64,000 nt of DNA from Plasmodiophora brassicae. Lineage: Eukaryota. Where the stretch lies: the NCBI GenBank assembly GCA_036867785.1, contig CP145420.1, positions 682,001-746,000 on the forward strand, given 5' to 3'. The notes under the pieces were generated by a model. That model did not search any database and was not told where the DNA came from. It saw only the letters and a program-made list of their open reading frames with translations. This document shows, one piece after another, positions 1 through 64,000 of the stretch (positions within the stretch are counted from its first letter, which is position 1; each line of letters begins with the position of its first letter). Both the position numbers and the translations under genes were made by a program.

Positions 1-23
1 TGTCAACCCGGATTAAATTGCAG

Positions 24-716
24 GGTCCCCAAGGGCAGCCCGACTTTGATCCACTGCCGCCGGCCCTTCTACGAAAGTACATTCAGTACTCCCAGCAATA
101 CGTTCATCCGAAGTCCGTTCGTGTGTGGATATTGATGGCCTGCCCGTTCACATGTCTTCGTTCAGGCTATCACCAGAGGCGCGTGCGACGTTCAAACAGT
201 TCTACTTGCAGCTGCGTCGTGAGAGCAATGTTAGCTGTGCGGATGGCAGTCGCCAAGTTACGACTCGCCAGCTTGAATCCCTAATTCGGCTGGGCGAAGC
301 TCGTGCTCGTTTAGAACTTCGGGAGATAGTCACCGAACAGGACGCATGGGTATGCCTAACGACTCACTTGCGACCTGCCAACCTTGATTTCATCTTCGTC
401 TGCTTAGGACGTCATAGAAATCATGAAAGAATCGCTGTTCGACCTGTACGCGGATGAATTCGCACCGGTCGATGTTGCGAGCCAACCTGGGAAACGAGGT
501 GGATCGAGGACGAAGCAGGCGAAGGAGTTCATCAAGGTCGCGGGTCGCCGGGTATCCCAGGGCCACCCTGATATTTTCGACACCAACGCCATGAAGGACA
601 TGGCACGTCAGGCCGGATGCCCCGCTGAAGAGTTCGAGGCGTTCATCGAGCTTCTGAACCAGAATAACGTCATTCTCCACAAGGGCAACAAACGGTATAA
701 ATTCCTGGGCTCCTAG
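24..716 (+). CDS. MCM8: MCM8-like helicase, 3' end (gene begins before the window); introns 113-165 and 350-407
   Basis: Spliced peptide LLRKYIQYSQQYVHPK|LSPEARATFKQFYLQLRR...TTRQLESLIRLGEARARLELRE...|DVIEIMKESL...IELLNQNNVILHKGNKRYK matches the MCM sensor-2 helix and an MCM8-type winged-helix C-terminus. Confidence 0.88.
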
Positions 717-822
717 CACTGCCGCATCATTGGCTCATTGCAAGAAATGCTTTAATTTAGTTTGGCAAATAGAGCAGTAGTTACATGATTGTACATCCTC
801 CGGGCGAGGCACGCGAACGCCA

Positions 823-1717
823 TCAGACGTGTCCTTGGACGAGCTTTCTGAGATATCCTTCGACAAGAGTGAGTATGGCCCCGTGCTGTGCCCGCAGCAA
901 TCCACTGGATTCTGCTGTCGCCGGCACACCGTCAGACGGCTCATCGCACAGCAATGCTGCCGTCTCAGGTGACGGCGGCGGCGCGCAATCTTCGCTGGTC
1001 GATTTCTGTCCGTATTCCGGGTCGACATCCATGACGTGGCTTGGGCCGGACGGCTCCGATGAATTCACAAGCATCAAGAGGTCCTGAGCAGCTTCCTGAT
1101 CACTTAATCGTTGGGCCTCACGCACCATCAGTTCCGCAACGTTAACGACTTCGACGTCGACTTTCGTGAGGTCTGGCTCCTTCGGAACACGGCCAACTTT
1201 GGCAGACCCTGTGGCACTGGGCTCCCGCTTGGACCCTTTCTGTTGCAACGTTGCTGGGTCAATGGGATTCTGACAGTCGGTGCACTGACAGAGCGGCGTG
1301 CAGGGCAGTCCGTTCTGAAAGCACTCACAGTACTTCTTCGTGCACCCTGACTTCTTGCACCTGCATCCAACGCCGCTCCTGGACCGTGACGATCTGACTG
1401 TGAAAGCCTCCGGATTCCTCTGCCGAATCATAGTGATAGCAAACTGACGCGCTTGCTCGTGCTCGGGGGTATTCAGGCAATTCGTGCAATTGCACCCCGA
1501 ACAGTACGACGACGCCGCAAAGCAATCGCAGTACCTGCCACGTTGATTTAGCGATGACGGGGACAACGGTTGACAACCAAGCATACAGTTTCAAGCATCG
1601 GGAATTCTTGCAATTGCAATTACGGCATTCCTTGCCTGGCATCTCACCCCGTCCTCCAACATCGTCATCGTCCTCCAGGAACGACGGCTGATCCGGCAAC
1701 CGATTACTGAGCGTCAT
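823..1717 (-). CDS. Tesmin/TSO1-like CXC (CRC) domain protein, LIN54 family; at least one intron (~1535-1586); start and end approximate
   Basis: [32 protein letters not shown], an RNPEAF linker, then GCRCKKSGCTKKYCECFQNGLPCTPLCQCTDCQN: two CXC motifs. Confidence 0.88.
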
Positions 1718-2030
1718 CACGCCACTTCGGGACACATGGGAGCTACGCGTAAACGGACGATAATCAACAGGCATGCTGGGCCAAGCACCGTACCCGGACC
1801 ACACATACAAGAACGTCGCCGCCATGTTCAGGCGTGCGTGCCGCCGCGTGCCGCTTCAGCCAGGCAGGGCAGTGTGCGTCAGTCCCCAGGTCCTCAACAG
1901 GCACTACGGACGCACTGCGCGCGGACTTTTTCAGAGCGTACGTACTGCTGTGCTGGCCGGGCCGAACGGTTACGTTATCCCTTCGTCGTCGGGAGTGATC
2001 CTTCAACCAATGTAATATATGTACGGTATT

Positions 2031-4866
2031 CTAGCGTGACAGGTTTCGGGAGAGTCGTCGCGGTTCCGGTCTGGATGGCTGCTCGGAGTCGTCGGTGGAG
2101 ATTGCTCGTGGCATCGACGCGCGTCGCGTTTGACTGGAGCAGCGTTCCCGCGCTTGAGCGATCTGCTCCGGCGTGGCGATACATTCCAAGAGCGTGCGAA
2201 GATGTCTGATGTCGTTGGCGATCTCGGTGTCCACCTTCGTCCTCAACGCGAATAACTGTTGCAAATGTGAAGATGCGGACATCGGGCCAGACGACGACAC
2301 CGACCTGCTCTTCGACGGGTGCTACGGTTACTGTTACCGCCGTACCGGCGCACACGGGGGCATCCAGCCAAGAGCTGTCAGTCTGCAACAGGTTCAGCGG
2401 GTGTCGCACTCGGAGCATGGGATAAGGGCTACCAGGGTCACAACGGCGCTCCCGACCCGTTTGATAATTTCGCTGCTGAGCTTGACATATCTGTCAGCAT
2501 TGGCAGTGGCCTTTTCGGCCGCGTCGTCTGCGCTCGTGGAGCGGGCGTGCTCCGACGGTCGTTCTTTGATCATGCGGCGACGTCCAATCTTGGCAGCGTT
2601 CAGGAATAGCGATTGCGCTTTCTCTTCCATCACGCGTGCCCTGTCCAACGCCGTCTGAAGAATTCCGAACCTGGCCATAACCCTTCCCATGAGCGTCCGG
2701 ATTGGTGGAAGGCTGGCCAGAGCGGCCGGACCTTGTCCTGGCGATGGTCACAAAGTCCTGCCTCATGTCGGTGTTGCTCCGTATAAGCTTGATCAGATCA
2801 GGACGCGGGATCGACCAGACGGTCACCGGGCCTTCTGCACGAACGTCGCCCATCCAGACGCCTGATCAAACAATCAGGAACCGGTTGGGGGTTTCGGAAC
2901 TGTCCCTGGATACCGGTTAGGACGATGCCGAGCTCGCCGATCGAGGTCCCCGCCTCGAATTGCATCAACTGAAACTTTTTGTTCGGGGACAGCAGGACGA
3001 CGGTGCCGCTTTCGACGACCATCCAGTCTGTGGTTGCATCCCCGAATTGAGCCATCAGCTCGCCGTCGTTGAACTGCCACGCAACGTGCTGGGCGTTGGC
3101 GCATTGCACGACCGAGCGATATGCGAGCGCACACCGACCTTGAACACCTTCATCTGCATCAGTATGTCGGACACGAGAGAATTGGGCTTGGTCCGCAAGA
3201 TGGGCGCTCGAGCGATCATTTGACGGAACATGAACGCCGTTGCCGAGTACCGCATGGCTGGTGGCATCTCCAGCAAGATGTCCTACGCGGTGTACCAAAC
3301 ACGCACGCGTCGGTTTCCTTCTTGGGCTCTGCACAGCCGTAGGTACCTTTCCATCGCGGCTGCTAGCCTTCTGGATCCTCCACCAGTCGTGAAAGTATCG
3401 AAACATCTCCAGGCGAAGCTGCTCGGGGAACTGCTGCGCCCTGTGTGCCCCATGCGATTAACGTGACGACTGGACCGATCACCTCCCATCGAGAACGTAC
3501 TCGACAAAGACCGACAGCGACGCCATCTTCTCGATGAATTCCCTTTTCTGGCTGTCGCGTTCGTTCACGATCGAGCTGAATATGGCAGTCACTAATTTGC
3601 GCATCCCCGGTCAGTGCACCGAAACGGTATGGGGGGCGCACGCCTCCCGACCGTATGCTAATGATGTCGCAGAGCACAGCATAATGGCGATAGCGAACGT
3701 TTGTTCGATCGGGCTGACAGCGACAACGTCACCGTATCCCACAGTACACAGCGTCGTCAGGAACTGTCAGCAACGCGGTCGTCGTCAGGAGGACGGACGA
3801 ATCAGTCGAACGCACGCTGCAGAATGTACCCAATACACTGCCACCAGACTATCAACCAGGAATGGAGTTAGAATGGAGTTAGAATGGAACACACACACCA
3901 GCACGCCGCTGTTACGCCTTACTATTCGTCAAGGCCAACCGGGATAAAACTGGCGCGGTCCTGGAACGGGTATCGGGTCATCCATGTCGTGTACGGGTGC
4001 GCTGTGCGATGATGCACGTAAGCCCATTACCGAACAGGGACCGGTGGAAAATCCTACATGGGTGATAACGTGGAGCGATCCGGGCGACGAAGATGAACCC
4101 ACTGCCCATCATGTGCGCCAGTACGCAGAGCAACCCGAGAAGCCAGAGGAGCCTCCCGCGAATGATGGACGCGCGGGTCACCCGTTGGTACCTGCGCGTT
4201 CACGTGAATACGTGCAAGGCGGCGTGCTCAGTGCACCCACGAAGGTGGGCGTCGCAGGCGGCGCTCGTCCAGGATGCGACTGGCGCGATGCAGGCGAAGG
4301 TACTTGAACAGGCGGAACAGGTGCAGCAGCTGTGCCAGGGCGATCATGCTGTCAGGAACCGCCGTTGCGATCGGCCCGAAGGGGAACAGGCACAGCACGT
4401 AGAGCGCGGCGACGAACGGCGTCACGACGCGCATACCGAGGGCCATGGCGAAATCCACAAGGAACACGGCGTCGATGACGTACTCGGCGTCGGTGAAGGC
4501 GTTCGCGACCGTATCGTTAACATACGCGAAGACGATCGGCGTCACCAGCACCGTGTAGACGATGGCAACGGCGACGACGACCTCCCATGCCGTCCAGAGA
4601 CATTGCCGGCGACGGCGACCCGCCTCGTCGGCATCCCTGCCGGAATCGTCCATCCACGCCAGCTTCGCCGACGACCTACCGCCCGCCGCGTACACGCCGA
4701 CCTTGGCCGTCCCGAACATCTTCGCCTTGACAATGTCCCCGGTGACCTGCTGGATCGCGATCGTGGCTTTCAGCCGGCGCATGACCTTCGACCAGCGCGG
4801 CGGGGTCGTGCCGGCGCCCGCATCGTCGACGTTGCCGCCGGACGACGCGCCCGGGTGGGGGTCCAT
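2031..4866 (-). CDS. Cyclic-nucleotide-gated / EAG-like K+ channel, multi-exon
   Basis: TM segments, S4-like LLHLFRLFKYLRLHR, pore FLTTLCTVGYGDVVAVS (~3710-3765), C-linker and CNB domain (FEAGTSIGELGIV, RAEGPVTVWSIPR). Confidence 0.88.
3860..3888. repeat. Short tandem repeat (GAATGGAGTTA x~2.6) followed by (AC)n, within a channel intron
   Basis: ggaatggagtta gaatggagtt agaatggaac acacacac seen directly. Confidence 0.7.
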
Positions 4867-4994
4867 GAGTAGATTATACGGCCGTGGACCGACCGACAGG
4901 ATCGTGCCGATGTGTAATAATCGGTAGGCAGTACAGTGGCCAAGGTGTACCCCTATACCTCTATTTTAGCCTTAACAGTCGTTCGTCATCGCAC

Positions 4995-5828
4995 ATGCCG
5001 CCTAAACGGACAGCGGCGACGACGACGCCGAGCGTGTCGCCGAGCAGCACGCGGCGGCGCCGATCGCCGGGTGTGGCCGCCTCGCCGCAGAGCGCGTTCC
5101 GGGTCGTGTCGCCGCCGGTCACGAAGCGGGCAGTCGGGCGGAAGCGACCGCGCGACGGGGCCGATGCCGTCGACGAGATTGTGGACGCGCTGGCGGCGGC
5201 GATTTCCCGCGCGCGACCGATGGACGCGCGATCGCGGTCGCTGCTGGTGAAGCTCAGGCAGGCGCAGGAGCAGGCCGGCAACGACCTGCTGGATTCGAAA
5301 CTGATCGCCGTCATGATCGATGCCGATCTCGACGACCGCCTGCTGCAGTGCGCGTCGCCGGTCCCCGCCGAGATCGCGACGTTATTCGCTGACATGTTCG
5401 ACAAGGCGGCCGGGAGTTCGCCCAGGCGCAAGGCGCGGATCGATCGCGTGTTCCGTCGCCTGAACGACGCCGTCGTCGTCGACGACACCGAGGACAGCGA
5501 TTGGCCAAAGGTCGCGGACGCGTTACGTGCCGCTGCCGCCGACATTGAACGGTATGGGCCGACCATCATCGTCACGCTCCGCCTGGCCGCGCTACGCCAG
5601 CTACAGGCGATGCATTTCGACGCGTTCGACACGATCGTGCTGATCGTCGAGCTGGTTCGCCGCTGCGTCCGACACAACGGCCTGGAGGCAACCTGTGCCA
5701 TGTTGCTGGACGCGGACGCCCTGAGCGCGTTCCTCGACGCCGTCGACACTAGTCGCCAGGCGCACGCCGACCTCGCTGCTGCGTTCGCTGCCCACGACCT
5801 GTCGTTACCCGACGAGGTCGTCCAATAA
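4995..5828 (+). CDS. Hypothetical protein with basic N-terminus (NLS-like) and helical C-terminus
   Basis: Uninterrupted 277-codon ORF MPPKRTAATTT... with host-like codon usage; no family recognised. Confidence 0.6.
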   Translation: MPPKRTAATTTPSVSPSSTRRRRSPGVAASPQSAFRVVSPPVTKRAVGRKRPRDGADAVDEIVDALAAAISRARPMDARSRSLLVKLRQAQEQAGNDLLDSKLIAVMIDADLDDRLLQCASPVPAEIATLFADMFDKAAGSSPRRKARIDRVFRRLNDAVVVDDTEDSDWPKVADALRAAAADIERYGPTIIVTLRLAALRQLQAMHFDAFDTIVLIVELVRRCVRHNGLEATCAMLLDADALSAFLDAVDTSRQAHADLAAAFAAHDLSLPDEVVQ

Positions 5829-5861
5829 ACGCCGGTTGGAGATGAACTGAATATTAGACAG

Positions 5862-6374
5862 TCACAACAGCTTGACCTTGTGGAAGTCGGGAAGGTCGGC
5901 CGCCTTCTTCGGCATGACGATATCGATGCGGCCGGCGTCCATGTCCTGGTTCACGAATATGTCATTGGCCTCGAACACGATGTCGGGCATCATGATCGTG
6001 CAGGTCGAATGCCCACGGTTGAACTGCGCCCAGATGTCGTCGTCGTCGTCAGCGACGCCGGCGCCCGCCACCATCAGCCACACGTTCAACAGGTTCGCGT
6101 CCTCGTCGAACATGACCTTGACGTCGTTCCTCGACGCATCATGCGTCTCGACGCGGACCGTGACCTCCGCCTCGCGGTCCACGACGACGTACGTCGGCGT
6201 CGGGCGCGGCCCCATGCCCCGATCGTTCAGGACCCATTCGGAGAAGGCGCCGTCCGACAGCACCTCCTCGGCCGCCTGCGACGCTGCCGGCGAGCGGCGC
6301 CTGACGCCGACGGGCCCGAACGGGGCCGGCGCCGCCGACAGTGCGCCGCCGGCGTGCGGTCGCAGTCGCCGCAT
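5862..6374 (-). CDS. HSP20/alpha-crystallin-like protein (divergent)
   Basis: VDREAEVTVRVETHDASRNDVKVMFDEDANLLNV...AGRIDIVMPK follows the ACD beta-sandwich pattern. Confidence 0.55.
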   Translation of the reverse strand: MRRLRPHAGGALSAAPAPFGPVGVRRRSPAASQAAEEVLSDGAFSEWVLNDRGMGPRPTPTYVVVDREAEVTVRVETHDASRNDVKVMFDEDANLLNVWLMVAGAGVADDDDDIWAQFNRGHSTCTIMMPDIVFEANDIFVNQDMDAGRIDIVMPKKAADLPDFHKVKLL

Positions 6375-6488
6375 TTGATCTGCGATCCTTCGTCGGCGCG
6401 AGCGACGGCTGTGACGGGCGGGGCGGCTGTCGACTGTCGGGGCGACCACGTCTGTACAGGCTACACAGTACAGTATACTGCCATCTCG

Positions 6489-7611
6489 ATGCTGCGGGCT
6501 GTGCCGGCCGGGATTGTACGCCCGGCGTACGCCGCCTCGGGCGTGCTGCCGAGGCGGGCCGCGGCGCCGATCGTGAAGACGGCGGCGCAGATCGACGCGA
6601 TGCGCGTCGCCGGACGCATTGCCGCGACGATGCGGGAGCGCGCCGGGCTGATGTGCAAGGTTTGGGGGGTTTCCATGTTCGACCCGATGCCGACGGCTCC
6701 TGAATCCACGTATCCAGCCGGGTGTGACGACGAGCGAGATTGACGGGAGGATCCACGACGAGATCTGCGCTACCGGGGCGTACCCGTCGCCGTTGAACTA
6801 CGCCGGGTTCCCGAAATCGATATGCACGTCGGTGAACGACGTCATGTGCCATGGCATACCGGACCAGACGAGGTTGTCGTCCGGCGATATTGTTTCAATC
6901 GGTGGGCCGCACCGGACTGCCGGCGGGCGACCTGATGACTGACGATCGTGGCAGACGTCTCAGTGTTCCACAATGGCGTACACGGCGACTGGTATGGGAT
7001 GGGGGCGTCGCTCACCCGATTCGGCTTGCGGGACTGATATCGTTCCAGCTGTGCGACGTTCCCGGTCGGGAAGGTCTCGACGGAAGCCGCCGATGTCATG
7101 CGAGCGGCCCGCGATGCTTGCTGGGAAGCGATTGGTATCTGCCGGCCTGGGGTTCGCACCAGTGACATCGGGGTGCTAATTGACGAGTTCGCTGCGAAGC
7201 GCGGGTTCGCCGTTTCTGAGACGTTCTGCGGGCATGGGGTCGGCGAGAGCTTGCACGAGCTACCGAACATCGTGCACACTAAAAGCTCTCGCGAATACGA
7301 AGACGCCGTTATGGAGCCTGGCATGGTACTGTGGTGTACGTACGTGCGGCCATGCCTGCGTGACGATCCCACCATAGGTATTCACAATAGAACCCATTCT
7401 TGTCGTGGGCCCTGATGCAGAGCACGTCATCATGCCCGACCTGTGGACCGCCAAGTCCCAACGCGGCTTCATTTCGGCACAGCACGAGGTTCTGACTACG
7501 TGAGTGTTCATTGTTTTCCGCTCCTCATTCCTGGGCATATAGGAGATGGTCGCTATCACCGAGGCAGGGTGCGAAGTTCTGACTGCGATTCAAACTCCAA
7601 CATACTCGTAA
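6489..7611 (+). CDS. MAP1: Methionine aminopeptidase type I (organellar MAP1D-like), about 5 introns
   Basis: [60 protein letters not shown] and SAQHE metal-ligand motifs. Confidence 0.93.
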
Positions 7612-7809
7612 TTACATGACGGCATACACATGACGCACCTCCGTTTCACGCGTGCGATATGACAGCGAGTCGAAAGGAAATTAGAGACGAGGGTGCACGA
7701 CTGCGCTGTTGTTATTACTCTATAATTCATCGACCGCTCTTACCGCGATAATGACGCCGTAGATTGGCGTCCAGGTGACGGTTCGGTCATGCAGAACCCT
7801 GCCCACGAG

Positions 7810-8210
7810 TCATGGGCGAAGTCTGCAAGACCGCCTCGGACGCTTACTGGCGCCGTTTGCCATACTCTGTGCGACGAAGATCTGACGAACGACCAGGTCT
7901 TGAGCCGCCGCGTTTAGACTGGGAAACGGAACGTACGTTGCAGAGATAGTTGCAGATAACGTCGTAATCCTCCACGTCATCATCTGTCGGAGAACAAGTA
8001 TGTAGCTCGAAGATATCGTCCACATTACTATCGTCGTACATCATTTCCAACAGAAGCAGCGTGTCCAAGTGTTCGGTACACATCGTTGGACACCTTTCCC
8101 ACGGTGAGCCACGTTATTCACCAAGGTCTTAATACAACGCGTTTCGAGACTGGGTGCTCACGAACGTTAACGGCTTCACGGTTACGCCAAGTTTAAGGTG
8201 ATACAGCATA
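7810..8210 (-). CDS. Possible small spliced hypothetical gene
   Basis: Acidic ORF LLLLEMMYDDSNVDDIFELH with plausible GT-AG junctions; no family recognised. Confidence 0.25.
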
Positions 8211-8493
8211 CTGGTACCGTTGTCTCCACCGTCACCTTCGCCTTCCCCGTTCGAGGACCTCCTTGACGGTTGACGCACGATCCCCATTGCCGGGCGGCGT
8301 TGTTGGCCATTGGGGCAATCTGCACCAGTCATCAGTCGTCACCGAAAAATGCCCTTGTTGGGTGAAAACGACCAACACAATAAGAACGGCGGTCGCCGCG
8401 TCGTCCCGCTCGGCGGTTTCTCAACCCGTGGAGAGCGCCTTCGAGCAGCTGGAAGCCTCCCTATACTTCAGATTACGGTCAGGCAAAACCGAA

Positions 8494-9798
8494 ATGTACA
8501 CTGACGGGCGGGGATGTCTCAGGGCTGTAGTATGGACGGCCGGGATCCTGATCGCCATTCGCAGTGGGCTTGCCGATCGTGTCATACTGCTGTCCAGCGA
8601 GGGCGATCAGCACATCGTCAATACCTCGGCTGCCGTCGGTCACTCCGGGCTGCTGAATCAATTAATCAGCCGCCCTTGCAGAGGCGGCGACGACATTATT
8701 CCCCTGCCACACGTTGGCAGTGCCGAGTTGGGACCGATCGCGGGTTTCATCAACAGCGTCCCGCTGCACAAGGTACATCTATGTATCAACCGTTGTCTTT
8801 GCTGATGGAGATGGCGAACTGATGCTTCGTAACAGACTGAGAGGGCGGTGCAGTGGGTTCAGGTCAACCTTAAGGGTGTGGAGCTTGAAGAGCAGTGCCG
8901 CGTGTTGACAGCCGCCGACTACCTTGACATGCACTCGCTCATGATCGCCATTGCGTCTACGAGACGCACCTGGAGCGATATCGATGCGATGCGCGGGTTT
9001 CTGTCCAGGAATGTTTTCCGGTTCCTCGCCGATAACGCGCCAGGCCTCATCCGTCTAAATCAGGTCGCCCGTACAGCCAGGCAGAAGGCGATCGGCGAGC
9101 GGATCCATCGTTGCCTCGTCGCTGGAGGTCATGTCGCATTCGTCCATACCGAACCATGGGACAGCGGCTTGGACGTACTGCAATGGGCCGCCGAGAAAGG
9201 ACGACGGTCGATAGTCGAACTGCTGGTGACGGGCCCTGGAATCGACGTGAACGCGCCCAGCCCGAGCGCCCAGCGGTTGCTTCATTGGGCCGCGTTCTGG
9301 GGATGGGTGAACCTCGTAGAGGTGTTGCTCGTATCCCCGACGACAGACGTCAATGCGCGGGATAACGACAGGCCAACGCCCCTGCATTGCGCCGCCGTCG
9401 CTGGACGCAATCACGTCGTCAAGGTGCTACTGAGCTTCGCCGGCATCCAGGTCAATGCGGGCGACGCGAGCAATAAGACAGCATTGCACTGGGCCGTCTG
9501 GTCCGGCCCCAGCAGTAGGCATAGCGAAGTCGTCGAGTTGCTGCTGAGGGCTCCGGGGATAAACGCCAATGCGCGTGACCAGGACTTAATGACGCCGTTG
9601 CACTGGGCGGTTACCTGTCGGCGCGGCTACGCTGTCAGGTTACTGCTGGCGACCCCGGGAATTGACGTCCAATGTCGCGACAAGGCGCAGATGACACCGT
9701 TGCAGAGCGCCTTAGTCTATGGGAACCAGGAGATCGTAGGTCTGCTAGTGAATGCGACCGTGAACGCCGCCAGCGTCGTCTCGATACGATTGGCATAA
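8494..9798 (+). CDS. Putative secreted Skp1/BTB-like + ankyrin-repeat protein; intron 8773-8835
   Basis: Hydrophobic N-terminus (AVVWTAGILIAIRSGLA); Skp1/POZ-like VILLSSEGDQHIV...IIPLPHVGSAEL and VLTAADYLDMHSL; ~6 ankyrin repeats (TPLHCAAVAG, TALHWAV, TPLHWAV, GIDVNA). Confidence 0.85.
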
Positions 9799-10387
9799 AA
9801 CAACGCGCCCCAGGCTTCTCACGACAGCTGCGGGTGTAGGGCCCGTTCGTTCGTATAGGCCACCAGTCGGGCTGTCCGATAGGTCGCCATCAGCCAAGCT
9901 CGACTCGACGTACTGTGCCAGCTTCGAATGGATTGGTCTACCACCCTCGTCATTTGCTGGTGTAGATGTCCCGGGGAAGGCACATGCATGCACGAACGCT
10001 GGCAGACGATAAGACTGTGTCGCTATACTTAGTGGGGCCCACGGGGAACTCCGCTACGGACCGCGAGGCCCCGAAGGCGGCCACCGTCATCGATCGATGT
10101 GTGCCGCCAAGGAGCATCCTGTGGCAACGTCCTGGCCGTGTAGACGGTATGGTTCGTAGAGTGTTTGTTGCTGCCTTTCCATGACGTCGGTTAGATATGA
10201 CGGGACACGTCTTTCGAACGCCTGTACGCGCTTCACAGGCGAACGCGCCTCTGCCCATGGTTCTTATCACGATTCACGAAACAATGTCATTGACCGCTGA
10301 CTACAATTCACCGGTTTAGGAATATTTGGGCGAAATTCAACTGACGTTAAGTCCCAGGACAGGTTCGCTCATGTAAAGAGCGTTCTT

Positions 10388-11280
10388 GTGGAGAGGTCGC
10401 AGTGGGTGGAACGGCACCGACGTCAGACGAGTCCAGATCCCGGAAGGGCCCATGCGAACGATGAATCCAGCGCTCTTCGGGAACAGCTGAAGACGACGCT
10501 TGCGGAATTCGCTAAAACCCAAACGGAGCTGAGGTTGGCTCGGGAGCGCCTGCTGGAACTGGAAGGGAATCGCACACACCCGCCAGATCCGTCGCAGGCG
10601 ATCGCATCGGAATCGTCGAGCGCCGACCCTCGTCACAATGACAATGCCGGCGCCGTTGCGACCCCCCATTCACGTTTGCACGCCATGTTGAATCCAACGG
10701 CATACAGAGCTCAGCTGAGGTTCCAGTTTGGTTCGTCAGCCGTTACAACCCCGCTGACCGTACCGACGGCTGTCGTCGGCCGCCAATATGGAGTCTGCTG
10801 GAGGCTGTCCTGCTCTGCAATGCCTCGAGTGACGATGCAGCACCTGACCAAACAGCTTGCCGACGTTCCATTCCCCATCACCGATGTGGATGGCGGGGCT
10901 ACGTGGCTCGACAAAGAACCCGTGAAGGTCGTCCTCAGCGGCTTCCCGATCGACAGTCCGAACGGGCAGCAAGCCACCACCGTCATCCACACATGTCAGT
11001 CGCCGCCTGCGTAAGCAGCAAATTCCCGGTCTGAAACCGAATGTCACCCATTATAGTATCCCCTGCGAACTCGTCAATGTTCGCCCCGCGGTACTGCGCG
11101 GACAAGAAGGCGTCTCTGTACATCTACCAGTCGCGGCGGACCGCCCCCGGGACGCAGGCTGTGTGCCGCCTGTCACTGTGGATGGCGAAGAAGGCCTCCC
11201 GGAACCGTCTGGCTGCTGTCGTTGTCACGTTCCAAGAGGACTCGCCGACCAGTGCCGCTAATATACGGGACGCTCAGTAA
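10388..11280 (+). CDS. Hypothetical protein with N-terminal coiled coil (start uncertain; intron ~11011-11056)
   Basis: Two ORFs joined by a gtaag...atag intron; coiled coil LREQLKTTLAEFAKTQTELRLARERLLELE. Confidence 0.5.
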
Positions 11281-11308
11281 TGTGGAAACCCAGATGGGCC
11301 CTGCGCGT

Positions 11309-13624
11309 TCAGTCTGCTCGGATCGCCCTGAGCACGTTGCCAATGGAGACGGCGCCGAGAACGCCGCGGTTGTCGTCGACGACCCAGGCGCGATGTATGC
11401 CAGCAGACGCCATCTTTGCAACGGCGATCCCGAGCAGATCCGATGGACGGACGCTGATCCCGGCGTGGCCCTCGGGAATGTCCTGTGTGCGACGTCCAAT
11501 TGAATGCAGCGCCTTGCCAGAGCGTCGGCAGAGCGTACCTTGCTGGTATTCGGGTCACACGCCTGGCAGTTCCGAACACGGCCGAGGAACTCGCTGACGG
11601 TGGACGCCAGCGTCGAGATCATCGCAGCCCGCATGACATACTACACGTCGTCGTCGTTTCAGCAGGGCTCGACATCGAAGTGTAAAACGCTGACCTTGAG
11701 GTCGCTGAGCGACAGGTTGCCGACCAGTTTCCCGTTGTCGACCACGGCCGCCGACGACGTCTCCTTCTGGATCATGGCCTCGATCGCGGACAGCAACGTG
11801 CTCCCGGGTGCCACCGTCATGAAGCTGGTGTCGACCACGTTCAGCTCGTCAATCTGCACCGGCGCTCAGCATTGACACACGCGCGTCTCGCGTCGATTGG
11901 GCTCACCCTGCGTGCCATGATACCCAGCGGGGGGTTCATTCGCGCCATGTACCGCAGCACGTCGCTCTGCGACACCTTCTTCAGCGTCTCGTCCACGATC
12001 GCGACCGAATGCGCATCCGACAGCGCAGCGACCAGGTTGGTACCCGCCAGTCGAATATCGCTCTGTGGCGACCGGAACGCTGTCCAGCGCGTGTCAACGC
12101 ACGACGGGCACGCGTTTGAACGCCCAGCCCGACCTGCAGTGACGACGTTGACGGGGATGAGACGAAGAATGCCCCTCCGTATGAACTCGTCGACACCGGT
12201 GGACTGGCTGACGCGATGGTGCCGGGCGCCCCCGACCAGGAGCGCGCCCAGGTCGTAGTAGTCGAACAGGCCGGCACACTGCCCAGTAGGGCTCACGACC
12301 GGTATGGAGCTGATCCCTGGACGCCTGTGTCAGCGGTACGCGCGAGACGAAGCGGGTCGCCGACCTTTGTCGGCCATTACGCGGCACACGTCTTGGACGG
12401 TGGCGTTGGTCGGCACTGTGTAGATCTCCCTGGATGGATCCTGTGGGAACCCGCCACAGGTCAACAACGTCGGGCTCGTGGGGTACGATGGAGGCGTTGG
12501 TGGCGGTTGCTCGCGACAACGAGCGATAGCTTGCAGCAGGTCTGTCATGGAGACCACCCCGATCGGGACGTGGTGGTCGTCGATGATGAACACGCGATGC
12601 ACGTGGGCGTCCAAGATCCTGTGCAGAACATCGCCGAGCGTGTCGTTGCGACTGGCGACGACTTGCTCGACGACCTGGTGGAGTTTCGATCGTTTGTGCA
12701 CGTGGCCGGCCAGCTCGCCGACCGTCATATGCAGGCAGCTGTACGTCTTGCGCTGGAATATGACGCCGACGTCGGTCATCGACAGGCAGTCGACCAGGCG
12801 ACCGCCGTTGCTGTCATCGACGACGGGCGCCGCGTACACGTTCTGTCGGTGCATCTCCAGCAACGAAGACAGCAACGGGTCCGACGACCTGACCGACAGC
12901 GGCGACGGTGTCATCACGTCCTGCATTGTAATTGCACTGGCGGCAGGGTAGGCGTGTATCTGGGGACGAACGAATGAACGGGAGCAGGACGGCGACGTAT
13001 GGGGTGGCGCGTACCTTGTCGGCACAGAACCGTATCAAGTCGGTTTGCGTTAACATTCCAGATAGGGTCGGCTGTTCGCCCGATCTGGTGCCCAGCAGGA
13101 TCCGATGGCGGTCCTGGTTGAACAGGATCATTGCCTCCAGCGCCGATTCCGACGGGTGAAGGACAATGTTATTCGCAGGCCTGTCTTTGTGTAAACCTTA
13201 GGCAATGGCACTTAGTGGGCCGCATATGACGATATGGGATGGTGGCGACTGACGAGGCGCGACTGAGACTGGGGCGAGTTTCGGCAGACGCTGCGACAGG
13301 ACGCGCTCCAGGTCGTCGTCGTCGGCCGGAAGGCCTTCCTTCGCGAAGCTCATCAGCAGGAGCACGGCGACGTCGTGCAAGTCGACCCAGTCGATCACGT
13401 GCGGCCCGGAAGACGATGTAATCGGGGCGCTCTGCAGCGAGTGCTCTGACAGGACCTTCCCAGGACGGTTGAGCGCATGGCGTCAACGGGGACGCCCGCC
13501 GGTTCCCCACCTTGCAAGCGCGCTCCATGGTGGTGGCTTCGTCCAGGGTCACAATCGGGACCATGGCGCCGACCTGGGAGCAGGGCGTCGACCTGAGCAG
13601 GTCAACGAGCGCCATGGACGACAT
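11309..13624 (-). CDS. Multi-CBS-domain protein (AMPK-gamma/SDS23-like), many introns
   Basis: Repeated CBS motifs: HVHRVFIIDDHHVPIGVVSMTDLL, AAVVDNGKLVGNLSLSDLK, GIHRAWVVDDNRGVLGAVSIGNVL, GMLTQTDLIRF. Confidence 0.85.
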
Positions 13625-13749
13625 GACGCGTGCGGTTTGGGACGAGACAAGCGAAGGCCCCAGGTACCACACGTACTGGGACAGACAGCACGCCTTGCCA
13701 CAGCGATACCATGCAGACGGACGACGTGACGTCCAACGGTGCGTTTATT

Positions 13750-14275
13750 CTATTCACCCTACGCTTTCTGACGTCGCCGACGCCCAGGGGCTGCGAGGGG
13801 CTTCAGCGTCTGAGCATGAAGCGGCGAGTACGGGCTGTCGAACAGCGGGTCGTTCAGGCCATACGGTTTGTACGCCCACCTGATCACATGTCAGGCGGCG
13901 CCTGCTGACTTGACCATCGATGTGTTACCCTTGGATCTGGTCGAAGATGTCCTCGTGGGTGCGCACCTCGTGGTAGCTGGTCAGCAAAGGGGCCCGCTCG
14001 AAGACGCCGATGACGTCGACGGTCTGCAGGGCGGGCATGACGGATTTCACAGGGTAGACGCGGGCCAGGACAGTGTCCGGCTCGCTCCAGCTGCGGGCCA
14101 TGGCCGACTTCGAGGCCGACGACCGCGTCTTCAGGTTCTTCATGGCCTTGCAGCGACGCCGGGCGTTACTGTCGACCAGAGCGGCGATATGCGGCGGGTT
14201 CAGTGCCACCAGGAACGGGATCTTCTCTACCGGCGCCTTCGTCCTCGACTTGCGACGCTGACCATTACCCATCAT
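13750..14275 (-). CDS. Hypothetical basic protein (one probable intron)
   Basis: ORF MMGNGQRRKSRTKAPVEKIPFLVALN... ending at a GT donor near 13928. Confidence 0.4.
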
Positions 14276-14522
14276 GCCCGGCCCTCTACCTAGCTGTGGC
14301 GCGTGCCCATTGTACTGCACACAAACGTACGAAATCGTTACCCCTGATGTTGGTACGGCCATCTGCTTTCACCTGCACGTTTTCCGCTCTGTTTCCCTCG
14401 AGTCTGTCTTTCTACGCGGGAGCCCAGCCGTACGCCGCTCTATCCAGTTCGTATTCAGGTCAGATGCTGACGCCTTTAGTGCTTAGTCGCTTCGTATTGC
14501 CGGTCGATGATGGGCAGGGAAC

Positions 14523-15738
14523 ATGAGTGGCAGCGTGCGCGTGCCACTGTGGGTATCTAAGGCAGCGAGGGCAGCGATGTCAGTCGACGGGAGTACGACG
14601 TCGACGGGGAGACGACCATGGCGGAACCCGTCGCCGAAACCGGCGACCTCGCACGAGGCCATCGGCGAAGCCGGCCAGACGAAACTGTTCCGCACGCAGG
14701 TCCTCGCCGAACTCGAACGCCAGCACCAAGCCAAGGCCATGTTCCCGATCACGCCCGACGTCACTGAGCGCGATAAGGACTGGGACCTGGCCAGTCGCCA
14801 GCACCTATTCAAGCTCAACTTCCCGAACGTCGCCCTCGACGACGTCATCGACACGTGGTCGCCCGGCACGTCGCTGGAGAACGCCGCCTGCGAGTTCTAC
14901 CGCCACAAGATCGACCGCGTCGCCGGCCGCGCCTGGGACAAACAGGACGAGTGGACGCGCCTGCGTCGCGAACTGGAGAACGCTTCGTCGTCGTCGTCTG
15001 TGACCGCCCGCGCCGGAATGGTACATTTGCCGAGGATGCAGTTCGCGCAGTTCTCCGCACTGAACGAGGCGTGCACCTCCTGTTCAGATGCGGTTCGCCG
15101 GTCGCCCGTCGGCGAAAGCCTTCGACCCGTCGCCGTTCTGGTACCGGCTCGCGGATACGCCGCGGTCGGCGAACTGGGTGCGCAACGCCATCTGCTTCAA
15201 GGACCAGGTCGACCAGCAGCTGCTGCAGTCGATGGACGCCGTCGAATACCGCCGACGGCTCCACGACCACATCGTGCATCGGTTCAAGATGCGCCGCCGG
15301 GAGAACCTGGCGCAGGAACGCCGGTTCCCGACGACGTTCAAGCGGAGCCTGAAGCGGGCCACGCCCAGGGCGCCATCGAACCGCGAGGAGGACCGGATTG
15401 ACCGGCTGGCGAAACCGTTCGAGAGGAACATGCTGCCGGACCTGGTCCCTGAGGCGGACCCGGCGGCGATGGCACCCGCGTTCCAGTCCGTCGTCAAACA
15501 CGTCGTCCCAGAACTGAACCTGCACCTGATTCTTCGGCAGCCGCTGCCCGACACGGTCGCACGACTCGCCAAGAAGCACCTGAACGTCGCCCGGCAGTAC
15601 AAACATCGCGAGCAGAACGACAAGCAGACGGCCAGGGCCGTCCGCGACCAGATCGCATCGTTCGAGAAGAACCTGGTCGCCCGCGAACAGCAGGCGCTCC
15701 AGCAGCAGGCAGCGGAAGCGTCGGCAACGCCTGAATAA
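14523..15738 (+). CDS. Hypothetical protein; intron ~15021-15087
   Basis: Two long ORFs joined in frame by a gtac...tcag intron; AATAAA at the stop. Confidence 0.6.
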
Positions 15739-15795
15739 AATTGCAATGATGTCAGGCAAACGACCGTGCTGTATTGTATCGGTGGGGGACGACGT

Positions 15796-16681
15796 CTACG
15801 CGGCCGTCGTGCGCTTCTGCTGACGCATCGTGGTGATCTGCTTGTGGACGACGTCGATCAGCATGCGGCCCTGCTCCAGGTTCCCGCTGCGGAACGCGAT
15901 CTCGATGGGCGTCGCCCCATCCTCGTCCTTGTCGAACAGCGACTGCAGACCGGCCTGCAGGACGGCCACGCGAAGCTCTTCGACGTCGCCCGACTTCAGG
16001 GCGTTGAACACGCCAAACCCGATCCCGTCTGATTCGTCATTGCCGCCCGCCTCCGCTTCCTCGTCGGGTTTCGCCTCCGGTGGCGTCTCGGTCGGCTTCT
16101 CGGCGGGGTTCGCGGGTGGCGCCGCCGAGTCGAACTTCTTCAACCGGTCGCGAACTGATCCCGTCCCTGCTTCAGACGACGACGGTTGCTCTTGCTCCGC
16201 TGGAGCGGACGACGCGTTCGTCGTCGGTGGCGCCGACAGCGATTCAGGCTGGGACGACGCCGGGCTCGCTGTGGCCCTCGCCGACAACTTCGGGCCGGAC
16301 GACAGCGTAGACGGTGGCGCGTTCGCCGATAACGACGCCTGCAGGCCCGAGCGGCTCTTGAACGCGGGCATCGACGGGTCGTAGTCGTCCTTGAACACGG
16401 CGTACGTGCCGCGCTCCTTGAACATCTCCAGGAAGTGCACCTTGCAGTAGGGCGTGGACTGGTACATGGCGCAGCTCGTCGCCGACACGACGCAATCACA
16501 TTTCGCGCCTGTCGTTCGCCGCTGTTCAGACGGCGGCCGCCCGGCATGCGCGCGCAGGCGTCCTACATTTGAAGCAGCGCTTGTGGAAGACGGCGTCGGC
16601 CACGTTGACCGCCTCCAACGGGTACACCGTCTTCTGGCACGCCTGGCACTTCGTCGTCGCACCGCCTAGCTTCGCCGACAT
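15796..16681 (-). CDS. LIM-domain protein with C-terminal ankyrin-like repeat; one intron
   Basis: CQACQKTVYPLE...FHKRCFKC|AKCDC...PYCKVH (CRP/plant-type LIM); C-terminal KDEDGATPIEIAFRSGN. Confidence 0.82.
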
Positions 16682-17002
16682 CGATGCCGAATCCCTGTTG
16701 GGGCTGGCACGCGCCCCCGCCTGTCCCTCACAGACCCGGGATATCTTTCCAGATCGCCGTGGCACACGTGGCCAGCGGCGGCCCACGCCGTCATCGCCTT
16801 CCCGAACCGGACAGTCGTGGCCGTGTATTGTCTGGAACAGGTGGCCCCAGGAAGCTGCAGTCGCGCACCCAGTATGTCCTGCAAATGCGTGACTGTGGAC
16901 TGCAACGGTGCGTCAGTGCAGCTACGTGCGGGTCACTCACGGCCCGGGGCACCTTTGTTCAATACACATCGCCGAAGCGCCGCCCGTGCGCGCTGGCCGC
17001 CG

Positions 17003-18973
17003 ATGGTGGGAGTCGCCGCGCGCGCCCTGGCATGTATTCGCGCTCGTCTAGGAGCGTCGTCGTCGACGACCGACCACCTGTTCGGCGTGTTCCGGGCGCA
17101 CCCGTCAGTGGCGACGGCGGTGTCGGCACTGAAGGTGGAACAGGACCGCAATCGGGGCCTGGCCGTCTACCGATGGGTGATCGAATCCAGCCTGCCGGCC
17201 GGTCTTCCGTTCTTCCAGGCCAGCATGGCCTTCTGCAGACGGTCGTACCCTGAGCAGGCACCGATGGTCCTGCAAGCGGCCCTGTCCCGGCAGATTGGCG
17301 TCTATGAACCGCTCTTCTGCATGTTTCTCAGCGCTTGCCGGAAAGCGAGGCCGGTGCTCGTTCAGGACGCATTGGATATGTACGCCAGATGTGGGCCACG
17401 AACCGCTGGCGTTCTGGTCGACATGGCGACGGTTTGCAAGGTGGGCGGGCGCCCTGACGATGCGTTGTTTCTGCTGGACGATGCCCTGGCCGGGAATGTC
17501 GCGATTCCAGAGAGGCTGCTGGCGATGCTGGCAAGGTGCTGTGCGAAGTCAAGGTCGCCCCGGGCCGCTGACCTTGCCGAGCGACTGTTCAACATGATGA
17601 ACGACGAGCGTATCTCGATGCATGATAACATGACAATGTACAGCAACCTGATCAAAGCGCTGCTGGCGCAGGGGCGTTTCGACGCCTGCCTCAAAGCGAT
17701 CTACCTGATGGACCTGCGGCGGCTGCCGCCTTCGGAACCGATTTTCAACCTAGTCCTGAACGCCCTGGCCAAGAATGACCGTTGTACGCTGGCGATGACC
17801 GTGTTCTGGATGACGGTGCAGAGGCGAATCCGATTGTACTGCCCGGTGGTCGGGGGCCTGGCGGCCTCCTGTGGCAGGGCGGCCAACCTGCCCGCCCTGG
17901 AATCCGTCCGACGGTACGCCAACGACCATTCCATGGAGGCGAACGACGTTGTGCTCAGCGGTCTCATCTCTGGGTACGCTCACTGCGTGCACGTCTTCGT
18001 CGCTCAGCAACTGTTCCAGGACCGGTGCCGGGCGACGATGCCCCCCGGCTTCGTATTCGACGCCATGATCGGGGCGTACAGTCTCCATGGGATGCTACCG
18101 AAGGCGATTGCCACGTTCGACCAGATGATCGAATCGCAACGGAAGCCGTCTGAACGGACGCTGACCACCCTCCTTCTCGGGTGCTGTCATGTCGGTGATC
18201 TGGATCGCGCTAAAGGGTTCATCGCTGACTTCCTGCGTTCCTACGGTATCTCGTGTACTGCCGAGTCTTCCCAATTTCTGGTCGATTTGTACGGCAGGCA
18301 CGGCAACCTGGACGATGCCGAACAGATTGTGGTGTCCTCGTTCAACAACGATGCTGCGTCATGGGCCAGTCTTCTCAACGCCTGCCGCGTGCACAAGGAC
18401 ATCGTTCGAGCAGAACGCGTGTTCTCCAAGGTCATCTCGTTGCCGAACGCGTCGCTGGCGTCTGCGTACGTAGAAATGTCAAAGATCTATGCAAGCGCAT
18501 CACTGTTCCCTCAAGCGATCCATATGCGACAGCAGATGAGGGCGCTGGGGCTGGTCGACGGGCCGCGCTCGACAACCGTCCAGCTTCCTGACCGGTCGAT
18601 AACCTTCAAGTCGTGCGATGCGGTGTACCATACGGACGCCAGGCTGAACGCACAGCATGGGCGGATGATCGGGTGCCTGCTGGACAACGGGTACAGGCCC
18701 GACGTGTCGCTGCTCGCCATACAGATGGCCTCCGAGGAAGACGCTCGCCAATCGGTGTACCTGCACAGCGACAAGATCGCGTTGGCGTTCGCGCTCATGC
18801 ACGTGGCACCCTGCGACCCGATTCGCCTGACGAAGAACACGAAGATGTGTCCGGACTGCCACTGGGTCGCCAAGCGCGTCTCCGGTCTGTTGAACCGCGA
18901 CGTCTACGTTCGCGACGTTGCCAGACATCATCATTTCAGACATGGTCAATGTTCCTGTAACGATTACTGGTAG
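17003..18973 (+). CDS. PLS-class pentatricopeptide repeat protein with E1/E2 and DYW domain; intronless; ORF is open from 16817, with an alternative ATG at 16874
   Basis: PPR motifs (MYSNLIKALLAQGRFD, VFDAMIGAYSLHGMLPKAIATFDQM, LVDLYGRHGNLDDAE), E1 WASLLNACRVHKD, E2 AYVEMSKIYA, DYW GYRPD...HSDKIALAF...CPDCH...HHFRHGQCSCNDYW*. Confidence 0.95.
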   Translation: MVGVAARALACIRARLGASSSTTDHLFGVFRAHPSVATAVSALKVEQDRNRGLAVYRWVIESSLPAGLPFFQASMAFCRRSYPEQAPMVLQAALSRQIGVYEPLFCMFLSACRKARPVLVQDALDMYARCGPRTAGVLVDMATVCKVGGRPDDALFLLDDALAGNVAIPERLLAMLARCCAKSRSPRAADLAERLFNMMNDERISMHDNMTMYSNLIKALLAQGRFDACLKAIYLMDLRRLPPSEPIFNLVLNALAKNDRCTLAMTVFWMTVQRRIRLYCPVVGGLAASCGRAANLPALESVRRYANDHSMEANDVVLSGLISGYAHCVHVFVAQQLFQDRCRATMPPGFVFDAMIGAYSLHGMLPKAIATFDQMIESQRKPSERTLTTLLLGCCHVGDLDRAKGFIADFLRSYGISCTAESSQFLVDLYGRHGNLDDAEQIVVSSFNNDAASWASLLNACRVHKDIVRAERVFSKVISLPNASLASAYVEMSKIYASASLFPQAIHMRQQMRALGLVDGPRSTTVQLPDRSITFKSCDAVYHTDARLNAQHGRMIGCLLDNGYRPDVSLLAIQMASEEDARQSVYLHSDKIALAFALMHVAPCDPIRLTKNTKMCPDCHWVAKRVSGLLNRDVYVRDVARHHHFRHGQCSCNDYW

Positions 18974-19045
18974 ACGCACGTCAACGTGATAATATAGAAT
19001 GACGCAATGTGATCGCATTGGGGTTTACTGCTAGACGGCATGGTT

Positions 19046-20020
19046 TCACTCTGCATTGACGGGAGCAGCCGGCGCCTCCATCGACTCCCCGGCCGGTTTG
19101 TCGTCGGCTTCCTGGACGACGGGCGTCGACGACACCTGGACGGGTTCGTCGGCGGACGCCTCGACGGCGACCTCCGGCGAAGGTGCCGGCTGTTCACCCT
19201 CCTCAATCGGCATCTTGGCGCTCTCTTCAGGTTCCTCCACCTTGGCTGGAGATTCGTCTTGCATCGGCTCTACTTCAGGGATGCCACTTGCTTCCGCCTG
19301 CTCAGGAGCTTCTTCCTTGGTTTTGGACGCGTACTTTGCGTCAGGAGCTTCCTCAGCTTCCTCAGGGGTCTCCTCTGCTTCGGCGGTTTCCAGTTCATCC
19401 AGTTCACCGGCGACTTCTTTCTCTTCAGGCAATTCTTCCTCCTCTTCAGGATCTTCCTCGTGTGCCTCCTCCTCGTCGGCTTCGTCGACTTCCTCCTCAC
19501 GGTCTTCCTCTTCTGGCTCCGCGCCGAGGTCTTCTTCGGCCCCTTCCCCACTGACGTCCTCGTCACCTTTGGCCTTCTTGGCCCTGGTCTTCTTCAGCGC
19601 TGCCGTCGCTCGTCGTTTCGCTGGTGCCTTCTTCTGAGCCTCCGCACCTTCCTCTTCTTTCGGTTCAGGGAACCCGCCCTTCGCCTTAACCTTCTTCATG
19701 AACTCCTTCTTGAACTCGGCCTCGATCTTGAACTTGCCCCTAACCTTCACGACGTGCCCTTGATCGATCCCCTTGTCCAGGCCATCCTTGAAATGACGGG
19801 CGAATCCCGCATCGGACACCGTGTAACGCGAGCGGACCCAGTCCTGGATCTGCTGTCGCGACACGGTCCCTTTCAGGTCGCAGATCGCCTCCATGATCAT
19901 ATGCGCGAACGTCGGGTGCTTCGTCTTCGGTGTCGACGTCTTCGCCTTCCCCGCCGCCGCCGCCCGCTTCGGCGTCGACACCTTCGCCTTGCTCGGCGAC
20001 GCTGTCGCCGTCTTCACCAT
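19046..20020 (-). CDS. Linker histone H1/H5 (H15) domain protein with long acidic tail; intronless
   Basis: K/A/P-rich N-terminus and globular HPTFAHMIMEAICDLKGTVSRQQIQDWVRSRY...LDKGIDQGHVVKVRGKFK, then a Glu-rich tail. Confidence 0.8.
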   Translation of the reverse strand: MVKTATASPSKAKVSTPKRAAAAGKAKTSTPKTKHPTFAHMIMEAICDLKGTVSRQQIQDWVRSRYTVSDAGFARHFKDGLDKGIDQGHVVKVRGKFKIEAEFKKEFMKKVKAKGGFPEPKEEEGAEAQKKAPAKRRATAALKKTRAKKAKGDEDVSGEGAEEDLGAEPEEEDREEEVDEADEEEAHEEDPEEEEELPEEKEVAGELDELETAEAEETPEEAEEAPDAKYASKTKEEAPEQAEASGIPEVEPMQDESPAKVEEPEESAKMPIEEGEQPAPSPEVAVEASADEPVQVSSTPVVQEADDKPAGESMEAPAAPVNAE

Positions 20021-20312
20021 CACTCAACGAGACCCGCAAACTCCGTTGAACGCTGCCGCAATGAAAGGCGCAGCTCGGCAATCAGAGCTGCACGCACTGC
20101 GCAGCTGCAACTGATACAGTTGCGACCGGGGGTTCCCGAGCGAGGTTCACCTCCCCAGTCTGCCCGCTCGCCGTGCTCCAGCAACGACGGCCCGTTTGTC
20201 TCGGCCGGGTGCGGCATCGGTATAGAAACGTTCGCCGCCCCGCGATGACGTCATTGGCTACGTCAGTTGCAACGGCCGCGTGCCTCAAGACCATGCCGTC
20301 ATTCCCCAGACC

Positions 20313-21575
20313 ATGCTGTCCCGCCTACCGCTGTTGGCTGTCGCGTTCGCGATTGCAGTGAATGCTCAGTCGGGCAATGTGGCACTGACGAACGGTCAAG
20401 GCACAATCACGGCGAGCGGCCTGCAATTCTCGCCGTGTTCCGATCAGACGTTCACGTTCCCGCCGTCCGTCCCGGCCGGCCTCAACGACCAGAACGCCAA
20501 CGTCGTCATCACGATCACGTACACGTACACGGCGGCATCGTCGTCGCAGATTATCGCGTCCAAGGGCGTCCTCATGACGGTCACCCTCATGAAAGGCACA
20601 ACAGCGTGCATGCAGCCGCTGTCGATCACGTTCATGCCGACGACGAACAGCAACCCGAACACGGTGTCGTTCACGGTGCCGACGGTCGCTCGATTCGACT
20701 CGATAAGCTTTGGCGCCCAGCAACCCGCCCCCGACACGTGCCTGCCGTCGCAACTGACCGCCCCAGGCATTACCGGGTTCGCTCCCGTCGACGTCCAGCT
20801 TGCCATCACGGTCGGGCAGCCCAACAACAACGGCGTCACCCAGGTGGCAACCAACCAGGGGCAGGTCGGTCACACGCTCCACTCGCATTCCCGTCTGGCG
20901 TCGCTAACAAACCATCCAGGTGGTCGCATACGAGGGCGGACAGCTCCAGGGATCGTTCACGTGCCCGCCATGGGTTCGTCATCGCACATGCGCAGCACCG
21001 CCTTCGCTGATTATGCTTGCCAGGGCAACAAGACGTACTCATTCGACAAGACCGAGATCGTGTGGTTGCCGTGCGCGTACAGCGGCCTGACGTTCTACGA
21101 CACGGCCAAGAAATACGCGATGAAGTCGGTGGTGGGCGTGACAATCACGCTGCACAGCGACGAGGACGTGACGTTGTCGCTGCGCCTACACAGCGTGGGC
21201 GTGTCGCGAGACGTGTTCCAGACGATGTTCCATGTGACGGCGGGGACCGCCTACCAAACGGTGACCATCCCGGTGCCGGGCGCCGGGACGAACGTCATCT
21301 TCGACCAGGTCCTGATCGCCGAGTCCCAGGGCATGCCGTGCGCGCAGGCCCAGAGCATCTACATCCAGAAAGTGGCCATCGCCGGCCTCCCCAGCCTGCC
21401 CAACGACTACACGCCGAGCAATAATGGCGTCGTCAACACCGGAAGCGGCGCGAACGGCCAGGCTGGCGGCGGTGGCGGGGCACACTCGGGCGCTGGCGAC
21501 ATCCTGTCCCGAAACTTGCTCACGTCCACCATGGCCGTCAACCTACTCGCTCTGGCCGCTCTTCACATCGTCTAA
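20313..21575 (+). CDS. Secreted, probably GPI-anchored beta-rich surface protein (possible in-frame intron or introns ~20865-21020)
   Basis: Signal peptide MLSRLPLLAVAFAIAVNA, two beta-sandwich-like regions, G/S-rich spacer and hydrophobic C-terminus MAVNLLALAALHIV. Confidence 0.75.
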   Translation: MLSRLPLLAVAFAIAVNAQSGNVALTNGQGTITASGLQFSPCSDQTFTFPPSVPAGLNDQNANVVITITYTYTAASSSQIIASKGVLMTVTLMKGTTACMQPLSITFMPTTNSNPNTVSFTVPTVARFDSISFGAQQPAPDTCLPSQLTAPGITGFAPVDVQLAITVGQPNNNGVTQVATNQGQVGHTLHSHSRLASLTNHPGGRIRGRTAPGIVHVPAMGSSSHMRSTAFADYACQGNKTYSFDKTEIVWLPCAYSGLTFYDTAKKYAMKSVVGVTITLHSDEDVTLSLRLHSVGVSRDVFQTMFHVTAGTAYQTVTIPVPGAGTNVIFDQVLIAESQGMPCAQAQSIYIQKVAIAGLPSLPNDYTPSNNGVVNTGSGANGQAGGGGGAHSGAGDILSRNLLTSTMAVNLLALAALHIV

Positions 21576-22079
21576 ACGAAACTTCCATACGCCTTGTGCA
21601 GCCACGTATCGTGAACATTGTAGCCGTTCTTCACCCTGGGACGCATGTTCCATATGCCTGGTGACGCGTGAATGCACACGTTAAACGCGAGCGAGAAAAC
21701 AAGGCCGGGATGTGAAGCGGCTCAGGTCATAGTGCAATCCGGCCCCCATCGTGTGATGGGTGAAACGCACAGGTTTTCTCTGTTCTTAGGACATCTGAGT
21801 GACCAAAGGGCATGAGTATGACGACGGCAGTCGGGTGGCCATCGGCAAGGTTGAGCGAACACATCTGAGCGAAGTTGATTTCGCCGTGGCCAACCGCGTG
21901 CAAGGAAGGCAGGTGCAGGCCGGTGGTATCTACCGCCGAAGAACAGTGTCCCGATTGTATCACGATATCAGCCCTGAATTGAGAGGGCAATGACAGAATG
22001 AATGTATTGCACCGTGGAACCCCCCGCTGCAACGCCAGGATGTCAGTTGGTCACTATGTAGCACCGGTACTTAACAGCC

Positions 22080-22469
22080 TCAAGGCAAGCGGATCGCGGA
22101 CGTGCGGTTGCTGCTGCTCTGACGGAGCCCTTGGACGATGCGCTGGAACGTTCCGCGCCCCGTATCGTAATCGTACAAATACGCACTGGCCGTATCCCCG
22201 GACAAGTCGGTCTTGATGCAGCGACCTTCGAAGTACTCAATGTGGCGCAGCACTGCACCATTGGCTTTGGCATGATCGAATGCGGGCGCAGGCGTGCCCG
22301 GGCCATAGTAGGACTGCACGGCGGGTTCCCTATTCTGCCACAGTTCGTGTAGCAGTTCGACCTTGTCAATACCGCTGATGTCCACCTGCTGGTTCATATA
22401 CTCCATGCCCGACCCGGGTGCTGTCGCCAATGCCCACGCGACGACAACAACGACGATCTTGGTGATCAT
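22080..22469 (-). CDS. Small secreted protein (129 aa), uncharacterised family; intronless
   Basis: Signal peptide MITKIVVVVVAWALATA; mature part VDISGIDKVELLHELWQN...IEYFEGRCIKTDLSGD...YDYDTGRGTFQRIV. Confidence 0.75.
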   Translation of the reverse strand: MITKIVVVVVAWALATAPGSGMEYMNQQVDISGIDKVELLHELWQNREPAVQSYYGPGTPAPAFDHAKANGAVLRHIEYFEGRCIKTDLSGDTASAYLYDYDTGRGTFQRIVQGLRQSSSNRTSAIRLP

Positions 22470-22759
22470 ATTGCTGTTCGGGGTGCTTCTCTCGAGGCGT
22501 TTAGGACAATGACAATCGGACAGGTCGGGCGGGGCTCTCAGTCTCTCACGCAGTCGCCAGTGGCAGCCTCCCAAGGGCTCTCACGCAGTGGCGTTTGGGC
22601 CCTGAACGCGTTTTAGGGGCCCTGAACGCAGCGACAGTCCCCCGTGTCATTGCGACCTAAGTTCCGCCCTTACAAATTACAACCCATCCACGTAGTCCCG
22701 GCCACCTTCAGTGAACTGATTACGCGTCACGCTTTATATCACTCTGAGCCAGTACTGGC

Positions 22760-23937
22760 CTAGACAGCGGCAGTGACGTCGGCACCTGCCGGGGGTTCCT
22801 GACGGGATGACCGCCTTCGAGGCAGACGTAGCTGGCCCACCATATCGTGAAGGTACCCGGGCAACCTCACACCTTCGACGACGGTTCGCGTGCCGGTCCC
22901 ATGCTGGGTCGTGTCCGCCTGTGGGGAATCGATGGCCCATGGGCGTTCCATGAACAGGTTCGGACGGCATACGATCGGGATCCGCTCTTTCGCCGCCGTC
23001 TCTTCCTCGAACTTCTCATAAGGGTCGCGTCGCGGTTGCAAGGACACCACCTGTCGATCCCGTCGTACTGTTGGGTCAACGTTTTCATCTTTGTCCATCA
23101 CGTCCGCGAACATCGCCACATCAGTGATCCTTCTCAGCGTCTGCTTCGTGACCTTCGGATCGTCACCGTCGTTCATCAAAGCGTTCCGCTCCGATCTGTA
23201 CCGGAAGCACATGCCGCTGATGGCGGCGAACAGGATGGTGATGACGAGGCCGGCACCCAGCAAGGTGGTCGTTAGACCCCAGCCGAAGATCGACGCGAAC
23301 GGCGCTCGGCAGGTGGCTGGCCTACAATCGGCCTCGCAGGACTCGTCTGGTTCGCAGACGTGGTCGTTGCAGGTTGGGCTCGGGCACGTCGGCGTCCCGG
23401 CGCAATCCACAGGGCAATCGTCGCACGACTCGGTGCAGATCCTGTCGGCACGATTCATCAGCCGAACGCCCACAGCGTACAATGACAGTACCCGTCGCCA
23501 CAGATCGACCCGATCGTCGGGTCGGCAAGGAACGTGACATGGGCGTGCAGCCAGGAGGCGTCAACGCAGCCGGCTGTGCCCCACAGTGGGCCATGAAAGA
23601 TGACACTGACCGCCGTACCCGAGTACGATTCGCCAGACGGCAAGCGGAACGCGTCCCGAGGTCGGACGGACCATACGCCCACGTTGGATCGGGACGAGTC
23701 GACGACGGCGTTCGTCATCGGGACGATCTGGATGGCGTCGTGGTTCTGATTCTGTAACGCCAGCGTTAGAACGTACCCGCGGGCCACCTGCACGTTCCCG
23801 TTCCGCAGGCGGGGGACGATGCCCCACGTGTAGCCGTCACGAACATCGACTTCCAGATCCACCTGTCCCGTCCAGGTGCCCGCACCACCGCCGGCGACCG
23901 TCGCAACGACAACGGGGACCAGGAGCGCATAGTGCAT
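22760..23937 (-). CDS. Single-pass membrane protein with Cys-rich ectodomain; one intron (~23440-23490)
   Basis: Signal peptide MHYALLVPVVVATVAG; CGDG.C...ESCDDCPVDC / CNDHVCEPDESCEADC repeats; TM LTTTLLGAGLVITILFAAISGMCF. Confidence 0.75.
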
Positions 23938-24123
23938 CGGAACGGTCAGCAGTGGCGTTGCCGCTGTGCCTGGGTCCCCTGCCTGTGGCTGCGCCGCCGC
24001 GCCACCGGGAAATATCTGCCGAATGCAACAATGGCGCATGCAGCCAGCTGCACACGCGTCGTCGTACAATAACTCATGGATGTACGTGTATCATGGGGCG
24101 GTCTGCACTTTCGGTTGGATCCA

Positions 24124-27100
24124 TCAGCCGATGAAAATTCTCTTCTGGGGCGACGCTGTCACCTCGTCGGCGTCGCATCTCTCTTCGACGAGGGCCGCGT
24201 GGTCGTCGCATCTCTCTTCGACGACGGCCGCGTGGTCGTCATCGACAAGGGCGTCGTCGTCGCGCTTGGGCGGCGCGGGGAACACGACGTGGGGTTCGTC
24301 TGCCGGTTTCACGAGGGGCGTCACATCGACTTCGGGCCGATGGTTCGGGTCGCAGTTGGATTCGCGATTGGCACCGCAGACGGCGATGATGGCGTTCTCC
24401 AGGAAGACTTTGACGGTCCTGGCCAGGACCATGGCCTGCTCGGGCGCCAGCTTGTCGTCGCTGGCCATGTTGGGCGACAGGACGATGGCCAGACTCGACG
24501 GGGTCATCATGTTCACCTCGGCCTTGGCGACCACCTTCGCGCAGATGTCCAGCAGGAACCGGGTCGTGCTTCGCCACGGGTCGGGCATCGTCCCGATCAG
24601 TGCCAGCGCTTCCGACGGCGTCACCGACGCCGCTGCGATGTCCGACACCGACAGGATATCAAACAGACGCGATGGAAGTTCTCGCAGCCATTGCTTGGCG
24701 ACATCAGCAATCGCATGAACGTCATTGCAACGTGGCAGGACACCCTACAGGCACAGTCAGCAACCTGAACCCGGACAGCATATTGGCGTGGTCGTACCTT
24801 TTCCAGGAAGGACCGGACGACACCATGTTCGGTGGCGCCGGGTGCGATTCGGAAGATACCAACCGTGTTGTAGGCGTCGTAGAGTTCAAGACCCTTGGCA
24901 ATGATCTGGAGAACGATGGGGACGGGCGACGAGTATCCGGCCGGAATCGAGCTGTCGATCCGGTACAGGTCGACGCCGAACACGGATTGGCGATCGCAGA
25001 TGGGCGCCTCCTCGGTCGGTTCAGGCATGGCAATGAACGATCTCGCCAGGTCAAAGTCCTTCAGCGCAATCACTGAACGAAGGCACAGGTGCGGCGGCGT
25101 CGGCACATGCTGCTTCCGTTCCATAAGACGGTTCTGGTTCGCCACTGTGAACGTCTGCAGGTCGTGAAGGATCTGTCGACACACATGAGCACCGCGGACG
25201 GCACGAAGGCAACGGGTCGTCAACCGACCTCATGCAGGACGTCGACGTTCTTGCCCTGGAGCTTCTCTCGTAGGTTGCTGGAATCCACGCGCATAATGAG
25301 AGCGCAGATGGTCGTCGACTGTCGAACAGCGTCACGAAGCGCAGCGAGGCACTCCAGCGATGCATTATTCCTGTCCAGGAATAGGTTGTTGAGCGTGCAC
25401 CCGGCCGGGCTGTTGATCAGTTTGCCCAGGGCGGTGAACGCCTTGATGCCCATTGAACTGGACGCCACATCCAGCGTCACCAGGCCGGATTCGCCTTCCT
25501 GCGCCTGTGCCAGCTCGTTGCAGAACGCGGTCACGCCCCGATCGCCAAGGCAACCTCGCAGCGAGATGCACGTCAGGAGAGGGCTGTGCCGCACGAAACG
25601 CGCCACCGCCTGCCCGTCCTTCTCACGGCTGCTGATGGAGAACGACGGTTCCGCTCCATCAAACGACACGAACCTCAGCTTCGGAAGGCGTTCCAGGACT
25701 ACAGACCGCGAATTAGAGGTGCATGGATGGAGGCCCGAAACAGAGCGAAGGTGTCACCTTCACATGTCTTGCGCATCGAGGACCCCGAGAGGCCATTATG
25801 ACCCAGGTAGAGGCCTTCGATGTTCATCAGGCCGCCGGCCTGCGTCGTATCGCCGATAACCTTCTGGAGAGACGTCGCGAACCCGTCCTTCAGCCCGTTG
25901 GCGGAGAAATCAATGAGCAGCGGGAATCGGTTCGGGTTCGTGTGCAGCGCCGACAGCAACTTGAACACCTTGTCGGAGGAAAGCGCCGACTTCTGCAGCA
26001 CCAGGTAGCGCATCGTCGACCTGGGCAACGTCTCACACATCGATCAGACGGTGAGGCAGACAGTGCCTTACGTTCGCTTTAGGATGCTGGCGATGGCTTC
26101 GATACCCTTCGCGTTGACGTTGGTGCCCACCAGGACAATGCTCTCCAGGGCGTCGACCAGAGAGCGGTCCTCGTGCGCCAACGCCTCCAGTAGGACGTGG
26201 GCGTGGTCCACGCCCAGCGAGAAGGACACCTGGCGCAGGGACAGCGATTTCCGGAGCCCTTTCGCCATATCGTCCGCTGTGGTTCGCGACAACGTAATCC
26301 CGCTGATGTCCAAGCGGCGCAGCGGTACCGATGTCAGCATTGCGGCCAGCGCCACTGCCGACCTCGTGCCACAGCCGGTCTGACCTGCACCTTCGCGGTT
26401 AGAACGACGATGCCCGGCGGCGGACAGAGAGACGCACCGATCTTCAACGTTTCGAGGCGCTTGTGCGACTGCGAAATGACGTCCAGCATGGTCGACATGT
26501 CCTTGTCGCCGATCGGGTTGTCGGTCAGGATCAGGGTTCGGAGGATCGACGACGTGCAGCCGGCGAATGTGTACAGAATATGGCCGAAACTGCTGGCATC
26601 AATGCCGCATTCGTTCAGTTCGAGGGATTCGATCAGCGCCGGGTGGGCGATCTTGGATATCGCGGCGACTTGCGTATCGGAGAGCGCCACCCTGGACGCG
26701 TACACGGCCCGGAACAGCGACCCAGCGCTGTGGCTTAAGGCGTACAGAACGGCGAGCAACCTGTGCTCGTATTCCTTCGCGTCCAGCGTCCATGCCGCGG
26801 TCGCCCCGCCCAAACATTCGACCAGGTCCAGAGTCTCCAGGCCATCCACCAGCCGAGGGAACCCATTCCTCATCAACGTCAGGAAGCTCTCTAAACGCCT
26901 CCATCAGGTGACCGCACAGCAAGACCGAAACCCGAACAAGAAACGTACCGTTTGCTGGTGTTTGCAGCAACTCACAGGCCACGATATGGATGGCCTCCAC
27001 TCGCTCCCGCTCCGTGAATCGGGTCGTCTCCAGCTGCCAGAAGTCGGGCGCGATGCACTTGACCTTGCACTGTGGCCGGTAGATGGAAGCGGCACAGTGG

Positions 27101-27689
27101 ACCGCGCTGACGAACTTCTCCATGACGTTCGGCGCGCCAGCCACCATCACGAACTGGCGCGGCATGTTGACGGTCTCCGGTTGAAACAGGGACGTGGTCT
27201 CCTCCAGGAACCGGAAGCACAGAACGGCACGGTACCCGTACTGTGCATCCGATTCCACCTCGATCGACATCAGGTTCACCAACGACAGGGCATCCTTGGC
27301 CGACGCAAGCATAATCTGGGCAGAGCGTCAGCGCGCGCTCGTTGCCGAATACGCGACACGCCGTGGACGTACTCGCATGTCATTGACGAGCACCAGGCTG
27401 TTGTTCTGCATGTCCTTGGACGACACGTTGCACAGGTTGGCGTGCGTGATCGTCCCGAGCCGAATGGCAACGCGCGCCGAGAACCGCAGCGAATGCATCG
27501 CCGATTCGACGCGCGTGGGTCGCCCTCGCCTCTTCGTGTACGACATGAGCACTTTGGCAGCCAGAGCGGCATCCTACGTGCATCGGCCGCGCGCCAATCT
27601 GTCAGAACCGAACCCGGGCCCTACTCGTTCCTCAGCCGTACCTCTCCGGTCAGGTCCGGGCGCCGCGTCGAGTTCGGCGCCACCATCAT
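24124..27689 (-). CDS. LRR (RI/CARMIL-like) + RhoGAP protein, multi-exon
   Basis: LRRs (LRTLILTDNPIGDKD, LESLELNECGI, LVTLDVASSSMG); RhoGAP VFGVDL...VPIVLQ...GIFRIAPG (arginine finger), KQWLRELP, NMMTPSSLAIVLSPN. Confidence 0.87.
24168..24240 (-). repeat. 33-bp coding tandem duplication (DDHAAVVEERC / DDHAALVEERC)
   Basis: cgtcgcatctctcttcgacga(g/c)ggccgcgtggt repeated twice. Confidence 0.8.
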
Positions 27690-27964
27690 CGCACCGGCTG
27701 GCAGGACGACGCGCTGTGCCACAGCGACAACAGCACGACGGTCTGGGCAGAAACGCGATTGGGACAGACGCGACGCGTCAATCCTGAATGCCCACTGCTC
27801 GGCGCCATCTAATTCGGGCAACACGGGCGCGCAGCCCTCACGGAATCTATTTCCAGCGATCGGGCACACCCGCAATTAGGTCGAACGAGACCCCCCTGCA
27901 ATCGTGCTACAGTAGCCACGAATGGTAACTGATTTGGGGAACGAACGAACGAACGACGGGGCCT

Positions 27965-29323
27965 TCATTGGGTGACGGGAGACAGCGGTTCAGGCTGGCG
28001 CTGGACGCGGTGATGGCGCACCCGTCGGGACCGGTGCGATTCGTGGTTGGACGTGGCGATATCGTAGGCGACGAAGGCGGCCAGGGCGGCGACGATGACG
28101 CCGATGACGATCGTCAGTTCGGCGTAGTCGAGGGGCGGTGAGGGCGGCGCCGTTTGCGCCACGATGCTCTTGACGTGGTCGGCGACCGGCACAAGGACCT
28201 CGAACAGGTGGGCAGCGGCACGGTCGGCCATGCGTTTGGCGACCACGACGCCTTGCGTCCTGATCAGTGCCCCGCCTTTGTTCACGACCTGGCTGGCGAA
28301 CGTGTCGATCTGCCGCTGCTCGATGTGGTACGCGAACAGCAAGCATACGCCAAACACAAGGATGGCGATGAGTGGCATCGAGCGGCTGTACGACCCATCA
28401 CCTGGAACAGCACCAGGCGTCTCCAGCGACATCTTTGCGTTGTCAGTAAAGCGGCGACGTTGATTCACTGACAAGATAGACACCTTTTGTGGGTCAGCGC
28501 CGGCGTCGGTGATGGCGCCAGGGTTGACGACGCCTTTCGGGTCTTCCAGGACGACGACGAGGCTTTGGACAAAGGTGAAGTTCAGCATTTCGTTGCCGTT
28601 GACGATGTCGTCGGCGGTGAGGATCGGCTTCAACCCGATGGACTTGGCGGCGAACAGGACAACGGAGGCGCGGGACAGGCGACGCTCACGCGTACCGTCG
28701 TCCGGGTCGGCAACGGTCGTCGCCGGACAGCATCCGGACAGCAGCGACAGGTACGCCTTGCTGTCGGATAGGTCGTCGCCCAGGTTCGTGATCGTCGCCT
28801 GCGACGCTAGGCGCTTGTTGACCCATTCCATGACCAGGCGCTTGTGGTCCTGATTGGAGATGGCGGCACCGCCGCCGTCTTCACCTTCGTCGCCGGCCGT
28901 CAGTCGGTGCATGGTTCGCGACCGCATCTGCACGTGCACGATCTGCCAGAGCAGGCCGAGAACGAGCGATGGATGATGGCACGAGTCGACGAGGTCGTTC
29001 TCGTCGACGTTGATGACGACGGCAGTGCTTCGGACGGCGTCGAGGTACACGCGCTGGTTCTCGCCCATCTCGAATCGGTTCGTCGGGTGGGCATTGACGC
29101 GAGCAGACGGGATCGACCCAGGGAACACGTGCTCCAGGAACCGGCAGTGCACGACGCCATCGGCGAGGCGTCGCAGGAGGTCCACCGGATCGTCGTCTTT
29201 CCACCCGTCAAGGCGATGCTCGTCGGGAAGCTCGGCGAGAAGGTGCCGGCCGATGCCCTTGATCTCGGCCGCCATGGTGGACGATAGGCGAACGTCGCCG
29301 TCGGTCTGCACGATCGCGTCCAT
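27965..29323 (-). CDS. Fimbrin/plastin-type CH-CH actin-binding domain with two C-terminal TM helices
   Basis: LADGVVHCRFLEHVFPGSI...NRFEMGEN...LVLGLLWQIV (CH1); LVMEWVNKRL...TNLGDDLSDSKAYLSLL...LTADDIVNGNEMLNFTFV (CH2); two hydrophobic helices. Confidence 0.82.
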   Translation of the reverse strand: MDAIVQTDGDVRLSSTMAAEIKGIGRHLLAELPDEHRLDGWKDDDPVDLLRRLADGVVHCRFLEHVFPGSIPSARVNAHPTNRFEMGENQRVYLDAVRSTAVVINVDENDLVDSCHHPSLVLGLLWQIVHVQMRSRTMHRLTAGDEGEDGGGAAISNQDHKRLVMEWVNKRLASQATITNLGDDLSDSKAYLSLLSGCCPATTVADPDDGTRERRLSRASVVLFAAKSIGLKPILTADDIVNGNEMLNFTFVQSLVVVLEDPKGVVNPGAITDAGADPQKVSILSVNQRRRFTDNAKMSLETPGAVPGDGSYSRSMPLIAILVFGVCLLFAYHIEQRQIDTFASQVVNKGGALIRTQGVVVAKRMADRAAAHLFEVLVPVADHVKSIVAQTAPPSPPLDYAELTIVIGVIVAALAAFVAYDIATSNHESHRSRRVRHHRVQRQPEPLSPVTQ

Positions 29324-29525
29324 GGCTATTGGTCGAGTGTCGCTGGGACGCGCGTGCAATTGGTGTGTCACGCCATGGGCACCTGGGACAAGGCCCAACT
29401 GCCTGAAGTGTATGATCACAGATGATGCGGTTCGAGGTTGGACGCGGGCGCCGCCTGAGGCACGAGCGTCTTTGGGCTGCTGTGCGGAAGAGGGGCTGGA
29501 CCGCTGAGTGCACGTTGGCGCGTGT

Positions 29526-31190
29526 TCATTCTGCCGCGTCGACGCTCCTGCAGATACGTTCATGGCGAATCTGAAACGCGCGTCAGGATACTTACACCGG
29601 CCTGCAGGTAGCGAAGCTTGTCCCGGTCGGTGCCCGGCTTAACGTCCTTGTCGATGGGCTGTGGATGGGTACTGCCCTCCTTAACGGCAACAAACGTGAA
29701 GTATCCCTGAGAGGCCGGGCCGATGTCAGATTGATGCTGGAGCGAAGCTTAGCTAGCTGCTGACCGAGTTCGTGTGCTCGCCGGCATCCGTTTCCGACCC
29801 GAAGGTCGGCAAATGCTTCAGCTCGACAACCTCGACTCGGACACCGACCTTGATATTTGCATAGGAATAAGACCCAGCGTAGTGACAGCCTGGCACACGC
29901 AGCTCACCTCCATTGACGTACGGAACACGCGATTGACCTGGGCGCGAACGATGACACACGATCCAACGGGAACCTGACTATTGCTAAACGAGCAGCTGCA
30001 GCGGTATGGCGAAGGGCAACACGCTATACCTGGGAGACGAATTTCATCTTGTCGAGTCCTACGGTAAGGATGGCCGACCTGCACAGGCGCAGCGCGGCGA
30101 TCTGTGCGGCCTGCTCCATCCACTGGAGAATCGTCCCACCAAAGGCGATACCGAGAGGGTTGGCGTGCGCCGGCATGACCGCCTTCGTCATCGACAGCTT
30201 CGTATCTTCGACCGGGACCTCGACCAGGCCGGGCGGAAGTGCTGTCAGCGTTTCCAGATGCGCGGTCCACATCTTTGGCACATCGATTACCCGGGCTTTG
30301 ACTCGTTCCTTGAACGCCCGGTTGCGTTGTTGTGCGGCTTTGTAAGCGGCACGCTGTACGTCATATTCAGGAACTCATTGCCGTACTGGGACGATCGTTG
30401 ACGCGTACCTCCTCGGGCGTTTCAGGTTCAAGCGCCGGAACGGGTCGCGGTCTTCGCTTCTTACTCAAAGCGACAAACTTCAGAAGGGCTCGACAGCAGA
30501 AGTCGCGCTGCCCCGTTAGCGGGTGCTCGACGTAGACGACCACCTCGATTTCCATGCTGCACCGAGCGAGGCGTCAAGCACGGTACCAACTAAACGCCCG
30601 CAGACGAGACGCACCTCGACGAAAATGCAGCGGTCACCTTGGCTGTAAGGATGATGATGTCGCTGACTCTAGCCGGCGTCCTTTCAAGACACGCGTCAGC
30701 TGGCGACACCCAGCACCCAGCGTTCGTACCGGAAATGGATTTCGTCCATGGACACGGTGACAACGCTCCCCTAGCCCGCAATTGATCCTACATTGCCAAA
30801 CGCCCACGAGCCATGCATCCTTACTTCCGAATGTCGAATCGCGCAGATGCCCGCGATCTTATCAACCTGACAGCCGCTTCGTCAGCAGCCGATGACCGAA
30901 GCATTGGCCTACCCGTACCATTGCCAGCAGCTCCCCGCCATAGCAAATGTTGAACATCGTACACTGACTGGGCGTCAGAGTTTCCAGTCCCTCGACGATG
31001 GAATCCTCCGGCACCTTGACCTTCGCTGCCACACAGATCTTTAGGTCCATTTCATCATGCAGCCCGGCCGCTGGGCGGTCCTACGTTTGCCATTCTTGTT
31101 CCGACTGAGATAGTATCGCAGGGCGGCGGCACCACCGGCAACAGCAATGCATGCTCCAGCGCCAGCGGCCATGATCCGTTCCGGCCCCAT
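29526..31190 (-). CDS. Acyl-CoA thioesterase, double hot-dog (ACOT7/11/12-like), multi-exon
   Basis: NICYGGELL, AFSSSMEIEVVV, VMPAHANPLGIAFGGTILQWME, VNRVFRTSMEV, YFTFVAV. Confidence 0.88.
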
Positions 31191-31220
31191 TGTGCAAGGC
31201 ACACTGCGTACGAACGCCGT

Positions 31221-31294
31221 CCGCACGATCACCTAACTGGGCCGCACGATCACCTAACTGGGCCGCACGATGACCTAACTGGGCCGCACGATCA
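31221..31294. repeat. 21-bp minisatellite (CCGCACGATCACCTAACTGGG) x3.5
   Basis: Direct head-to-tail copies with one substitution, ~30 bp upstream of the thioesterase start. Confidence 0.92.
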
Positions 31295-31951
31295 ACTGGT
31301 CAACCGCCAGCAAGCACGGCCGAAGCAAGTCCTGCGAGTGCTACCATTTACCGACTGACAGTGACAGGAATAGACTCCACTGTATGCCGAAGTGTTACTA
31401 CTGAGACTGTGGGGGAGGTTTTCATATACGAGTCGCGATGGGCACCATTCGCGAAACTACATATAGCTCAACAAAACCTACCTACATGGTTTGAGTGTAT
31501 ACGAAAGTTCGAGGAGTTACATTGTGATCAAGACTGCAATTCACCACGCGGAACAGTATTCTGCACTGACTGCCCGTGGTGTATATTCCAATGTGGTCAT
31601 TGAGCTAAATAACTCGATGTAGGGAACAGACGCGGTCAACGGGACGAGTCCGCTCCCTGTTGGATGGCGTCACGATCCAGGCCCTGCCACCGGCGATCTC
31701 CCTGCAGGATGTCGACCGTGGATGGCAGAGCATCTCTTGCGAGCGCTCCGAAAGGGAGAGCTGCCCGATCAGCGACGCTTGCACGGTGATAACGCCCGAC
31801 TCCGGCCGTCGAAAAGTTCCCGTCGATGAAGAACTTAAGGCAGCCGACGTTCCCCGTTCGCTCCACGCCGAGCCAAACGAATGCTGACGCCAATGCTGCA
31901 GCCTGGGACTGACAGGACTTGCGCAGGGCGCAGGGCTTGTCACCACGCTGC

Positions 31952-32062
31952 CCGGCGACGGCGACTTTCTGGATGTAGATGCGCCGGGCGGCCCTGGGAC
32001 TCGGCGATCAGGACCTGGTCGAAGATGACGCTCGACCCGGCGCCCGTCATCGGGATGGTCAC
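31952..32062 (-). pseudogene. Frameshifted fragment paralogous to the GPI-anchored protein gene (21261-21385)
   Basis: Reverse complement gtgaccatcccgatgacgggcgccgggtcgagcgtcatcttcgaccaggtcctgatcgccgagtcccagggc...catctacatccagaaagt aligns to 21261-21385 with a net 14-nt deletion. Confidence 0.8.
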
Positions 32063-32711
32063 CGACGCCATCCAACGGGCGTTACTTGCAGACCAATGGC
32101 GAAGCAGCGCGATATCGTCAGATTACACTGATCTGCAATGTCGGTTTCATGCCGCAGGTAGGTTCCCGGCTTGGCTCGCCGCCATACAAACATCGTCTCA
32201 TGCGATAGCGGCCATTCAATAGGCACGCTCCGGCAACGTACAAGCTGTCAAACAGGCACCGTTAATGCATCAACGCTTGCACTTCGCCATCCGTTCTCGT
32301 CATTGACGGGTATACAGAGTCAAACTTGACGCCATCGCAGGGTAAACTCCACTGTGGCAACGACTGCCACGACGGCCAGCCTAAAAGTGTCGTTCGTCAG
32401 GTGGGCAGGAGTGGAGCGCAGCCTAGATTGGGCCCAGCGCAATCGGGATCGGGGACGAAGAACGCGTGCCCGGTGTCGTCGCCAACATCGATTGCTGAAA
32501 GCCTCCTCTACCTGTTTGACGAAACGCGACATCGCGCGGCCTCAGACTCTGTTCGCGATCTTACATGTTTACGGTCGTACCATCGTTTCAGCATTGTCAG
32601 TAGGATCCAGGAAACGAACCAGAGGGAGACGACTTGGCGAACAAGGTTCAGGGTGCGTACCGCGCTCCCCGCGGGAACTGTGTCAGTCGCATCGGACGCC
32701 GTGTCGCACCA

Positions 32712-33491
32712 ATGCTGGCTGGACGGATTGTGTCCAGACGTCGCCCGTTCTGCTCACTGGTGCGATTGAACAAGGCGCTGGCCTCGAAAGGGATCTGCTC
32801 GCGTCGTGAAGCCGACGACTATATTCGGTCCGGGAAGGTGCGCGTCGACGGCGTCGTTGTCGATCAGCTGGGCAGCAAGGTCCGGCCCGCGCAGCGGATC
32901 GACCTCGACCAAGGAGAGGTGAACGCGAGGCGCGACCTCGTTACTGTCCTGTTCCACAAACCTGTTGGTATCGTCAGCAGTCAAGCGGAACCGGGCGAAC
33001 GCCCTGCTCGAAGCTGTAAGCGCCGCTTTGAATCCCATAACAGCTTGCTGACCGTAGACCATCTCGCAGTCATCGAGTTGGATGCTGAACTGGCCGTCTG
33101 CGGCCGCCTGGATAAGATGTCGCATGGACTGCTGGTGATGACTGAGGATGGCGCTTTGGCACGACGGCTGATCGGCGGCAGAGACCTGATCGAGAAGGAG
33201 TACAACGTCGAATACGAAGGCGACGAACTCAATCACTTGCAGCTGGACCTGTTGCGCAACGGTTCCATGATTATCGAAGGCGTCCAGATCCGACGTTGCG
33301 TTGTGGATGTCGTTGGCGATCATCGCCTGCAGATGATCCTCGTCGAGGGACGCAACCAGCAGATTCGTCGCATGTTGCGCATCGTCGGTGCCCATGTCAC
33401 AAGCCTCTGCCGTACTAGGATCGGCAACGTTCACCTTGGCGACCTCCAGCCTGGCCAGTGGCGCTTGATGCAACCTGGTGACGTCTTCTAA
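32712..33491 (+). CDS. RsuA/RluB/RluF-family pseudouridine synthase with S4 domain (possible in-frame intron near 33016)
   Basis: VRLNKALASKGICSRREADDYIRSGKVRVDG (S4), HKPVGIVSS, GRLDKMSHGLLVMTEDG (catalytic Asp), EGRNQQIRRM. Confidence 0.92.
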   Translation: MLAGRIVSRRRPFCSLVRLNKALASKGICSRREADDYIRSGKVRVDGVVVDQLGSKVRPAQRIDLDQGEVNARRDLVTVLFHKPVGIVSSQAEPGERPARSCKRRFESHNSLLTVDHLAVIELDAELAVCGRLDKMSHGLLVMTEDGALARRLIGGRDLIEKEYNVEYEGDELNHLQLDLLRNGSMIIEGVQIRRCVVDVVGDHRLQMILVEGRNQQIRRMLRIVGAHVTSLCRTRIGNVHLGDLQPGQWRLMQPGDVF

Positions 33492-33594
33492 TAGCAAATT
33501 AAGTTAACACGGCTTTCAGCAACGCTTAACGGGATATGGGTTACGACGCTGGGAATGCTGTATTCGATACGGCGGCGCGATGAATGCAGGTAGT

Positions 33595-34197
33595 CTAGAA
33601 TCCGGCAGAGTGCAACGAGGCAGCCAGCTGGGGGTTGGCCTGCTCCACGTTGCGGACGGCGGTCTTCTTGATGTCCTCCAATCGCCTGCGCTTCTCCAGC
33701 CACGCCTCGTTGCGCGCCTTGCGCTTGTCCTCGAGCTTCGCGATAATGCCGCGGTACTTCCAGCCGACGTCGTTGCTCAGGTCGCCGAGCACGGACCACT
33801 TACGTCCAGGCTGCAGGCGGAGCATACGAAGGGCATCAGGAACGACCTGACGCTTGACCTTCTGGTACGCCGGAGGCACACCTTCGAAGGTCTGCAGGCG
33901 CGCAAGCGCCTCCTGGCCACGCTTCGTCTTGTACGGCACCATGCCGCGAATAACACGCGCCAGAATCTTCGACGGGGCGCGCTCATGGAACGGGCCACGC
34001 TTCGGGTTGGTGTTGTGGCGTTTGCGCAGGAACGCCCAGTACTTGGTCTTGTTGCGGAACAGCGACCCGCTCATCTCGATGAGCTCCGTCCGCACAACAA
34101 CGACACGCTGCCCATTCAGGAGCTCCTTGGCGAGGACGGACGCCAGGCGACCGAGCAGATGACCGCGGCCATCGACAACAACCGTCTTCTCAAACAT
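33595..34197 (-). CDS. RPL13A: 60S ribosomal protein L13a (uL13)
   Basis: VVDGRGHLLGRLASVLAKELLNGQRVVVVR...NPKRGPFH.RAPSKI...RGMVPYKTKRG. Confidence 0.97.
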   Translation of the reverse strand: MFEKTVVVDGRGHLLGRLASVLAKELLNGQRVVVVRTELIEMSGSLFRNKTKYWAFLRKRHNTNPKRGPFHERAPSKILARVIRGMVPYKTKRGQEALARLQTFEGVPPAYQKVKRQVVPDALRMLRLQPGRKWSVLGDLSNDVGWKYRGIIAKLEDKRKARNEAWLEKRRRLEDIKKTAVRNVEQANPQLAASLHSAGF

Positions 34198-34488
34198 GGT
34201 TTCCCGAAGTCAACCCGCTGCCTGCGTTGTTCTTCACGGACTCCGCCCACGGACTTCGCTACATCGCAATATATGGCCGTGCCCTAATCCTCTATCCCAG
34301 CCTCGAAGCGAGTTTCCAGTCCTTACCCAGGACGATCTTGGGAACCTATCATAGCTTCACTTGCTAACAACGGGGTATTGATTCATGCGACGGTCCCAGT
34401 CGTACCGCCTTAGTGAGGGCACGCGTCCTCTGCAGCGTCACTCGTTTGATTGGGGCAGGCCCTTGGCGTTGCGCGTTCTGGGGTGCAA

Positions 34489-35126
34489 ATGGTTGTGACC
34501 GGACCACCACCACCTAAACCAAAGGGTCCCCCGCCAGATAAAGATGTCGTCCTGGCGCGGATGATGGACCCCTCGCTGTTCACCGGGTCCCACAAGCACC
34601 GCTTCGATGAGAACGGGTACGCCAAGATCAATATCGGCATCGTCTGGCCGCTAGCGATAACGATTAACGTTTGGCACAATGTAGAAAAGGCAAGGGTATA
34701 TCAGACCGGCAACGCGTGGGCATGGTACCGTCCATGTTCCTGACTGGGGGAGCAGACCCGGACGTGGCGCAGAAAGAGCTTCACCAGAAGAGTAGTAGTG
34801 CCAAGAATGACGAAACTCTGAAGCGACTGACAGACCCGAAGCTGTACACGTCGACTCATAAGCACCGGTTTGATAAGAACGGGTAAGCATCGCAGGCGGA
34901 AACTGCCAGTAGAGTACTCAGACAGCGGGGTTTGTTTGGTAGGAACGGATTGGGCCTCGCTGGGAGGGACCGCATCATCAAGGGGCTGGGCACTTGGCCG
35001 ACAGTGCCATATCTTGGGGGGCCAATTATGGACATTATTCAGGTAATGAGGACACCACCTCCAGAGAGAGTCTACCCGAAGGCCAGCAAGGCATTCAAAC
35101 CGAAAGCAAAGTCCAAAGATATATGA
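34489..35126 (+). CDS. TPPP/apicortin-like protein with two partial p25alpha repeats; introns 34617-34684 and 34883-34942
   Basis: RMMDPSLFTGSHKHRFDENG|KGKGISDR and RLTDPKLYTSTHKHRFDKNG|NGLGLAGR. Confidence 0.85.
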
Positions 35127-35412
35127 AGCCTCAATGCAGTCTCATCCCATCTGTCGATGCCGGTTTGCCCAATTGGTGCCCAATGCGATATTCGGACTTC
35201 AGCTACGCTGCTGTCAAGTGTCATTCATTATTGTTCTCCTTGAGAGTACTGTACTTCTTCTGTCTGGAGCCAGTCTGCTGAGAGCTGATCCGAAAATAGC
35301 AAATGAGGATGCTCCGAAATAGCCCGTTGGCCAGTACGAGGTTCGAGTGTATGACCAGCTGGCAGATTGGCGGGCGGCGACAGCAGGCAACCCGAGGCAG
35401 TCGGTCAAACTG

Positions 35413-36491
35413 ATGACGGTGTCGTCGATGCGATACCTGTTGGTGTTGCTTTATATTGTTACCGTGGCGGACCCTGTGCACGGAGGACTATGGGGACGCA
35501 ATAAGGGTGACGATGGAAGACGAGCCGATGGTTTGAGGTAGGTTGGAACGCCATAGCCTTGCCTCCGTTTTGACGCTCACCTCATTATGTATTTGCTTCT
35601 AGGGAAAGGACTCGAGGATTTTGGCCCGTTACGCGATGGTTTACCCGGACCTCCAAACCGGATGTCGAACGGCGCCTAGGTGGTTCAGCACCTATTGATC
35701 GCGAAAAGCCTAATTATCGAATTCCTGACACCAATGGACGGCAAACTGAACTGTTAACGCATCGTCCCGTTCAAGAGACGCATCGGAACTTGGATACACA
35801 AAGAAGCCGAAGCAGCGATGCTTCCCTCAAGCAACGCTCCCCTAATGAGAGCATAGCAAAGTCCGCCTCACAAGCGTCACCGCCATCAGTGCCTGGTAGT
35901 GGTACTGCGATGAATGACCTGTCTTCAACGTCGTCTACTGCAAGCGTGAGTACGTCGATGACACCGCCTGCAACGGGTTCGTCGTTACCGGCATCTGGAA
36001 ACGGGTTGTCTACTCGCACCGCACATGAGGAATCGTTGTCGCCGCGATGGATAGCGTTATCGGTCGTGATGTCGCTACTGACTGTTGCTGTAGCGATTCG
36101 GAGCCTGAAGAAGCGACCTGCCTCTCCTGCATCGCCGCCTCAAAGACATCTGTTGTCATCTCGTCATCGGATTGCAGCATCGACTACGCAGAAGGTCGCT
36201 GTCATGACCGCTCTTGTCGGGTCCGCGGCCATGCTCGCAGCGACCTCTGTACTGAGGCGCAGGCAGTCAGGTTCTGCTGTACCGTTGCCAGCGCCTATGA
36301 CACAAGCGAACAATAACGACATTGGCTTCCTGGACCGGTATCCGACATGGGTCCAAGCGACTGTCCTCGGTGTGGCGGCGGTTTTCATCGGGGTCTGCGC
36401 GACATTCATGATACGCCGGCGGGTCCAGACCAGTCGGATTCGTCGGTTTCGAAACAAACAACGTGCTCGTATTGAACAGCTCTTTCAATGA
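35413..36491 (+). CDS. Lineage-specific signal-peptide / 3-TM family, member 1 (5' exon structure uncertain)
   Basis: Signal MRYLLVLLYIVTVADP, Ser-rich stalk, three hydrophobic helices, tail IRRRVQTSRIRRFRNKQRARIEQLFQ. Confidence 0.6.
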
Positions 36492-37014
36492 ACTGATTTC
36501 TAATTCTATTCTCCATCATTTGAGTCGACTTTCAACTTGATCAGTTATCAGTTAAACAGTTGTCCGGCCGTCAGGATGGCAGATGCCATTGCCCACCTGT
36601 TCACGACACAATATGGTCGCACGGTGTATGGATCGCAAGCCTTGCGTACAGGTCCAGATTGTCGTCAGCGCCCTGTGCGTGCGCTCGATCTGATGACAAC
36701 GGACACAGCCAGTGGCGCCCCATCGTGGACGGAGGAAGACCGTGCGCGGAATATTCCCTGCAGAACCTGGTTGGTAGTTACACGGTCCGGGGAGAACTCT
36801 GCAGCCGCGTGCAGCGCGCTCGTGACTGCGCAGTTCCACAGTCACCGGGGCGCGGTCCGCAGAGCAGGCCGTTGGCCCGATTTAGATGCAGGACTGCAGC
36901 CGGGGGAGACGACGAGGACGCCCCATTACGCAATCGGGCGTCGCCAGTGCGAACCGCCCGTTACTGCCTGTCACGACCTGCCGCCGACGTCGCCACCTAG
37001 GACCCGATACGCCC

Positions 37015-38439
37015 ATGCGGGCCCATACCGCAATCTTGTACCTCGCGTGGGTCGTTGTCAGCGTGCTGGCTGTTGCTCGGGCAGGTTTCGGTTTCCCTGC
37101 CCGGAAGAATCGACCAAAGTTCGTATGCCGGTCTTTGCGTTGCGCTGTGGCCAGGCTGACGCGTTCGCTAGCCTGGAAGCGTTTCTGTCATCGAAAGTTT
37201 CCTCGGATCTGTGGGTGGCCTAATTATTGAGTTCCGCTGGCTGCTGCCCTTGTTGATCCTGTCCCGCAGGGGTGCCAAACTGAATTTCTTGTTGCAGAAA
37301 CCTAATGATGACACCGTGTTCGCAGAGTAACAATTGCTGTTTATACGCCGGATCGGCGCATGCACCGCCACTGAATGCTGTCTCATAGTGTTCGGGACGA
37401 CGAAAAGCCGTATCTGCTCGCCTGCCAGAAGCTGGTGGAACAACGCAACAGGGGTAAATTGTGGCACAATTCCAAGTCAAACAGGCAGGACAAGCCAGAG
37501 GCAGTCGCGGTTACTGCTATGGCGGGCGTCCTAGGAATTGCCGACAAGCGGAAGATACCGAGCGGGACGGTTAAGAAGTTTCTGAAGGAGGGGAAGTACA
37601 ATGACCTTATCGCGGTCTACGCAGCCCTTCACAAGCTAGGTTGCCCACCCATCGCTGTGCCAAACATCATTCATGGCGAAAATTCGAATTCGCCATTCGC
37701 TGCTGGCTCTGGTTTCGGCGTGAACGTATCCAACTTGACGGCATCCGACGTCGTGAACCTGACCATATCAAACTTCAGCGACAATGCCTTGAACGTCACC
37801 GTGAACGCGATCGGAATCTCAACGAAGGCGCCCATTTTGCAAGATAACCTACCCAGCGATGGCACGAACACGTGCTACGGCCCAGAGAGCGACTGTTCGA
37901 AAGAGACGGCAGCACTCTCCAAGGATCCGGACCTGGAGCTGGATGACCATGATCCGAACGCCAACGGGACATCCTCATCGACAATGGTGGGGATCGCTGG
38001 AGGGGCTGGCGTCGTCCTCGCTACTGGCTTCGTATGGAAACTCCTCTCAAGGAATCCCGTGCCTGCGCCTCTTCCTGATTCCCGGGGGCCCATCTTCGAA
38101 TCGCGGTCTGCCAAGCTTGCATTGGGCTACGCCCTGGTAGCTGGTGCTGCCGCGGTGATCGGCCGGTCGTCACGAATGGCGAGGGCTCAGTCGAGAGCAC
38201 ACGTCATACAACTCCCTGAATCCGATGCGAATGATGATGAGGACCTGCTGACAGCGCTTCGGATCCCGATGTGGGTCTGGTCTGTTGCCGCTGGCGTTGC
38301 CCTGCTGCTCGGCGTCGTCATCTCCTTGGTGATCCGTTGGCGCGTTCGCCGAGCCGCCTTGCGGCGTTATCAGAGAGACCAAGTCGACCGACTCGATGCC
38401 CTCTCCAACAAGAACACGTACCTGAACCTCATTCAGTAA
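37015..38439 (+). CDS. Lineage-specific signal-peptide / 3-TM family, member 2
   Basis: Signal MRAHTAILYLAWVVVSVLAVARA, Asn-rich stalk, three TM helices, tail IRWRVRRAALRRYQRDQVDRLDAL. Confidence 0.7.
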
Positions 38440-38884
38440 ACAGTCGCCTGGTACCGATAGCCACGAGGTCGCTCGCGGTATTGGTTCTTGTTGTAACGAA
38501 CCTTGCGGGTCCGCGCGGCTCCACCTATCTTAGTTCTCAGGTACGTCATCTTGGTGTACCGCTTTTCTCGCTGTGCTCTTCAGCACTGCTGCTATTCAAT
38601 TGCCTCTTTATGTTCGTCGGAAAAGTGCTCGTAGCTATCGCGCTCTTGGGTTCCGACACCCGGGGAAATGCCCTGCTCCCGGTGTGGGGCGCAAGGTACC
38701 CGCGTCCGGGGACTGATCGAACAGTCCTGTTCAGAGTCTTCAGACCACAAAATCGCGGTGTGGTTCAGAGTCAGACACGGGTCGGGTGGGAGGGACACAT
38801 CGGACACGATCTGTTTTTTCTGTGCAGTGTGGCCGCGGCCATTCGCGATCGCGCGACGAGGTTGCGTGACCCGTCGCGACGATC

Positions 38885-40368
38885 ATGTCGGAGCAACGCG
38901 ACGAGAGCCTCGATTTCTATCAGGAAGAGTCATACGTACGGTCGTATCGGTCTCCAGGGTCCCTGCTGACGTTCAACATCGCCCATGGGTACGATGCTCG
39001 TCGGCTGGGTCGCGTCCCGTGCTCTGAGCGCGTCGTTCGTAGATATCTCGAGGGCGTGTTCCGCGGGTTCCGATCCGGGTTCCTGACCGTATCCCATTAC
39101 CGACAGTTATGCCAGTGCGAGACGCTGGATGATGTCAAGCTGACGTTAACGGATACCGATTACGCGGCCGCTCTGCAGGCTCTACAGGCGCCGAAACTGA
39201 CCCCTGAAATGATTGTCGACGTGTGCGGCTCGAAGCTGAATCAGGTCTGTTGTATTCGACTGCAACAATGTAACTTATCATCTCTGGGCGTGTGTTTATA
39301 ATTGTATGGTCAGGAGTTCGACCATATTCGATCCCAAGCCACTGGACCCCTGGCAACGTTCATGGACATGATATCGTTCGAGTTCATGATCGACAACATA
39401 TCGTTCCTGATACTGAGTCTCGTAAAAGGAGGTGCGCCCGATCACCTCCTGTCGAAATGCAACCCAATGGGTCGCTTCCCAAGGATGAAGGCAGGAAGCA
39501 CGCCGTTTACCCCCATCCGATGGTTTCTGATGTTGTCCCCTGGTTAGTCGATTTTGACGTTCGAAAACACCGATGAGGGTCTGCTTGACCTGTATTCGAC
39601 CGTCTTGGTCGACACTCCCGTCGCGCCCTACTTTGAGAAATACTTCGAAGTCGTGTCTCCCATCGGGGCTGATTCCCCACCGCTGCTTCACATGCATCGG
39701 GTGTTCGCCGAGGAAGACATCGATGTCATTAACGATGTTCTCAAAAGGTAATACTGCTTGTGTATCTGCACATGACAACGTCATGATTTGCTGTGCGACA
39801 GGCTGTGGTTGGAAGATTTCTACAATTATGCTCAACAGCTTGGTGGGACGACATGGGAGGTTATGAAGGACCTTCTGGAATTCGAAGCTGATAGGAGAGC
39901 AATTTCAATCATGATTAACTCGTTCGCCACGCCGCTGAATGACCCTCTCCGTCGCCAAGAGAGGGCGTCCATGTTCGCGAGCTTCGGAACGCTGTACCCA
40001 AGCGCAATCGAGAAATTCTCTCAGGTTGGTGACATGTCGCAGCTGGGAGCCGTTTTAGAGGACTACAAGCCCTTCCATCTGCTCTGGCAGAGGGCCCATA
40101 ATGAGGGCAAAGAGTAACAACCGTCGCCTCCTCCCGCTGTTGCGAGCTCGGGTCCAATACCTGTTTCCTTAGGATCGTCGATGTGCTCTACGAGCGGGAA
40201 ATCGAACTGAGTCGCGAAGCGTTCCTCGGGCAATCACATCTAGCGTTCGTGTGGGCGTATGTGAAACTGAAGGAACAGGAGCGCCGGAACCTGTTCTGGA
40301 TCACCGAGTGTATTAACCAGCAACAGAAGGACCCTTCTACAATTAACCGCTGGATCGCCGTATTTTAA
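38885..40368 (+). CDS. VMA6: V-type ATPase V0 subunit d, multi-exon
   Basis: LTFNIAHG|YLEGVFRGFRSGFL...YRQLCQCETLDDVKL, LVDTPVAPYF, LEFEADRRAISIMINSF, AYVKLKEQERRNLFWITECI. Confidence 0.95.
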
Positions 40369-40816
40369 CAAACGGTTCAGTCAGTTATCTATCATTGCTC
40401 TCTCTGGCTGGAACAGGTAATGGTGCCGCGGTCAGTTTCAAGAACGTTGCCAAACCAGGCAGCTAGGTAGCTGGTCGACAAGGCCCTCGGTCTCTTGTTC
40501 AGTCAGCAGGGTTACCGAACCAATTCCTGGTTGGTGAGACTCTCTTGAACGTAAACGGTGCGTTGACGCCGACCAGGAATGGTGTAATGGTATGTACATC
40601 CTTGACAAGAACGGCCGCTGTCACCGATGATAAACGGAAGCCACTCTGCATGGAAACGACGGATCCCCTTGTAGACGTTCTTCTTATCGAAGCACCTCAT
40701 CGCGAGCACCGGTAGATAGAACCGTTCGGCAGGCGTCTACAGGTCGTAATGGGGGCGTTGCAATCAGGTGTAGGATGGCATACCGAGCAAATTACACTAG
40801 TTTATCAACAGGAATG

Positions 40817-42215
40817 TTATGGGCATTCGTGGTTAAACAAGTCGTTGAGTCGGGCGGCTTGTCCTTTCTGGTAACGAAGCACAGCGGTACGACGGAGGCG
40901 CCAGCTGAACAATAGAGTAGTGATGATGCCGAGCAGGGCAACAGCGCCAACTGCCATGGACCAGGCCCATATCGGGAACGGCAACGCGTTCTCGTTGCCA
41001 TTCGCACTGGCCGCGCGACGTTCCTTGTCGAGTTTACTCGGTTGCGGCGCGCCAACTCGTGATGATCCGACCATGACGGCAGCGCCTACTAGGGCACCAC
41101 CCAACGCAAACCTGCCGGAGCGTGACTTAAGGATATGCTGACGAGAATCAGGAAACGGCGCAACGGATACAGGCTCCAGATGGAAGCACCTCCAGAGCAG
41201 GCGCGCTGTTAGAAGGCCAGACGACCAGATGATCGTCGCCAGGTTGACTGCCTTTTGTCCAGAAGGGTTTGCCGGTGTAATCTTGTCCTTCTTCTCCAGG
41301 CCACAAACCGAGGCTAGCGCGTACTCGTCCGGACGATTGTTCATCGTGTTGTTGGTCACATTTGTTGCGGCAAGGGATTCGTTAGACGGGAGGCAGCTGA
41401 GAGTCACCGCGATGTCGGACACGTTGGTTGCGGGGTAGGCCTCGCTAGACTGGAGGCTGGGCGCTTTGGGGAGGGATTGGTTCACGATGGTGACACCAGG
41501 AAGGTACTTGACGACGACGGAATCGCTTTCAGGATTGCTATTGCTGGCGTTGGACCTGTTCAGGAGATACATAACAGCGTCAGCATTAACAGGTACGGCA
41601 TCGTCTTCCGGTGCAGGTGTACACTCCTCGCCTGGAGGTTGGATTAGTGCGAACGTCGGCGGCCCGAGCCTGGCTCGACACTTGGGCAACGCGCGAATTT
41701 GGTTGTATACCTCCAGCAGTTGTTTGCTGCCGCCATATACCAGGTAGTCCTGAACCGCCGCATGGCTCTCCGTCGAATTGAGGACGATATCCAATGGACT
41801 GCCAGCAGCCAGCCTTAGGAATCTGAGGACGCCGTTACTCAGCAGCAATTCCCGAATCGCTTGCTCGCGGGGTTCTCCGGGGGTGTTGCCCAGCTGCCAG
41901 TGCCTTAACGCGACTTCACGTTCCTGCCTGAGCTCATGACAGGCCTGCAGGAAAGGCCTCTCGATCTCCGGTGCACTATGTGGAAGCGGTCAGGCACTTC
42001 GTTCAACATGATAGAAGAGCGTACCCATCGATGTGGTTCATCCTGCTGATTGCTGTCAGTAACGGGTTGATTGTCTATTGCGCCGTGCGTCACCTGTGCT
42101 CGAACCTCCTTACTGACCGGGCGTCGTTCGTACGTTGGACCAAGGCTGCGACCATGATCATCGCAGGCACGAGGGGACCGGTCCAAAGGTTACGAGGTAC
42201 AGCATCGAGCATCAT
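40817..42215 (-). CDS. Lineage-specific signal-peptide / 3-TM family, member 3
   Basis: Hydrophobic N-terminus LVPAMIMVAALV; PFPDSRQHILKSRSGRFALGGALVG; tail FSWRLRRTAVLRYQKGQAARLNDLF. Confidence 0.68.
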
Positions 42216-42913
42216 GCTGCAGCCGCAACGATCGATTACGAACTGGGCCTGTGCGTAACAGGACGCCCGCATTCCGTGCGACTGTGAACGGCAGGTCCTG
42301 TCTCTAAATCGGGTCGCTGCCCCAGTCCCACGGACTGCCCTTGCGGCACCCCCAGGACCGCACCGCATCACCGCGTGCTGGCCAGTGGGCGCTACGCACG
42401 CGCCTGACGCGGTGTCTAGCGACAAGCGCACACTGTTGTAGTACAGGCCCCGTTCTATTTCCCTGCTGGTCGCCAACGGCTCTCATGCGCGCGATCTGAC
42501 TCGACGCTTTCTGATTTCCGAGACTTGCCCCGGGAACGACAGCAGATGCATGGTGGGTGACATCGTGGCGTTGCGTGATCGGCAATCACATTTAAATACT
42601 GCACTGCCATATCCGATCCTACTCGTGCCTTCCGAGGTCTGCGAACCAGCAATCGATCACGTTGTACTTGGGGCATTTCCGCTGTTGCTCGCCGAAGTGC
42701 TGAAGGACGTTCCGCACTGCCGGGTGCATCCAGGCCCGATATTTTATCCGTACTGTAGTATCAACAAGGCGAGGCGACACACGAGGGTGCCCAGGCGACA
42801 CAGGGCCACCGGCACACACCAACCAGCGATCGGGGCAGGCGGCTGTGAGTGATGCGCGACGGAGTCCGGTACGGAGTCCGCAACGGCGGTGTCAGGACGG
42901 TTGCATTGGGAAA

Positions 42914-43569
42914 ATGGCCGACGTCGACGACTCGTACGTGCCGCTGGTGACGCTGACCGAGGAGGTCGCCGTCGACACGGGCGAACAGAACGAGACCGAA
43001 CTCTACAAGGAGCGCGCTAAGCTCTACAGATTCAGCAAGGAGCTCAACATTTGGAATGAGCGCGGCACTGGTGACGCGCGGCTTCTGCAGGTCGGCCGAC
43101 AGCCTGTTCGCTGGCCACAACCGCTTTCTAAGTGCCAATGCAGGCCAAAGCTGGCGATAAGGTCATCCGATTCGTGATGCGCCAGGAGAAGACGCTGAAA
43201 GTCGTTGCGAACCACGTCGTCCCGCCTGACGTCAAACTCGAATCGAACCTGGGCAGTGACCGATCATGGGTATGGGTCAGCAAGGATTTCTCCGACCCGG
43301 ACGACACGAACGCGTACACGTTCGCCATCAAGTTCCGGACGGTCGAGGCCGCCGAGGAGTTCAAGTCGAAGTTCGAATCCGCGCAGGAGAACAACAAGAA
43401 GGTGGTGGACGCCGCCAAGCCGTCCAAGGACGGGGACGACGAGCGCGAATCGACCGAGGCGGCCGCGGAAACGCCCGCGGCAAAGCCATCGGCGCCTGAG
43501 GCTGACGAGCCAGCAGCATCGTCCGAGACCCCTGCTGACAAAGAGAAACCCGCTGCGGCGTCGTCTTAA
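42914..43569 (+). CDS. RANBP1: Ran-binding protein 1; one intron near 43091
   Basis: TGEQNETELYKERAKLYRF...WNERGTGDARLL...IRFVMRQEKTLKVVANH...GSDRSWVW...FAIKFRTVEAAEEFK. Confidence 0.95.
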
Positions 43570-43681
43570 TCGGATGCGCGTCACGATCGTGGCCTGGCCG
43601 CGCACGGTCGCTCTACCTATTACTAAACCGCAACGCCATTGCACACTCCAGGTCGCAGGTCATGTACTGGTGGTTCGCCGC

Positions 43682-46600
43682 TCACTTCTGCTTGTCGCGG
43701 TTGAACCCGATCATGAGGAAGTAGGCGAGGACGCGGTAGCCGACGGCCAGCCCCGTCATGTACCACAGGTCGGACGTGACGCGATTCAGTGTGTACCTGT
43801 GCGTGTGCACACGCTCGCTCAGCTGCATGTGTGCATGCCTACCAGGCGGAATACGATGCACGGCCCGTACCCGAACGACTTCTGGATGAAGGCGATGTCG
43901 TAGATCTGGTACGGCTGCCACGACAGCGAATCTGTTGCGCGCGAGTTCAGCACCCGGATTCGCAGACGGCCTGCTGGCCCGTACACATGGCTTCCGTCGC
44001 CCACACGTTCGGCCCCTGGACGAACGCGTTCAGTGTCGGATTGCCCCGGCCGGGTAACGATGGACGTACCATGTCGAACACAAAGATGTACCCGCCGGTG
44101 GTCGCGTCGGAGACGGTGGGGCCGAACCCGCAGAAGACGGCCATGAAGAGCGTCACGACGACGGCCAGCAGGGCCGTGTTGCGTCGCGCCACCAGCATCG
44201 TGATGACGGCGGCCACGCCACTGGGGGAAGTCGGTCAGCGAACTGGGGCGGCTCGCGCGCGCGCTCGCGCGACACCCACTAGATCGTGAAGATGTTCAGG
44301 AACAGCATGAGGAACTGCATGCCGATCGTGTAGGGCGGCTTGACGAACAGGTAGTAGACGGCGGCGTAGTGGGCGGCCGACAGCGCGATGCGGTACGCGA
44401 CCGCGACGGTCTTGCCCTGACGATGCACCGATGAGTTCAGGGGCACGGCGCCCGCTCCACAGCGGCGGCCAACGTACAACGTAATAGGCGAGCGTGCTCT
44501 GCCCCGACGCGGTCTCCCGCCAGTAGATGGGCTTCTCTTCGCCGAACACGCGCACGCCTGTGGTGGTGACGTCGTGTCAGGGACGGCGCGGGCGAAGGAG
44601 ACGGCGGCGTCGCCCACCGGGAGGTGCCGCCGACAGCGCCAGCGAGATGCCAATCATCATGCCGTCGAGCGGGAGGACCCAGGTGTCCGGCGTGATCGAC
44701 AGGAACGTGTACGGCGCGGCCAGGATGCCCTGGTACGACTCGTGGGGCGTCCCCGAGCCATGGCCGCCGAACAGGACCCCGGCCAGGACGCCGACGAACA
44801 CCTCCAGGACAAGGGCGCGCATCGCTCGCGACTGTTGCACCAGGGACCGGGCGTGGCATTGCTGGACCTGTCAGCAGCAGCGCTGGGTCGACGCGCGTGG
44901 ACGGATCGTTAGAGGCACCGGGCAGACGGACCTGCACCAGGAAGGACGCGCCGCGCGACCTGGCCAGCGCCGCCAGATCCTTCACCGACGACGTTGACGA
45001 ATTGCCCGGCTGTTGCTGCTGCGACGCCGGGCGGTTCCCCTGCGCCTCGTCCCACTTGCTGACGAGATCGGCAGGTGACAACGGCAGCGACTCGGCGTTC
45101 TGATCGCAAGCGGGCGAGGGACGTCTTAGCCCGGTGGCGCGTTGCTGGATGGTCCACGATTCACCTGGTGGGTGCCGCGCCCGGCGAGAATGTCCATCAG
45201 CACATCGGCGGGGTTCACCTCCGCGTCGAATGCGAACCCAAGCGACGCGAAATAGTCCTGCACCTGGTCTGTCGCGAGCGTCAGACCGAATCGGCACGCG
45301 GGCTGGCCCTGTGCCTGCGGATCGTCACGACGCACCGGTTGGCCCGAAGTACGCCGTCTTCCCGCCGGGCACCAGCAGCAGCACGTCGTCGAACATGTTG
45401 AAAACCTCGATCCGGGGCTGTGGACCGTCAGCGATTACGAGCCCTGGCCTGCCCCCCGTCGTCCGACCTGATGGATGACGGCCACAACGGTGACGCCTAG
45501 CTTGCAGACCGCCTTGAAGATCTCCATGACGTCACTTGATGCTGTGGAGTCCAGGCCGCTGACGTGTGACGGTGTTCAGCAGCGGGTACGGGACCCTCCT
45601 CCATGGCGCATTACGAACCTGGTCGGCTCGTCAAGGAAGATCGCCAGCGGGATCGCGGCCAGCTCCATGCCAATGTTGACGCGTTTGCGCTGCCCTCCCG
45701 ATACGCCTCGGATCACCTCGTCGCCGATTGGCGAATGGGCCACATGCGACAACCTTCGCGCGCGCGTCAGTCGCCTAGGACTCCCATCTGTCGGTTCCAA
45801 GAGCACGGTACTTCAAGGCGTTCAGGACGTTGTCGACGTGCGCCTCGATCTGCTCGTTGGTCCACGAGCTCGGCAGACGAATTCGGGCGGCGTGGCTGAT
45901 CACCTCGCGGACGGTCAGCTCCCTGTGCATGATGTCCTCCTGGGGCACGAATCCAATGATCTTCCGGAACTCGTGCATCTCGCCCGCCTGCCCGTTGATC
46001 AGCAGGTCGCCGCCCGTGCGGGTCACCTTCCCCATCAGCACGCTCATGAACGTCGTCTCTGGCACACCCGTCAGCTTCGGCCGCAGACGGGGCACCTGCT
46101 CGTGACGGTTACTTCCGGCCCCGGACGGTCCCATGATGGCCGTCATGCGCCCCGACAGAATGTCGCCCGTGGCACCCTGCAGGATCGCCTTCCGGTTGGG
46201 AAGCGTCAGCTGTAGGTCGTTGAACCTGTGGTCCGATTCAGATCCGCCTCGGGGCAACCGCTGAGCGCGCCCTGGACCGGAAATTCATGCGAAGGTCGTT
46301 CGGGTTGCCGCGTTTGAACCCGTCTGCCAGGCGGGCGATGCTCTCCTTGAGATCGTCGACGTGCTGGATGTTGACCTGGGCCGGGTTGACGATGTCCTCA
46401 GCGCCACTTCGCCTCCTGGCGGCCAGCGCGCGCTGGACGACCATCGGCTGCAGCGTGGAGAGCGACAGGTTCGCGCGCTTCGCCTCGTACACGCGACGCA
46501 GGAGCAGCGTGCAGGCGAGCAGGATGTCGATGATGATCACGATCACCAGCAGGCCATAATGCGTCTCTGTGGACAGACGTTAAGACGCTACCTGTGCACA

Positions 46601-47420
46601 GCGACGGCGAACGGGAAGACGACCCTTGATGCTTCCCGCTGGGCAGCTGGACAAGAACTGGCACGAAGTTGGGGCGGTGCTCCCCGTCAGGCAATACGAG
46701 CCGGCAGGGCTGGAAGGAGGCGGGTCAGGAAGAACGGGCACAAATTCCAAACGGTGGCAACCCCCTCCCGACCATGGATGGATGGTGTACTGGTCTGGGC
46801 AGTAGAACCCGCCGGGACAAGGGACCGGTTCATAGCGGCCTTGTGGCTGTCACACGTTAGTATGAGACGCGGAGGAGGGGTTCCGACATCGATTACAAGG
46901 CAGTACGGCCCGCCGGAAAGACGTTGCGTTTCACTGAGCAGGCGTGGTCGGTCATTATCGCCGAGTTGGTCCCACACCGTGTCACGTACCAGCTGACGGA
47001 TGGCGGGCAGCCGACCATCGCCGAATCCGGGACCGATGGTGTGACGTACGGGCAGAAGAACCTGTGCGAGGATCATCAGGGAGAGCCTTCGGTGCGAACG
47101 CAGCTGATCGGCCCCGACCCTGGATCGCACGTGAAGACGTTCGTGTCCCGAAGAGGAATCCCGACGGTGCTGTTCGGCAGCGTGAAGCAGCCGTATCCTC
47201 TACCGGCCGGCAACGCTGGTAACGCTGACGCCGGCGGGAGGGCCCATTCCTGGCCCAGCACGGGCGGGAACTGCTCGAACACGGACATCAATGGCACGGG
47301 GACGTCGTCGTCGTCGTCGTCGTCGGCGTAGTCACCTGCGCTGTGACTGTACCCGGTGATCGTCACTGTACAGATGGTGCTGCTGCCGACGCTACTACGG
47401 TCAGCAGCCGTCACATCACG
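43682..47420 (-). CDS. ABCG half-transporter with Cys-rich N-terminal ectodomain (ADP1/ABCG24-like); start uncertain
   Basis: Walker A GPSGAGKT, Q-loop [10 protein letters not shown], signature [39 protein letters not shown] in the TMD, Cys-rich N-terminus. Confidence 0.92.
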
Positions 47421-47540
47421 CGTCTGGGAGCCTGGTCCACGCCAGCTTCCACCAAGTCGCGCGGCACAGCGAGGGCGCTGCCGCTGTGCTGTGTGTGCCT
47501 GAGGGCCAGCTCGCCAGACGCTTCAGGACGGCTCCCGCGT

Positions 47541-48658
47541 TTATGATTTCAGTTGCACGCTGAAGCGTCGGTCGACGGTGCTCGAGTTGTGGATTGGCGG
47601 ACAGGTCGGATGGACGAGGTCGATGGCAATGGCAACGTGGATGGGGCCTGGGCGCTGCGCCCGCAATCGGACGTTGGAGATCGCGTCGGTCAGCTCGTGG
47701 AGCAGGCCCTGGGCGCAGATCGTCGGACACGTCGACCCTATCGTGGCGTCAGGTGCCGTTTCGCAACGCGACTCGACGCCCCAGTCGATCGACGTGTTGG
47801 CGCTGATCGTCAGCGACACTTCCGTCTCCGCTAGCTGACGCCGCAATTCCTCCTGGAACCTACCGACCCCTGCTGAGCGCCGATTCATGCACATCGCGTT
47901 GTCAGGATACCTCTGCTTCAGCTCCATGTACATGGAACGCCAGACGGCGTCCTCGTTGGGGTCCCCAGGCGCATCCCGGGAGGACCTCGACAGGGACCCT
48001 CTATGGGCCTCATCATATACAGACAACAGCAAATCGATCCCGTTCAGCCAGGACGCCTGTCGATCGTCTTCGGCGACCAGGTCGTCCAGAAGCTGCGACA
48101 TCTCGCCGATGACAGCCTCTGCAGGTCGCACGACGTGAACACGAGCCGCACACGAGAACGTTCGCGAGCGTACCCATGCCGTTGTGGTGATGGAGAAGCA
48201 GGTCGCCTTCGACGATGCCCGCGAGGCGGGCGCGGTCAGGTTCGCGTACTGGACACGGCGATGTCGCAGCGCTGCAGACGGCATCGGGCGCCGCCAGCGT
48301 CGCGATTTCGTCGACCAGCCTGTTGGCGGCGTCGACCTCCCATTGATCCAGCGCGTTCGACACGGACCGTATCGTGGCTGTTACCTGCTCGGCGATCTCG
48401 ACCTGCGTCCTGGACAGCATCCACATTCAGCACGCACGCGATGCCGGCAGTCCCCTGCTCGCACCTGCAGGCTCTGGGGGCGACCTCCGGGTCCGCTGTG
48501 ATGACGGGCAACACAGCATCCATTCTGCAATTAACACGATCGGAATGCAGTACCACCCGCCGATAGCTATGCAGGGCAGCGCGTAACGCGTCATTGTTAC
48601 TGATGTCGTGCTCGGCTCTGGAGCACGGTAACCCGTACTCGGCGTCCCTGGAATTCAT
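47541..48658 (-). CDS. Hypothetical multi-exon protein
   Basis: Chained ORFs with GT-AG junctions (EAVIGEMSQLLDDLVAEDD..., FQEELRRQLAETE...); no family recognised. Confidence 0.45.
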
Positions 48659-48897
48659 CACCAACGATACGGCGAGGATTCGGATCGCTCCTGAGAAGGG
48701 CGAAAACGCACAGGCGACCTCGCGAGTCTGCCTTGCGGTTGCCGTCAGCAGTGTAGCAGGTGCGCGCGATTTTGTTCCCATTGGGCGCGGCGTCGGGTCC
48801 GGGGCAGACCGCGCGCACCGACCCGTCACGGCGAACGACTGCAGGTCGCCGACCCGCGGACCTGGGGCTGGGTGAGGTTGTGTTGTCAACGTGGCAA

Positions 48898-49323
48898 ATG
48901 TCGACTGGGCGGCGTCGGTACGACGTGGTGGTGGCCGACTTTTGCGTGATCCCGATGGGGACGGCGTCGACGTCGATGACGCCGTACGTGGCCGAGTGCC
49001 AGCGCGTCCTGCAGCGATCCGGCCTGACGCACGCCATGCACGCGTACGGGACGAACGTCGAGGGCCCGTGGGACGACGTCATGAACGCCATTCGCGATTG
49101 CCACGACGCCGTACACGCCATGGGATGCCAGCGCATATCAACCAGCATCAAAATCGGTCCTGCACGCCACCCGCATGCGATCGTTCGCAGGAACGCGGCC
49201 TGATACGAGGTGATGACAGGGACGCGGCTCGACAAACCGTCGACGATCGAGGGGAAGAAGCAGAGCGTTGCTGATGTGTTGCTTCATGACGAGCAGCACC
49301 ACCGGGCTTCCCCAGACGGATGA
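48898..49323 (+). CDS. Thiamine-binding protein, MTH1187/YqgV/Ecm15 family; one intron (~49157-49219)
   Basis: ADFCVIPMGTASTSMTPYVAECQRVL..SGL...HAYGTNVEGPWDDVM..IRDCH...RISTSIKI|GTRLDK. Confidence 0.9.
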
Positions 49324-49549
49324 TGATGATGATCCTAAAACGAATCCGGGTTGCGTTCCCGGCTTGCCTCAACAGTCTGGCGATATGCCAGATCGTGTGT
49401 GTCGCTGCAGACGCGGTCGCTCAGCCATGCGTGTGCAATTATTACATTCTTCAATGTTATCCAGACACGTGCTGCAGTGTACGTGTGACGGTCCATGTTG
49501 GAAGAGCAATATATCGACAGGTACGGTCCTGGTAGCCGGGTCTGTCACG

Positions 49550-52500
49550 ATGGACGACATCAACGAAGCGGACGACGACGCGCTTTCGCTGGACAGCCTC
49601 GAGGACAAACCGGAAGCGAGCAAGGACAGCGCGTCGGACGTCAACGATGACGCAGGCGAGACCAAAGACAAACCTTCGAGCGTCGACCCGCAGACCGATC
49701 CGGTGAACACGGGTGCCCCCGTTGACCGCGCCTCGTTCGACAACAAGCCGGACGCGCCCGATATCGATCTAGACGCTGCGCTCGCTGCCGTCCCCAACAT
49801 CTTCCCTAATCAGGACGAGGAACCGTCAGCCGCCGTCCTGCCGCCCGACAACACGGCGGATATACTGGCGGCTATTGACGAAGGCGCCAAGGTGCTCGCC
49901 GATGCAGAGCTGGATGTCCCCAGGTTACAGCTCGGTTCCATCGCCGCCGAAAATCAGGCGCCACCTCAGCCAGATGGCGACGCCACATCCGAACACGAAC
50001 TGGCACAGGAACAAACGGCGAAGCCTGTTGGTCTACCAGCGCCCGACGGGGCACTTCCTATGCCTGTGCAGGTATGGCTCCCCATCTTGGGTGGAGCGTT
50101 TCCATAACGTGTGTCGGACAGGTTGCCGATGTCGACGATGATGGTGACGGTGCTGCGGGTGATGCGGACGTAGCCGACGAGGAGGACGACGTGGTTGATC
50201 CTGATGACCCGCTCGTGGCGCGCCTGCAGGCGGCCATGATGGCGCAGTTGCAGGACGCGGCGACGCGCCTAGACGAGAACCTGCGCGAGCGCAACGAGGA
50301 GGTCAAACGCCTGAACAAGAAGCGGGAGACCATCGGTGTCGACCTGTATGGCCTGCAGCAGCAGCTCGCGCGCATGCAGATGCAGCTGGAGAAGACGCAC
50401 GACCGGTTCAATATGTTCAACCGGTTGCGAGCCAAGGCGGAGGAGGATCGGGAACTGCTGCTGGCCGACCTGTCTTCGAAGAGCGCGGCGAGGGACACCG
50501 CTCTGCAACATGCCGAGCTGATCGCACGCGAGTTCAACAACGTCAGCACGACGTTGCGGCAGGTGGCCGAGTACAACGAGTCGATCAAGAGCGAGATCAA
50601 GGTGACGCGACGGGCGGCATACGCCGAGGAGGCCGAGATGACGAAGCAGGAGAAGGAGAAGAAGGCGCAGGACTACCAGATCGCCGCCATGAACGAGCAG
50701 ATCGCCGGGTTGCAAGCGCGCGTCCAGACGCTAACGGAGCAGGTCGCAACGCAGAAGTCGCAGACAGGTGGCGCGCGCGAGACGATCCAGTTGGCGTTGG
50801 ATGAGATGGCGCAGATCCGCGCCGATAAGAACGAGTACATCTCGAAATGGAAGTCGGCGCTGATCGCGCTGTCGCGCCGCAACAAGGCCTTGGAAGGGTG
50901 CGATCGCGAGCGGCAACGCCTGCAGGCCGAGCTCGTTCGTCTGGACAGCGAGTACGCCGGCTTCGTCAAAGACGTACGCCGCGAGCAGGAGACCAACGAG
51001 AAGCTTACGGAAGTGCTCACCAAAGTCATCACCGAATGCAAATTTATCGAGGCTCAGATCGCCCGAATTCAGGTACGAACCCCGACGGAAGACGCTTTGG
51101 CCCTGTGTCGTGACACGTTGTACCAGACGGCGAGAACGAAGGCGTCGTCTGAATACGATGTGTTCAAGGACCAGCTGGCGAAGACGGATGAGCAACTGCA
51201 GGAAGGTTCGAGTTTCTGTGGATGGTTCCTGGCCGGCGTCTGTGCTTAGTGCAACAATGACAGTGCAAGGGCAGCGCAGGCTGTTGGAGCTGGAAATCCA
51301 GCGCATCGAGAAGTGCATCTCGGCGAGCGATGCGGCCAGGACGGCGATCGAGAACGAGATCCTCGAGAAGATGTCGAATCAGACGACAACGGAGCAGGGG
51401 ACGCAGAACACCCTGAAGGCCATCATGAAGCTTCGCAAGACGATCGAAGCGACCGTTGGAATATCGTGCTGGCTGGTACGGCAGGCGGCTGAGACGGGTA
51501 TGTCGTTGTACAGGAGAAGAAGATCGGCGCAGCGCAGAACGAAATTGCCCGCGTCAAGGTCGACATTCTGAACACGACGGCCCACAACAAAGACCTGAAG
51601 AAGACGTTGGCGGCGTTCGAGAAAGAGGTATTAGCAGAAAGGGCGTGTGAGCATCAGGCGATTGACGCCTTGGATATGTAGCTTAAAGAGAAAGACCTGC
51701 TGATCGACAAGTACGAGACCGAGAACGCGTTGCGCAACGACATGATCCAGAAGAAGCAGATCGCGATCGATGCGCTGAACAGGAAGTACGAGCAGCTGAC
51801 CAAGAACGTTGTCGAGGACACGAGCAGTGCTTCGCTGGAAGGCAAGATCGACGGACTCAATCGTGAACTCCAGGTAGGGGTCTGAAACCACTGCCACGCT
51901 CAGTGCTGACAAGCCGAACAGGCGGTACGGAATTCGTCCACTGACCTACAACGGAAGTGGATCGGCACCCAGACCGAGTTACTGGAGGTGGAAGCCATCT
52001 CGTCCGCCGAGATCAATAAGGTCGCCGAATTGGCCGCGAGGCACACCGTCCTCGGCCAGAAATCCAAGCGGCTTCAACGTCTGCGCGCCTCGGTGACCGG
52101 TCAGCAATGCTGGAATCGAGTTGCGCTGTACCAGTACCTGACTGGTCGGAACGGCAGATGAGATCAAGGAATTGCGCAAGACGATGACGTCCATTCACTT
52201 GGAGATCACGAAACTGAACGGCCTGCTGGTGGAATTTAAGACACGGCAGGAAACGTTGGGCAGCGAGAACCGGACATCGGAGATCACGTTCAAGGAGCGC
52301 GGTGTGCAGATTGAACAGGAGCGGGCGGGCGGCGAGAAGAAGATCGAGGCTCTCCAGGCAGCCCGAGATAGCCTGCTGGAGGAAGTTAGCGAGATATCCG
52401 CCCAGATCCTCATCTGGGAACGCAAGATCAACCTGGAGAAGGAAACGCAGCAGGCCATTGACCCTGAGGTCGGCCAAGCCGAGGTAACCGGTCGCATGGT

Positions 52501-53175
52501 TGGTTCGCGGTGTGGCGCTCATCACGGTTGCTATCAGGTGGAGGAGATGAGACGGGAAGTGCACAGGATGGAGCTTCGTTTGAACGCGCTGAAACGGGCC
52601 CAGGAGGAGCTCATGGAAGACAGCCTGCGCACGATCGAGAAGCGAAACGATATCCAGATTCGGCACCTGAACTCGAAACGCACCGACATGACGCAGGCGT
52701 CGCTTCGGAAGAAGATCGCGTCGCTGCGCAACGAGATCAAGCTGAAAAGCGGCGAGTCCCGCCAGGTACATCGCTGAATCGTCGCAACGAACGAGAGTTC
52801 CTTACCGAGGGCGGACAGGTCGAACAATCGATCAGGCGCCAGGAGGACAACACGCGCATCCTCATCGAAATGTGTGAAAAGTTGCAAACGCAGTTCAACG
52901 AACTGGACGACGAGAAGGCCACGCTGGAGCAGAAATTGCACCTGGCCGAGTTCCAGAAGGCGCTGACGTCGGAGATGCTGGCCATCTACCTGGAGACCAA
53001 AGCCCGGTTATCGTCGTCGGCACCGGTGCGGTCCACGGGCGCGTCGCACGTGTCGTTCACACAGCAGGTCGAGCGGCTCGAGGCGCTCAAGACACGGCTG
53101 CGCGAGCTGAAGGTCGAGTTCGTCGACGCCGAACCGTACTTGGACACGCTCCTCCGCTTTGCAACGGCCACCTGA
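49550..53175 (+). CDS. CCDC40: Coiled-coil domain-containing protein 40 (FAP172), axonemal ruler; multi-exon
   Basis: DPDDPLVARLQAAM...ETIGVDLYGLQQQLARMQ and ILIWERKINLEKETQQAIDPEVGQAE|VEEMRREVHRMELR match CCDC40 hallmark segments. Confidence 0.9.
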
Positions 53176-53190
53176 CGTACCTGATCACTC

Positions 53191-54100
53191 TTATAAACTG
53201 CCATCCCACCTATCGTCCAAGTTTATCCCGGATCCGGTACTGAGCCAATCCACGAATTGCAATCGAGCAGATTCGCGGGATCGTCGGCTGGATCGTCGGT
53301 AGAGATTCGACGCATGGACGGTCCGGGTCAGTCCGGATCGTTGACCGACACGTATTATCAAGGACGTGACACAGTCCAGGACAGGGTCATGATGCGTGCC
53401 TTCCAAGTGGGCACTACCTTTGCGACGACCCATGACCATGTATAACTAGACCTCAACAGCTCAGCAGTGCATGGTCGGTGACGTCGACAGGTGCGCCACT
53501 AACGACTCGATACGTCAGGGCCAGCCAGCTGGCTCTGTGAGTTCGAACATGCGCTGATGCGCACGTACAGATCTCCATGCTGGTGTTGACGTTAACGATT
53601 CCCTTCGCTATGGCGAGTATCACGGTGGCTCGGATGCGGTAGGCGCGACCGCATCGAACGCACCTCGCAGCCCTTTCTATCGTTTGGGCTGTACAAACAC
53701 GACAATGACGCGGTCCATTATTGCAGACGCAACGGCTGGATACTCGATGATCTGGTTTTCAGTTGGACGCGTCGTTGGCCTAGATGACCCGATTTACGTC
53801 GCTGCCATTGTGCTCCATATTAACCCTCAATTGTGGTGGCTGATTGCATAAGTTCAGCACTGCCTATAAAATGCACAGTACTGGTGGCAGGCCGTCCAAC
53901 ACGGTCATACTCCTTTTCGCCTGACGCTACCGCCATCGTCCGCTTTAGACGCGGCCACCATCGTTCGCGTTTTGTCGCCTGTTTCGACTCAGCTTTCGAT
54001 ATCGCCTGTCGCGTCCTTCTGTCGCAAACGCCCCCACGCCTTCTCATGCATCTACGCGTTAACCACAAACGATCGGGGCGGCTTCAACGGCAACCTGAGC
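53191..54100 (-). CDS. Possible micro-exon-rich hypothetical gene
   Basis: Series of short segments bounded by gtgcg/gtacg donors and cag/tag acceptors on the minus strand; no family recognised. Confidence 0.25.
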
Positions 54101-54204
54101 CTTTGGTCACGTTCCCATTGACATGCTCCTCGTAAAATGCGGATTCGTTTGTCGGCAGGGCGGCATTCCTCGCATCATCGTCGTCCAGCACGTTACGACC
54201 TACT

Positions 54205-55004
54205 TTACTTAAAGAGGTCTCGAAAAGTGAAGAGGCCATCTTTGTCCGTGTCGACATACAGGGTGTCCATTGAACTCTTCAATGACGCTTGCAGCGATCG
54301 GGGCGCGACGAAGAACAACGCCATGACCGCACTCCAGCAGGCCCCAGCGAACAGCCTGGACGCGGACTAAGACAACGTGACAGCCTTGTCGTGGCTTAAA
54401 CATACCTGGAGTTGAGCTTCGCCGGGTAGATTGCCAGGTTGATGCACGCCAGTATGATTCTGGACAGCAGGTACAGATTGATTTGGGTGTGAATCGGATT
54501 CCCACCTGCAGGAACATTAGCTTGGGACGAGACGATGATCTGCGCACATCAGCCGTACTTCCAAACACAATGGAGCCGGCAATGCCCCCGGCGATCAGCT
54601 GATTATAGACGTCATCGGTCTGCAGCAGGACGACAATAAGCAACACAGACTTCGAAACAGGAATGCCCCCGATACGGTCTGGCGGATATGACGAAGAGAG
54701 CATCCAAGCGCTTTAAACAGCGATACATAAACAGCAAGGCTGAGACTATGCTGCGCCGTCGCGGTGAGAATCGTACGAATCATAGACGTCAACGACCCGG
54801 ATCGTCGGAACACCAGCGTGATCACTAGTTCCAAACACGGTCATGCGTTGCGCAGGGCCATGTCGTGCAACACCAACCGAGCGCATGCGGGAACCGGACC
54901 TTGGCGCCGTACGCCAGCCCGGCGACGAACCCCTTGAGGATGGCGCGCACGCACGACGCGTGCCTGCAGAACGGCGAGTGCGGCGCCACCGCCTTCTTGT
55001 CCAT
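54205..55004 (-). CDS. PXMP4: Peroxisomal membrane protein 4 (Tim17 family), multi-exon
   Basis: AILKGFVAGLAYGAKVRFPHAL|VITLVFR...ATAQHSLSLAVYV...LIAGGIAGSIVFG...LQASLKSSMDTLY. Confidence 0.88.
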
Positions 55005-55267
55005 GCCCACCTCGTCGGCAAATCCGCACAGCCGCGCCTGAACTCGGGCGACACCTTTACGGACACGTCGTCACAACGTCCGTTATTTTCGTTCGCTGTT
55101 CCTGCGACCCGGTCAGCGTTCGCGGGAACAGTTCGCTTTCTGTTGACTGTGCACAGCCATGCGCTGTAGCTATTGGATACGACGTCGCATTCGCCGTTTA
55201 TATAAAGTACAAGGCAGGCGGGGGATGATGATCTCGGGGGGACGGGCGGCGGCGCCGGGGTCGGACA

Positions 55268-55444
55268 TTAATCGTGGAACGTGGTCACGGCACGATGCCG
55301 TCGTAGGTCGTCCCAGGAGTTGAGTAGGTGCATCCCGTGGTTGACGGTCGGAGACGGTACGACGTGGTCGACGATGGCGAAGCCCGTGATGGCGGAAGCG
55401 GCGGCGACGGCAAGGCCGCCGATCCTGGACAGCGTCGGCGGCAT
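55268..55444 (-). CDS. Putative 58-aa single-TM microprotein
   Basis: MPPTLSRIGGLAVAAASAITGFAIVDHVV...; fills its own slot between eIF3f and PXMP4 and has host-like codons. Confidence 0.45.
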   Translation of the reverse strand: MPPTLSRIGGLAVAAASAITGFAIVDHVVPSPTVNHGMHLLNSWDDLRRHRAVTTFHD

Positions 55445-55524
55445 GGTTGAAAAGGATGAAGAGCCTGGTCCGAACGGCCGAACCGGTGCGGGGCGAGGAT
55501 AAATGGGTCTGTATTTCATGTCGA

Positions 55525-56499
55525 TTAGGCAATGACGTTGACTTTGTCGGCGATGGCGAGTTGCGCCCGTGTTAGGCTAGACAGGTAGCTCACAGACAGC
55601 AGGTCGCTGACCGATCCCTGGAACGCCCCCTCGAACCATTCGCCGTCGAACGCCTGCGGGACCGCGCTGACAGCGCTCGCCAGCAGTCTTCCGACGTCGT
55701 TGTCCGGTTCGATCTCGCCGCTGACGACGCGATCGACGTAATCGCAAACGTCGGCCAGCATGCTGTGCAGGCTCTCCACCGACATCTGCAGCCCCTGCTG
55801 CTGCGTCAGCAAGGTGGCCGGCGAATCGAAACGGTCATCGTCCGGCTGCGACTGAATCAGGGCGTCGATCGCGATCTTGTCGTCGTCGAATGCAACGAAC
55901 TCGACGTCGACCTCGTCGAACACGCCTAGAAGCGGGGTCGCGTCCGCGCTTGACGTGATGACCGATGGCGTGTACCCGCAGACGGAGAGCTTGGACCCTT
56001 CCAGGCTTGTGTCGACCGCGAGTATTACAGGGCGTTGACCCGACATCATGGACTGGAACGACCTCGATATCGTCACGCTGGACTGCGTCAGCGACCCGGT
56101 CGTGTACCACCCGACGACGGTCAACGTGGACGACACCCGCGTGTACAATTCAAGCATGGCCCTGTGGTAGTCCATGTCGACAGCAACGACCTGGTCGTCC
56201 TGTTCGTTGTGCGGCACGGGGAACGAGTCCTTGATCTGGGTCTGGCCGCTGGGCAGCCGGACGCCGAGCAGCGTCCCGATAACGCGCTGCTGCTTGGCGT
56301 TGCGCCGCTTGTAATGGTCCAGTATCGACATGATGACGACCGGTTCGACCGTGAACGGCGCCGGCAGGCTGGCCGGGCGCATCTGGACGGCTCGATGCTG
56401 GAGCGACATCGCGTCGAGACAAGCGCCCTGCACTGCGGTGTCCGCCACGGACTCCGCCGCCGCCGCACCTCCCTCATCGCCACCTGGCTGCCCCACCAT
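55525..56499 (-). CDS. EIF3F: Translation initiation factor eIF3 subunit F (MPN domain)
   Basis: VEPVVIMSILDHYKRR...RVIGTLLG...DSFPVPHNE...VAVDMDYHRAMLEL...VVGWYTTG; C-terminal YVDRVVSGE.PDNDVGR. Confidence 0.92.
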   Translation of the reverse strand: MVGQPGGDEGGAAAAESVADTAVQGACLDAMSLQHRAVQMRPASLPAPFTVEPVVIMSILDHYKRRNAKQQRVIGTLLGVRLPSGQTQIKDSFPVPHNEQDDQVVAVDMDYHRAMLELYTRVSSTLTVVGWYTTGSLTQSSVTISRSFQSMMSGQRPVILAVDTSLEGSKLSVCGYTPSVITSSADATPLLGVFDEVDVEFVAFDDDKIAIDALIQSQPDDDRFDSPATLLTQQQGLQMSVESLHSMLADVCDYVDRVVSGEIEPDNDVGRLLASAVSAVPQAFDGEWFEGAFQGSVSDLLSVSYLSSLTRAQLAIADKVNVIA

Positions 56500-56568
56500 G
56501 AATCCGTTGTGTATTCGATGGATATAAAGAACAACAGGAGGCCAGCATTAAGGCCTTGATAGAGGATG

Positions 56569-58102
56569 TTAAAATAGGCCAGCGCTTTGCTTCAACTTCT
56601 GCTGCCGCCACGGCTTCAACTCTTTGAACGCTTCGCGAGACATGCCGAACGCCTTATCGAACTCGTCGTCGAACAGGTGATCCTCTTTATGGGCTGCATC
56701 TACCGTCCACCAATTGAGGCCATGCTTGCAGCTGGGCACAAAACGGCACTTACCGATTCCATCTGGTAATGGAGCATCTTTCTGTTGCAGGTCGGCAAGT
56801 TTCATCCTCAGGACGCCGTTCACACGTTCTCCTTTGGCGGGAGCTTGGGCGGGCGCCACGGTCGTAGGCGCGGATGGCTGTGGACGAACAGCGATTTCCG
56901 CAGGTACCTTTGGTGCCTGTGTCTGAGCTTCCTTCTTAGGCGGTACATCGGGTTTCCGTTGCGGGCCCGCCGGTACGTTAGGCTTCTGGCGGGGGGCAGC
57001 AGGCGCACTTGACGCCTTGCAGCACGAAACGCATTGGAGACTGTCACCGATCCCTATTTGGAATTGCCCCGACGTGAGGTCTTTCTTGCACGACGTGCAC
57101 CGGAAGCAATCTAAATGGAACGTCTTCCCAGTAATCTGGACGTACTGCCCGGTCACGGGTTTCCTGCACGATGTGCACTTCTCGAGGAACTTCTCCTCGA
57201 AGTGCGCGTTGCAGAACAACTGCCCATCGCGCTTATGGAACAGGTCGTTCTCGCCAATTTGTTGACCGTCGACAACGCACCTGCAGACCGCCAGATCAGG
57301 ATCCAAGACATCATGGCTAATGTCTCTCGATTACGTACTTGAAACACTCAACGTGGTATGAGTCGCCACTCGCTTCGAACGCGGACCCATCAATAATGTT
57401 GGTGCAGGCTGTGCACCGGACACCAAACCTCTCCTGGTAATCCCTCTCGCAGTATGGGTTGCCGTCAGGCCCTTGACGGAACTCATCGGAAGGGAACGGC
57501 TCCTGGCAGGCGGAGCACCGGAAATGTGCCGGGTGCCAAGTCTTGCCCAATGCAAGAAGGAACTGACCCCGGATCGGTTCACCGCAATCGGCGCATTGTG
57601 AACCGAACAACCGGTGGTAGTCGTCCTCACAATAGGCGACGCCGTCCTTCGGGATGTAGAGACCGCCGGCCAGAGGTTTGGCACAGGTCGGGCAGGTGAA
57701 ACAGTTCAGGTGATAGTTCTCCCCAGCGGCGACGGCGTAGTTCCCTGCGATCGTCTTGGTGCACTTGCGGCAGATGATCGACCCATCGCTCTTGTCCATC
57801 AGCAGGCTGTCGGAAGGGCCGGACGCTACGCTGACCATGGAGCCACTCCTTCGGCCGCGATCACCGATTGACAGACGGGGCGCGGGAGGCGCAAGCAGGT
57901 TCGGACGCGGAAGGGCTTGAAGAAAGTTCGAGGGTGCCCATCCTTGAATATCGGAACCCGCAGGACGGACTAGCCACCATCCCGCCTCGTTGACGTCGAG
58001 GACGTCGCACACGGTTCCCTCGTCGAGGTCGATCTCCTCAGGGTCGGCCTTGTCGTATTTGAATACGACCTGGGCCTGGAAGGGCACCGACGGGTCGCTC
58101 AT
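56569..58102 (-). CDS. SH3 + four LIM + villin headpiece protein (abLIM-like); introns near 57280-57338 and 56700-56752
   Basis: SH3 (FKYDKADPEEIDL...AGWWL...GWAPSNFL), four LIM repeats joined across an intron (CFK|CVVDG), headpiece HLFDDEFDKAFGMSREAFKELKPWRQQKLKQSAGLF*. Confidence 0.9.
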
Positions 58103-58146
58103 CGGCAGCGCGCGCGAGATATCAACTAGCTGGAGGATTCAAGATT

Positions 58147-59127
58147 CTATGGGTACTCGAGGCGATCTTCGAGATACAAATGCTTCACTATGACGACATC
58201 TGGTACATTTCTACACCTTGTCGGTCGGATGGGACAGACGGGCTCGGACTGATTGCAACAGCACGTTGGTGGAGACCCCGTTATGACCACGATCCGGAAT
58301 ACTGCACAAAGAAGGTCAGCAAGAAAACGACAACGCGTGTGTTTCCCACGTACATGATATCTGCAAAGATCATGCTTGGGAGCACGAAGCGGTTATACGA
58401 CGGCTTTACAGTCTTCATATACTGGTTCAGAACAGATTCAACGGTTCGCCCGCGCTCTACAATATCTCGTTGTACTGTCGCGCGTACATCAGAGTTCGAA
58501 ATTCAAACGTGACAGCAAGAATGGTTGCTACAAACATCGGCGAGCCAGACGCACATCATCGTCCGCCGTCATGAAGACTTTGATGTCACACAGATCACGA
58601 ATTCGCTCCTCGCAGAACAGCAGAATGCCTTCTACGATGATGACATCCGCGTATCGAACATGCTCCTGAACAGCACTGCGAGTGTGGGTCGTAAAATCAT
58701 CTGCAAGCAGTATGAAGCTGTGGTGCGGCGGCCAATAGCAATCGCCTACATTGCGGTATTATCGTGTCGCGACCATCGATAAGGTCCTGTAAGGATCGGT
58801 ACAACCATTCCCAGTCGATCGCTGGAGGCTCATCGAAATTGTATCCAGCTACGTTCCTATGCTAAGTCCAAATTGAAACAAACCAGCGTACACAGCGCTA
58901 GTCCCCCACGTACCTCATCATCCGTCAGCGGCCGATAAAACGAATCCGTCGACAGCAACCGTATTCGATCAGACGCATCGACCAGCGACACAACCTTCCG
59001 CGCCAGCGTCGTCTTCCCCGATGCCGTCCTGCACACGTGCACATGAGCATACAGATCCCATCCTGTGCAAACGCGCAACGCGGCAGCGGTTATACCCGCC
59101 AGCGATGCCGATGATGAGCGGGGGCAT
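58147..59127 (-). CDS. Uridine-cytidine kinase, multi-exon (3' end approximate)
   Basis: IIGIAG|GTASGKTT, LSTDSFYRPL, NFDEPPAID, DVIIVEGIL, RDIVERGRTVESVLNQYMKTVKPSY. Confidence 0.9.
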
Positions 59128-59222
59128 GGCTTCGGGGAGGTGACGCGGAGCGGACGCAGCAGACGCGTGCCGCGTGCCGTGCGCCGTGTGCAACGCCGCG
59201 CAGTCCGCGCCGTCTGTCGCGC

Positions 59223-59634
59223 ATGTCGTCGTCGTCATCAGCGTTCCAGAATGTCATCGGCGGCAAGCTGAAACTGAAGAAGGCAGGGGCGGTGCCGAAA
59301 GCGATCGGGAAGAAGAAGACGAAGAAGAAGGCAGTGGCGGACGTGGCCGATGTCAAGACTGATGATGGTCGAGACGCGGTAGCGCCCGCCGTTCCCGATA
59401 TCGTCGTCCAGACGAAGACGGCTGCTGAGCTGAAGTTTGAGGAGACACGACGACGAATGGTTTGTGCGTCATCGTGTTGGTGCGCACGGGTCGGCTGATG
59501 CTGGGTCGTCTTAGGAAGAATCGCTGATAGCCAAGAAGATTCAGAAGACGCATCGTGAGAAGATCGAGGAATTCAACCGGGCACTCGAGAACCTGTCGGA
59601 GCACTACGACATCCCGAAGGTTGGCCCCGGCTAG
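59223..59634 (+). CDS. FAM32A: FAM32A-like splicing factor; one intron
   Basis: GGKLKLK...[10 protein letters not shown]...[29 protein letters not shown]. Confidence 0.9.
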
Positions 59635-59742
59635 TTGCTGACGTCTGTAAATAACCTATTGTGGACTTGCGAACGAGTCGCGACCATCCCACAAACGCTG
59701 CGATGTGCCAGAGCGCCTGGCTGGTTTATGGACACGAGTACG

Positions 59743-60865
59743 TCAGTTGCCTTGTGTCGGCAGCGGGTGGGCCGGCCCAGTTGGCGTCACGTACGCGGCA
59801 GTCAGGCCTCCATCGACAAGGAACTCCGTCCCAGTCACGAAGGATGCTTCGTCACTTGCCAGGAATAACGCGCCAGCCGCCATCTCGTAGCTCTCGCCGA
59901 AACGTCCCATTGGCACTGTGGCAAATCAGAACAGATGTGCTTGTCTGACCTCCATGATGACTTCGTACCATGAACCAGTCGGCGCTCCTTCTTCTCGTCC
60001 GTGTCGAGGAACTTCATTAGGAGTTCAGTGCGGACAGGTCCCGGGCACAATGCGTTGACGCGGATGCCCTCGCGAGCGTGGATCACTGCAAGCTCGCGTG
60101 TCATGGCGAGAACGGCCCCCTTGCTGCTTGTGTAGGCCAGCTGCGGCGTCGCCGCTCCAACGATCGCCACGAAGCTGGCTGTATTGATGATACTACCTCC
60201 ACCAGCACGCCTCATGGCTGGTATACCGTACTTGCAACCGAACCAGACGCCTCGTATCGACATCAGTAAGAGGCTGGTGCGGTACTGAACGGCACCAACC
60301 TTTTACGTTAATGTTCATGGTTGTGTCCCACACCGATTCAGGCGTTGTCTCCGCATTATCTGTGGGAGGATGAGCCAGAACACGCGACGGGTCACGTATA
60401 TGGAACACAACCGTCTTCGGACAACATCACACCGGCGTTGTTAAATAGAATGTTCAGCTTCCCAAACTCCTTCTCGGCCGTCTCAACCATCTGTAAGGGT
60501 AGCTTAGAGTAATACGGGAATAGTACTCGAGACAGCAACACCAATAACCTTTTGGCACTGGGCTTCCTTGGAAACATCGGTGGCAATGGCAACTGCAGGG
60601 CACGACGGGTATTCATCCTTCAGCATTTTCACGGTTTCATGCGCCGCGCTCTCATTTATATCGGACACAACTACAGAGTTCATTAGGTGGATCATGAAAT
60701 GGACAGCAAGGTAAAGCCCTATTTCCAACCGAGACTGGCACCTTCACGTGCGAACAGCAAGCAGGAATGCCGGCCGATGCCGCCCCCGGCTCCGGTCACG
60801 ATGGCGACCTTCCCCTCCAACCGCCCGCGGAGGTTTGTCGATAGGCATCTCACCGTTCGTTTCAT
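59743..60865 (-). CDS. Classical short-chain dehydrogenase/reductase, multi-exon
   Basis: [46 protein letters not shown]. Confidence 0.93.
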
Positions 60866-61055
60866 GAAGCCCAACATAACTCGCTAGGGGCTCGCGACGT
60901 ACGCCGTCACTCCGCACTTGATTAGGTAAACGCCCCGAAGGCCAAATCGAGAAGCGACCTGGAGGTACCCGCACGCACTCGGGACCCGAGTCCGTCCGTA
61001 ACCTGGAACATGTCCGACCTGTCGACGTTGCTCTCTGTACACATAAAACAAATGG

Positions 61056-61698
61056 CGAAACCAAGTACCCAACTGCACTGCCATCGCCTTCTTCTCCCGT
61101 CGATCCAACGACCTTGCCCGACGTGGACGCCGCCGAGCGTGCGCTTTCGTGCGCTTTACGCGCCTTCCAGATCCTGCAGTATGCATCCTTCATTGAAATG
61201 CGGGTCAGTTGACGTAACACAAAGCGCGCTTAGCCCTTCAGCCAGCTAGCCAGGAGCGCGCGAGCGCCCGCTGACAGTGGCTGGGTCGACGAGAAATCGA
61301 CGCGGGCAATGCCAGCGATTAGGTTCAACCACTCACTCGCCGCCAGATCGTCAGAATCACCGGAAAATTCACTCAACGACCACTAAGTCGTCGTGACAAC
61401 AGGATCGGCTAAGGTGATATGTGGCGACGGCTCAGCAGGTGTCGCGGAGGCATCGGTGGTCGGCAAGGGCGTAGGCGGCCTAGCGAGCGGGCGGCTGGCG
61501 AACACGGTGTGAAAGCTCCTCAGCTGCTCCTCAGCGCGAGCCCGCATTTCAGTGAAGAATGCATCCTGCAGTTCCTGCTGGATCTGGAAGATGCGTAAAG
61601 CGCCCGAAAGCGCAAGCTCGGCGGCGTCCACGTCGGGAAAGGTCGTTGGGTCAACGGGAGAAGAAGGCGATGGCAGTGCAGTTGGGTACTTGGCTTCG
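61056..61698. repeat. Inverted repeat: arms ~61056-61204 and ~61541-61698, spacer ~335 bp
   Basis: ccaagtacccaactgcactgccatcgccttcttctcccg...gaaatgcggg occurs on + at 61061 and on - ending near 61693; scattered substitutions and a 9-nt indel. Confidence 0.9.
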
Positions 61699-61887
61699 TC
61701 ATCCACCGAGCCCGTCAAGCCGGAGCGCGTACGAGTCATCAATGAACGATCGGGATAAATTCGAACAACAAGGCCGGGGATCACTGGAAAAATAAAAGTA
61801 CCGAATTAGTGCCGTCCCCTTGATTACCCAATCAGCACTTTATCGGCATTTAACGGCACTACCAAGTAACGCTTTGGGACCCGTGAT

Positions 61888-62027
61888 TGAGGATCCACGT
61901 CTGCCGTGAGTCAAGACTGTCATGGACTGGTATGCATGAGTCACGCGACAGTGTGGACGGTGAGAGTGTGCCACCAGGAATAAAGGAGGTTCCCCAAAAG
62001 CATTCCTACCGTGAACACTTCGTTTCA
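61888..62027 (+). mobile_element. Putative 5' LTR of a Copia element (5' edge uncertain: 61884 or 61888)
   Basis: TG...CA ends, internal AATAAA at 61979, immediately followed by a PBS and the gag ATG. Confidence 0.55.
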
Positions 62028-62047
62028 GATTAAGAGTCCCATCGCTC
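62028..62047 (+). promoter_or_regulatory. Primer-binding site complementary to the anticodon arm of tRNA-Lys(CUU)
   Basis: GATTAAGAGTCCCAT(C)GCTC is the reverse complement of GAGC-ATGGGACTCTTAATC, the eukaryotic tRNA-Lys(CUU) D-arm/anticodon segment as recalled. Confidence 0.7.
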
Positions 62048-62050
62048 GAT

Positions 62051-62808
62051 ATGTCGACCACCAGCACTAGCACGCCGGACGTCAGCGGCGCCGACTCCAA
62101 GGACCACGTGTCGATGACCACCGGAGTCAGACTGACGGGCGCGGACAACTACACGACATGGGCGTTCGCGATGACCGCCATGCTGGACGCGCACGGGCTT
62201 GCCGATTACGTGGACAAGTCCAAGTCGGCGCGTGCCACGGATGAGAGGAAGAAGGCCCGAGCCATGTTCGCCATCACGCGGAACATCGGGACGTCCCATA
62301 TGGCTCTGATCAAGGGATGCACCAGAGATCCCGCTGGAGCGTGGGACATCCTTCGCGATGAATACGCCGGGAAGTCCAACCAGGACACGGCGACTCTGCT
62401 GATAGAGCTATTCGGGAAGAGGCTGGACCCCTGCCCGTCAATCGAGGAGGCGAAGGCGCATTTCGAGCGCATGAACGACCTGAACTTGCGATTGAGGGAG
62501 ATACAGGAGGACCGAGCACTTCCCGATGTGATCCTGTCGGTGCTCATGGCGATGCCGCTTCCTAACGACATGGAGCAGATCCGCTACGCGCGCCTTTCGG
62601 GCCCGGCTGAGATGCTGACATCGAGAACTATTCGAGACGACGTGATATCGCTGCTCCGTCGCATGGCGGTGACGGATGGTGCGGCGGCCAACTCTGGCGA
62701 TGCCGCGATGAATGCGAACTCGGGCGGTGGCGGTGGACGACGACGCCGGTTTCGGGGGAATTGCTTTGAATGCGGGAAGGCGGGCCACCGCGCGGCGAAC
62801 TGCCGTCA
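62051..62808 (+). mobile_element. gag: Ty1/Copia gag, truncated after the zinc knuckle (no pol in the window)
   Basis: LTGADNYTTWAFAMTAMLDAHGL (Copia gag N-terminus), UBN2-like core (AWDILRDEY, LPNDME), CCHC knuckle CFECGKAGHRAANC. Confidence 0.9.
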
Positions 62809-63035
62809 GCGCGCTGGCCCGCCTTCCCGCATTCAAAGCAATTCCCCCGAAACCGGCGTCGTCGTCCACCGCCCGAGTTCGCATTCATCGCGGCATCGCC
62901 AAAGTTGGCCGCCGCACCATCCGTCACCGCCATGCGACGGAGCAGCGATATCACGTCGTCTCGAATAGTTCTCGATGTCAGCATCTCAGCCGGGCCTGAT
63001 AGGCGCGCGTAGCGGATCTGCTCCATGTCGTTAGG
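62561..63035. repeat. Near-perfect palindrome of the gag 3' part: arms 62561-62793 and 62809-63035, 15-nt loop
   Basis: Direct comparison shows 4 substitutions and one 6-nt indel over ~230 bp. Confidence 0.95.
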
Positions 63036-63229
63036 CGATTTTCCAACAAAGCGCTCGTACGTTCTTGCAAACCGCTTAGAATGGAATGGTACCCCAGGTA
63101 TTGACACTATGGTATTCTCGTTAAACAATAGAATAAACGTCCACGAACCGTCGGCCTCGGTTGACGGTTAATCCGTGTTGTGAGACAATATCGTCTGTCG
63201 TGTCGTCTCCTGACAGCGATCAGCATGGG

Positions 63230-63385
63230 CCCGTTCGCGTTCCTCTTCAGAGCCGCCGCGGCGTTCAGCAGGACGATTCTCCGCATATCGAACTTGTCGG
63301 CAACTTCAAGCGCGGTCACAACGTCTTTGTATTCGGCGGGTAAGTTGTAGAGCATAGTGGCCGAGGTCAAGAGTCCCAGCTTCAC
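63230..63385 (-). mobile_element. Degenerate Copia gag (UBN2-like) fragment from a different family
   Basis: ATMLYNLPAEYKDVVTALEVAD resembles the LL.SLP.EY..vvtale gag motif. Confidence 0.5.
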
Positions 63386-64000
63386 CGGTCTCACGCGATG
63401 TCGACTGACACAGGTCGCTTGTGTCTCTCGACGATTCATCGTGGTCGTTCTCCGAGCTCGACATAGAGCGAACATCTGCAGCGGCCGATTGGGAGCGCAG
63501 TGATCAGTACAGTCATTCGTGCCCAGCCATTCAGTCAGTGACGAACGATTCGCCTGCGTTTGCCAGACGCGTGCAGTGTGACGGCGCGGCGACTCGTCCG
63601 CGTGCGACGAGCAGGTCCATTGCCGTCGGCAGCAGCGTCGTCGTCAACGGCCTCGTCAGCCTGGTCGGATCGGTTGCCCCGTCGCTGGCGAATGGCGGCG
63701 ACGTACGTGCCCACCGTATCGTCGACGATGCCGTGAAACTCCGACGACGTTCCCTCGGCCTTGGCCGAGAGTCCAGGATCACCAGCTCGAACGCGTTTAC
63801 GAAATATGCATGTGCGCGCCTCGAGCTCAGTCCGATCTCGACGAGCGTGCGCCCCACAGCGCCGATCAGCCTCAGAGCGTGCTTATAAGGACGCGCCAAT
63901 CGATGCGTGCAGCGCCGCACGTCTCCAGTAGGTCGTTGTAACGGGCAGCTATGGCGGGCGCGCGTTTTCTGGTCGTGAGGTATAGCACCAAAGACGCGGG

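Follow-up and report, generated by a model that had tools for sequence, protein, structure and literature searches.

What does a protein built like a land-plant organelle editing factor do in a parasite without a plastid? Plasmodiophora brassicae, a phytomyxean with biflagellate zoospores, is an economically important clubroot parasite that is not culturable outside its host and has no plastid. In the 64,000-nucleotide stretch of its DNA analyzed here—the window—an intact open reading frame of 656 codons runs from ATG 17003 to TAG 18973 on the forward strand, requires no intron, and encodes a product ending in SCNDYW*. Our main reading, to which we assign a probability of roughly 0.6, is that of a native nuclear gene for a PLS-class PPR-E1-E2-DYW protein, which belongs to a lineage-specific family and would act as a mitochondrial RNA factor with a role in editing or maturation. 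The features on which this reading builds are collected in Table 1.

Table 1. Position of the PPR-DYW gene, its parts, and its convergent neighbor in the window
Feature	Position	Strand	Basis
Complete ORF, PPR-E1-E2-DYW protein	17003..18973	+	Pfam, PDB alignment
Possible 43-codon N-terminal extension	16874..17002	+	Second in-frame ATG at 16874
Residues 1–35, basic stretch resembling a mitochondrial presequence	17003..17107	+	Composition; low-confidence helix
Residues 36–209, five degenerate PPR-like hairpins r1–r5, 32–40 aa each	17108..17629	+	Model helices, repeat parse
Residues 210–348, PPR motifs r6–r9 = P-P-L-S (35, 35, 35, 34 aa)	17630..18046	+	Model, PPR_3, PPR_long
Residues 349–450, terminal P2-L2-S2 triplet (35, 36, 31 aa)	18047..18352	+	9kfx alignment, model
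Residues 451–484, E1 motif	18353..18454	+	9kfx alignment; helices 451–463, 467–479
Residues 485–519, E2 motif	18455..18559	+	9kfx alignment; helices 485–498, 502–514
Residues 520–656, DYW cytidine-deaminase-like domain, PG box to C-terminal DYW	18560..18970	+	PF14432
H588-S589-D590, "HxE" zinc/catalytic motif with Asp for Glu	18764..18772	+	Sequence, alignments
C616-P-D-C-H620, intact CxDCH zinc-binding motif	18848..18862	+	Sequence, alignments
Linker-histone H1-like gene, convergent neighbor	19046..20020	-	PF00538 E=3.8e-11; same codon style

Architecture, fold, and active site

A sequence-only reading of this DNA had described the product as a P-P-L-S-P2-L2-S2 tract followed by E1, E2, and DYW. 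This order of parts, with E1 and E2 as putative motifs, is borne out by Pfam, by alignment with 9kfx—a crystallized, RNA-bound synthetic PPR-DYW protein—and by an AlphaFold2 model. The Pfam profile DYW_deaminase (PF14432) is matched over its full length, positions 1–93 of 93, by residues 563–656 (E=7.1e-27; score 93.5 bits, curated threshold 24). PPR (E=4.9e-21), PPR_2 (E=1.5e-15), PPR_3, and PPR_long are matched as well, the best-scoring PPR stretch (residues 351–378) lying within the P2-L2-S2 triplet. The P2-L2-S2-E1-E2-DYW part of 9kfx can be aligned over its entire length with residues 352–656 (whole-protein E=4.2e-84), and the DYW domain matches the PDB sequences 7w86_A (E=3e-20) and 7o4e_A (E=1.1e-17). 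The model (pLDDT 95.1, pTM 0.89) displays 12 helix hairpins, E1, E2, and an α/β DYW domain; its top PDB match in Foldseek is 9kfx_A (E=6.2e-27, TMq 0.62), and the DYW domain of OTP86 (7o4e_B) matches it with a TMt of 0.79.

The last seven of the 12 hairpins start at residues 210, 245, 280, 315, 349, 384, and 420. This gives motif lengths of 35-35-35-34-35-36-31 from r6 to S2, and the sequences of these motifs read P-P-L-S-P2-L2-S2. With the PPR registers taken from the helix starts of the model and the 9kfx alignment of P2, the pairs at position 5 and the last position are S/S, N/Y, G/N, S/P, D/S, T/T, and Q/D; these are mostly non-canonical, and hence no RNA target is predicted. The E1 and E2 calls rest on the 9kfx alignment together with the model helices: the Pfam profile E_motif (PF20431) has no match in this protein at E≤1, and 26 of the 56 sequences in alignment A2 do match it. 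As an addition to the earlier description, five degenerate PPR-like hairpins (residues 36–209) precede the P-P-L-S-P2-L2-S2 tract; language-model features score them as PPR-like with 0.95.

Two start codons are possible for the reading frame, ATG 17003 and ATG 16874. Across the family, 72 to 142 residues precede a conserved FCxR anchor, and counted from ATG 17003 this stretch amounts to 77 residues here. The deposited models of the gene are N-terminally truncated (516 and 445 aa) and begin at the internal Met141 or Met212, thus omitting conserved repeats. The practical gain for this gene is a corrected full-length model, in which the catalytic residue is noted as Asp.

This last point had been overlooked in the sequence-only reading: the catalytic HxE motif reads H-S-D, with Asp590 in place of Glu. 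H-S-D is common to all five members of the protein's cluster at ≥90% identity, whereas in plant-like matches the catalytic position is Glu in 125 of 128 readable sequences (137 examined). H588 and C616-P-D-C-H620 are retained at a plant-like distance from each other—regular-expression counts of this H-to-C distance are noisy within the family (7/39 unmatched) and were used for the modal spacing and the plant-like set only. The second zinc site and the C-terminal DYW are likewise intact (HHHF...CSC; pattern H...CxC...DYW): HHHFRHGQCSCNDYW. Hereby, H643, C650, C652, and W656 do not vary across alignment A1. In the degenerate PG box, the sequence reads GPRSTTVQL with P-R for P-G, where plants bear P-G-x-S-W-I-E; in many family members, this region reads P-G-R-T. 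Membership of the protein in the structural class stands. Judged from these residues, the catalytic equivalence of the H-S-D copy to HxE DYW proteins, and with it its deaminase competence, is uncertain.

A family of paralogues in Plasmodiophora brassicae

The relatives of this protein were brought out by a search with the E-DYW region; a word-index search with the whole protein was swamped by plant PPR proteins. The family itself is defined by a common N-terminal region—residues 1–340, which include the degenerate hairpins r1–r5. In phmmer, this region scores 76–310 bits on 59 family representatives and at most 42 bits on plant proteins. The number of 59 refers to a protein library clustered at 50% and to the best 150 of 10054 matches listed, and is therefore a lower bound; 39 of these representatives bear the E-DYW region and 20 do not. 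Among the 30 representatives that were looked up, 28 belong to P. brassicae. The nearest named proteins to the one studied here, and its own cluster, are from P. brassicae too, and the claim of a PLS-E1-E2-DYW protein in a non-plant protist hence holds. Within the window itself, tblastn reveals no further paralogue: the gene is the sole match, with all other hits at E≥0.72.

Paralogues such as P0041, P0042, and P0111–P0117 share full-length homology with the protein, including the N-terminal region, at 33–42% identity. They also bear basic N-termini, fall into the same clan, and carry "DYW domain-containing protein" entries. Other P. brassicae paralogues are longer—up to 1189 aa, with extra PLS-like blocks—and the present copy is among the shortest. 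The active sites vary considerably. Both HxE and CxxCH are kept in 20 of the 39 E-DYW paralogues, making it plausible that an active deaminase is maintained in the family, and 19 are without one or both motifs. HxE taken by itself occurs in 23 of the 39, and HxD in only one other member, P0111 (HVD). The family thus offers a natural series of DYW active sites (HxE, HxD, HxV, HxA, and others) for the study of non-deaminating DYW domains; the single gene, one already-deposited paralogue among dozens, is of modest value on its own.

The relation to plant proteins was assessed in an unrooted tree of the E-DYW region with 39 family, 24 named land-plant, and 19 plant-like rows. All 39 family rows, with the present protein inside their clan, are separated from the remaining rows by a branch with an ultrafast bootstrap of 100 and an SH-aLRT of 98. 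This branch between family and plants is found in 100% of 200 bootstrap trees, in a bootstrap that is not fully converged (correlation 0.919). This single clan, distinct from the sampled land plants, argues against a recent transfer from the host. The ancient horizontal transfer considered from the sequence alone is neither favored nor disfavored by a tree that is unrooted and built without the DYW proteins of Naegleria, Physarum, Acanthamoeba, paradinids, fungi, and rotifers.

The same reading had called the system undescribed, which is true in part. The gene is already deposited (PBRA_003272, labeled "DYW domain-containing protein"), and a 2026 census counts 31 DYW domains in Rhizaria (PMC13386178). 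On the other side, our literature search found no paper describing a phytomyxean PPR-DYW family and no report of mitochondrial RNA editing for phytomyxids. The gene may be included in the supplementary tables of PMC13386178 (Table S10, with the species of the 31 rhizarian DYW domains), PMC6823432, and PMC8298192.

A probable mitochondrial role and its alternatives

Taken at face value, the sequence is explained most economically by a role in mitochondria, since the organism bears no plastid and the N-termini of both the gene product and its family are basic. An Arg-rich N-terminus of mitochondrial type had been proposed before, and the composition agrees with this: the first 23 residues contain three Arg and no acidic residue, the first acidic one being D24. 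The signal is modest, with a net charge of +2 over the first 30 residues and a model pLDDT of 57–62 over the first 20. Of the 32 full-length family representatives, 23 carry a net charge of at least +3 in their first 30 residues.

From these data, we infer targeting, RNA binding, and editing as follows. The basic N-terminus would direct the protein into the parasite's own mitochondrion, where the superhelix of 12 PPR hairpins would bind one single-stranded mitochondrial RNA sequence. By analogy with plant editing factors, P2-L2-S2-E1-E2 would then set the DYW domain, which is of the zinc deaminase type, a few nucleotides further downstream. Taken together, the family most likely serves the C-to-U editing of specific sites, along with related RNA maturation steps, in a large, intron-rich mitochondrial transcriptome. 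As the H-S-D copy keeps all zinc ligands and bears Asp for the proton-shuttling Glu, it would be either a weakened deaminase or a specificity factor relying on an intact paralogue.

The mitochondrial genome of P. brassicae measures 114.7 kb, bears 54 introns, and was difficult to annotate, according to PMC6823432. The same source lists TTA, TTG, ATC, ATT, and GTG as alternative start codons. These reported starts are not of the ACG type that is repaired by C-to-U editing—an observation that counts against editing. Should the mitochondrial transcripts of P. brassicae be edited, today's models of its mitochondrial genes, and mitochondrial phylogenies as well, would need correction.

A more far-reaching version can only be put forward tentatively, with the odds somewhat against it: phytomyxean mitochondria may perform an unreported plant-like C-to-U editing, with dozens of paralogues whose expansion took place separately from that in land plants and of which about half—including the H-S-D copy—have lost the canonical active site and would be specificity factors for their intact relatives. 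If true, the plant principle of "recognition in cis, deamination in trans" would have been invented a second time, by convergence, in a crop parasite whose mitochondrial genome holds 54 introns.

In plants, some of the DYW and E-class PPR proteins work in splicing or cleavage and not in editing. The closest alternative to our main reading agrees with it on targeting and RNA binding and differs in chemistry only: the protein may be a non-catalytic factor of mitochondrial RNA maturation, which attaches through its PPR tract to an intron, to the end of a transcript, or to an mRNA to aid splicing, stabilization, or cleavage, and whose DYW domain is structural or recruits partners. The HSD in place of HSE fits such a factor, as do the 19 of 39 members without HxE and/or CxxCH, the 20 of 59 without the E-DYW region, and the 54 introns that would have to be serviced (PMC6823432). 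However, the domain is confidently modeled and keeps all its zinc ligands and the C-terminal DYW, which is unexpected were the chemistry irrelevant. Asp is moreover the most conservative replacement and could still shuttle a proton, and 20 of 39 paralogues bear the full catalytic signature. We regard a purely non-catalytic factor as rather unlikely.

Far less probable is a decaying paralogue, a relic that, whether still expressed or already silent, is being lost from a large redundant family. The active-site substitution, the degenerate PG box, a PPR array of the family's shortest class, and the disagreement of the deposited gene models on the start might all be taken as signs of decay. Yet the frame stays open for 656 codons—718 if counted from the upstream stop—and the model is well packed (pLDDT 95). 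The five cluster members differ from each other by few conservative changes, with the C-terminal half unchanged.

The sequence-only reading had also considered a factor aimed at host organelle RNA. In this case, the parasite would deliver a PPR-DYW effector into the cells of its Brassica host, where it would bind or edit mitochondrial or plastid RNA. The life of P. brassicae within plant cells, the plant-like architecture, and a basic N-terminus that the host import machinery could in principle read are compatible with this idea, but nothing was found that speaks in its favor beyond such compatibility. A signal-peptide-like hydrophobic core is absent from the protein: within its first 35 residues, the longest run made up solely of hydrophobic residues (any of A, V, L, I, F, M, C, W, and G) is 6 long. 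Of the 32 family N-termini examined, a single one passes the hydrophobicity threshold. Plant proteins are no more than 21–35% identical to the protein over its whole length and 30–37% over E-DYW, the family clan is separate from plants, and two environmental relatives exist. Such an effector is hence very improbable.

The gene is native to P. brassicae or a near-identical strain and not a contamination. The claim that its GC content and codon style resemble those of its neighbors stands up to measurement: its GC3 is 0.77, and its RSCU correlates with that of the pooled neighbors at r=0.87. Its stop lies 73 bp from that of the convergent H1-like gene. Members of its ≥90%-identity cluster, which includes CEP03665.1 of P. 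brassicae, are found in named assemblies, the contigs measuring 720 kb and 1.26 Mb. The sequence-only reading had also set an intronless gene among mostly intron-rich neighbors; at least four neighbors likewise show long single ORFs (289–532 aa, with Pfam domains). That the gene stems from contaminating host-plant DNA in the assembly, or was recently acquired from the host, can practically be dismissed: DYW-type PPR proteins are overwhelmingly from land plants, and below the family, the listed matches among the 10054 look plant-like, but the gene matches its neighbors in codon usage and GC3, the flanking genes are tightly packed and of the same style, the cluster of an MPN-domain neighbor has the same longest-contig size (1,260,905), residues 1–340 score no higher than 42 bits on plant proteins, and the clan is split from the 24 named plant and 19 plant-like rows at 100/98. 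A taxonomic search with the MPN-domain neighbor gave hits of no more than 54% identity.

Comparison with known PPR-DYW systems

For the origin of organelle C-to-U editing and the frequency with which it has arisen or been transferred, the chief clue lies in the DYW-type PPR proteins of non-plant organisms. The land-plant PLS-class DYW editing factors, represented by 9kfx, OTP86 (7o4e), and DYW1 (7w86), show the same order of parts as the protein described here, with PPR motifs of P, L, and S length, a terminal P2-L2-S2, E1 and E2 (putative in the present protein), and DYW. The pattern of zinc ligands (H, CxDCH, H...CxC), the H-to-C spacing, the fold, and the DYW tripeptide are also the same. 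The differences are the Asp for the catalytic Glu, the P-R in the PG box, and a repeat tract consisting of one PLS triplet plus P2-L2-S2, placed after the P motif r6 and the degenerate r1–r5.

In plants, some PPR proteins gain deaminase activity in trans—CRR4 with DYW1, and E+ proteins with DYW2. The P. brassicae family resembles these plant PPR proteins, whose DYW domains are absent or degenerate, insofar as part of it keeps (20/39) and part of it loses (19/39) the catalytic signature. Unlike these trans-acting proteins, however, the present copy keeps a complete DYW domain and shows a conservative Glu-to-Asp exchange and no truncation.

Among non-plant systems, Naegleria and Acrasis (Heterolobosea), Diplonema with PPRD1, and the paradinids also combine PPR and DYW in nucleus-encoded proteins linked to mitochondrial editing, a likeness that we draw by description. 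In paradinids, which are Rhizaria as well, PPR-DYW proteins accompany mitochondrial C-to-U editing, and the DYW domains of paradinids and fungi have in common that two residues between HxE and CxxC are deleted (PMC11946409). The plant-like spacing of the P. brassicae protein, set against this published description, differs from the deletion; the protein is therefore probably of a different DYW lineage. A preprint (bioRxiv 10.64898/2026.09.04.749523) reports that PPR-DYW proteins are required for editing in Diplonema and that heteroloboseans and malawimonads bear lineage-specific PPR-DYW expansions. Measured against the same source, PPRD1 of Diplonema is a single copy, whereas P. brassicae bears dozens.

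Gene model and domain architecture

The DYW gene is one open frame encoding a PPR-E1-E2-DYW protein, whose residue numbering is used throughout; frame, position, and SCNDYW terminus are the same as in the sequence-only reading of the window. The frame stays open back to an upstream stop—a 718-aa ORF if counted from GTG 16817—with another in-frame ATG at 16874, 5' of ATG 17003. The two deposited protein models, of 516 aa (Met141 start) and 445 aa (Met212 start), begin at internal methionines, and the public annotation looks N-terminally truncated. Both models lack hairpins kept throughout the family, that is, the phytomyxean PPR/DYW paralogues sharing the N-terminal region (residues 1-340), which makes the full-length 656-codon reading the better gene model.

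The Pfam DYW deaminase model matches over all 93 of its positions (E=7.1e-27, 93.5 bits, cut-off 24), and several PPR families match in addition (PPR E=4.9e-21). The top sequence match among solved structures is 9kfx, a crystallized synthetic PPR-DYW editing factor (E=4.2e-84), whose last PLS triplet, E1, E2, and DYW align without a break to residues 352-656; the DYW domains of DYW1 (7w86, E=3e-20) and OTP86 (7o4e, E=1.1e-17) are next. The AlphaFold2 model, for which 56 aligned sequences were used, has very high confidence (pLDDT 95.1, pTM 0.89), and a PDB fold search with it gives 9kfx_A as best match (E=6.2e-27, TMq 0.62, 634 columns) and the OTP86 DYW domain at TMt 0.79. Its last seven PPR hairpins have lengths of 35-35-35-34-35-36-31 and sequence types P, P, L, S, P2, L2, and S2—the string that had been proposed from sequence alone, as part of an architecture call that proved accurate. 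The first five hairpins are degenerate, appear PPR-like by language-model search (score 0.95), and fall within the family-marking N-terminal region. For E1 and E2, the backing comes from the 9kfx alignment and the model helices; the Pfam E_motif model finds no match in this protein, though it matches 26 of the 56 aligned sequences.

Features of the DYW gene and of its neighbors in the window
Feature	Position	Strand	Remarks
DYW gene	17003-18973	+	656 codons, ...SCNDYW-stop
Stretch affected by the truncation of the deposited models	17003-17635 (residues 1-211)	+	model starts at Met141 and Met212
HxE position	18764-18772	+	H-S-D
12 helix hairpins, starts	residues 36, 68, 102, 135, 170, 210, 245, 280, 315, 349, 384, 420		AlphaFold2 model
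Degenerate hairpins r1-r5	residues 36-209		
Two extra hairpins after PPR tract (E1, E2)	residues 451-484, 485-519		AlphaFold2 model
Alpha/beta domain (DYW)	residues 520-656		AlphaFold2 model
Pfam DYW deaminase	residues 563-656		
Ankyrin-repeat protein	8929-9798	+	289-aa uninterrupted ORF
Linker-histone H1/H5-like gene	19046-20020	-	PF00538 E=3.8e-11; long Glu/Lys/Ala-rich tail
Calponin-homology-domain protein	27965-29563	-	532-aa uninterrupted ORF
ORF without Pfam match	50074-51249	+	391 aa; probably a low-complexity charged protein
MPN/JAB + MitMem_reg protein	55525-56499	-	single ORF, eIF3f- or CSN6-like
Retroelement close to window end	62051-62968	+	copia-type LTR retrotransposon gag domain, PF14223 E=5.5e-09

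Paralogue family and active-site variation

An exhaustive HMMER search with the DYW protein over 1.84 billion representatives yielded 10054 hits at E≤0.001. Non-plant sequences head the list—about 55-60 representatives at 33-42% identity, matched over the full length including the N-terminal part—and typical plant PPR-DYW proteins rank next, at 24-31% identity and mostly from residue ~210-360 onward. With residues 1-340 as query, the fetched sequences split cleanly into at least 59 family representatives (76-310 bits) versus plant proteins, which all score ≤42 bits. E-DYW is present in 39 of the 59 representatives found and absent in 20, some of which may be truncated gene models. Names were checked for 30 of the 59, giving 28 from P. 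brassicae (24 with DYW, 4 without) and two environmental records. The paralogue count suggested by the sequence-only reading hence comes, on proteins clustered at 50%, to at least 28 in P. brassicae, mutually less than 50% identical. In longer members (up to 1189 aa), additional PLS-like blocks separate the N-terminal region from P2-L2-S2; the DYW gene has the minimal array.

Within the DYW protein, the zinc ligands H588 and C616-P-D-C-H620, the C-terminal HHHF...CSC site, and the DYW tripeptide are intact. The PG box reads P-R where P-G is canonical, and the catalytic Glu of HxE is replaced by Asp. As all five sequences of its ≥90%-identity cluster carry this Asp, it is not a sequencing slip; it is the mildest possible substitution, and it renders the protein's own catalytic competence doubtful. 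Among 137 non-family plant-like hits—a set biased toward best hits—the motif is readable in 128 and bears Glu in 125. Across the alignment of 39 DYW-bearing family members, HxE is kept in 23 (20 HSE, 3 HGE), HxD occurs in two (the DYW protein and P0111, a representative with HVD), V, A, P, T, or C takes the Glu position in 10, and the His is lost in four. CxxCH is intact in 32/39, HxE and CxxCH together in 20/39, and 21/39 end in DYW. The family therefore mixes deaminase domains that look competent with others that do not.

We give a probability of roughly 0.6 to the reading that the DYW protein is a mitochondrial, sequence-specific RNA factor of an unreported editing and RNA-maturation system. 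A purely non-catalytic role is a serious rival, if a tentative one: the Asp of its HxE motif would suit such a role, and the intact zinc ligands and C-terminal site would suit a deaminase.

Two representatives from environmental assemblies in ENA, P0141 and P0157, have HSE, CxDCH, and DYW all intact. Over the N-terminal region, these two and P0146, which lies between them, have the three lowest scores of the family, and a quick tree places the two among the family rows closest to the plant side; as relatives, they may come from some other phytomyxid or endomyxan.

Destination, origin, and native status

The first 23 residues of the DYW protein hold three Arg and no acidic residue, with a net charge of +2 over the first 30 (composition only); no signal-peptide core was found in the first 35 residues, where the longest hydrophobic run (AVLIFMCWG) is six. 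Among the 32 family representatives whose N-terminal extension is complete, the first 30 residues include on average 5.4 basic and 0.9 acidic ones; net charge is ≥ +3 in 23 of these representatives, and just one has a hydrophobic window within signal-peptide range. By composition, these N-termini fit mitochondrial presequences and do not resemble secreted effectors. P. brassicae is not known to have a plastid, so that the parasite's own mitochondrion is the expected destination.

The proposed E-DYW phylogeny was run against plant sequences by maximum likelihood (last 215 residues, 82 rows, 221 columns, LG+C20+F+G4), with 39 family, 24 named land-plant, and 19 plant-like rows; plant rows were picked from the best hits to the query, and other protist DYW proteins were left out. 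A branch with ultrafast bootstrap 100 and SH-aLRT 98, recovered in 100% of 200 bootstrap trees, separates all 39 family rows from all land-plant and plant-like rows; the bootstrap fell short of full convergence (correlation 0.919), the P0152 row is long, and three rows deviate in composition. As sampled, the tree shows a single origin followed by expansion within this lineage and speaks against a recent gain from the host. This unrooted tree with its plant-only comparison does not decide between ancient transfer and vertical descent. A host-directed effector, acting on host organelle RNA as had been raised, is unlikely: the N-terminal composition is unlike that of secreted proteins, and the family forms a clan of its own apart from the plant rows.

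The DYW gene has GC 0.61 and GC3 0.77, and the correlation of its RSCU with that of four neighbors of confident identity (linker-histone-like, MPN/eIF3f-like, calponin-homology, and ankyrin genes) is r=0.87, in line with the similar GC and codon style noted earlier. The convergent linker-histone-like gene ends 73 bp downstream and accounts for the pronounced skew, AT as well as GC, seen in the 18-20 kb bin. The protein's own cluster includes CEP03665.1, 'hypothetical protein PBRA_003272 [Plasmodiophora brassicae]', which UniRef lists as a DYW domain-containing protein, and the cluster's members sit on contigs of 720,339 and 1,260,905 bases. Codon style, convergent neighbor, and a P. brassicae cluster on megabase-scale assemblies thus make the gene native to P. 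brassicae or something near-identical. Contamination is unlikely, and host DNA was rejected as a source on neighbor-like codon usage, the P. brassicae cluster member, and the megabase-scale assemblies. A pseudogene is likewise an unlikely reading of this uninterrupted frame; the DYW gene is intact, native to P. brassicae, and part of a large PPR/DYW family specific to the lineage.

Given the long uninterrupted calponin-homology and ankyrin ORFs, the DYW gene is not the sole apparently intron-free gene in the window. The longest contig in the MPN-domain neighbor's cluster is likewise of 1,260,905 bases, and the best non-self relative of that neighbor is merely 54% identical. In the gag-bearing ORF, DUF4219 also matches weakly (E=6.8e-4, 19.8 bits, under the cut-off of 27). 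Bin 50001-52000 shows a strong purine skew (AT skew +0.24, GC skew +0.13) across the ORF without Pfam match.

Mitochondrial RNA and DYW systems outside plants

The P. brassicae mitochondrial genome is described as 114,663 bp with 32 protein genes and as 'strikingly intron-rich', with 54 introns, exon–intron boundaries that are difficult to define, and non-ATG starts assigned to 9/32 genes (PMC6823432); the text of that paper leaves PPR proteins unmentioned, and RNA editing is confined to its reference list. One would expect such an intron-rich genome to depend on a large nucleus-encoded family of organellar RNA-binding proteins—for editing, splicing, or stabilization. The start codons TTA, TTG, ATC, ATT, and GTG are not of the ACG type repaired by C-to-U editing and give no direct hint of editing.

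A full-text literature search found no description of a phytomyxean PPR/DYW family or of phytomyxean RNA editing; two differentially expressed parasite 'pentatricopeptide repeat-containing' genes receive passing mention (PMC8298192), and other hits deal with PPR genes of the host or, as listed, with plants. The earlier word 'undescribed' hence holds for the literature searched and not for the gene itself, which is already in databases under an automatic name and as a truncated model. The main value lies less in the single gene than in the family-wide active-site pattern and in a prediction open to test, namely that phytomyxean mitochondria have cryptic editing.

Knowledge of non-plant DYW-type PPR proteins goes back to Naegleria, with further reports from Amoebozoa, Discoba, fungi, rotifers, and malawimonads; the 2026 survey that states this lists '31 DYW in Rhizaria' (PMC13386178), a number that fits the P. 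brassicae family found here. In Diplonema, one PPR-DYW protein is reported as required for C-to-U and A-to-I editing alike (bioRxiv 10.64898/2026.09.04.749523). Among Rhizaria, paradinids bear PPR-DYW transcripts alongside massive mitochondrial C-to-U and A-to-I editing, and, according to the authors, C-to-U editing had never previously been reported in rhizarians (PMC11946409). A deletion of two residues between HxE and CxxC is common to the DYW domains of paradinids and fungi (PMC11946409), whereas this spacing is plant-like in the DYW protein, which therefore probably belongs to another DYW lineage than the paradinid and fungal proteins.

Follow-up and report, generated by a model that had tools for sequence, protein, structure and literature searches.

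C-to-U editing in organelles is catalyzed by DYW deaminases, on which programmable PPR RNA editors are also based. In OTP86, the catalytic Glu of the domain must reach the zinc-bound water at 2.5 Å, the E894A and E894Q variants are inactive, and K915 forms an ion pair with the Glu in the inactive state (PMC7611903). In PPR56, mutation of H123, C130, or C132 abolishes editing, and within the PG box the P2A substitution is severe and G3A is much milder (PMC10482289). Arabidopsis EMB175/PPR103 and Nicotiana IPI1 have Ala or Ser in place of the Glu and retain the zinc ligands; their authors infer that these proteins do not catalyze editing directly (PMC10940495). Plant PPR-E/E+ factors specify the editing site, and a DYW protein (DYW1, DYW2, MEF8/8S, or PCW1) supplies the deaminase (PMC11897456). 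In DYW:KP domains, the U-to-C type found in hornworts, lycophytes, and ferns, the Glu is retained and the residue before it is hydrophobic (often Ala); a KP motif is present, and the terminal DYW is absent (PMC11332814). Nonplant PPR-DYW proteins, associated with C-to-U editing in mitochondria, are described from Naegleria and Acrasis as well as from Paradinida (Rhizaria), which edit C to U; paradinid and fungal DYW domains keep the His, the Glu, and both Cys and have in common a 2-residue deletion between HxE and CxxC (PMC11946409). One survey includes 31 rhizarian DYW domains (PMC13386178).

The DNA analyzed here (the window, 64,000 nucleotides in length) is nuclear DNA of the rhizarian parasite Plasmodiophora brassicae. 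It encodes a PPR-DYW protein that is, over the shared part, 100% identical to P. brassicae CEP03665.1 (PBRA_003272). No other DYW gene was found within the 64-kb window. The G+C content at the locus is ~62%, and the neighbors are other P. brassicae–type genes on long contigs. The features of the gene, with the evidence for each, are as follows.

16874..18973, + strand: ORF of 699 amino acids plus TAG, the longest ATG-to-stop frame, encoding PPR-E1-E2-DYW (translation)
17003..18973, + strand: probable true CDS, starting at Met44, 656 amino acids (contig starts, paralogue N termini, disagreement among gene callers)
17195..18361, + strand: PPR tract, about ten PPR-like helical-hairpin motifs (Pfam matches; motifs parsed by hand)
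18047..18361, + strand: canonical P2-L2-S2 triplet ending the PPR tract, residues 392 to 496 (residues 395 to 500 align to the PLS motifs of 9kfx_A)
18362..18562, + strand: E1 (residues 497 to 530) and E2 (residues 531 to 563), TPR-like motifs (alignment to 9kfx_A)
18563..18970, + strand: complete DYW cytidine deaminase–like domain, residues 564 to 699 (Pfam, AlphaFold2, Foldseek)
18560..18586, + strand: PG-box region GPRSTTVQL, Pro kept, Gly replaced by Arg (alignments with paralogues and with 9kfx_A “kepgcswiev”)
18764..18772, + strand: HSD, codons CAC AGC GAC, H631-S632-D633 (codons, translation, 9kfx_A alignment)
18833..18844, + strand: KNTK where KNLR is expected, Leu replaced by Thr and Arg by Lys, first Lys kept (translation, paralogue alignment)
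18848..18862, + strand: CPDCH, with Cys659 and Cys662 as catalytic-zinc ligands and the family-invariant His663 (22-sequence alignment)
18926..18970, + strand: HHHF...CSCNDYW, structural zinc site and terminal DYW (alignment, position match to PPR56)

The ORF is intronless, as run contigs are colinear with the window and contain no joints. Its start is placed differently by different gene callers, which give proteins of 718, 699, 672, 516, and 445 amino acids. In three runs that we guess to be RNA, the contigs start at 16966, 16974, and 17001, a weak hint of a transcript end there, while the contig of a DNA run continues through; the N termini of paralogues begin to align at about 17009 to 17090. 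The true start is therefore probably Met44, at position 17003. The gene is apparently transcribed. In the protein starting at Met44, Arg, Ala, and Ser are abundant in the first ~45 residues, which contain five Arg and Lys and a single Asp or Glu. By this composition the N terminus looks like a mitochondrial presequence, and import into the mitochondrion is suggested.

The protein is a PLS-class PPR-E1-E2-DYW protein. The PPR tract is matched by the Pfam profiles PPR (9.8e-21), PPR_2 (2.4e-15), and PPR_long; the boundaries of motifs upstream of residue 390 are a hand reading. From there on, residues 395 to 699 align continuously to residues 309 to 612 of the synthetic PPR-DYW protein 9kfx_A (HMMER, 203.7 bits), covering P2-L2-S2-E1-E2-DYW. 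The Pfam DYW_deaminase profile (PF14432) matches residues 606 to 699 over its full length (1 to 93 of 93; E value, 7.9e-27; 93.4 bits against a cutoff of 24). An AlphaFold2 model of residues 560 to 699 has a mean pLDDT of 93.2 and a pTM of 0.88. In Foldseek comparisons, this model superimposes on RNA-bound 9kfx_A with a TM score of 0.91 and an rmsd of 1.9 Å and on OTP86 (7o4e and 7o4f) and DYW1 (7w86) with TM scores of 0.73 to 0.77. The DYW fold, deaminase core and gating domain included, is kept in the predicted structure.

Codons, translation (...SVYLHSDKIALAF...), and alignment to 9kfx_A, in which “ylhsdkialaf” lies over “cyhseklaiaf”, agree on HSD, as the sequence-only reading had proposed. 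D633, encoded by GAC at 18770-18772, stands at the position of the catalytic Glu, in the column occupied by the HSE Glu in solved DYW structures; the proton-shuttle Glu of HxE is not present. The other elements that this reading had listed as intact were all located in the translation. The catalytic-zinc ligands H631, C659, and C662 are present, as are the second zinc site (H663, H686, C693, and C695) and the terminal D697-Y698-W699; by position, His686, Cys693, and Cys695 correspond to H123, C130, and C132 of PPR56. From the His to the Cys there are 28 residues, the same spacing as in 9kfx_A. KNLR does read KNTK, and its Lys654 is the equivalent of OTP86 K915. The description of the PG box as degenerate stands for the Gly-to-Arg change, but most of what looked unusual is typical of the lineage and common to paralogues with HSE, in which the box has the form xPGRT(S/T)LxLPDR rather than the plant PGxSWIE. 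Since Ser precedes the Asp and the protein ends in DYW, the domain conforms neither to the canonical motif nor to the HAE-type U-to-C variant, again in line with the first description.

The GAC codon read from the window holds in other assemblies. The 90% cluster contains five further gene calls, from NCBI and Logan assemblies; all five have HSD, and differences are confined to four other positions (R/H, R/Q, S/T, and T/S). In contigs of four runs from four studies, positions 18764-18772 are invariant, with no alternative letters, indels, or joints, and neither GAA nor GAG was seen. We therefore reject a sequencing or assembly error; contamination by host plant DNA is rejected on G+C content, the P. 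brassicae–type neighbors, the long contigs, and the low identity to plant proteins. Nothing was found in favor of either, and taken jointly, the two have a negligible chance of being correct. Recent transfer from the Brassica host is rejected as well, since identity to plant proteins is low (29 to 36% over the full match for the best plant matches, against 40 to 49% for P. brassicae paralogues) and the protein belongs to a deep, well-supported separate clade.

The nearest relatives of the HSD protein are its P. brassicae paralogues. The P. brassicae DYW family has at least 19 members, counting named rows, a count that excludes P0033, P0034, P0039, and 12 more of the 33 clade rows described below. 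The Glu is gone in 11 of the 19 named paralogues, where the motif reads HSD, HVD, HGP, HCT, HST, HSV, HSA, or HAC; all 11 retain the zinc ligands, and eight named paralogues keep HSE. A quick tree was built from 147 DYW representatives. In it, the query and every named P. brassicae paralogue fall into one clade of 33 rows with a support of 99 to 100. Of these 33 rows, 11, all from P. brassicae, lack the Glu, compared to 2 of the 114 rows outside the clade, and some eight state changes are counted, a rough figure given the weak internal support of the tree. Asp occupies the Glu column in 2 of the 147 representatives, the query and its paralogue P0032, and is not a chance pattern. A profile search with the clade alignment, in which 8000 candidates, mostly plant proteins, were scored, added one named paralogue (P0205).

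Conservation within the family is uneven. In an alignment of 140 amino acids, all 22 sequences have H72, C100, C103, H104, H127, C134, C136, and W140, and the Glu column varies. None of the 11 Glu-less clade rows has kept the NLR of KNLR, compared to 10 of the 22 Glu-bearing ones; because the paralogues are mutually related, Fisher tests on such clade counts overstate independence. With the zinc ligands invariant and the Glu and NLR variable, it follows that the zinc scaffold is under selection and that the residues of the catalytic site drift. The 10 Glu-less paralogues other than the query have Pro, Thr, Val, Ala, Cys, or Asp at the Glu column. Thus, while the Asp recurs in P0032 (HVD), most Glu-less paralogues carry other residues, and HSD is not the singular oddity for which it had been taken but the mildest member of a family-wide loss of the Glu. 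Four Glu-less paralogues (the query, P0032, P0040, and P0049) keep the Lys-Asn of KNLR; among them, only the query and P0032, which are not sisters in the quick tree, have a Lys after the Asp. Of all Glu-less copies, the query has degenerated the least: the PG-box Pro, Ser632, Lys634, the Lys-Asn of KNLR, and the DYW end are kept.

At the other end of the gradient of decay in the family, P0133 and P0171 have lost zinc ligands. Such a gradient would fit a recent, neutral or slightly harmful Glu-to-Asp change in a redundant gene that is heading for loss. In agreement with such a change, searches found no orthologue outside P. brassicae, which leaves no means of showing that the Asp has been conserved over the long term; these were word searches with the DYW and PPR parts, which are weak for demonstrating absence, and a HMMER scan within whose 50% cluster an orthologue of 50 to 90% identity could hide. 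Nothing closer than the paralogues, at up to 49% identity, was found, and the best non-self match to the PPR tract is 27% identical. We nevertheless consider a decaying or functionless copy very unlikely. The ORF is open over 699 codons, every zinc ligand is kept, and the 445 residues shared by six gene calls (the last PPRs, E1, E2, and DYW) are identical except for one position in the PPR tract; the three further amino acid polymorphisms lie upstream of this part. Contigs of the three presumed RNA runs also span the gene, a small additional point against decay.

The explanation that we favor, with a probability of roughly 0.4, is that the protein recognizes a site in mitochondrial RNA but has a crippled deaminase, for which a competent paralogue acts in trans. 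The first component of this reading is that the protein’s own deaminase activity is probably lost or strongly reduced. The sequence-only reading had left open a pseudo-deaminase or an enzyme of altered chemistry; the paralogue context and the inactivity of OTP86 E894A and E894Q (PMC7611903) favor the former, for which EMB175 and IPI1 are plant precedents, and nothing was found that would speak for the latter. An observation that runs counter to a crippled enzyme is that Asp retains a carboxylate and that this least degenerate of the Glu-less copies could still be active.

An editor that works with Asp is accordingly a possibility to be weighed, albeit one to which we give well under even odds. 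The HSD domain would then deaminate, probably at a lower rate, with Asp633 shuttling protons, possibly by way of a bridging water, and the protein would be a self-sufficient C-to-U factor. The carboxylate, the ligands of both zinc ions, Ser632, Lys634, Lys654, the PG-box Pro, and the DYW terminus are all in place, so that no other residue of known importance is missing, the fold is predicted with high confidence, and both Asp paralogues keep the Lys-Asn and the Lys after the Asp, yet are not sisters. In the PG box of PPR56, moreover, G3A is mild compared to P2A (PMC10482289). On the other hand, the shorter side chain draws the carboxylate away from the zinc-bound water, the Leu-Arg of KNLR is altered too, and in nine further paralogues the residue that replaces the Glu is incapable of proton shuttling, which shows that catalysis is dispensable in much of the family. 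In other deaminases of the CDA fold, Glu-to-Asp mutants have a kcat lower by orders of magnitude. For DYW domains, the literature searched contained E-to-A and E-to-Q tests only, and none of Glu to Asp.

If activity is indeed lost or reduced, then an editing role with a trans-acting deaminase has even to slightly better than even odds. In this model of a recognition factor with a crippled deaminase, the N-terminal presequence would take the protein into the mitochondrion, where the PPR tract would bind one mitochondrial transcript. The DYW domain, inactive or very slow, would be kept as a zinc-stabilized module for structure, RNA positioning, or partner binding, and the target cytidine, if edited, would be deaminated in trans by an HSE paralogue, a part that any of the eight named ones could play. 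P. brassicae would have arrived at this arrangement by point inactivation and not by truncation. Among the P. brassicae paralogues found, none is a short DYW protein of the trans-acting kind represented by DYW1 and MEF8. In the literature examined, no C-to-U editing is reported for P. brassicae mitochondria; PMC6823432 names RNA editing only in the title of a reference.

The same mitochondrial genome offers another occupation for such proteins. It is reported to have 54 introns, compared to 5 in Spongospora, and its exon-intron borders are described as hard to define (PMC6823432), and 54 introns imply a large demand for specific splicing factors. The protein could thus be a non-editing factor for a mitochondrial RNA that acts in group II intron splicing, end formation, cleavage, or stabilization, its DYW domain being a structural remnant and its site never being deaminated. 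The loss of the Glu in 11 of 19 named paralogues would agree with this. Some plant DYW proteins, such as PpPPR_43 and CRR2, do serve splicing or cleavage. However, simple RNA binding would not call for a whole E1-E2-DYW part in which the two zinc sites and the terminal DYW persist, and the retention of this part makes a purely non-editing role, in our estimate, unlikely.

DYW domains that lack the Glu are already known from plants, and the main new point is their family context in P. brassicae. How strict the requirement for the Glu is can readily be tested with a natural HxD variant. The family picture weighs more: at least 19 DYW proteins exist in a protist, and most of the named ones lack the Glu and keep both zinc sites. 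It is conceivable, although we regard it as doubtful, that the family has two tiers, in which a minority of HSE catalysts would serve a majority of full-length pseudo-DYW recognition factors through DYW-DYW contacts in mitochondrial C-to-U editing, a plant-like system reinvented independently by point inactivation. The Asp forms, HSD here and HVD in P0032, would then be intermediates in the transition or the first natural working Asp-type cytidine deaminases. If catalysis in trans is true, then recognition and catalysis came to be divided between proteins outside plants as well, by another route. The prediction for this important crop pathogen, whose mitochondrion is rich in introns, is of so far unreported C-to-U editing there or of splicing assisted by DYW proteins. 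The proteins have no animal counterpart.

Compared to the land-plant PPR-DYW:PG editors (OTP86, PPR56/PPR65, and 9kfx), the P. brassicae protein has the same PLS-E1-E2-DYW order, a full-length PF14432 match, both zinc sites, and the terminal DYW. It differs in having Asp for the Glu, Arg for the PG-box Gly, and KNTK; identity is only ~29 to 36%, and the organism is a rhizarian parasite and not a plant. With the protist PPR-DYW proteins of Paradinida, Naegleria, and Acrasis it has in common that it is a nonplant, DYW-type PPR protein of presumed mitochondrial location; unlike the paradinid and fungal domains, it has the plant spacing of 28 residues without the 2-residue deletion, and no Glu. 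DYW:KP domains likewise depart from the usual signature near the active site, but the P. brassicae domain has Ser and Asp at the motif and ends in DYW.

Closer parallels exist for the loss of the Glu. As in EMB175 and IPI1, the zinc residues are conserved and the catalytic Glu is substituted; here, however, the substitution is the conservative Asp, the proteins are not orthologues, and the loss affects 11 of 19 named paralogues instead of a single gene. In the heterodimeric tRNA adenosine deaminase, Tad3/ADAT3 is the inactive subunit, which keeps the zinc ligands, lacks the catalytic Glu, and has an active paralogue as its partner. This is an analogy only, since that enzyme belongs to another deaminase family and acts on another substrate. 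The working principle proposed for the P. brassicae protein is that of the plant PPR-E/E+ factors and their trans-acting deaminases; whereas in those factors the DYW domain is partly or wholly absent, in the P. brassicae protein it is complete and altered by a point change.

A 699-codon PPR-DYW open reading frame (ORF) was identified in the window (G+C, ~60%) by ORF listing and translation. Its product carries PPR repeats N-terminal to a full-length match to DYW_deaminase (Pfam; residues 606 to 699, E 7.9e-27). In a search of solved structures, residues 395 to 699 matched the synthetic PPR-DYW protein 9kfx_A end to end over P2-L2-S2-E1-E2-DYW (203.7 bits). The motifs read from the translated ORF, and neighboring genes assigned by Pfam, are as follows.

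8929–9798, +, ankyrin-repeat protein
16874–18973, +, PPR-DYW ORF, 699 codons
18560–18586, +, PG-box region GPRSTTVQL
18764–18772, +, HSD (CAC AGC GAC), encoding His631, Ser632, and Asp633
18833–18844, +, KNTK at the KNLR position
18848–18862, +, CPDCH
18926–18970, +, HHHF...CSCNDYW
19046–20020, −, linker-histone H1/H5 domain protein (PF00538, E 3.8e-11)
27965–29563, −, calponin-homology domain protein
55525–56499, −, JAB/MPN plus MitMem_reg protein

Seven other long ORFs scanned in the window had no Pfam match, and one more had a sub-threshold match only. The linker-histone protein has a long Glu/Ala/Pro-rich tail; its gene converges on the DYW gene and ends just 72 bases from the DYW stop codon, and one contig of sequencing run X9 reaches from the DYW gene into this region. 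Among 4-kb bins, 16001–20000, where the DYW gene lies, has a strongly negative AT skew (−0.163), and 48001–52000 has a strongly positive one (+0.161).

The sequence-only reading had proposed that HSD replaces the canonical HSE. The codons bear this out, and the 9kfx_A alignment pairs "lhsdkia" of the query with "yhsekla"; thus, Asp633 occupies the position of the catalytic glutamate. The remaining motifs (CPDCH, KNTK, HHHF...CSCNDYW, and GPRSTTVQL) were likewise found as described. The PG box had been called degenerate: its sequence is indeed GPRSTTVQL, but much of this divergence is typical of the lineage, since HSE paralogues read xPGRT(S/T)LxLPDR.

Plasmodiophora brassicae is the clubroot parasite (Phytomyxea, Rhizaria). 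By exact look-up, the cluster of the query contains P. brassicae CEP03665.1 (PBRA_003272), and public records already annotate the gene as a DYW domain-containing protein. All five other gene calls in the cluster (NCBI and Logan assemblies) read HSD, while differing from one another at four upstream residues. Over 16500–19100, the contigs of four runs, each from a different study, contain no alternative letters, indels, or joints. The aspartate is therefore genuine and the gene intronless; sequencing error or contamination is refuted by the same gene calls and contigs and has a negligible probability.

Three of these runs, guessed to be RNA, have contigs starting at 16966, 16974, and 17001, which hints weakly at an mRNA start 3′ of the first ATG. 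Two of the three stop at 18989 and 19012; a DNA-run contig continues through. Paralogue N termini are alignable only from about 17009 on, and the true start is likely Met44 (17003). The 45 residues that follow contain five Arg+Lys and one acidic residue, a composition that resembles a mitochondrial presequence. Gene callers place the start differently (718, 699, 672, 516, and 445 amino acids; region 16817–17003), and public models may be overextended or truncated at the N terminus. Just upstream of the gene and at its start (16631–16721 and 16985/17057), run X7 shows two loose ends and a number of short alternative contigs (60 and 31 bases; two with one mismatch), which suggests that the stretch is polymorphic or repeated in this sample.

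To place the query among its relatives, 1.84 billion cluster representatives were scanned with residues 480 to 699 using HMMER (2218 matches, E up to 0.001). The HxE column was read from an alignment of 173 proteins (the top 150 of the 2218 matches plus 23 others), each represented by its C-terminal 160 residues; P0115, P0134, and P0140, in which this segment is not a DYW domain, were removed before tree building. On a FastTree tree of the remaining 147 rows, the query falls in a 33-row clade (support 99) separated from the other 114 rows; the identical split was recovered with support 100 in a quick 45-row IQ-TREE analysis. The 20 of the 32 other clade rows that were looked up comprise 17 P. 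brassicae proteins and three environmental sequences. With one further paralogue from a profile search (P0205), P. brassicae has at least 19 named DYW proteins, query included. No orthologue beyond P. brassicae was found by word-based searches with the query or by the HMMER scan of cluster representatives. Four metagenome and ENA proteins (P0033, P0034, P0039, and P0048), which have canonical HSE together with KNLR or QNLR, branch at the base of the P. brassicae clade; their sources may be other phytomyxids or rhizarians living in soil, and they could be of use in dating the family.

The glutamate is absent from 11 of the 33 clade rows, compared to 2 of the 114 outside, both HSQ (Fisher p = 9e-7, overstated because the paralogues are related). 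The 11 rows are:

HSD, the query
HVD, P0032
HGP, P0029 and P0040
HSV, P0047, P0049, and P0136
HCT, P0030
HST, P0042
HSA, P0083
HAC, P0116

All belong to P. brassicae. Of its 19 named paralogues, 11 are thus without the glutamate, and the loss is a family trait. On the quick tree, whose internal support is weak, the state changed at least eight times, and the two Asp-bearing paralogues (HSD and HVD) are not sisters. The NLR of KNLR occurs in none of these 11 rows versus 10 of the 22 Glu-bearing ones (p = 0.013). In a 22-sequence domain alignment, the invariant positions (alignment numbering) are H72, C100, C103, H104, R121, D122, H127, F129, G132, C134, C136, and W140; both zinc sites are among them, while the glutamate column is variable. 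The zinc scaffold is thus under selection, whereas in many copies the residues of the catalytic site have been released, and the family shows a gradient of decay in the deaminase center. Two clade members, P0133 and P0171, have also lost zinc ligands (one RSE...MPPGAH, the other HGE...CPASH), and both retain C-terminal CSC..(D)(Y/F)W. The query, which keeps Ser632, Lys634, the Lys-Asn of KNLR, the PG-box Pro, and the DYW terminus, is the mildest case; that it is simply a decaying paralogue is improbable. AlphaFold2 modeling of residues 560 to 699 with a 22-row alignment (mean pLDDT 93.2, pTM 0.88) predicts that the DYW fold is fully retained: Foldseek against the PDB returned 9kfx_A first (TM 0.91, rmsd 1.9 Å over 140 columns), then OTP86 DYW (7o4e and 7o4f) and DYW1 (7w86).

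Excerpts of work on plant editing proteins bear on the chemistry. In OTP86, E894A and E894Q proteins are soluble and inactive; the glutamate lies 2.53 Å from the zinc-bound water in the active state and is ion-paired with K915 of KNLR in the inactive state (PMC7611903). In PPR56, editing is abolished by mutations of second-zinc ligands, the PG-box change P2A is more severe than G3A, and Lys or Arg directly follows the glutamate (PMC10482289). Term searches returned no Glu-to-Asp test in any DYW domain. Inactivity of a domain with Asp in place of Glu is an inference; that the protein is instead a self-sufficient but slow Asp-type editor is somewhat less likely than the reading preferred here. 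Our preferred reading (probability about 40%) is that the query is a mitochondrial PLS-PPR factor that would recognize an RNA site, its DYW domain a crippled deaminase probably retained as a zinc-stabilized structural or partner-binding module; catalysis at that site, if any, would be supplied in trans by an HSE paralogue. A non-editing role in RNA processing, such as that of a splicing helper, is unlikely, though the mitochondrion is intron-rich: the available text on its genome reports 54 introns and non-ATG starts in 9 of 32 genes, with RNA editing appearing there in a reference title only (PMC6823432).

Of the papers found for Plasmodiophora with DYW, none was relevant judging by title and abstract. 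Among the Plasmodiophora/pentatricopeptide papers, one study has two parasite genes annotated as pentatricopeptide repeat-containing among its differentially expressed genes and another concerns host PPR genes; the PPR passages checked do not describe the P. brassicae DYW family. Literature searches also found no natural HxD form in print, nor family-wide glutamate loss in a protist whose DYW domains keep their zinc sites. The DYW annotation of the gene, counts of rhizarian DYW domains, and plant DYW domains lacking the glutamate are already known. A 2026 survey, in the portion available, counts 31 DYW domains in Rhizaria, with HxE...CxxC kept by most representative non-plant domains (PMC13386178). 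The query resembles plant EMB175/IPI1, where, in the passages available, Ala or Ser replaces the glutamate, zinc ligands are present, and the authors suggest no direct catalysis (PMC10940495). In contrast, the paradinids, also Rhizaria, are described in the accessible text as combining mitochondrial C-to-U editing with PPR-DYW proteins that keep the glutamate (PMC11946409), where the query has aspartate.

Follow-up and report, generated by a model that had tools for sequence, protein, structure and literature searches.

A Copia gag relic in Plasmodiophora brassicae preceded by a predicted half-tRNA-Lys(CUU) primer-binding site

Introduction

Priming of reverse transcription from a tRNA that is cut internally has been described for the yeast element Ty5 and for Drosophila copia (PMC5371799, available text), and primers consisting of half-molecules cut in the anticodon stem are, in the available text of PMC6317226, confined to Copia lineages. 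The tRNAs involved include several elongators. The plant Copia element Bianca has a half-tRNA-Ile site (PMC6317226), Copia elements of Candida carry an internal Arg(UCU) site (PMC4139406), and Tyr, Ile and Asp half-tRNA sites are given for Copia elements of rust fungi and for Helenus, with at least five elongator-tRNA switches counted by Kojima among the fungal Helenus families (PMC10886601), in each case according to excerpts of these sources. In FunCo1, a fungal Copia clade, the primer site corresponds to an internal region of tRNA-Lys; in its accessible passages the source (Donnart et al. 2017, PMC5445492) calls this site 'classical' and makes no explicit mention of half-tRNA priming. Excerpts of three further papers (PMC7773854, PMC10869971 and PMC2359750) give no cleavage position.

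In the 64,000-nucleotide stretch of Plasmodiophora brassicae DNA analysed here (the window), a truncated Copia gag gene is preceded by a site predicted to pair with the anticodon arm of tRNA-Lys(CUU). A complementarity of the primer-binding site (PBS) to an internal region of tRNA-Lys is common to this element and FunCo1, and 10 of 11 bases are identical between the window site and the FunCo1 site as printed. The hosts differ, however, since FunCo1 is found almost only in Pezizomycotina fungi according to the accessible part of PMC5445492, whereas the host here is a rhizarian protist. The window element is not filed as FunCo1, the comparison resting on primer site and host, as the window has no reverse transcriptase (RT). 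With copia and Ty5 it shares the Copia superfamily, a site in the anticodon arm and a primer 3' end inside the tRNA (PMC5371799, PMC6317226, available text). These two elements use initiator tRNA-Met and their priming has been shown by experiment, whereas for the window element we infer priming, from the elongator tRNA-Lys(CUU). Hemiviruses are marked by an initiator tRNA-Met primer (copia, Ty5, Osser); the window site reads a CUU anticodon, and the element, which would work like a hemivirus, is not filed as one. Its likeness to Bianca and to the Candida and rust-fungus elements lies in a half-tRNA site that has changed over to an elongator, with differences in the tRNA and in the hosts.

A half-tRNA-Lys site in a Copia element is therefore not new in kind, and the novelty implied when the site was originally predicted does not hold, because FunCo1 already has a published internal tRNA-Lys site (PMC5445492, in the part available) and other non-Met halves are in print as well. 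The motif is absent from 17,418 characters of the supplements to PMC6317226, whose per-element PBS table may lie elsewhere. A clubroot pangenome preprint (10.64898/2026.10.14.759018) treats Copia in general terms and, in the text available, gives no primer site.

The predicted primer-binding site and its pairing

In the window, a CA dinucleotide at 62026-62027 is followed by GATTAAGAGTCCCATCGCTC at 62028-62047 on the forward strand, and then by the gag ATG at 62051. The original prediction of a CA followed by a primer site of other than TGG type was confirmed at 62026-62047, with no differences in any of four public sequencing runs. These runs come from four studies, and their contigs over 61940-62590 (61915-62590 in one run) show no differences from the window, so the primer site is not an assembly error. 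The core of the predicted site (62028-62042) would pair with positions 40-26 of tRNA-Lys(CUU), followed by a bulged base at 62043 and by four bases (62044-62047) facing positions 25-22. This 15-base core occurs once in the window at up to two mismatches, against a mean of 0.02 matches in shuffled sequence, and no tRNA gene was found within the 64-kb window.

The tRNAs that stand in for those of the host were obtained from a motif scan with the first 14 bases of the PBS, which gave at least 114 viral loci, and from ARAGORN calls at these loci. Among the viral loci listed there are 19 tRNA genes, the motif lies inside a called tRNA at five loci, and all five tRNAs containing it, among the matches listed, are Lys(CTT). 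Since these viral-contig tRNAs were picked by the motif, the first 14 pairs to the five stand-ins arise by construction. Not given by this selection are the isoacceptor, the register, the 15th pair (in four of the five genes) and the four pairs past the bulge. The control set is a small one. With the anticodon numbered 34-36, tRNA position 40 is the partner of the first PBS base. The register of copia and Ty5 likewise ends near position 40.

Watson-Crick pairing is unbroken from position 40 to position 26 in four of the five stand-in Lys(CTT) genes (15 of 15 pairs) and to position 27 in the fifth, which bears out the claimed complementarity to the anticodon arm of tRNA-Lys(CUU). Four additional D-stem pairs past the one-base bulge were observed with two stand-ins, L009 and L019. 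The duplex of the PBS with L009 reaches -31.1 kcal/mol, compared with -22.9 for the best other tRNA, and in the other 14 stand-in tRNAs the longest unbroken run is at most 6 bases, compared with 14-15 for Lys(CTT). By hand arithmetic, the chance of a 15-base match anywhere in about 50 tRNAs is near 3 in a million. A human LysCTT primer printed in PMC6932762 (available text) also contains the complement of the PBS. Against the stand-in tRNAs, the site lies beside the putative long terminal repeat (LTR) with pairing that ends in the anticodon stem, as in half-tRNA-primed elements, and by extension from these stand-ins the tRNA-Lys(CUU) of the host would be expected to fit it.

Structure and state of the element

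The frame that starts at 62051 is open from the ATG through a CCHC zinc knuckle (62051-62806, forward strand, 252 codons) and encodes a Copia Gag that is truncated before the protease. In agreement with the Copia assignment made originally, this frame matches Pfam Retrotran_gag_2 at E 6.1e-9 (36 bits, cut-off 27); the zinc knuckle near its end matches zf-CCHC at E 0.0012, which is below the zf-CCHC cut-off. A Copia-type Gag with a CCHC knuckle, a mark of Ty1/Copia elements, is thus present in the window. An NCBI protein named Plasmodiophora brassicae is 100% identical over 92% of the window Gag.

A Gag-protease profile of the lineage aligns with the window only at profile positions 1-252 and with an inverted piece of gag, and detects no protease anywhere in the window. 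No pol was found in the window. It also lacks direct repeats of at least 40 bases, hence a second LTR, and it shows no target-site duplication, where Ty1/Copia elements have two LTRs with TG...CA ends and a duplication of 5 bp. The copy is a dead, truncated relic that is unable to move and has lost the 3' end of the element. Its truncation had been missed originally, and being dead it is unsuited as a test system.

The rest of the element is replaced by an inverted duplicate (62809-63035, reverse strand) of the 3' part of gag (62561-62793). Between the arms of the resulting hairpin, which are about 230 bp long, there are 4 substitutions and one 6-base gap, and because two of the four substitutions are synonymous the second arm may derive from a sister copy. 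Pieces of both arms were seen in public contigs, and the whole hairpin is spanned by none of the contigs listed. The hairpin (62561-63035) sits downstream of the putative LTR promoter.

The public protein P0004 was considered as coming from an assembly that has no hairpin, and was rejected as such: its tail corresponds to window positions 63676-63885 at 100%, and GT...AG ends are present. More simply, P0004 appears to be a spliced gene model of the same locus (62051-63885) in which the gag relic is joined to downstream repeat DNA, so that the relic has been annotated as a host gene, probably through a gene-prediction artefact.

Contig depth, which here is not copy number, is similar over gag and over the unique left flank in four runs (206 vs 161-250, 50 vs 46, 79 vs 68 and 75 vs 77), which suggests that gag is single-copy at a likeness of 82% or more, though contigs cannot show absence.

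The putative 5' LTR (61875-62027, forward strand, about 140-153 bp) lies between the end of a multi-copy repeat at 61859 and the PBS. It would start at one of three TG sites (61875, 61884 or 61888) and end with the CA at 62026-62027. Contig depth over 61884-61990 is raised in all four runs; in the next bin, the excess amounts to one extra copy in two of the four, ending near 62028 (run X2) and 62016 (run X3), while run X4 has no excess and in run X9 the excess runs into gag and is uninformative on the boundary. The LTR end at 62027 is putative, with indirect support. Both relatives with a primer site carry TA instead of CA before it (259-260 in L115 and 301-302 in L116), so the lineage may have non-canonical LTR ends. 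The palindromic word TGA(G/C)TCA, which we take to be an AP-1/Gcn4-type site, is present in all three putative LTRs, twice in that of the window (61907-61913 and 61937-61943), and may be a conserved promoter element.

On both sides, the Copia element is flanked by multi-copy repeat DNA that lies outside it. The left repeat (61028-61859) has a depth several-fold above flank level and loose contig ends at 61859; it includes an inverted pair (61052-61204 and 61541-61702, 87% alike), and Pfam recognises none of the three reading frames tried. From 61052 to 61702 it forms a multi-copy unit of 650 bp with inverted repeats of about 150 bp at its ends, resembling a miniature inverted-repeat or foldback element. 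Depth is also raised in the right repeat (63061-63800), where loose contig ends are numerous. Past 61859, other copies of the left repeat continue differently, and one contig of run X9 links 61859 to 63077, with a short side of just 21 letters; the whole relic (61860-63076) may sit within another repeat. Elsewhere in the window, two stretches of 74 bases that are 95% complementary form an inverted pair 10.7 kb apart (21259-21332 and 31991-32064).

Conservation of the site in relatives

A scan of metagenome contigs with Gag peptides gave 187 candidate stretches, of which two were confirmed as relatives (L115 and L116), so that DNA context is available for three elements including that of the window. 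In both relatives, which were found through Gag alone, the primer site precedes gag. The site is thus kept in two of two relatives, at 42-47% Gag identity and within diverged surroundings, the flanks of the three elements not being alignable. The 15-base core is complete in L115 (47% Gag identity), at 261-275. In L116 (42% Gag identity) the site at 303-320 has 13 of the first 14 bases, the mismatch being the base that faces tRNA position 32, and continues into the D-stem segment. The distance from site to ATG is 23 bases in the window, 24 in L115 and 53 in L116.

Within 200 bases upstream of gag, the window and L115 have no common word longer than one of 16 bases, against a maximum of 12 in 200 shuffles. 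The longest exact word shared with L116 has 9 bases and was equalled in 15 of 200 shuffles, so it counts only together with its position and the pairs past the mismatch. The G that faces C34 is kept in all three elements, and the spacer around position 26 differs between them (T-C, T-A or nothing). A methylated G is common at position 26 of eukaryotic tRNAs and could account for this variation. Conservation before gag in these relatives, judged by comparing sequences, is the strongest independent evidence for the site.

Scans based on Gag confirmed no relative among candidate stretches from viral contigs (66 and 7) or from prokaryotic genomes (33), and among 118 loci the lineage profile matched only L115 and L116. 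Two loci from motif and flank scans, L117 (prokaryotic genomes) and L118 (viral contigs), have no gag and were treated as chance; L117 has no tRNA, and in the shorter locus at the L118 match no tRNA was called over the motif.

Proposed priming and alternative readings

In active members of the lineage, the element RNA would anneal to host tRNA-Lys(CUU), with its anticodon arm opened, over positions 40-26 and a short D-stem segment. The tRNA would be cut after position 40, and reverse transcriptase would extend the new 3' end into the LTR, giving minus-strand strong-stop DNA. This route is likened to that of Drosophila copia and yeast Ty5 with initiator tRNA-Met, and both the cut and the priming are proposed by analogy with these two elements and with descriptions of half-molecule primers. 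Half-tRNA-Lys(CUU) priming in active members is the best reading of the site and, in our judgement, a very probable one.

The original interpretation stands in so far as it describes a Copia gag with a conserved Lys(CUU)-arm site, but not in its implied novelty or in the link that it drew between retrotransposition and tRNA-fragment production. That link was an over-reach, the predicted primer end being position 40, in the anticodon stem. Ordinary stress-related tRNA halves arise by cutting in the loop, and their terminal phosphate does not allow direct priming.

A different role for the site would be that the tRNA binds uncut, or that the site is structural, with priming achieved otherwise by self-priming or by a hairpin like that of fungal GalEa, for which palindromic tRNA-free sites are reported in the accessible part of PMC5445492. 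The window site, however, is no palindrome, and the sequence around it does not fold more stably than shuffled sequence (z +0.88, with 160 of 200 shuffles folding as well). Moreover, the longest complement of the site within the upstream LTR region is 6 bases, and the pairing stops exactly beside the putative LTR end, as the 3' end of a primer would. We regard such a role as very unlikely.

The half-tRNA site could also serve another tRNA with a similar anticodon arm, either tRNA-Asn(GUU) or tRNA-Lys(UUU). A stand-in tRNA-Asn(GTT) pairs with 12 of the first 13 bases and accounts for the value of -22.9 kcal/mol, and a stand-in tRNA-Lys(TTT) pairs over 11 bases with one G-U. However, a G faces position 34 in all three elements, a Watson-Crick fit to C34 only, and the contiguous pairing of 14-15 bases with Lys(CTT) is opposed to at most 6 in the other 14 tRNAs. 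Because of the pairing with Asn(GTT), it is largely a single base, the G at 62034, that decides for Lys and against Asn; a primer other than tRNA-Lys(CUU) nevertheless seems very unlikely.

An LTR that ended further upstream, next to a conventional TGG-type site that binds a tRNA 3' end, would make the Lys match incidental. There are two CA..TGG sites upstream, at 61921 and 61949, and the window has no second LTR that would prove the boundary. Neither of these sites is conserved in L115 or L116, whereas the Lys-type site is, and in two of the four runs the depth of the extra copy passes 61921 and 61949 to reach about 62016-62028. The three elements thus share no TGG-type competitor, the finding that was to count against the original prediction, and an upstream boundary is highly improbable. 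That the match is due to chance, or is a scrap of a tRNA gene beside the gag relic, has next to no probability. Such motifs do occur by chance in very large collections (L117 and L118, which have no gag) and lie outside any called tRNA at 109 of the at least 114 viral loci listed, but the site stands before gag in three of three elements whose flanking DNA cannot be aligned and whose Gag proteins are 42-47% identical to that of the window, a conservation that already largely refutes this explanation.

The lineage and a possible frameshift after the protease

Half-tRNA-Lys(CUU) priming would belong to a lineage that can be followed through its Gag and protease. A search of 1.84 billion proteins with the lineage profile gave 42 matches at E up to 1e-30. 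In a Gag-protease tree, and thus one not based on RT (FastTree, 36 chosen rows including the window Gag, midpoint root), the window Gag groups with L115 and P0005-P0009 with 100% local support. These belong to a branch of 24 rows, again with 100% local support, which is apart from 12 other Copia rows, three of them named from arthropods. An earlier quick Gag-protease tree, also rooted at the midpoint, used 59 of 102 eligible rows and left out the window Gag. One fragment, P0018, is labelled sugar beet, and our guess is that it is a contaminant from a root parasite.

Among the 52 top proteins, 28 end at the C-terminus of the protease, and 26 of these 28 end in Q/S-D-F with at most one further residue. 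The QDF ending is not shared by P0023 and P0024, and P0016 continues past this point in the same frame. In both L115 (1601-1714) and L116 (1030-1075), an identical heptamer, GGATTTT, codes for the QDF motif and is followed by a stem-loop. The folding of the stem-loop has a z of -2.4 in L115, where 5 of 200 shuffles are as good, and of -2.1 in L116 (8 of 200). The -1 frame of L115 is open to the end of the contig and is similar to P0016 in the pre-integrase stretch (11 of 21 residues identical, E 3e-4); the 38-residue piece in this frame was not recognised by Pfam. L116 carries an internal deletion, and as its -1 frame stops after 22 codons this element gives the frame no support. Immediately behind the protease (Pol_BBD), the relatives have a GAG-pre-integrase match (P0016, E 6.1e-5, below cut-off), an arrangement that agrees with the order in Copia.

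These sequences are apparently read most simply as a programmed -1 frameshift between protease and integrase; they are seen only in the relatives, the region having been lost from the window copy; splicing at this point is the rival to a frameshift. No RT of the lineage was found: none of 4212 candidates proved to be a longer protein with Gag, and the integrase-side region of P0016 confirmed none of 245, both of which are weak negatives. Among 16 tabulated plant Copia lineages, none has a split between Gag-protease and integrase as its prevailing layout, with at least four undetermined, whereas the split layout does belong to the relatives of the window element. Full-text literature searches found no split after the protease for Copia, which is a thin basis for its absence from print. 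It is quite possible, if a little short of probable, that these elements form an undescribed Copia lineage of soil protists that combines a half-tRNA-Lys(CUU) primer acquired independently of FunCo1 with a programmed -1 frameshift after the protease.

Implications

If confirmed, a frameshift at this point, an unusual place for Copia, would surprise more than the primer site does. Because it would lie after the protease and not between Gag and protease, the protease would be made one-to-one with Gag, and only the integrase, RT and RNase H would be rationed. The gag hairpin, if transcribed, could give double-stranded RNA that silences the family.

The primer site adds a rhizarian example to the known list of half-tRNA Copia elements. 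It supports the idea of half-tRNA priming as a general ability of Copia that can be re-aimed at many tRNAs. If sites of Lys type and of Asn type both occur in this genome, an altered base opposite the first anticodon position may be nearly all that a switch requires. Such re-aiming bears on the nuclease that makes the primer, which would be a recogniser of an RNA duplex rather than of a specific tRNA.

What the first reader, a model, noticed from the sequence alone, without database searches (positions are those of the whole stretch)
62561..63035. Copia gag folded into a ~475-bp hairpin: possible Mu-killer-like silencing locus
Seen: LTR-PBS-gag reads to the zinc knuckle and then runs into an inverted copy of the last ~230 bp, with a 15-nt loop and no pol. 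An LTR-driven transcript would form a long dsRNA stem. Two of the four arm differences are synonymous (ctt tcg vs cta tca, Leu-Ser), which hints that the arms came from two diverged element copies rather than one snap-back. Established: inverted TE duplications such as maize Mu killer produce siRNAs that silence their family in trans. Inference: an endogenous hairpin-siRNA source against this Copia family.
Basis: partly seen in the sequence, partly recalled or inferred. Interest (0 to 1): 0.75.

Follow-up and report, generated by a model that had tools for sequence, protein, structure and literature searches.

The report
Folded-back Copia gag stump in clubroot protist
A broken Copia-type jumping gene in the clubroot parasite Plasmodiophora brassicae ends by doubling back on itself, so any transcript across it would form a 230-bp RNA hairpin that the parasite's RNA-silencing machinery could cut, though nothing yet shows that it does.

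Summary
The hairpin is real in the sequence. The arms are 62561-62793 and 62809-63035, with a 15-nt loop. They differ by 4 substitutions and one 6-nt indel. The RNA fold is -519.5 kcal/mol (z = -44).

The window is Plasmodiophora brassicae: an NCBI protein from a second assembly matches both flanks at 100%. The left arm is the 3' end of an intact Copia-type gag ORF (62051-62808). Homology to relatives stops just after the zinc knuckle, whose last Cys codon lies in the loop. No pol is present anywhere in the window. A second LTR is absent, so "LTR-PBS" remains only a candidate.

The best reading is a single fold-back (snap-back) inverted duplication at the break of a truncated element, followed by drift.

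P. brassicae has AGO1/2 and a Drosha-like RNase III that cuts long dsRNA into 21-mers. It has no RdRP, and the source of its siRNA precursors is unknown (PMC13547706). The locus is therefore structurally able to make siRNAs. However, none of the published miRNAs lies in it, no other copy of the family was found, and transcription is untested.

This would be a new member of a known kind.

The parts
61743..62027 (+). Candidate 5' LTR (weak). It starts TGAACGA and ends TCGTTTCA. It is AT-richer than its surroundings, with AATAAA at 61791 and 61979.
   Evidence: Read from the sequence. GC is 0.49 against about 0.60 around it. No second copy exists in the window, so the LTR status is untested.
62026..62041 (+). 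CA plus a candidate primer-binding site, GATTAAGAGTCCCA, ending 9 nt before the gag ATG. Its complement has the shape of a tRNA anticodon arm with anticodon CUU, which suggests half-tRNA priming.
   Evidence: The 16-mer is unique in the window. It is an exact antisense match to the 16-nt core of published Pb-miR003. That alignment score was reached by 1 of 100 shuffles. Half-tRNA priming in copia and Ty5 comes from passages of PMC5371799. The tRNA-Lys(CUU) identity is recalled, not tested.
62051..62808 (+). Copia-type gag, original copy. It is open from the ATG through the zinc knuckle (aa 1-253).
   Evidence: Pfam Retrotran_gag_2 E = 5.5e-9, plus DUF4219 and zf-CCHC. It is 48-62% identical to 12 relatives. 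Homology ends at 62812-62857.
62762..62803 (+). CCHC zinc knuckle CFECGKAGHRAANC. Its last Cys codon (62801-62803) lies in the hairpin loop.
   Evidence: Regex on the translation and alignment A1.
62561..62793 (+). Left arm of the hairpin (233 nt), covering gag codons 171-248.
62794..62808 (+). Loop, GGCGAACTGCCGTCA. It is genuine gag sequence (..AANCRQ), which marks the left copy plus loop as the template.
   Evidence: Relatives read AAECR, AASCR and AANCW here.
62809..63035 (-). Right arm (227 nt), an inverted copy of 62561-62793. It carries Ser->Phe, His->Gln (which breaks the CCHC) and a 6-nt deletion relative to the left arm.
   Evidence: tblastn of relatives hits the minus strand at 63035-62808.
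63132..63137 (+). First AATAAA downstream of the hairpin. None lies between 62051 and 63035, so a plus-strand transcript could run through both arms.
   Evidence: Regex scan. Its role as a poly(A) signal is inference.

Best explanation
The window is Plasmodiophora brassicae nuclear DNA. At about 61.7-63.0 kb lies the 5' stump of a Ty1/Copia-type retrotransposon. It consists of a candidate LTR, a candidate half-tRNA primer site and a complete gag ORF running up to the zinc knuckle. The pol region and the 3' LTR are missing. At the break the sequence turns back on itself: after a 15-nt loop, the last 233 nt of gag are repeated in reverse complement and then joined to unrelated DNA. I read this as one fold-back (snap-back) event. 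A free or stalled 3' end annealed a few bases upstream on its own strand, in a self-complementary CGCGC run, and copied itself backwards for about 230 nt before being joined elsewhere. This could have happened during repair or replication of a chromosomal copy, or on an aborted plus-strand cDNA. Afterwards the arms drifted apart by 1.8% plus a microsatellite indel. Shown: the anatomy, the direction of copying (left copy plus loop is the original) and the loss of pol. Inferred: the mechanism of origin. Functionally, any plus-strand transcript crossing 62561-63035, whether from the LTR or by read-through, must fold into a near-perfect stem of about 230 bp. In P. brassicae such dsRNA is the known substrate of the Drosha-like RNase III PbDRL, which makes 21-nt RNAs for PbAGO1/2. 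The organism has no RdRP, so fold-back loci of this kind are a plausible genome-encoded source of transposon siRNAs. I think siRNA output here is likely if the locus is transcribed. A selected Mu-killer-like trans-silencing role is unlikely at present, because no other copy of this family was found. The most probable status is an accidental rearrangement product that can feed the RNAi pathway.
For: Hairpin anatomy and fold. gag identity and truncation point. No pol in the 64 kb. Species and second assembly: P0002, named by NCBI as Plasmodiophora brassicae, sits on a 1,249,881-nt contig while the window's own ORF sits on a 1,260,905-nt contig. P0002 is 100% identical to 62051-62749 and to 63613-63885, so both flanks are co-linear in another assembly. 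The arm differences are substitutions plus a repeat-unit indel, not the identical arms expected from a chimeric read. Polarity: both amino-acid changes that can be polarised lie on the right arm; 9 of 9 relatives have His and none has Phe. RNAi competence of the host comes from PMC13547706, sections 2.1, 2.2, 2.4 and Discussion, with Tables S4-S6 and S8 read. [quoted passage not shown] It also shows a palindromic region that generates miRNAs (legend of Fig. 2G) and ranks TEs as the second-commonest source. PMC4471660 (passages) also found argonautes, one double-RNase III protein and no RdRP. No AATAAA or ATTAAA lies between the gag ATG and the end of the right arm.
Against: No expression or small-RNA data could be mapped to this locus. 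None of the published miRNAs (all rows of Table S8, compared by eye rather than by program) lies in 62561-63035. The phasiRNA and hc-siRNA tables give only coordinates in another assembly, which I cannot relate to the window. The 78,890 siRNAs are not listed. The LTR, and therefore its promoter, is unverified. The three protein searches found no other P. brassicae member of the family, so there may be nothing to silence. That negative is weak, because the right arm's own 132-aa ORF was not in the database either. The second assembly is seen only through a gene model that skips 62750-63612, so the loop and right arm themselves are not confirmed there. Microhomology at the junction is only 4-5 nt of CG repeat, and the outer junction (63035/63036) shows none.
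Confidence: 0.55

Rival explanations
1. It is a selected, Mu-killer-like trans-silencer. The hairpin is kept because its siRNAs hold down active copies of this Copia family elsewhere in the P. brassicae genome.
For: The architecture matches that described for Mu killer: a partial inverted duplication of a transposon gene giving a hairpin RNA (abstract of PMC3440606). The host lacks an RdRP, so hairpins are among the few routes to dsRNA. Both flanks are kept in two assemblies. The PbJS genome is annotated with 286 Copia fragments, 0.96% of the genome (Table S5). One published miRNA (Pb-miR003), which lies inside a phasiRNA locus, shares a 16-nt core with the antisense of the candidate LTR-end/PBS at 62026-62041. 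This hints that LTR-element palindromes do make small RNAs in this species.
Against: No second member of the family was found in P. brassicae. The nearest relatives are 48-62% identical, too diverged for siRNA targeting. They come from unnamed environmental contigs, from Spongospora subterranea and from a 'Beta vulgaris' record. No small RNA is shown from the locus. The arms are decaying with amino-acid-breaking changes, although base-pairing is what would matter. The miR003 match is only suggestive: its score was reached by 1 of 100 shuffles for one miRNA, and about 240 rows were inspected.
Confidence: 0.15
2. It is two diverged element copies lying tail to tail. Two insertions in opposite orientation were trimmed by deletion until their gag ends met.
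For: Two of the four substitutions are synonymous. Arm identity is 98.2% rather than 100%.
Against: P(>=2 of 4 synonymous) is 0.28 under neutral change. The two synonymous changes are 3 nt apart and may be one event. Two independent truncations would have to end 15 nt apart. The right arm ends abruptly at 63035, with no further gag, PBS or LTR beyond it on the minus strand. The right arm has His->Gln in the knuckle, which a working copy would not carry.
Confidence: 0.08
3. It is an assembly or library artefact, such as a chimeric palindromic long read or an amplification chimera.
For: Short-spacer inverted chimeras are a known artefact of long-read and amplified libraries (recalled, not from a call). 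I could not see reads. The second assembly is seen only through a protein model that skips 62750-63612.
Against: The arms differ by 4 substitutions and a 6-nt unit, whereas artefact arms derive from one molecule. The palindrome is internal and flanked by unique sequence on both sides. Another assembly has both flanks in the same order and orientation and needed a predicted 863-nt intron to bridge them, while P. brassicae introns average 60 bp.
Confidence: 0.07
4. It is a domesticated gag gene. The intact 253-codon gag ORF is a host gene, annotated as one in two assemblies, and the hairpin is an irrelevant 3' appendage.
For: The ORF is open from the ATG to the knuckle with every conserved motif. 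It is annotated as a protein in two assemblies.
Against: The small arm divergence implies a young event, so an unbroken ORF is expected without selection (inference). The two gene models disagree: one is a 305-aa read-through into antisense gag, the other jumps an 863-nt 'intron'. No orthologous stand-alone gag was found.
Confidence: 0.05

Closest known systems
Maize Mu killer (abstract of PMC3440606)
   Same: It is a partial inverted duplication of a transposon's own coding sequence, and one transcript across it gives a hairpin RNA proposed as the siRNA substrate.
   Different: Mu killer derives from a class II MuDR transposase with two TIRs. Its hairpin is about 4 kb, it is driven by read-through from a flanking gene, and it has been shown genetically to silence active MuDR heritably in a plant that has RdRPs and RdDM. 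Here the source is a Copia gag, the stem is 0.23 kb, the promoter is unknown, no siRNAs or targets are shown, and the host lacks an RdRP.
Palindromic small-RNA loci of P. brassicae itself (PMC13547706, Fig. 2G legend, Tables S6 and S8)
   Same: Same species. These are long palindromic precursors (listed precursors reach 973 nt) processed by PbDRL into phased 21-nt RNAs.
   Different: This locus is not among the sequences listed in Table S8. The paper does not describe any of its loci as transposon fold-backs: in the main text 'copia' and 'inverted repeat' each occur 0 times.
Large inverted-repeat siRNA loci of Trypanosoma brucei (abstract of PMC3447711) and Drosophila hairpin esiRNA loci (abstract of PMC5392987)
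   Same: They are genome-encoded inverted repeats serving as a dsRNA source for endogenous siRNAs alongside retroposon-derived siRNAs.
   Different: Those loci depend on Dicer and are experimentally shown. They are not described there as the folded-back end of a single truncated LTR element.
Fold-back inverted duplications at broken or stalled DNA ends, and the 5' inversions of LINE-1 made by twin priming (recalled, no call)
   Same: There is a short spacer, an inverted copy of the adjoining sequence, and loss of what lay beyond the break.
   Different: The mechanism here is inferred from anatomy only. The microhomology is short and the outer junction gives no clue.

Membership tests
Ty1/Copia LTR retrotransposon | Copia-type gag with a CCHC knuckle | tested here: met
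   Retrotran_gag_2 scores E = 5.5e-9, 36.1 bits against a cut-off of 27. The CX2CX4HX4C motif is present, but zf-CCHC scores 19.3 bits, below its 20.8 cut-off.
Ty1/Copia LTR retrotransposon | pol with the order protease-integrase-RT-RNase H | tested here: not met
   Relatives carry Pol_BBD and gag_pre-integrase after the knuckle. tblastn finds none of it in the 64 kb. The copy is a stump, not an element.
Ty1/Copia LTR retrotransposon | Two long terminal repeats with TG..CA ends and a target-site duplication | tested here: not met
   No direct repeat of 60 nt or more exists and no second copy of 61743-62050 was found. Only a candidate 5' LTR remains, and a TSD cannot be tested without a 3' LTR.
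Ty1/Copia LTR retrotransposon | Primer-binding site complementary to a tRNA next to the 5' LTR | tested here: inconclusive
   No tRNA gene is in the window. By eye, the canonical iMet 3'-end PBS is matched only over TGGTAT, near 61929. The candidate GATTAAGAGTCCCA at 62028-62041 fits an anticodon-arm (half-tRNA) primer, as in copia and Ty5, but the P. brassicae tRNA was not available.
Mu-killer-type transposon silencer | Partial inverted duplication of transposon coding sequence | tested here: met
Mu-killer-type transposon silencer | Transcribed into a hairpin RNA | not testable with these tools
   No RNA-seq access. The only indirect point is that no AATAAA lies before the end of the right arm.
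Mu-killer-type transposon silencer | Produces siRNAs | tested here: inconclusive
   None of the rows of Table S8 lies in the hairpin (by eye). The siRNA list is not published in the supplement, and the PHAS and hc-siRNA tables give only coordinates of another assembly.
Mu-killer-type transposon silencer | Active family members exist that are silenced in trans | tested here: inconclusive
   No other P. brassicae protein of this gag family was found in the near, longer or shorter searches. The database does not hold all ORFs, and genome DNA was not searchable.
Fold-back (snap-back) inverted duplication | Short spacer, with the original copy continuous through the spacer | tested here: met
   The loop is 15 nt and encodes the genuine continuation AANCRQ of gag, including the last knuckle Cys.
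Fold-back (snap-back) inverted duplication | Microhomology at the turn-back point | tested here: inconclusive
   The inner 5 bp are CGCGC/GCGCG, which is self-complementary. The ancestral sequence beyond 62808 is unknown.

The most novel reading that the evidence does not exclude
This locus, and perhaps the neighbouring 650-bp inverted repeat, are examples of a general class. [quoted passage not shown] They would act as a heritable record of past invaders, processed by the Drosha-like PbDRL. The published Pb-miR003/PHAS21-5 locus, whose miRNA shares a 16-nt core with the antisense of the LTR-end/PBS candidate here, would be another member.
Probability: 0.2. Interest if true: 0.7.

Novelty: new member of a known kind. 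Interest (0 to 1): 0.45.

Why it matters
A 2026 study of RNAi in P. brassicae states that the organism lacks RdRp and that the way its siRNA precursors are generated remains unclear (PMC13547706, Discussion). A transposon fragment folded back into a 230-bp perfect-stem precursor is a concrete candidate answer. It can be checked immediately with that study's own small-RNA libraries. If such loci prove general, they would show how a Dicer-less, RdRP-less rhizarian remembers and represses its transposons. If the locus is silent, it is simply a neat example of a fold-back rearrangement at a broken retrotransposon.

Tried and rejected
- **Rfam on 60000-64000.** This gave only sub-threshold look-alikes of long hairpins: VA RNA 44.7 bits against a gathering score of 62, isrG, mir-638 and mir-3150. 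I rejected them as structure-only matches.
- **Search for full-length relatives ('longer').** None was found among 4202 candidates. The tool itself calls this weak evidence.
- **Search of bacterial and archaeal genome contigs with a gag alignment.** The first alignment was too divergent. The second gave 35 pattern matches and 0 relatives.
- **The 118-aa ORF inside the upstream inverted repeat (61383-61739, minus strand).** It has no Pfam family and only 2 weak hits among 1.84 billion representatives. I treated it as non-coding.
- **The region 63107-63475 (minus strand).** It gives only a weak Retrotran_gag_2 hint, E = 0.064 over 24 residues, with no tblastn match to this family. It is not counted as a second element.
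- **Exact look-up of the ORFs in the protein clusters, to see other assemblies.** The service was switched off, so whether the right arm is present in other assemblies stayed unchecked.
- **Relating the window to the published PHAS, hc-siRNA and miRNA coordinates.** This was not possible because those tables use another assembly's contig coordinates.

Full report
**What is in the sequence.** The repeat finder and a gapped alignment place a left arm at 62561-62793 (233 nt), a loop at 62794-62808 (15 nt) and a right arm at 62809-63035 (227 nt). Of 227 aligned positions, 223 are complementary. The differences are four substitutions (62596 T/A, 62599 G/A, 62694 C/T, 62788 C/G) and one 6-nt indel in a GGCGGT run.

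As RNA, 62541-63055 folds at -519.5 kcal/mol against -217 +/- 6.9 for 100 dinucleotide shuffles. That is z = -44, and 0 of 100 shuffles fold as well. Across the whole 64 kb, the only local inverted repeats of 30 nt or more are this one and a second one 0.9 kb upstream.

**What the arms are.** The ORF 62051-62968 (305 aa) matches Pfam Retrotran_gag_2 (E = 5.5e-9, above the curated cut-off), with weaker DUF4219 and zf-CCHC matches. The knuckle CFECGKAGHRAANC is aa 238-251, nt 62762-62803, so its last Cys codon sits inside the loop.

Twelve relatives found by protein search are 48-62% identical. tblastn places their homology on 62051 to 62812-62857 and, on the minus strand, on 63035 to 62808. In the relatives the knuckle is followed by a Pol beta-barrel/protease part and, in P0013, by the pre-integrase domain. 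None of that is found anywhere in the window.

The left copy plus loop is therefore the original gag. The element is cut off a few codons after the knuckle, and the right arm is a reverse-complement copy of the last 233 nt.

**Whose genome.** P0002 is named by NCBI as Plasmodiophora brassicae and sits on a 1,249,881-nt contig. It is 100% identical to 62051-62749 and to 63613-63885. The window's own ORF is recorded on a 1,260,905-nt contig, so this is a second assembly of the same locus.

The window also carries ordinary eukaryotic genes, including an SDR, a JAB/MPN protein, LIM-villin and ankyrin proteins and a DYW-type PPR protein. Its GC content of about 0.55-0.66 fits the 0.594 reported for the species (Table S4 of PMC13547706).

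P0002 bridges 62750-63612 with a predicted 863-nt intron, whereas P. brassicae introns average 60 bp (PMC4471660, passage). That model is probably wrong as a gene. It does show that both flanks of the hairpin lie in the same order in another assembly. It does not show the loop and right arm themselves.

**LTR and PBS.** There is no second LTR. The window has no direct repeat of 60 nt or more, and blastn of 61743-62050 finds nothing. No tRNA gene is present. What can be offered is a candidate only:

- An AT-richer stretch at 61743-62027 (GC 0.49) begins TGAACGA and ends TCGTTTCA, with AATAAA at 61791 and 61979.
- It is followed by GATTAAGAGTCCCA at 62028-62041, ending 9 nt before the gag ATG.
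- The complement of that motif has the form of a tRNA anticodon arm: a 5-nt stem, then the loop CTCTTAA with anticodon CTT.
- Copia-type elements such as Drosophila copia and Ty5 prime from a half-tRNA cut in the anticodon arm (PMC5371799, passages).
- That the tRNA would be Lys(CUU) is my recollection of tRNA sequences and was not tested.

- In the 77 arm codons, 26% of all possible substitutions are synonymous, so two or more of four has P = 0.28. The two synonymous changes are 3 nt apart.
- The other two changes are Ser->Phe and His->Gln at the knuckle histidine. In alignment A1, 9 of 9 relatives that cover that column have His and none has Phe at the other. Both derived, damaging states are on the right arm.
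- The spacer is 15 nt of genuine gag, and the inner 5 bp (CGCGC/GCGCG) are self-complementary.
- Beyond the right arm's outer end (63036 onward) there is no further gag, PBS or LTR on the minus strand.

Two independent truncations ending 15 nt apart are far less likely than one fold-back. In that event a free or stalled 3' end anneals just upstream on its own strand, copies about 230 nt backwards, and is then joined to other DNA, with loss of pol and the 3' LTR. I cannot tell whether this happened on the chromosome, by break repair or template switching, or on an aborted plus-strand cDNA. The plus-strand cDNA grows from the LTR into gag and so has the right polarity. This step is inference.

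**Artefact?** Arms copied from one molecule would be identical. Here they differ by four substitutions and a repeat unit. The palindrome is internal, and a second assembly shares both flanks. I put an artefact at about 7%. Reads were not available to me.

**How it would work.** Two papers bear on this.

- PMC4471660 (passages) found argonautes and one protein with two RNase III domains, but no RdRP.
- PMC13547706 (sections 2.1, 2.2, 2.4 and Discussion; Tables S1-S6 in part and all of S8) gives much more detail:
  - 90.3% of P. brassicae small RNAs are 21 nt, phased and carry 2-nt offsets.
  - They come mainly from intergenic regions and then from transposons.
  - 'A palindromic genomic region' generates miRNAs (Fig. 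2G legend).
  - PbAGO1 and PbAGO2 silence targets.
  - The Drosha-like PbDRL is needed for small-RNA production and cuts long dsRNA into 21-mers in vitro.

A plus-strand transcript through 62561-63035 would be exactly such a precursor. No AATAAA or ATTAAA lies between the gag ATG and the end of the right arm, and the next one is at 63132. The locus is therefore structurally competent, and the host has the machinery.

**What speaks against a working silencer.**

- I read every row of Table S8 (Pb-miR001-225 with lettered paralogues) against the hairpin by eye, not by program. None lies in it.
- The siRNA species are not listed in the supplement. The phasiRNA and hc-siRNA tables give coordinates of another assembly that I cannot relate to the window.
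- Three protein searches found no other P. brassicae member of this gag family: near lengths gave 14 hits, longer gave 0, shorter gave 3.
- The nearest relatives are unnamed environmental proteins, one Spongospora subterranea protein (P0016) and one 'Beta vulgaris' record (P0014). I suspect the last is plasmodiophorid contamination, which is my inference. At 48-62% identity they are not siRNA targets.
- The negative result is weak, because the right arm's own 132-aa ORF was also absent from the database and genome DNA could not be searched.

**A lead from the miRNA table.** Pb-miR003 has its precursor at Ctg_1:1026183-1026841, inside phasiRNA locus PHAS21-5. It has no predicted gene target in Table S9: the term occurs only once in the file. 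It shares an exact 16-nt core with the antisense of 62026-62041, that is, the CA plus the candidate PBS. The shared stretch is what two different LTR families using the same primer would have in common.

The statistics are only suggestive. That alignment score was reached by 1 of 100 shuffled windows for this single miRNA, and I had looked at about 240 rows, though only against about 3 kb. Pb-miR028 similarly matches 63883-63904 at 19 of 21 positions with a 2-nt gap, a score reached by 2 of 100 shuffles. If real, these matches mean that repeat-derived palindromes related to this neighbourhood do make small RNAs elsewhere in the genome.

**Comparison with known systems.**

- The architecture is that of maize Mu killer (abstract of PMC3440606).
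- It also resembles inverted-repeat siRNA loci in Trypanosoma brucei (abstract of PMC3447711) and in Drosophila (abstract of PMC5392987).
- It meets the structural criterion of that kind. Transcription, siRNA output and trans targets are untested or inconclusive.
- As a Copia element it fails the tests for pol and paired LTRs, so it is a stump.
- In the held library, 16 papers contain 'Plasmodiophora brassicae', 'siRNA' and 'retrotransposon' together. The 15 listed are, by title, about plants.
- PMC13547706 uses neither 'copia' nor 'inverted repeat' in its main text.
- I therefore found no description of transposon fold-backs as small-RNA sources in this organism. Subscription journals are not covered by that library.

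**Verdict.** This is a real, probably single-event fold-back duplication at the broken end of a Copia gag in P. brassicae. It is able to make dsRNA in an organism that needs RdRP-independent dsRNA sources. It is not shown to be expressed, and it has no visible family left to silence. I rate it a new member of a known kind and of moderate interest, mainly because public small-RNA data can settle the question quickly.

Noticed in passing
window 61052-61204 and 61541-61702: A second, older inverted repeat lies 0.9 kb upstream of the gag hairpin. Its arms are 153 and 162 nt, with 12 substitutions, a 9-nt indel and a 336-nt spacer. Both arms begin at an ATG. An ORF of 118 aa runs through the right arm on the minus strand, but it has no Pfam family and no real homologues. 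These two repeats are the only local inverted repeats of 30 nt or more in the 64 kb.
   Followed up: partly
window 62026-62041: An exact 16-nt antisense match to the core of published Pb-miR003, whose precursor lies inside phasiRNA locus PHAS21-5 of the PbJS assembly. The complement looks like a tRNA anticodon arm with anticodon CUU. This could be a half-tRNA primer-binding site shared with another LTR element.
   Followed up: partly
window 63883-63904 (+): Matches published Pb-miR028 at 19 of 21 positions with a 2-nt gap, a score reached by 2 of 100 shuffles. The flank downstream of the hairpin may belong to a repeat family that forms a miRNA precursor elsewhere.
   Followed up: partly
window 63107-63475 (-): An ORF with a weak match to the LP..Y..VTALE part of Retrotran_gag_2 (E = 0.064 over 24 residues). 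It may be a much-decayed second gag of another family, or it may be chance.
   Followed up: partly
window 62750-63612 (relative to protein P0002): The NCBI gene model from another assembly joins gag codon 233 to an unrelated ORF at 63613-63885 across an 863-nt 'intron', about 14 times the species' average intron length. It is labelled '(mitochondrion)'. This looks like a mis-annotation caused by the hairpin.
   Followed up: partly
proteins P0003-P0007, P0012, P0013 (relatives, not in the window): Six gag-protease relatives (373-427 aa) all end at the same motif (..DLA..QDF[CA]). P0013 reads on from there into the integrase zinc-binding region. This suggests a conserved ORF boundary (stop, frameshift or intron) between protease and integrase in this family.
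   Followed up: no
window 16670-18973 (+): A 767-aa open frame with PPR repeats and a C-terminal DYW deaminase domain (E = 9e-27). This is a plant-type RNA-editing factor architecture in a rhizarian genome.
   Followed up: no
window 21259-21332 and 31991-32064: A 74-nt inverted repeat pair, 95% complementary, 10.7 kb apart. Its nature is unknown.
   Followed up: no
window 59835-60700 (-): A short-chain dehydrogenase gene in several exons lies directly upstream of the repeat cluster, so the cluster sits in an otherwise gene-dense region.
   Followed up: no
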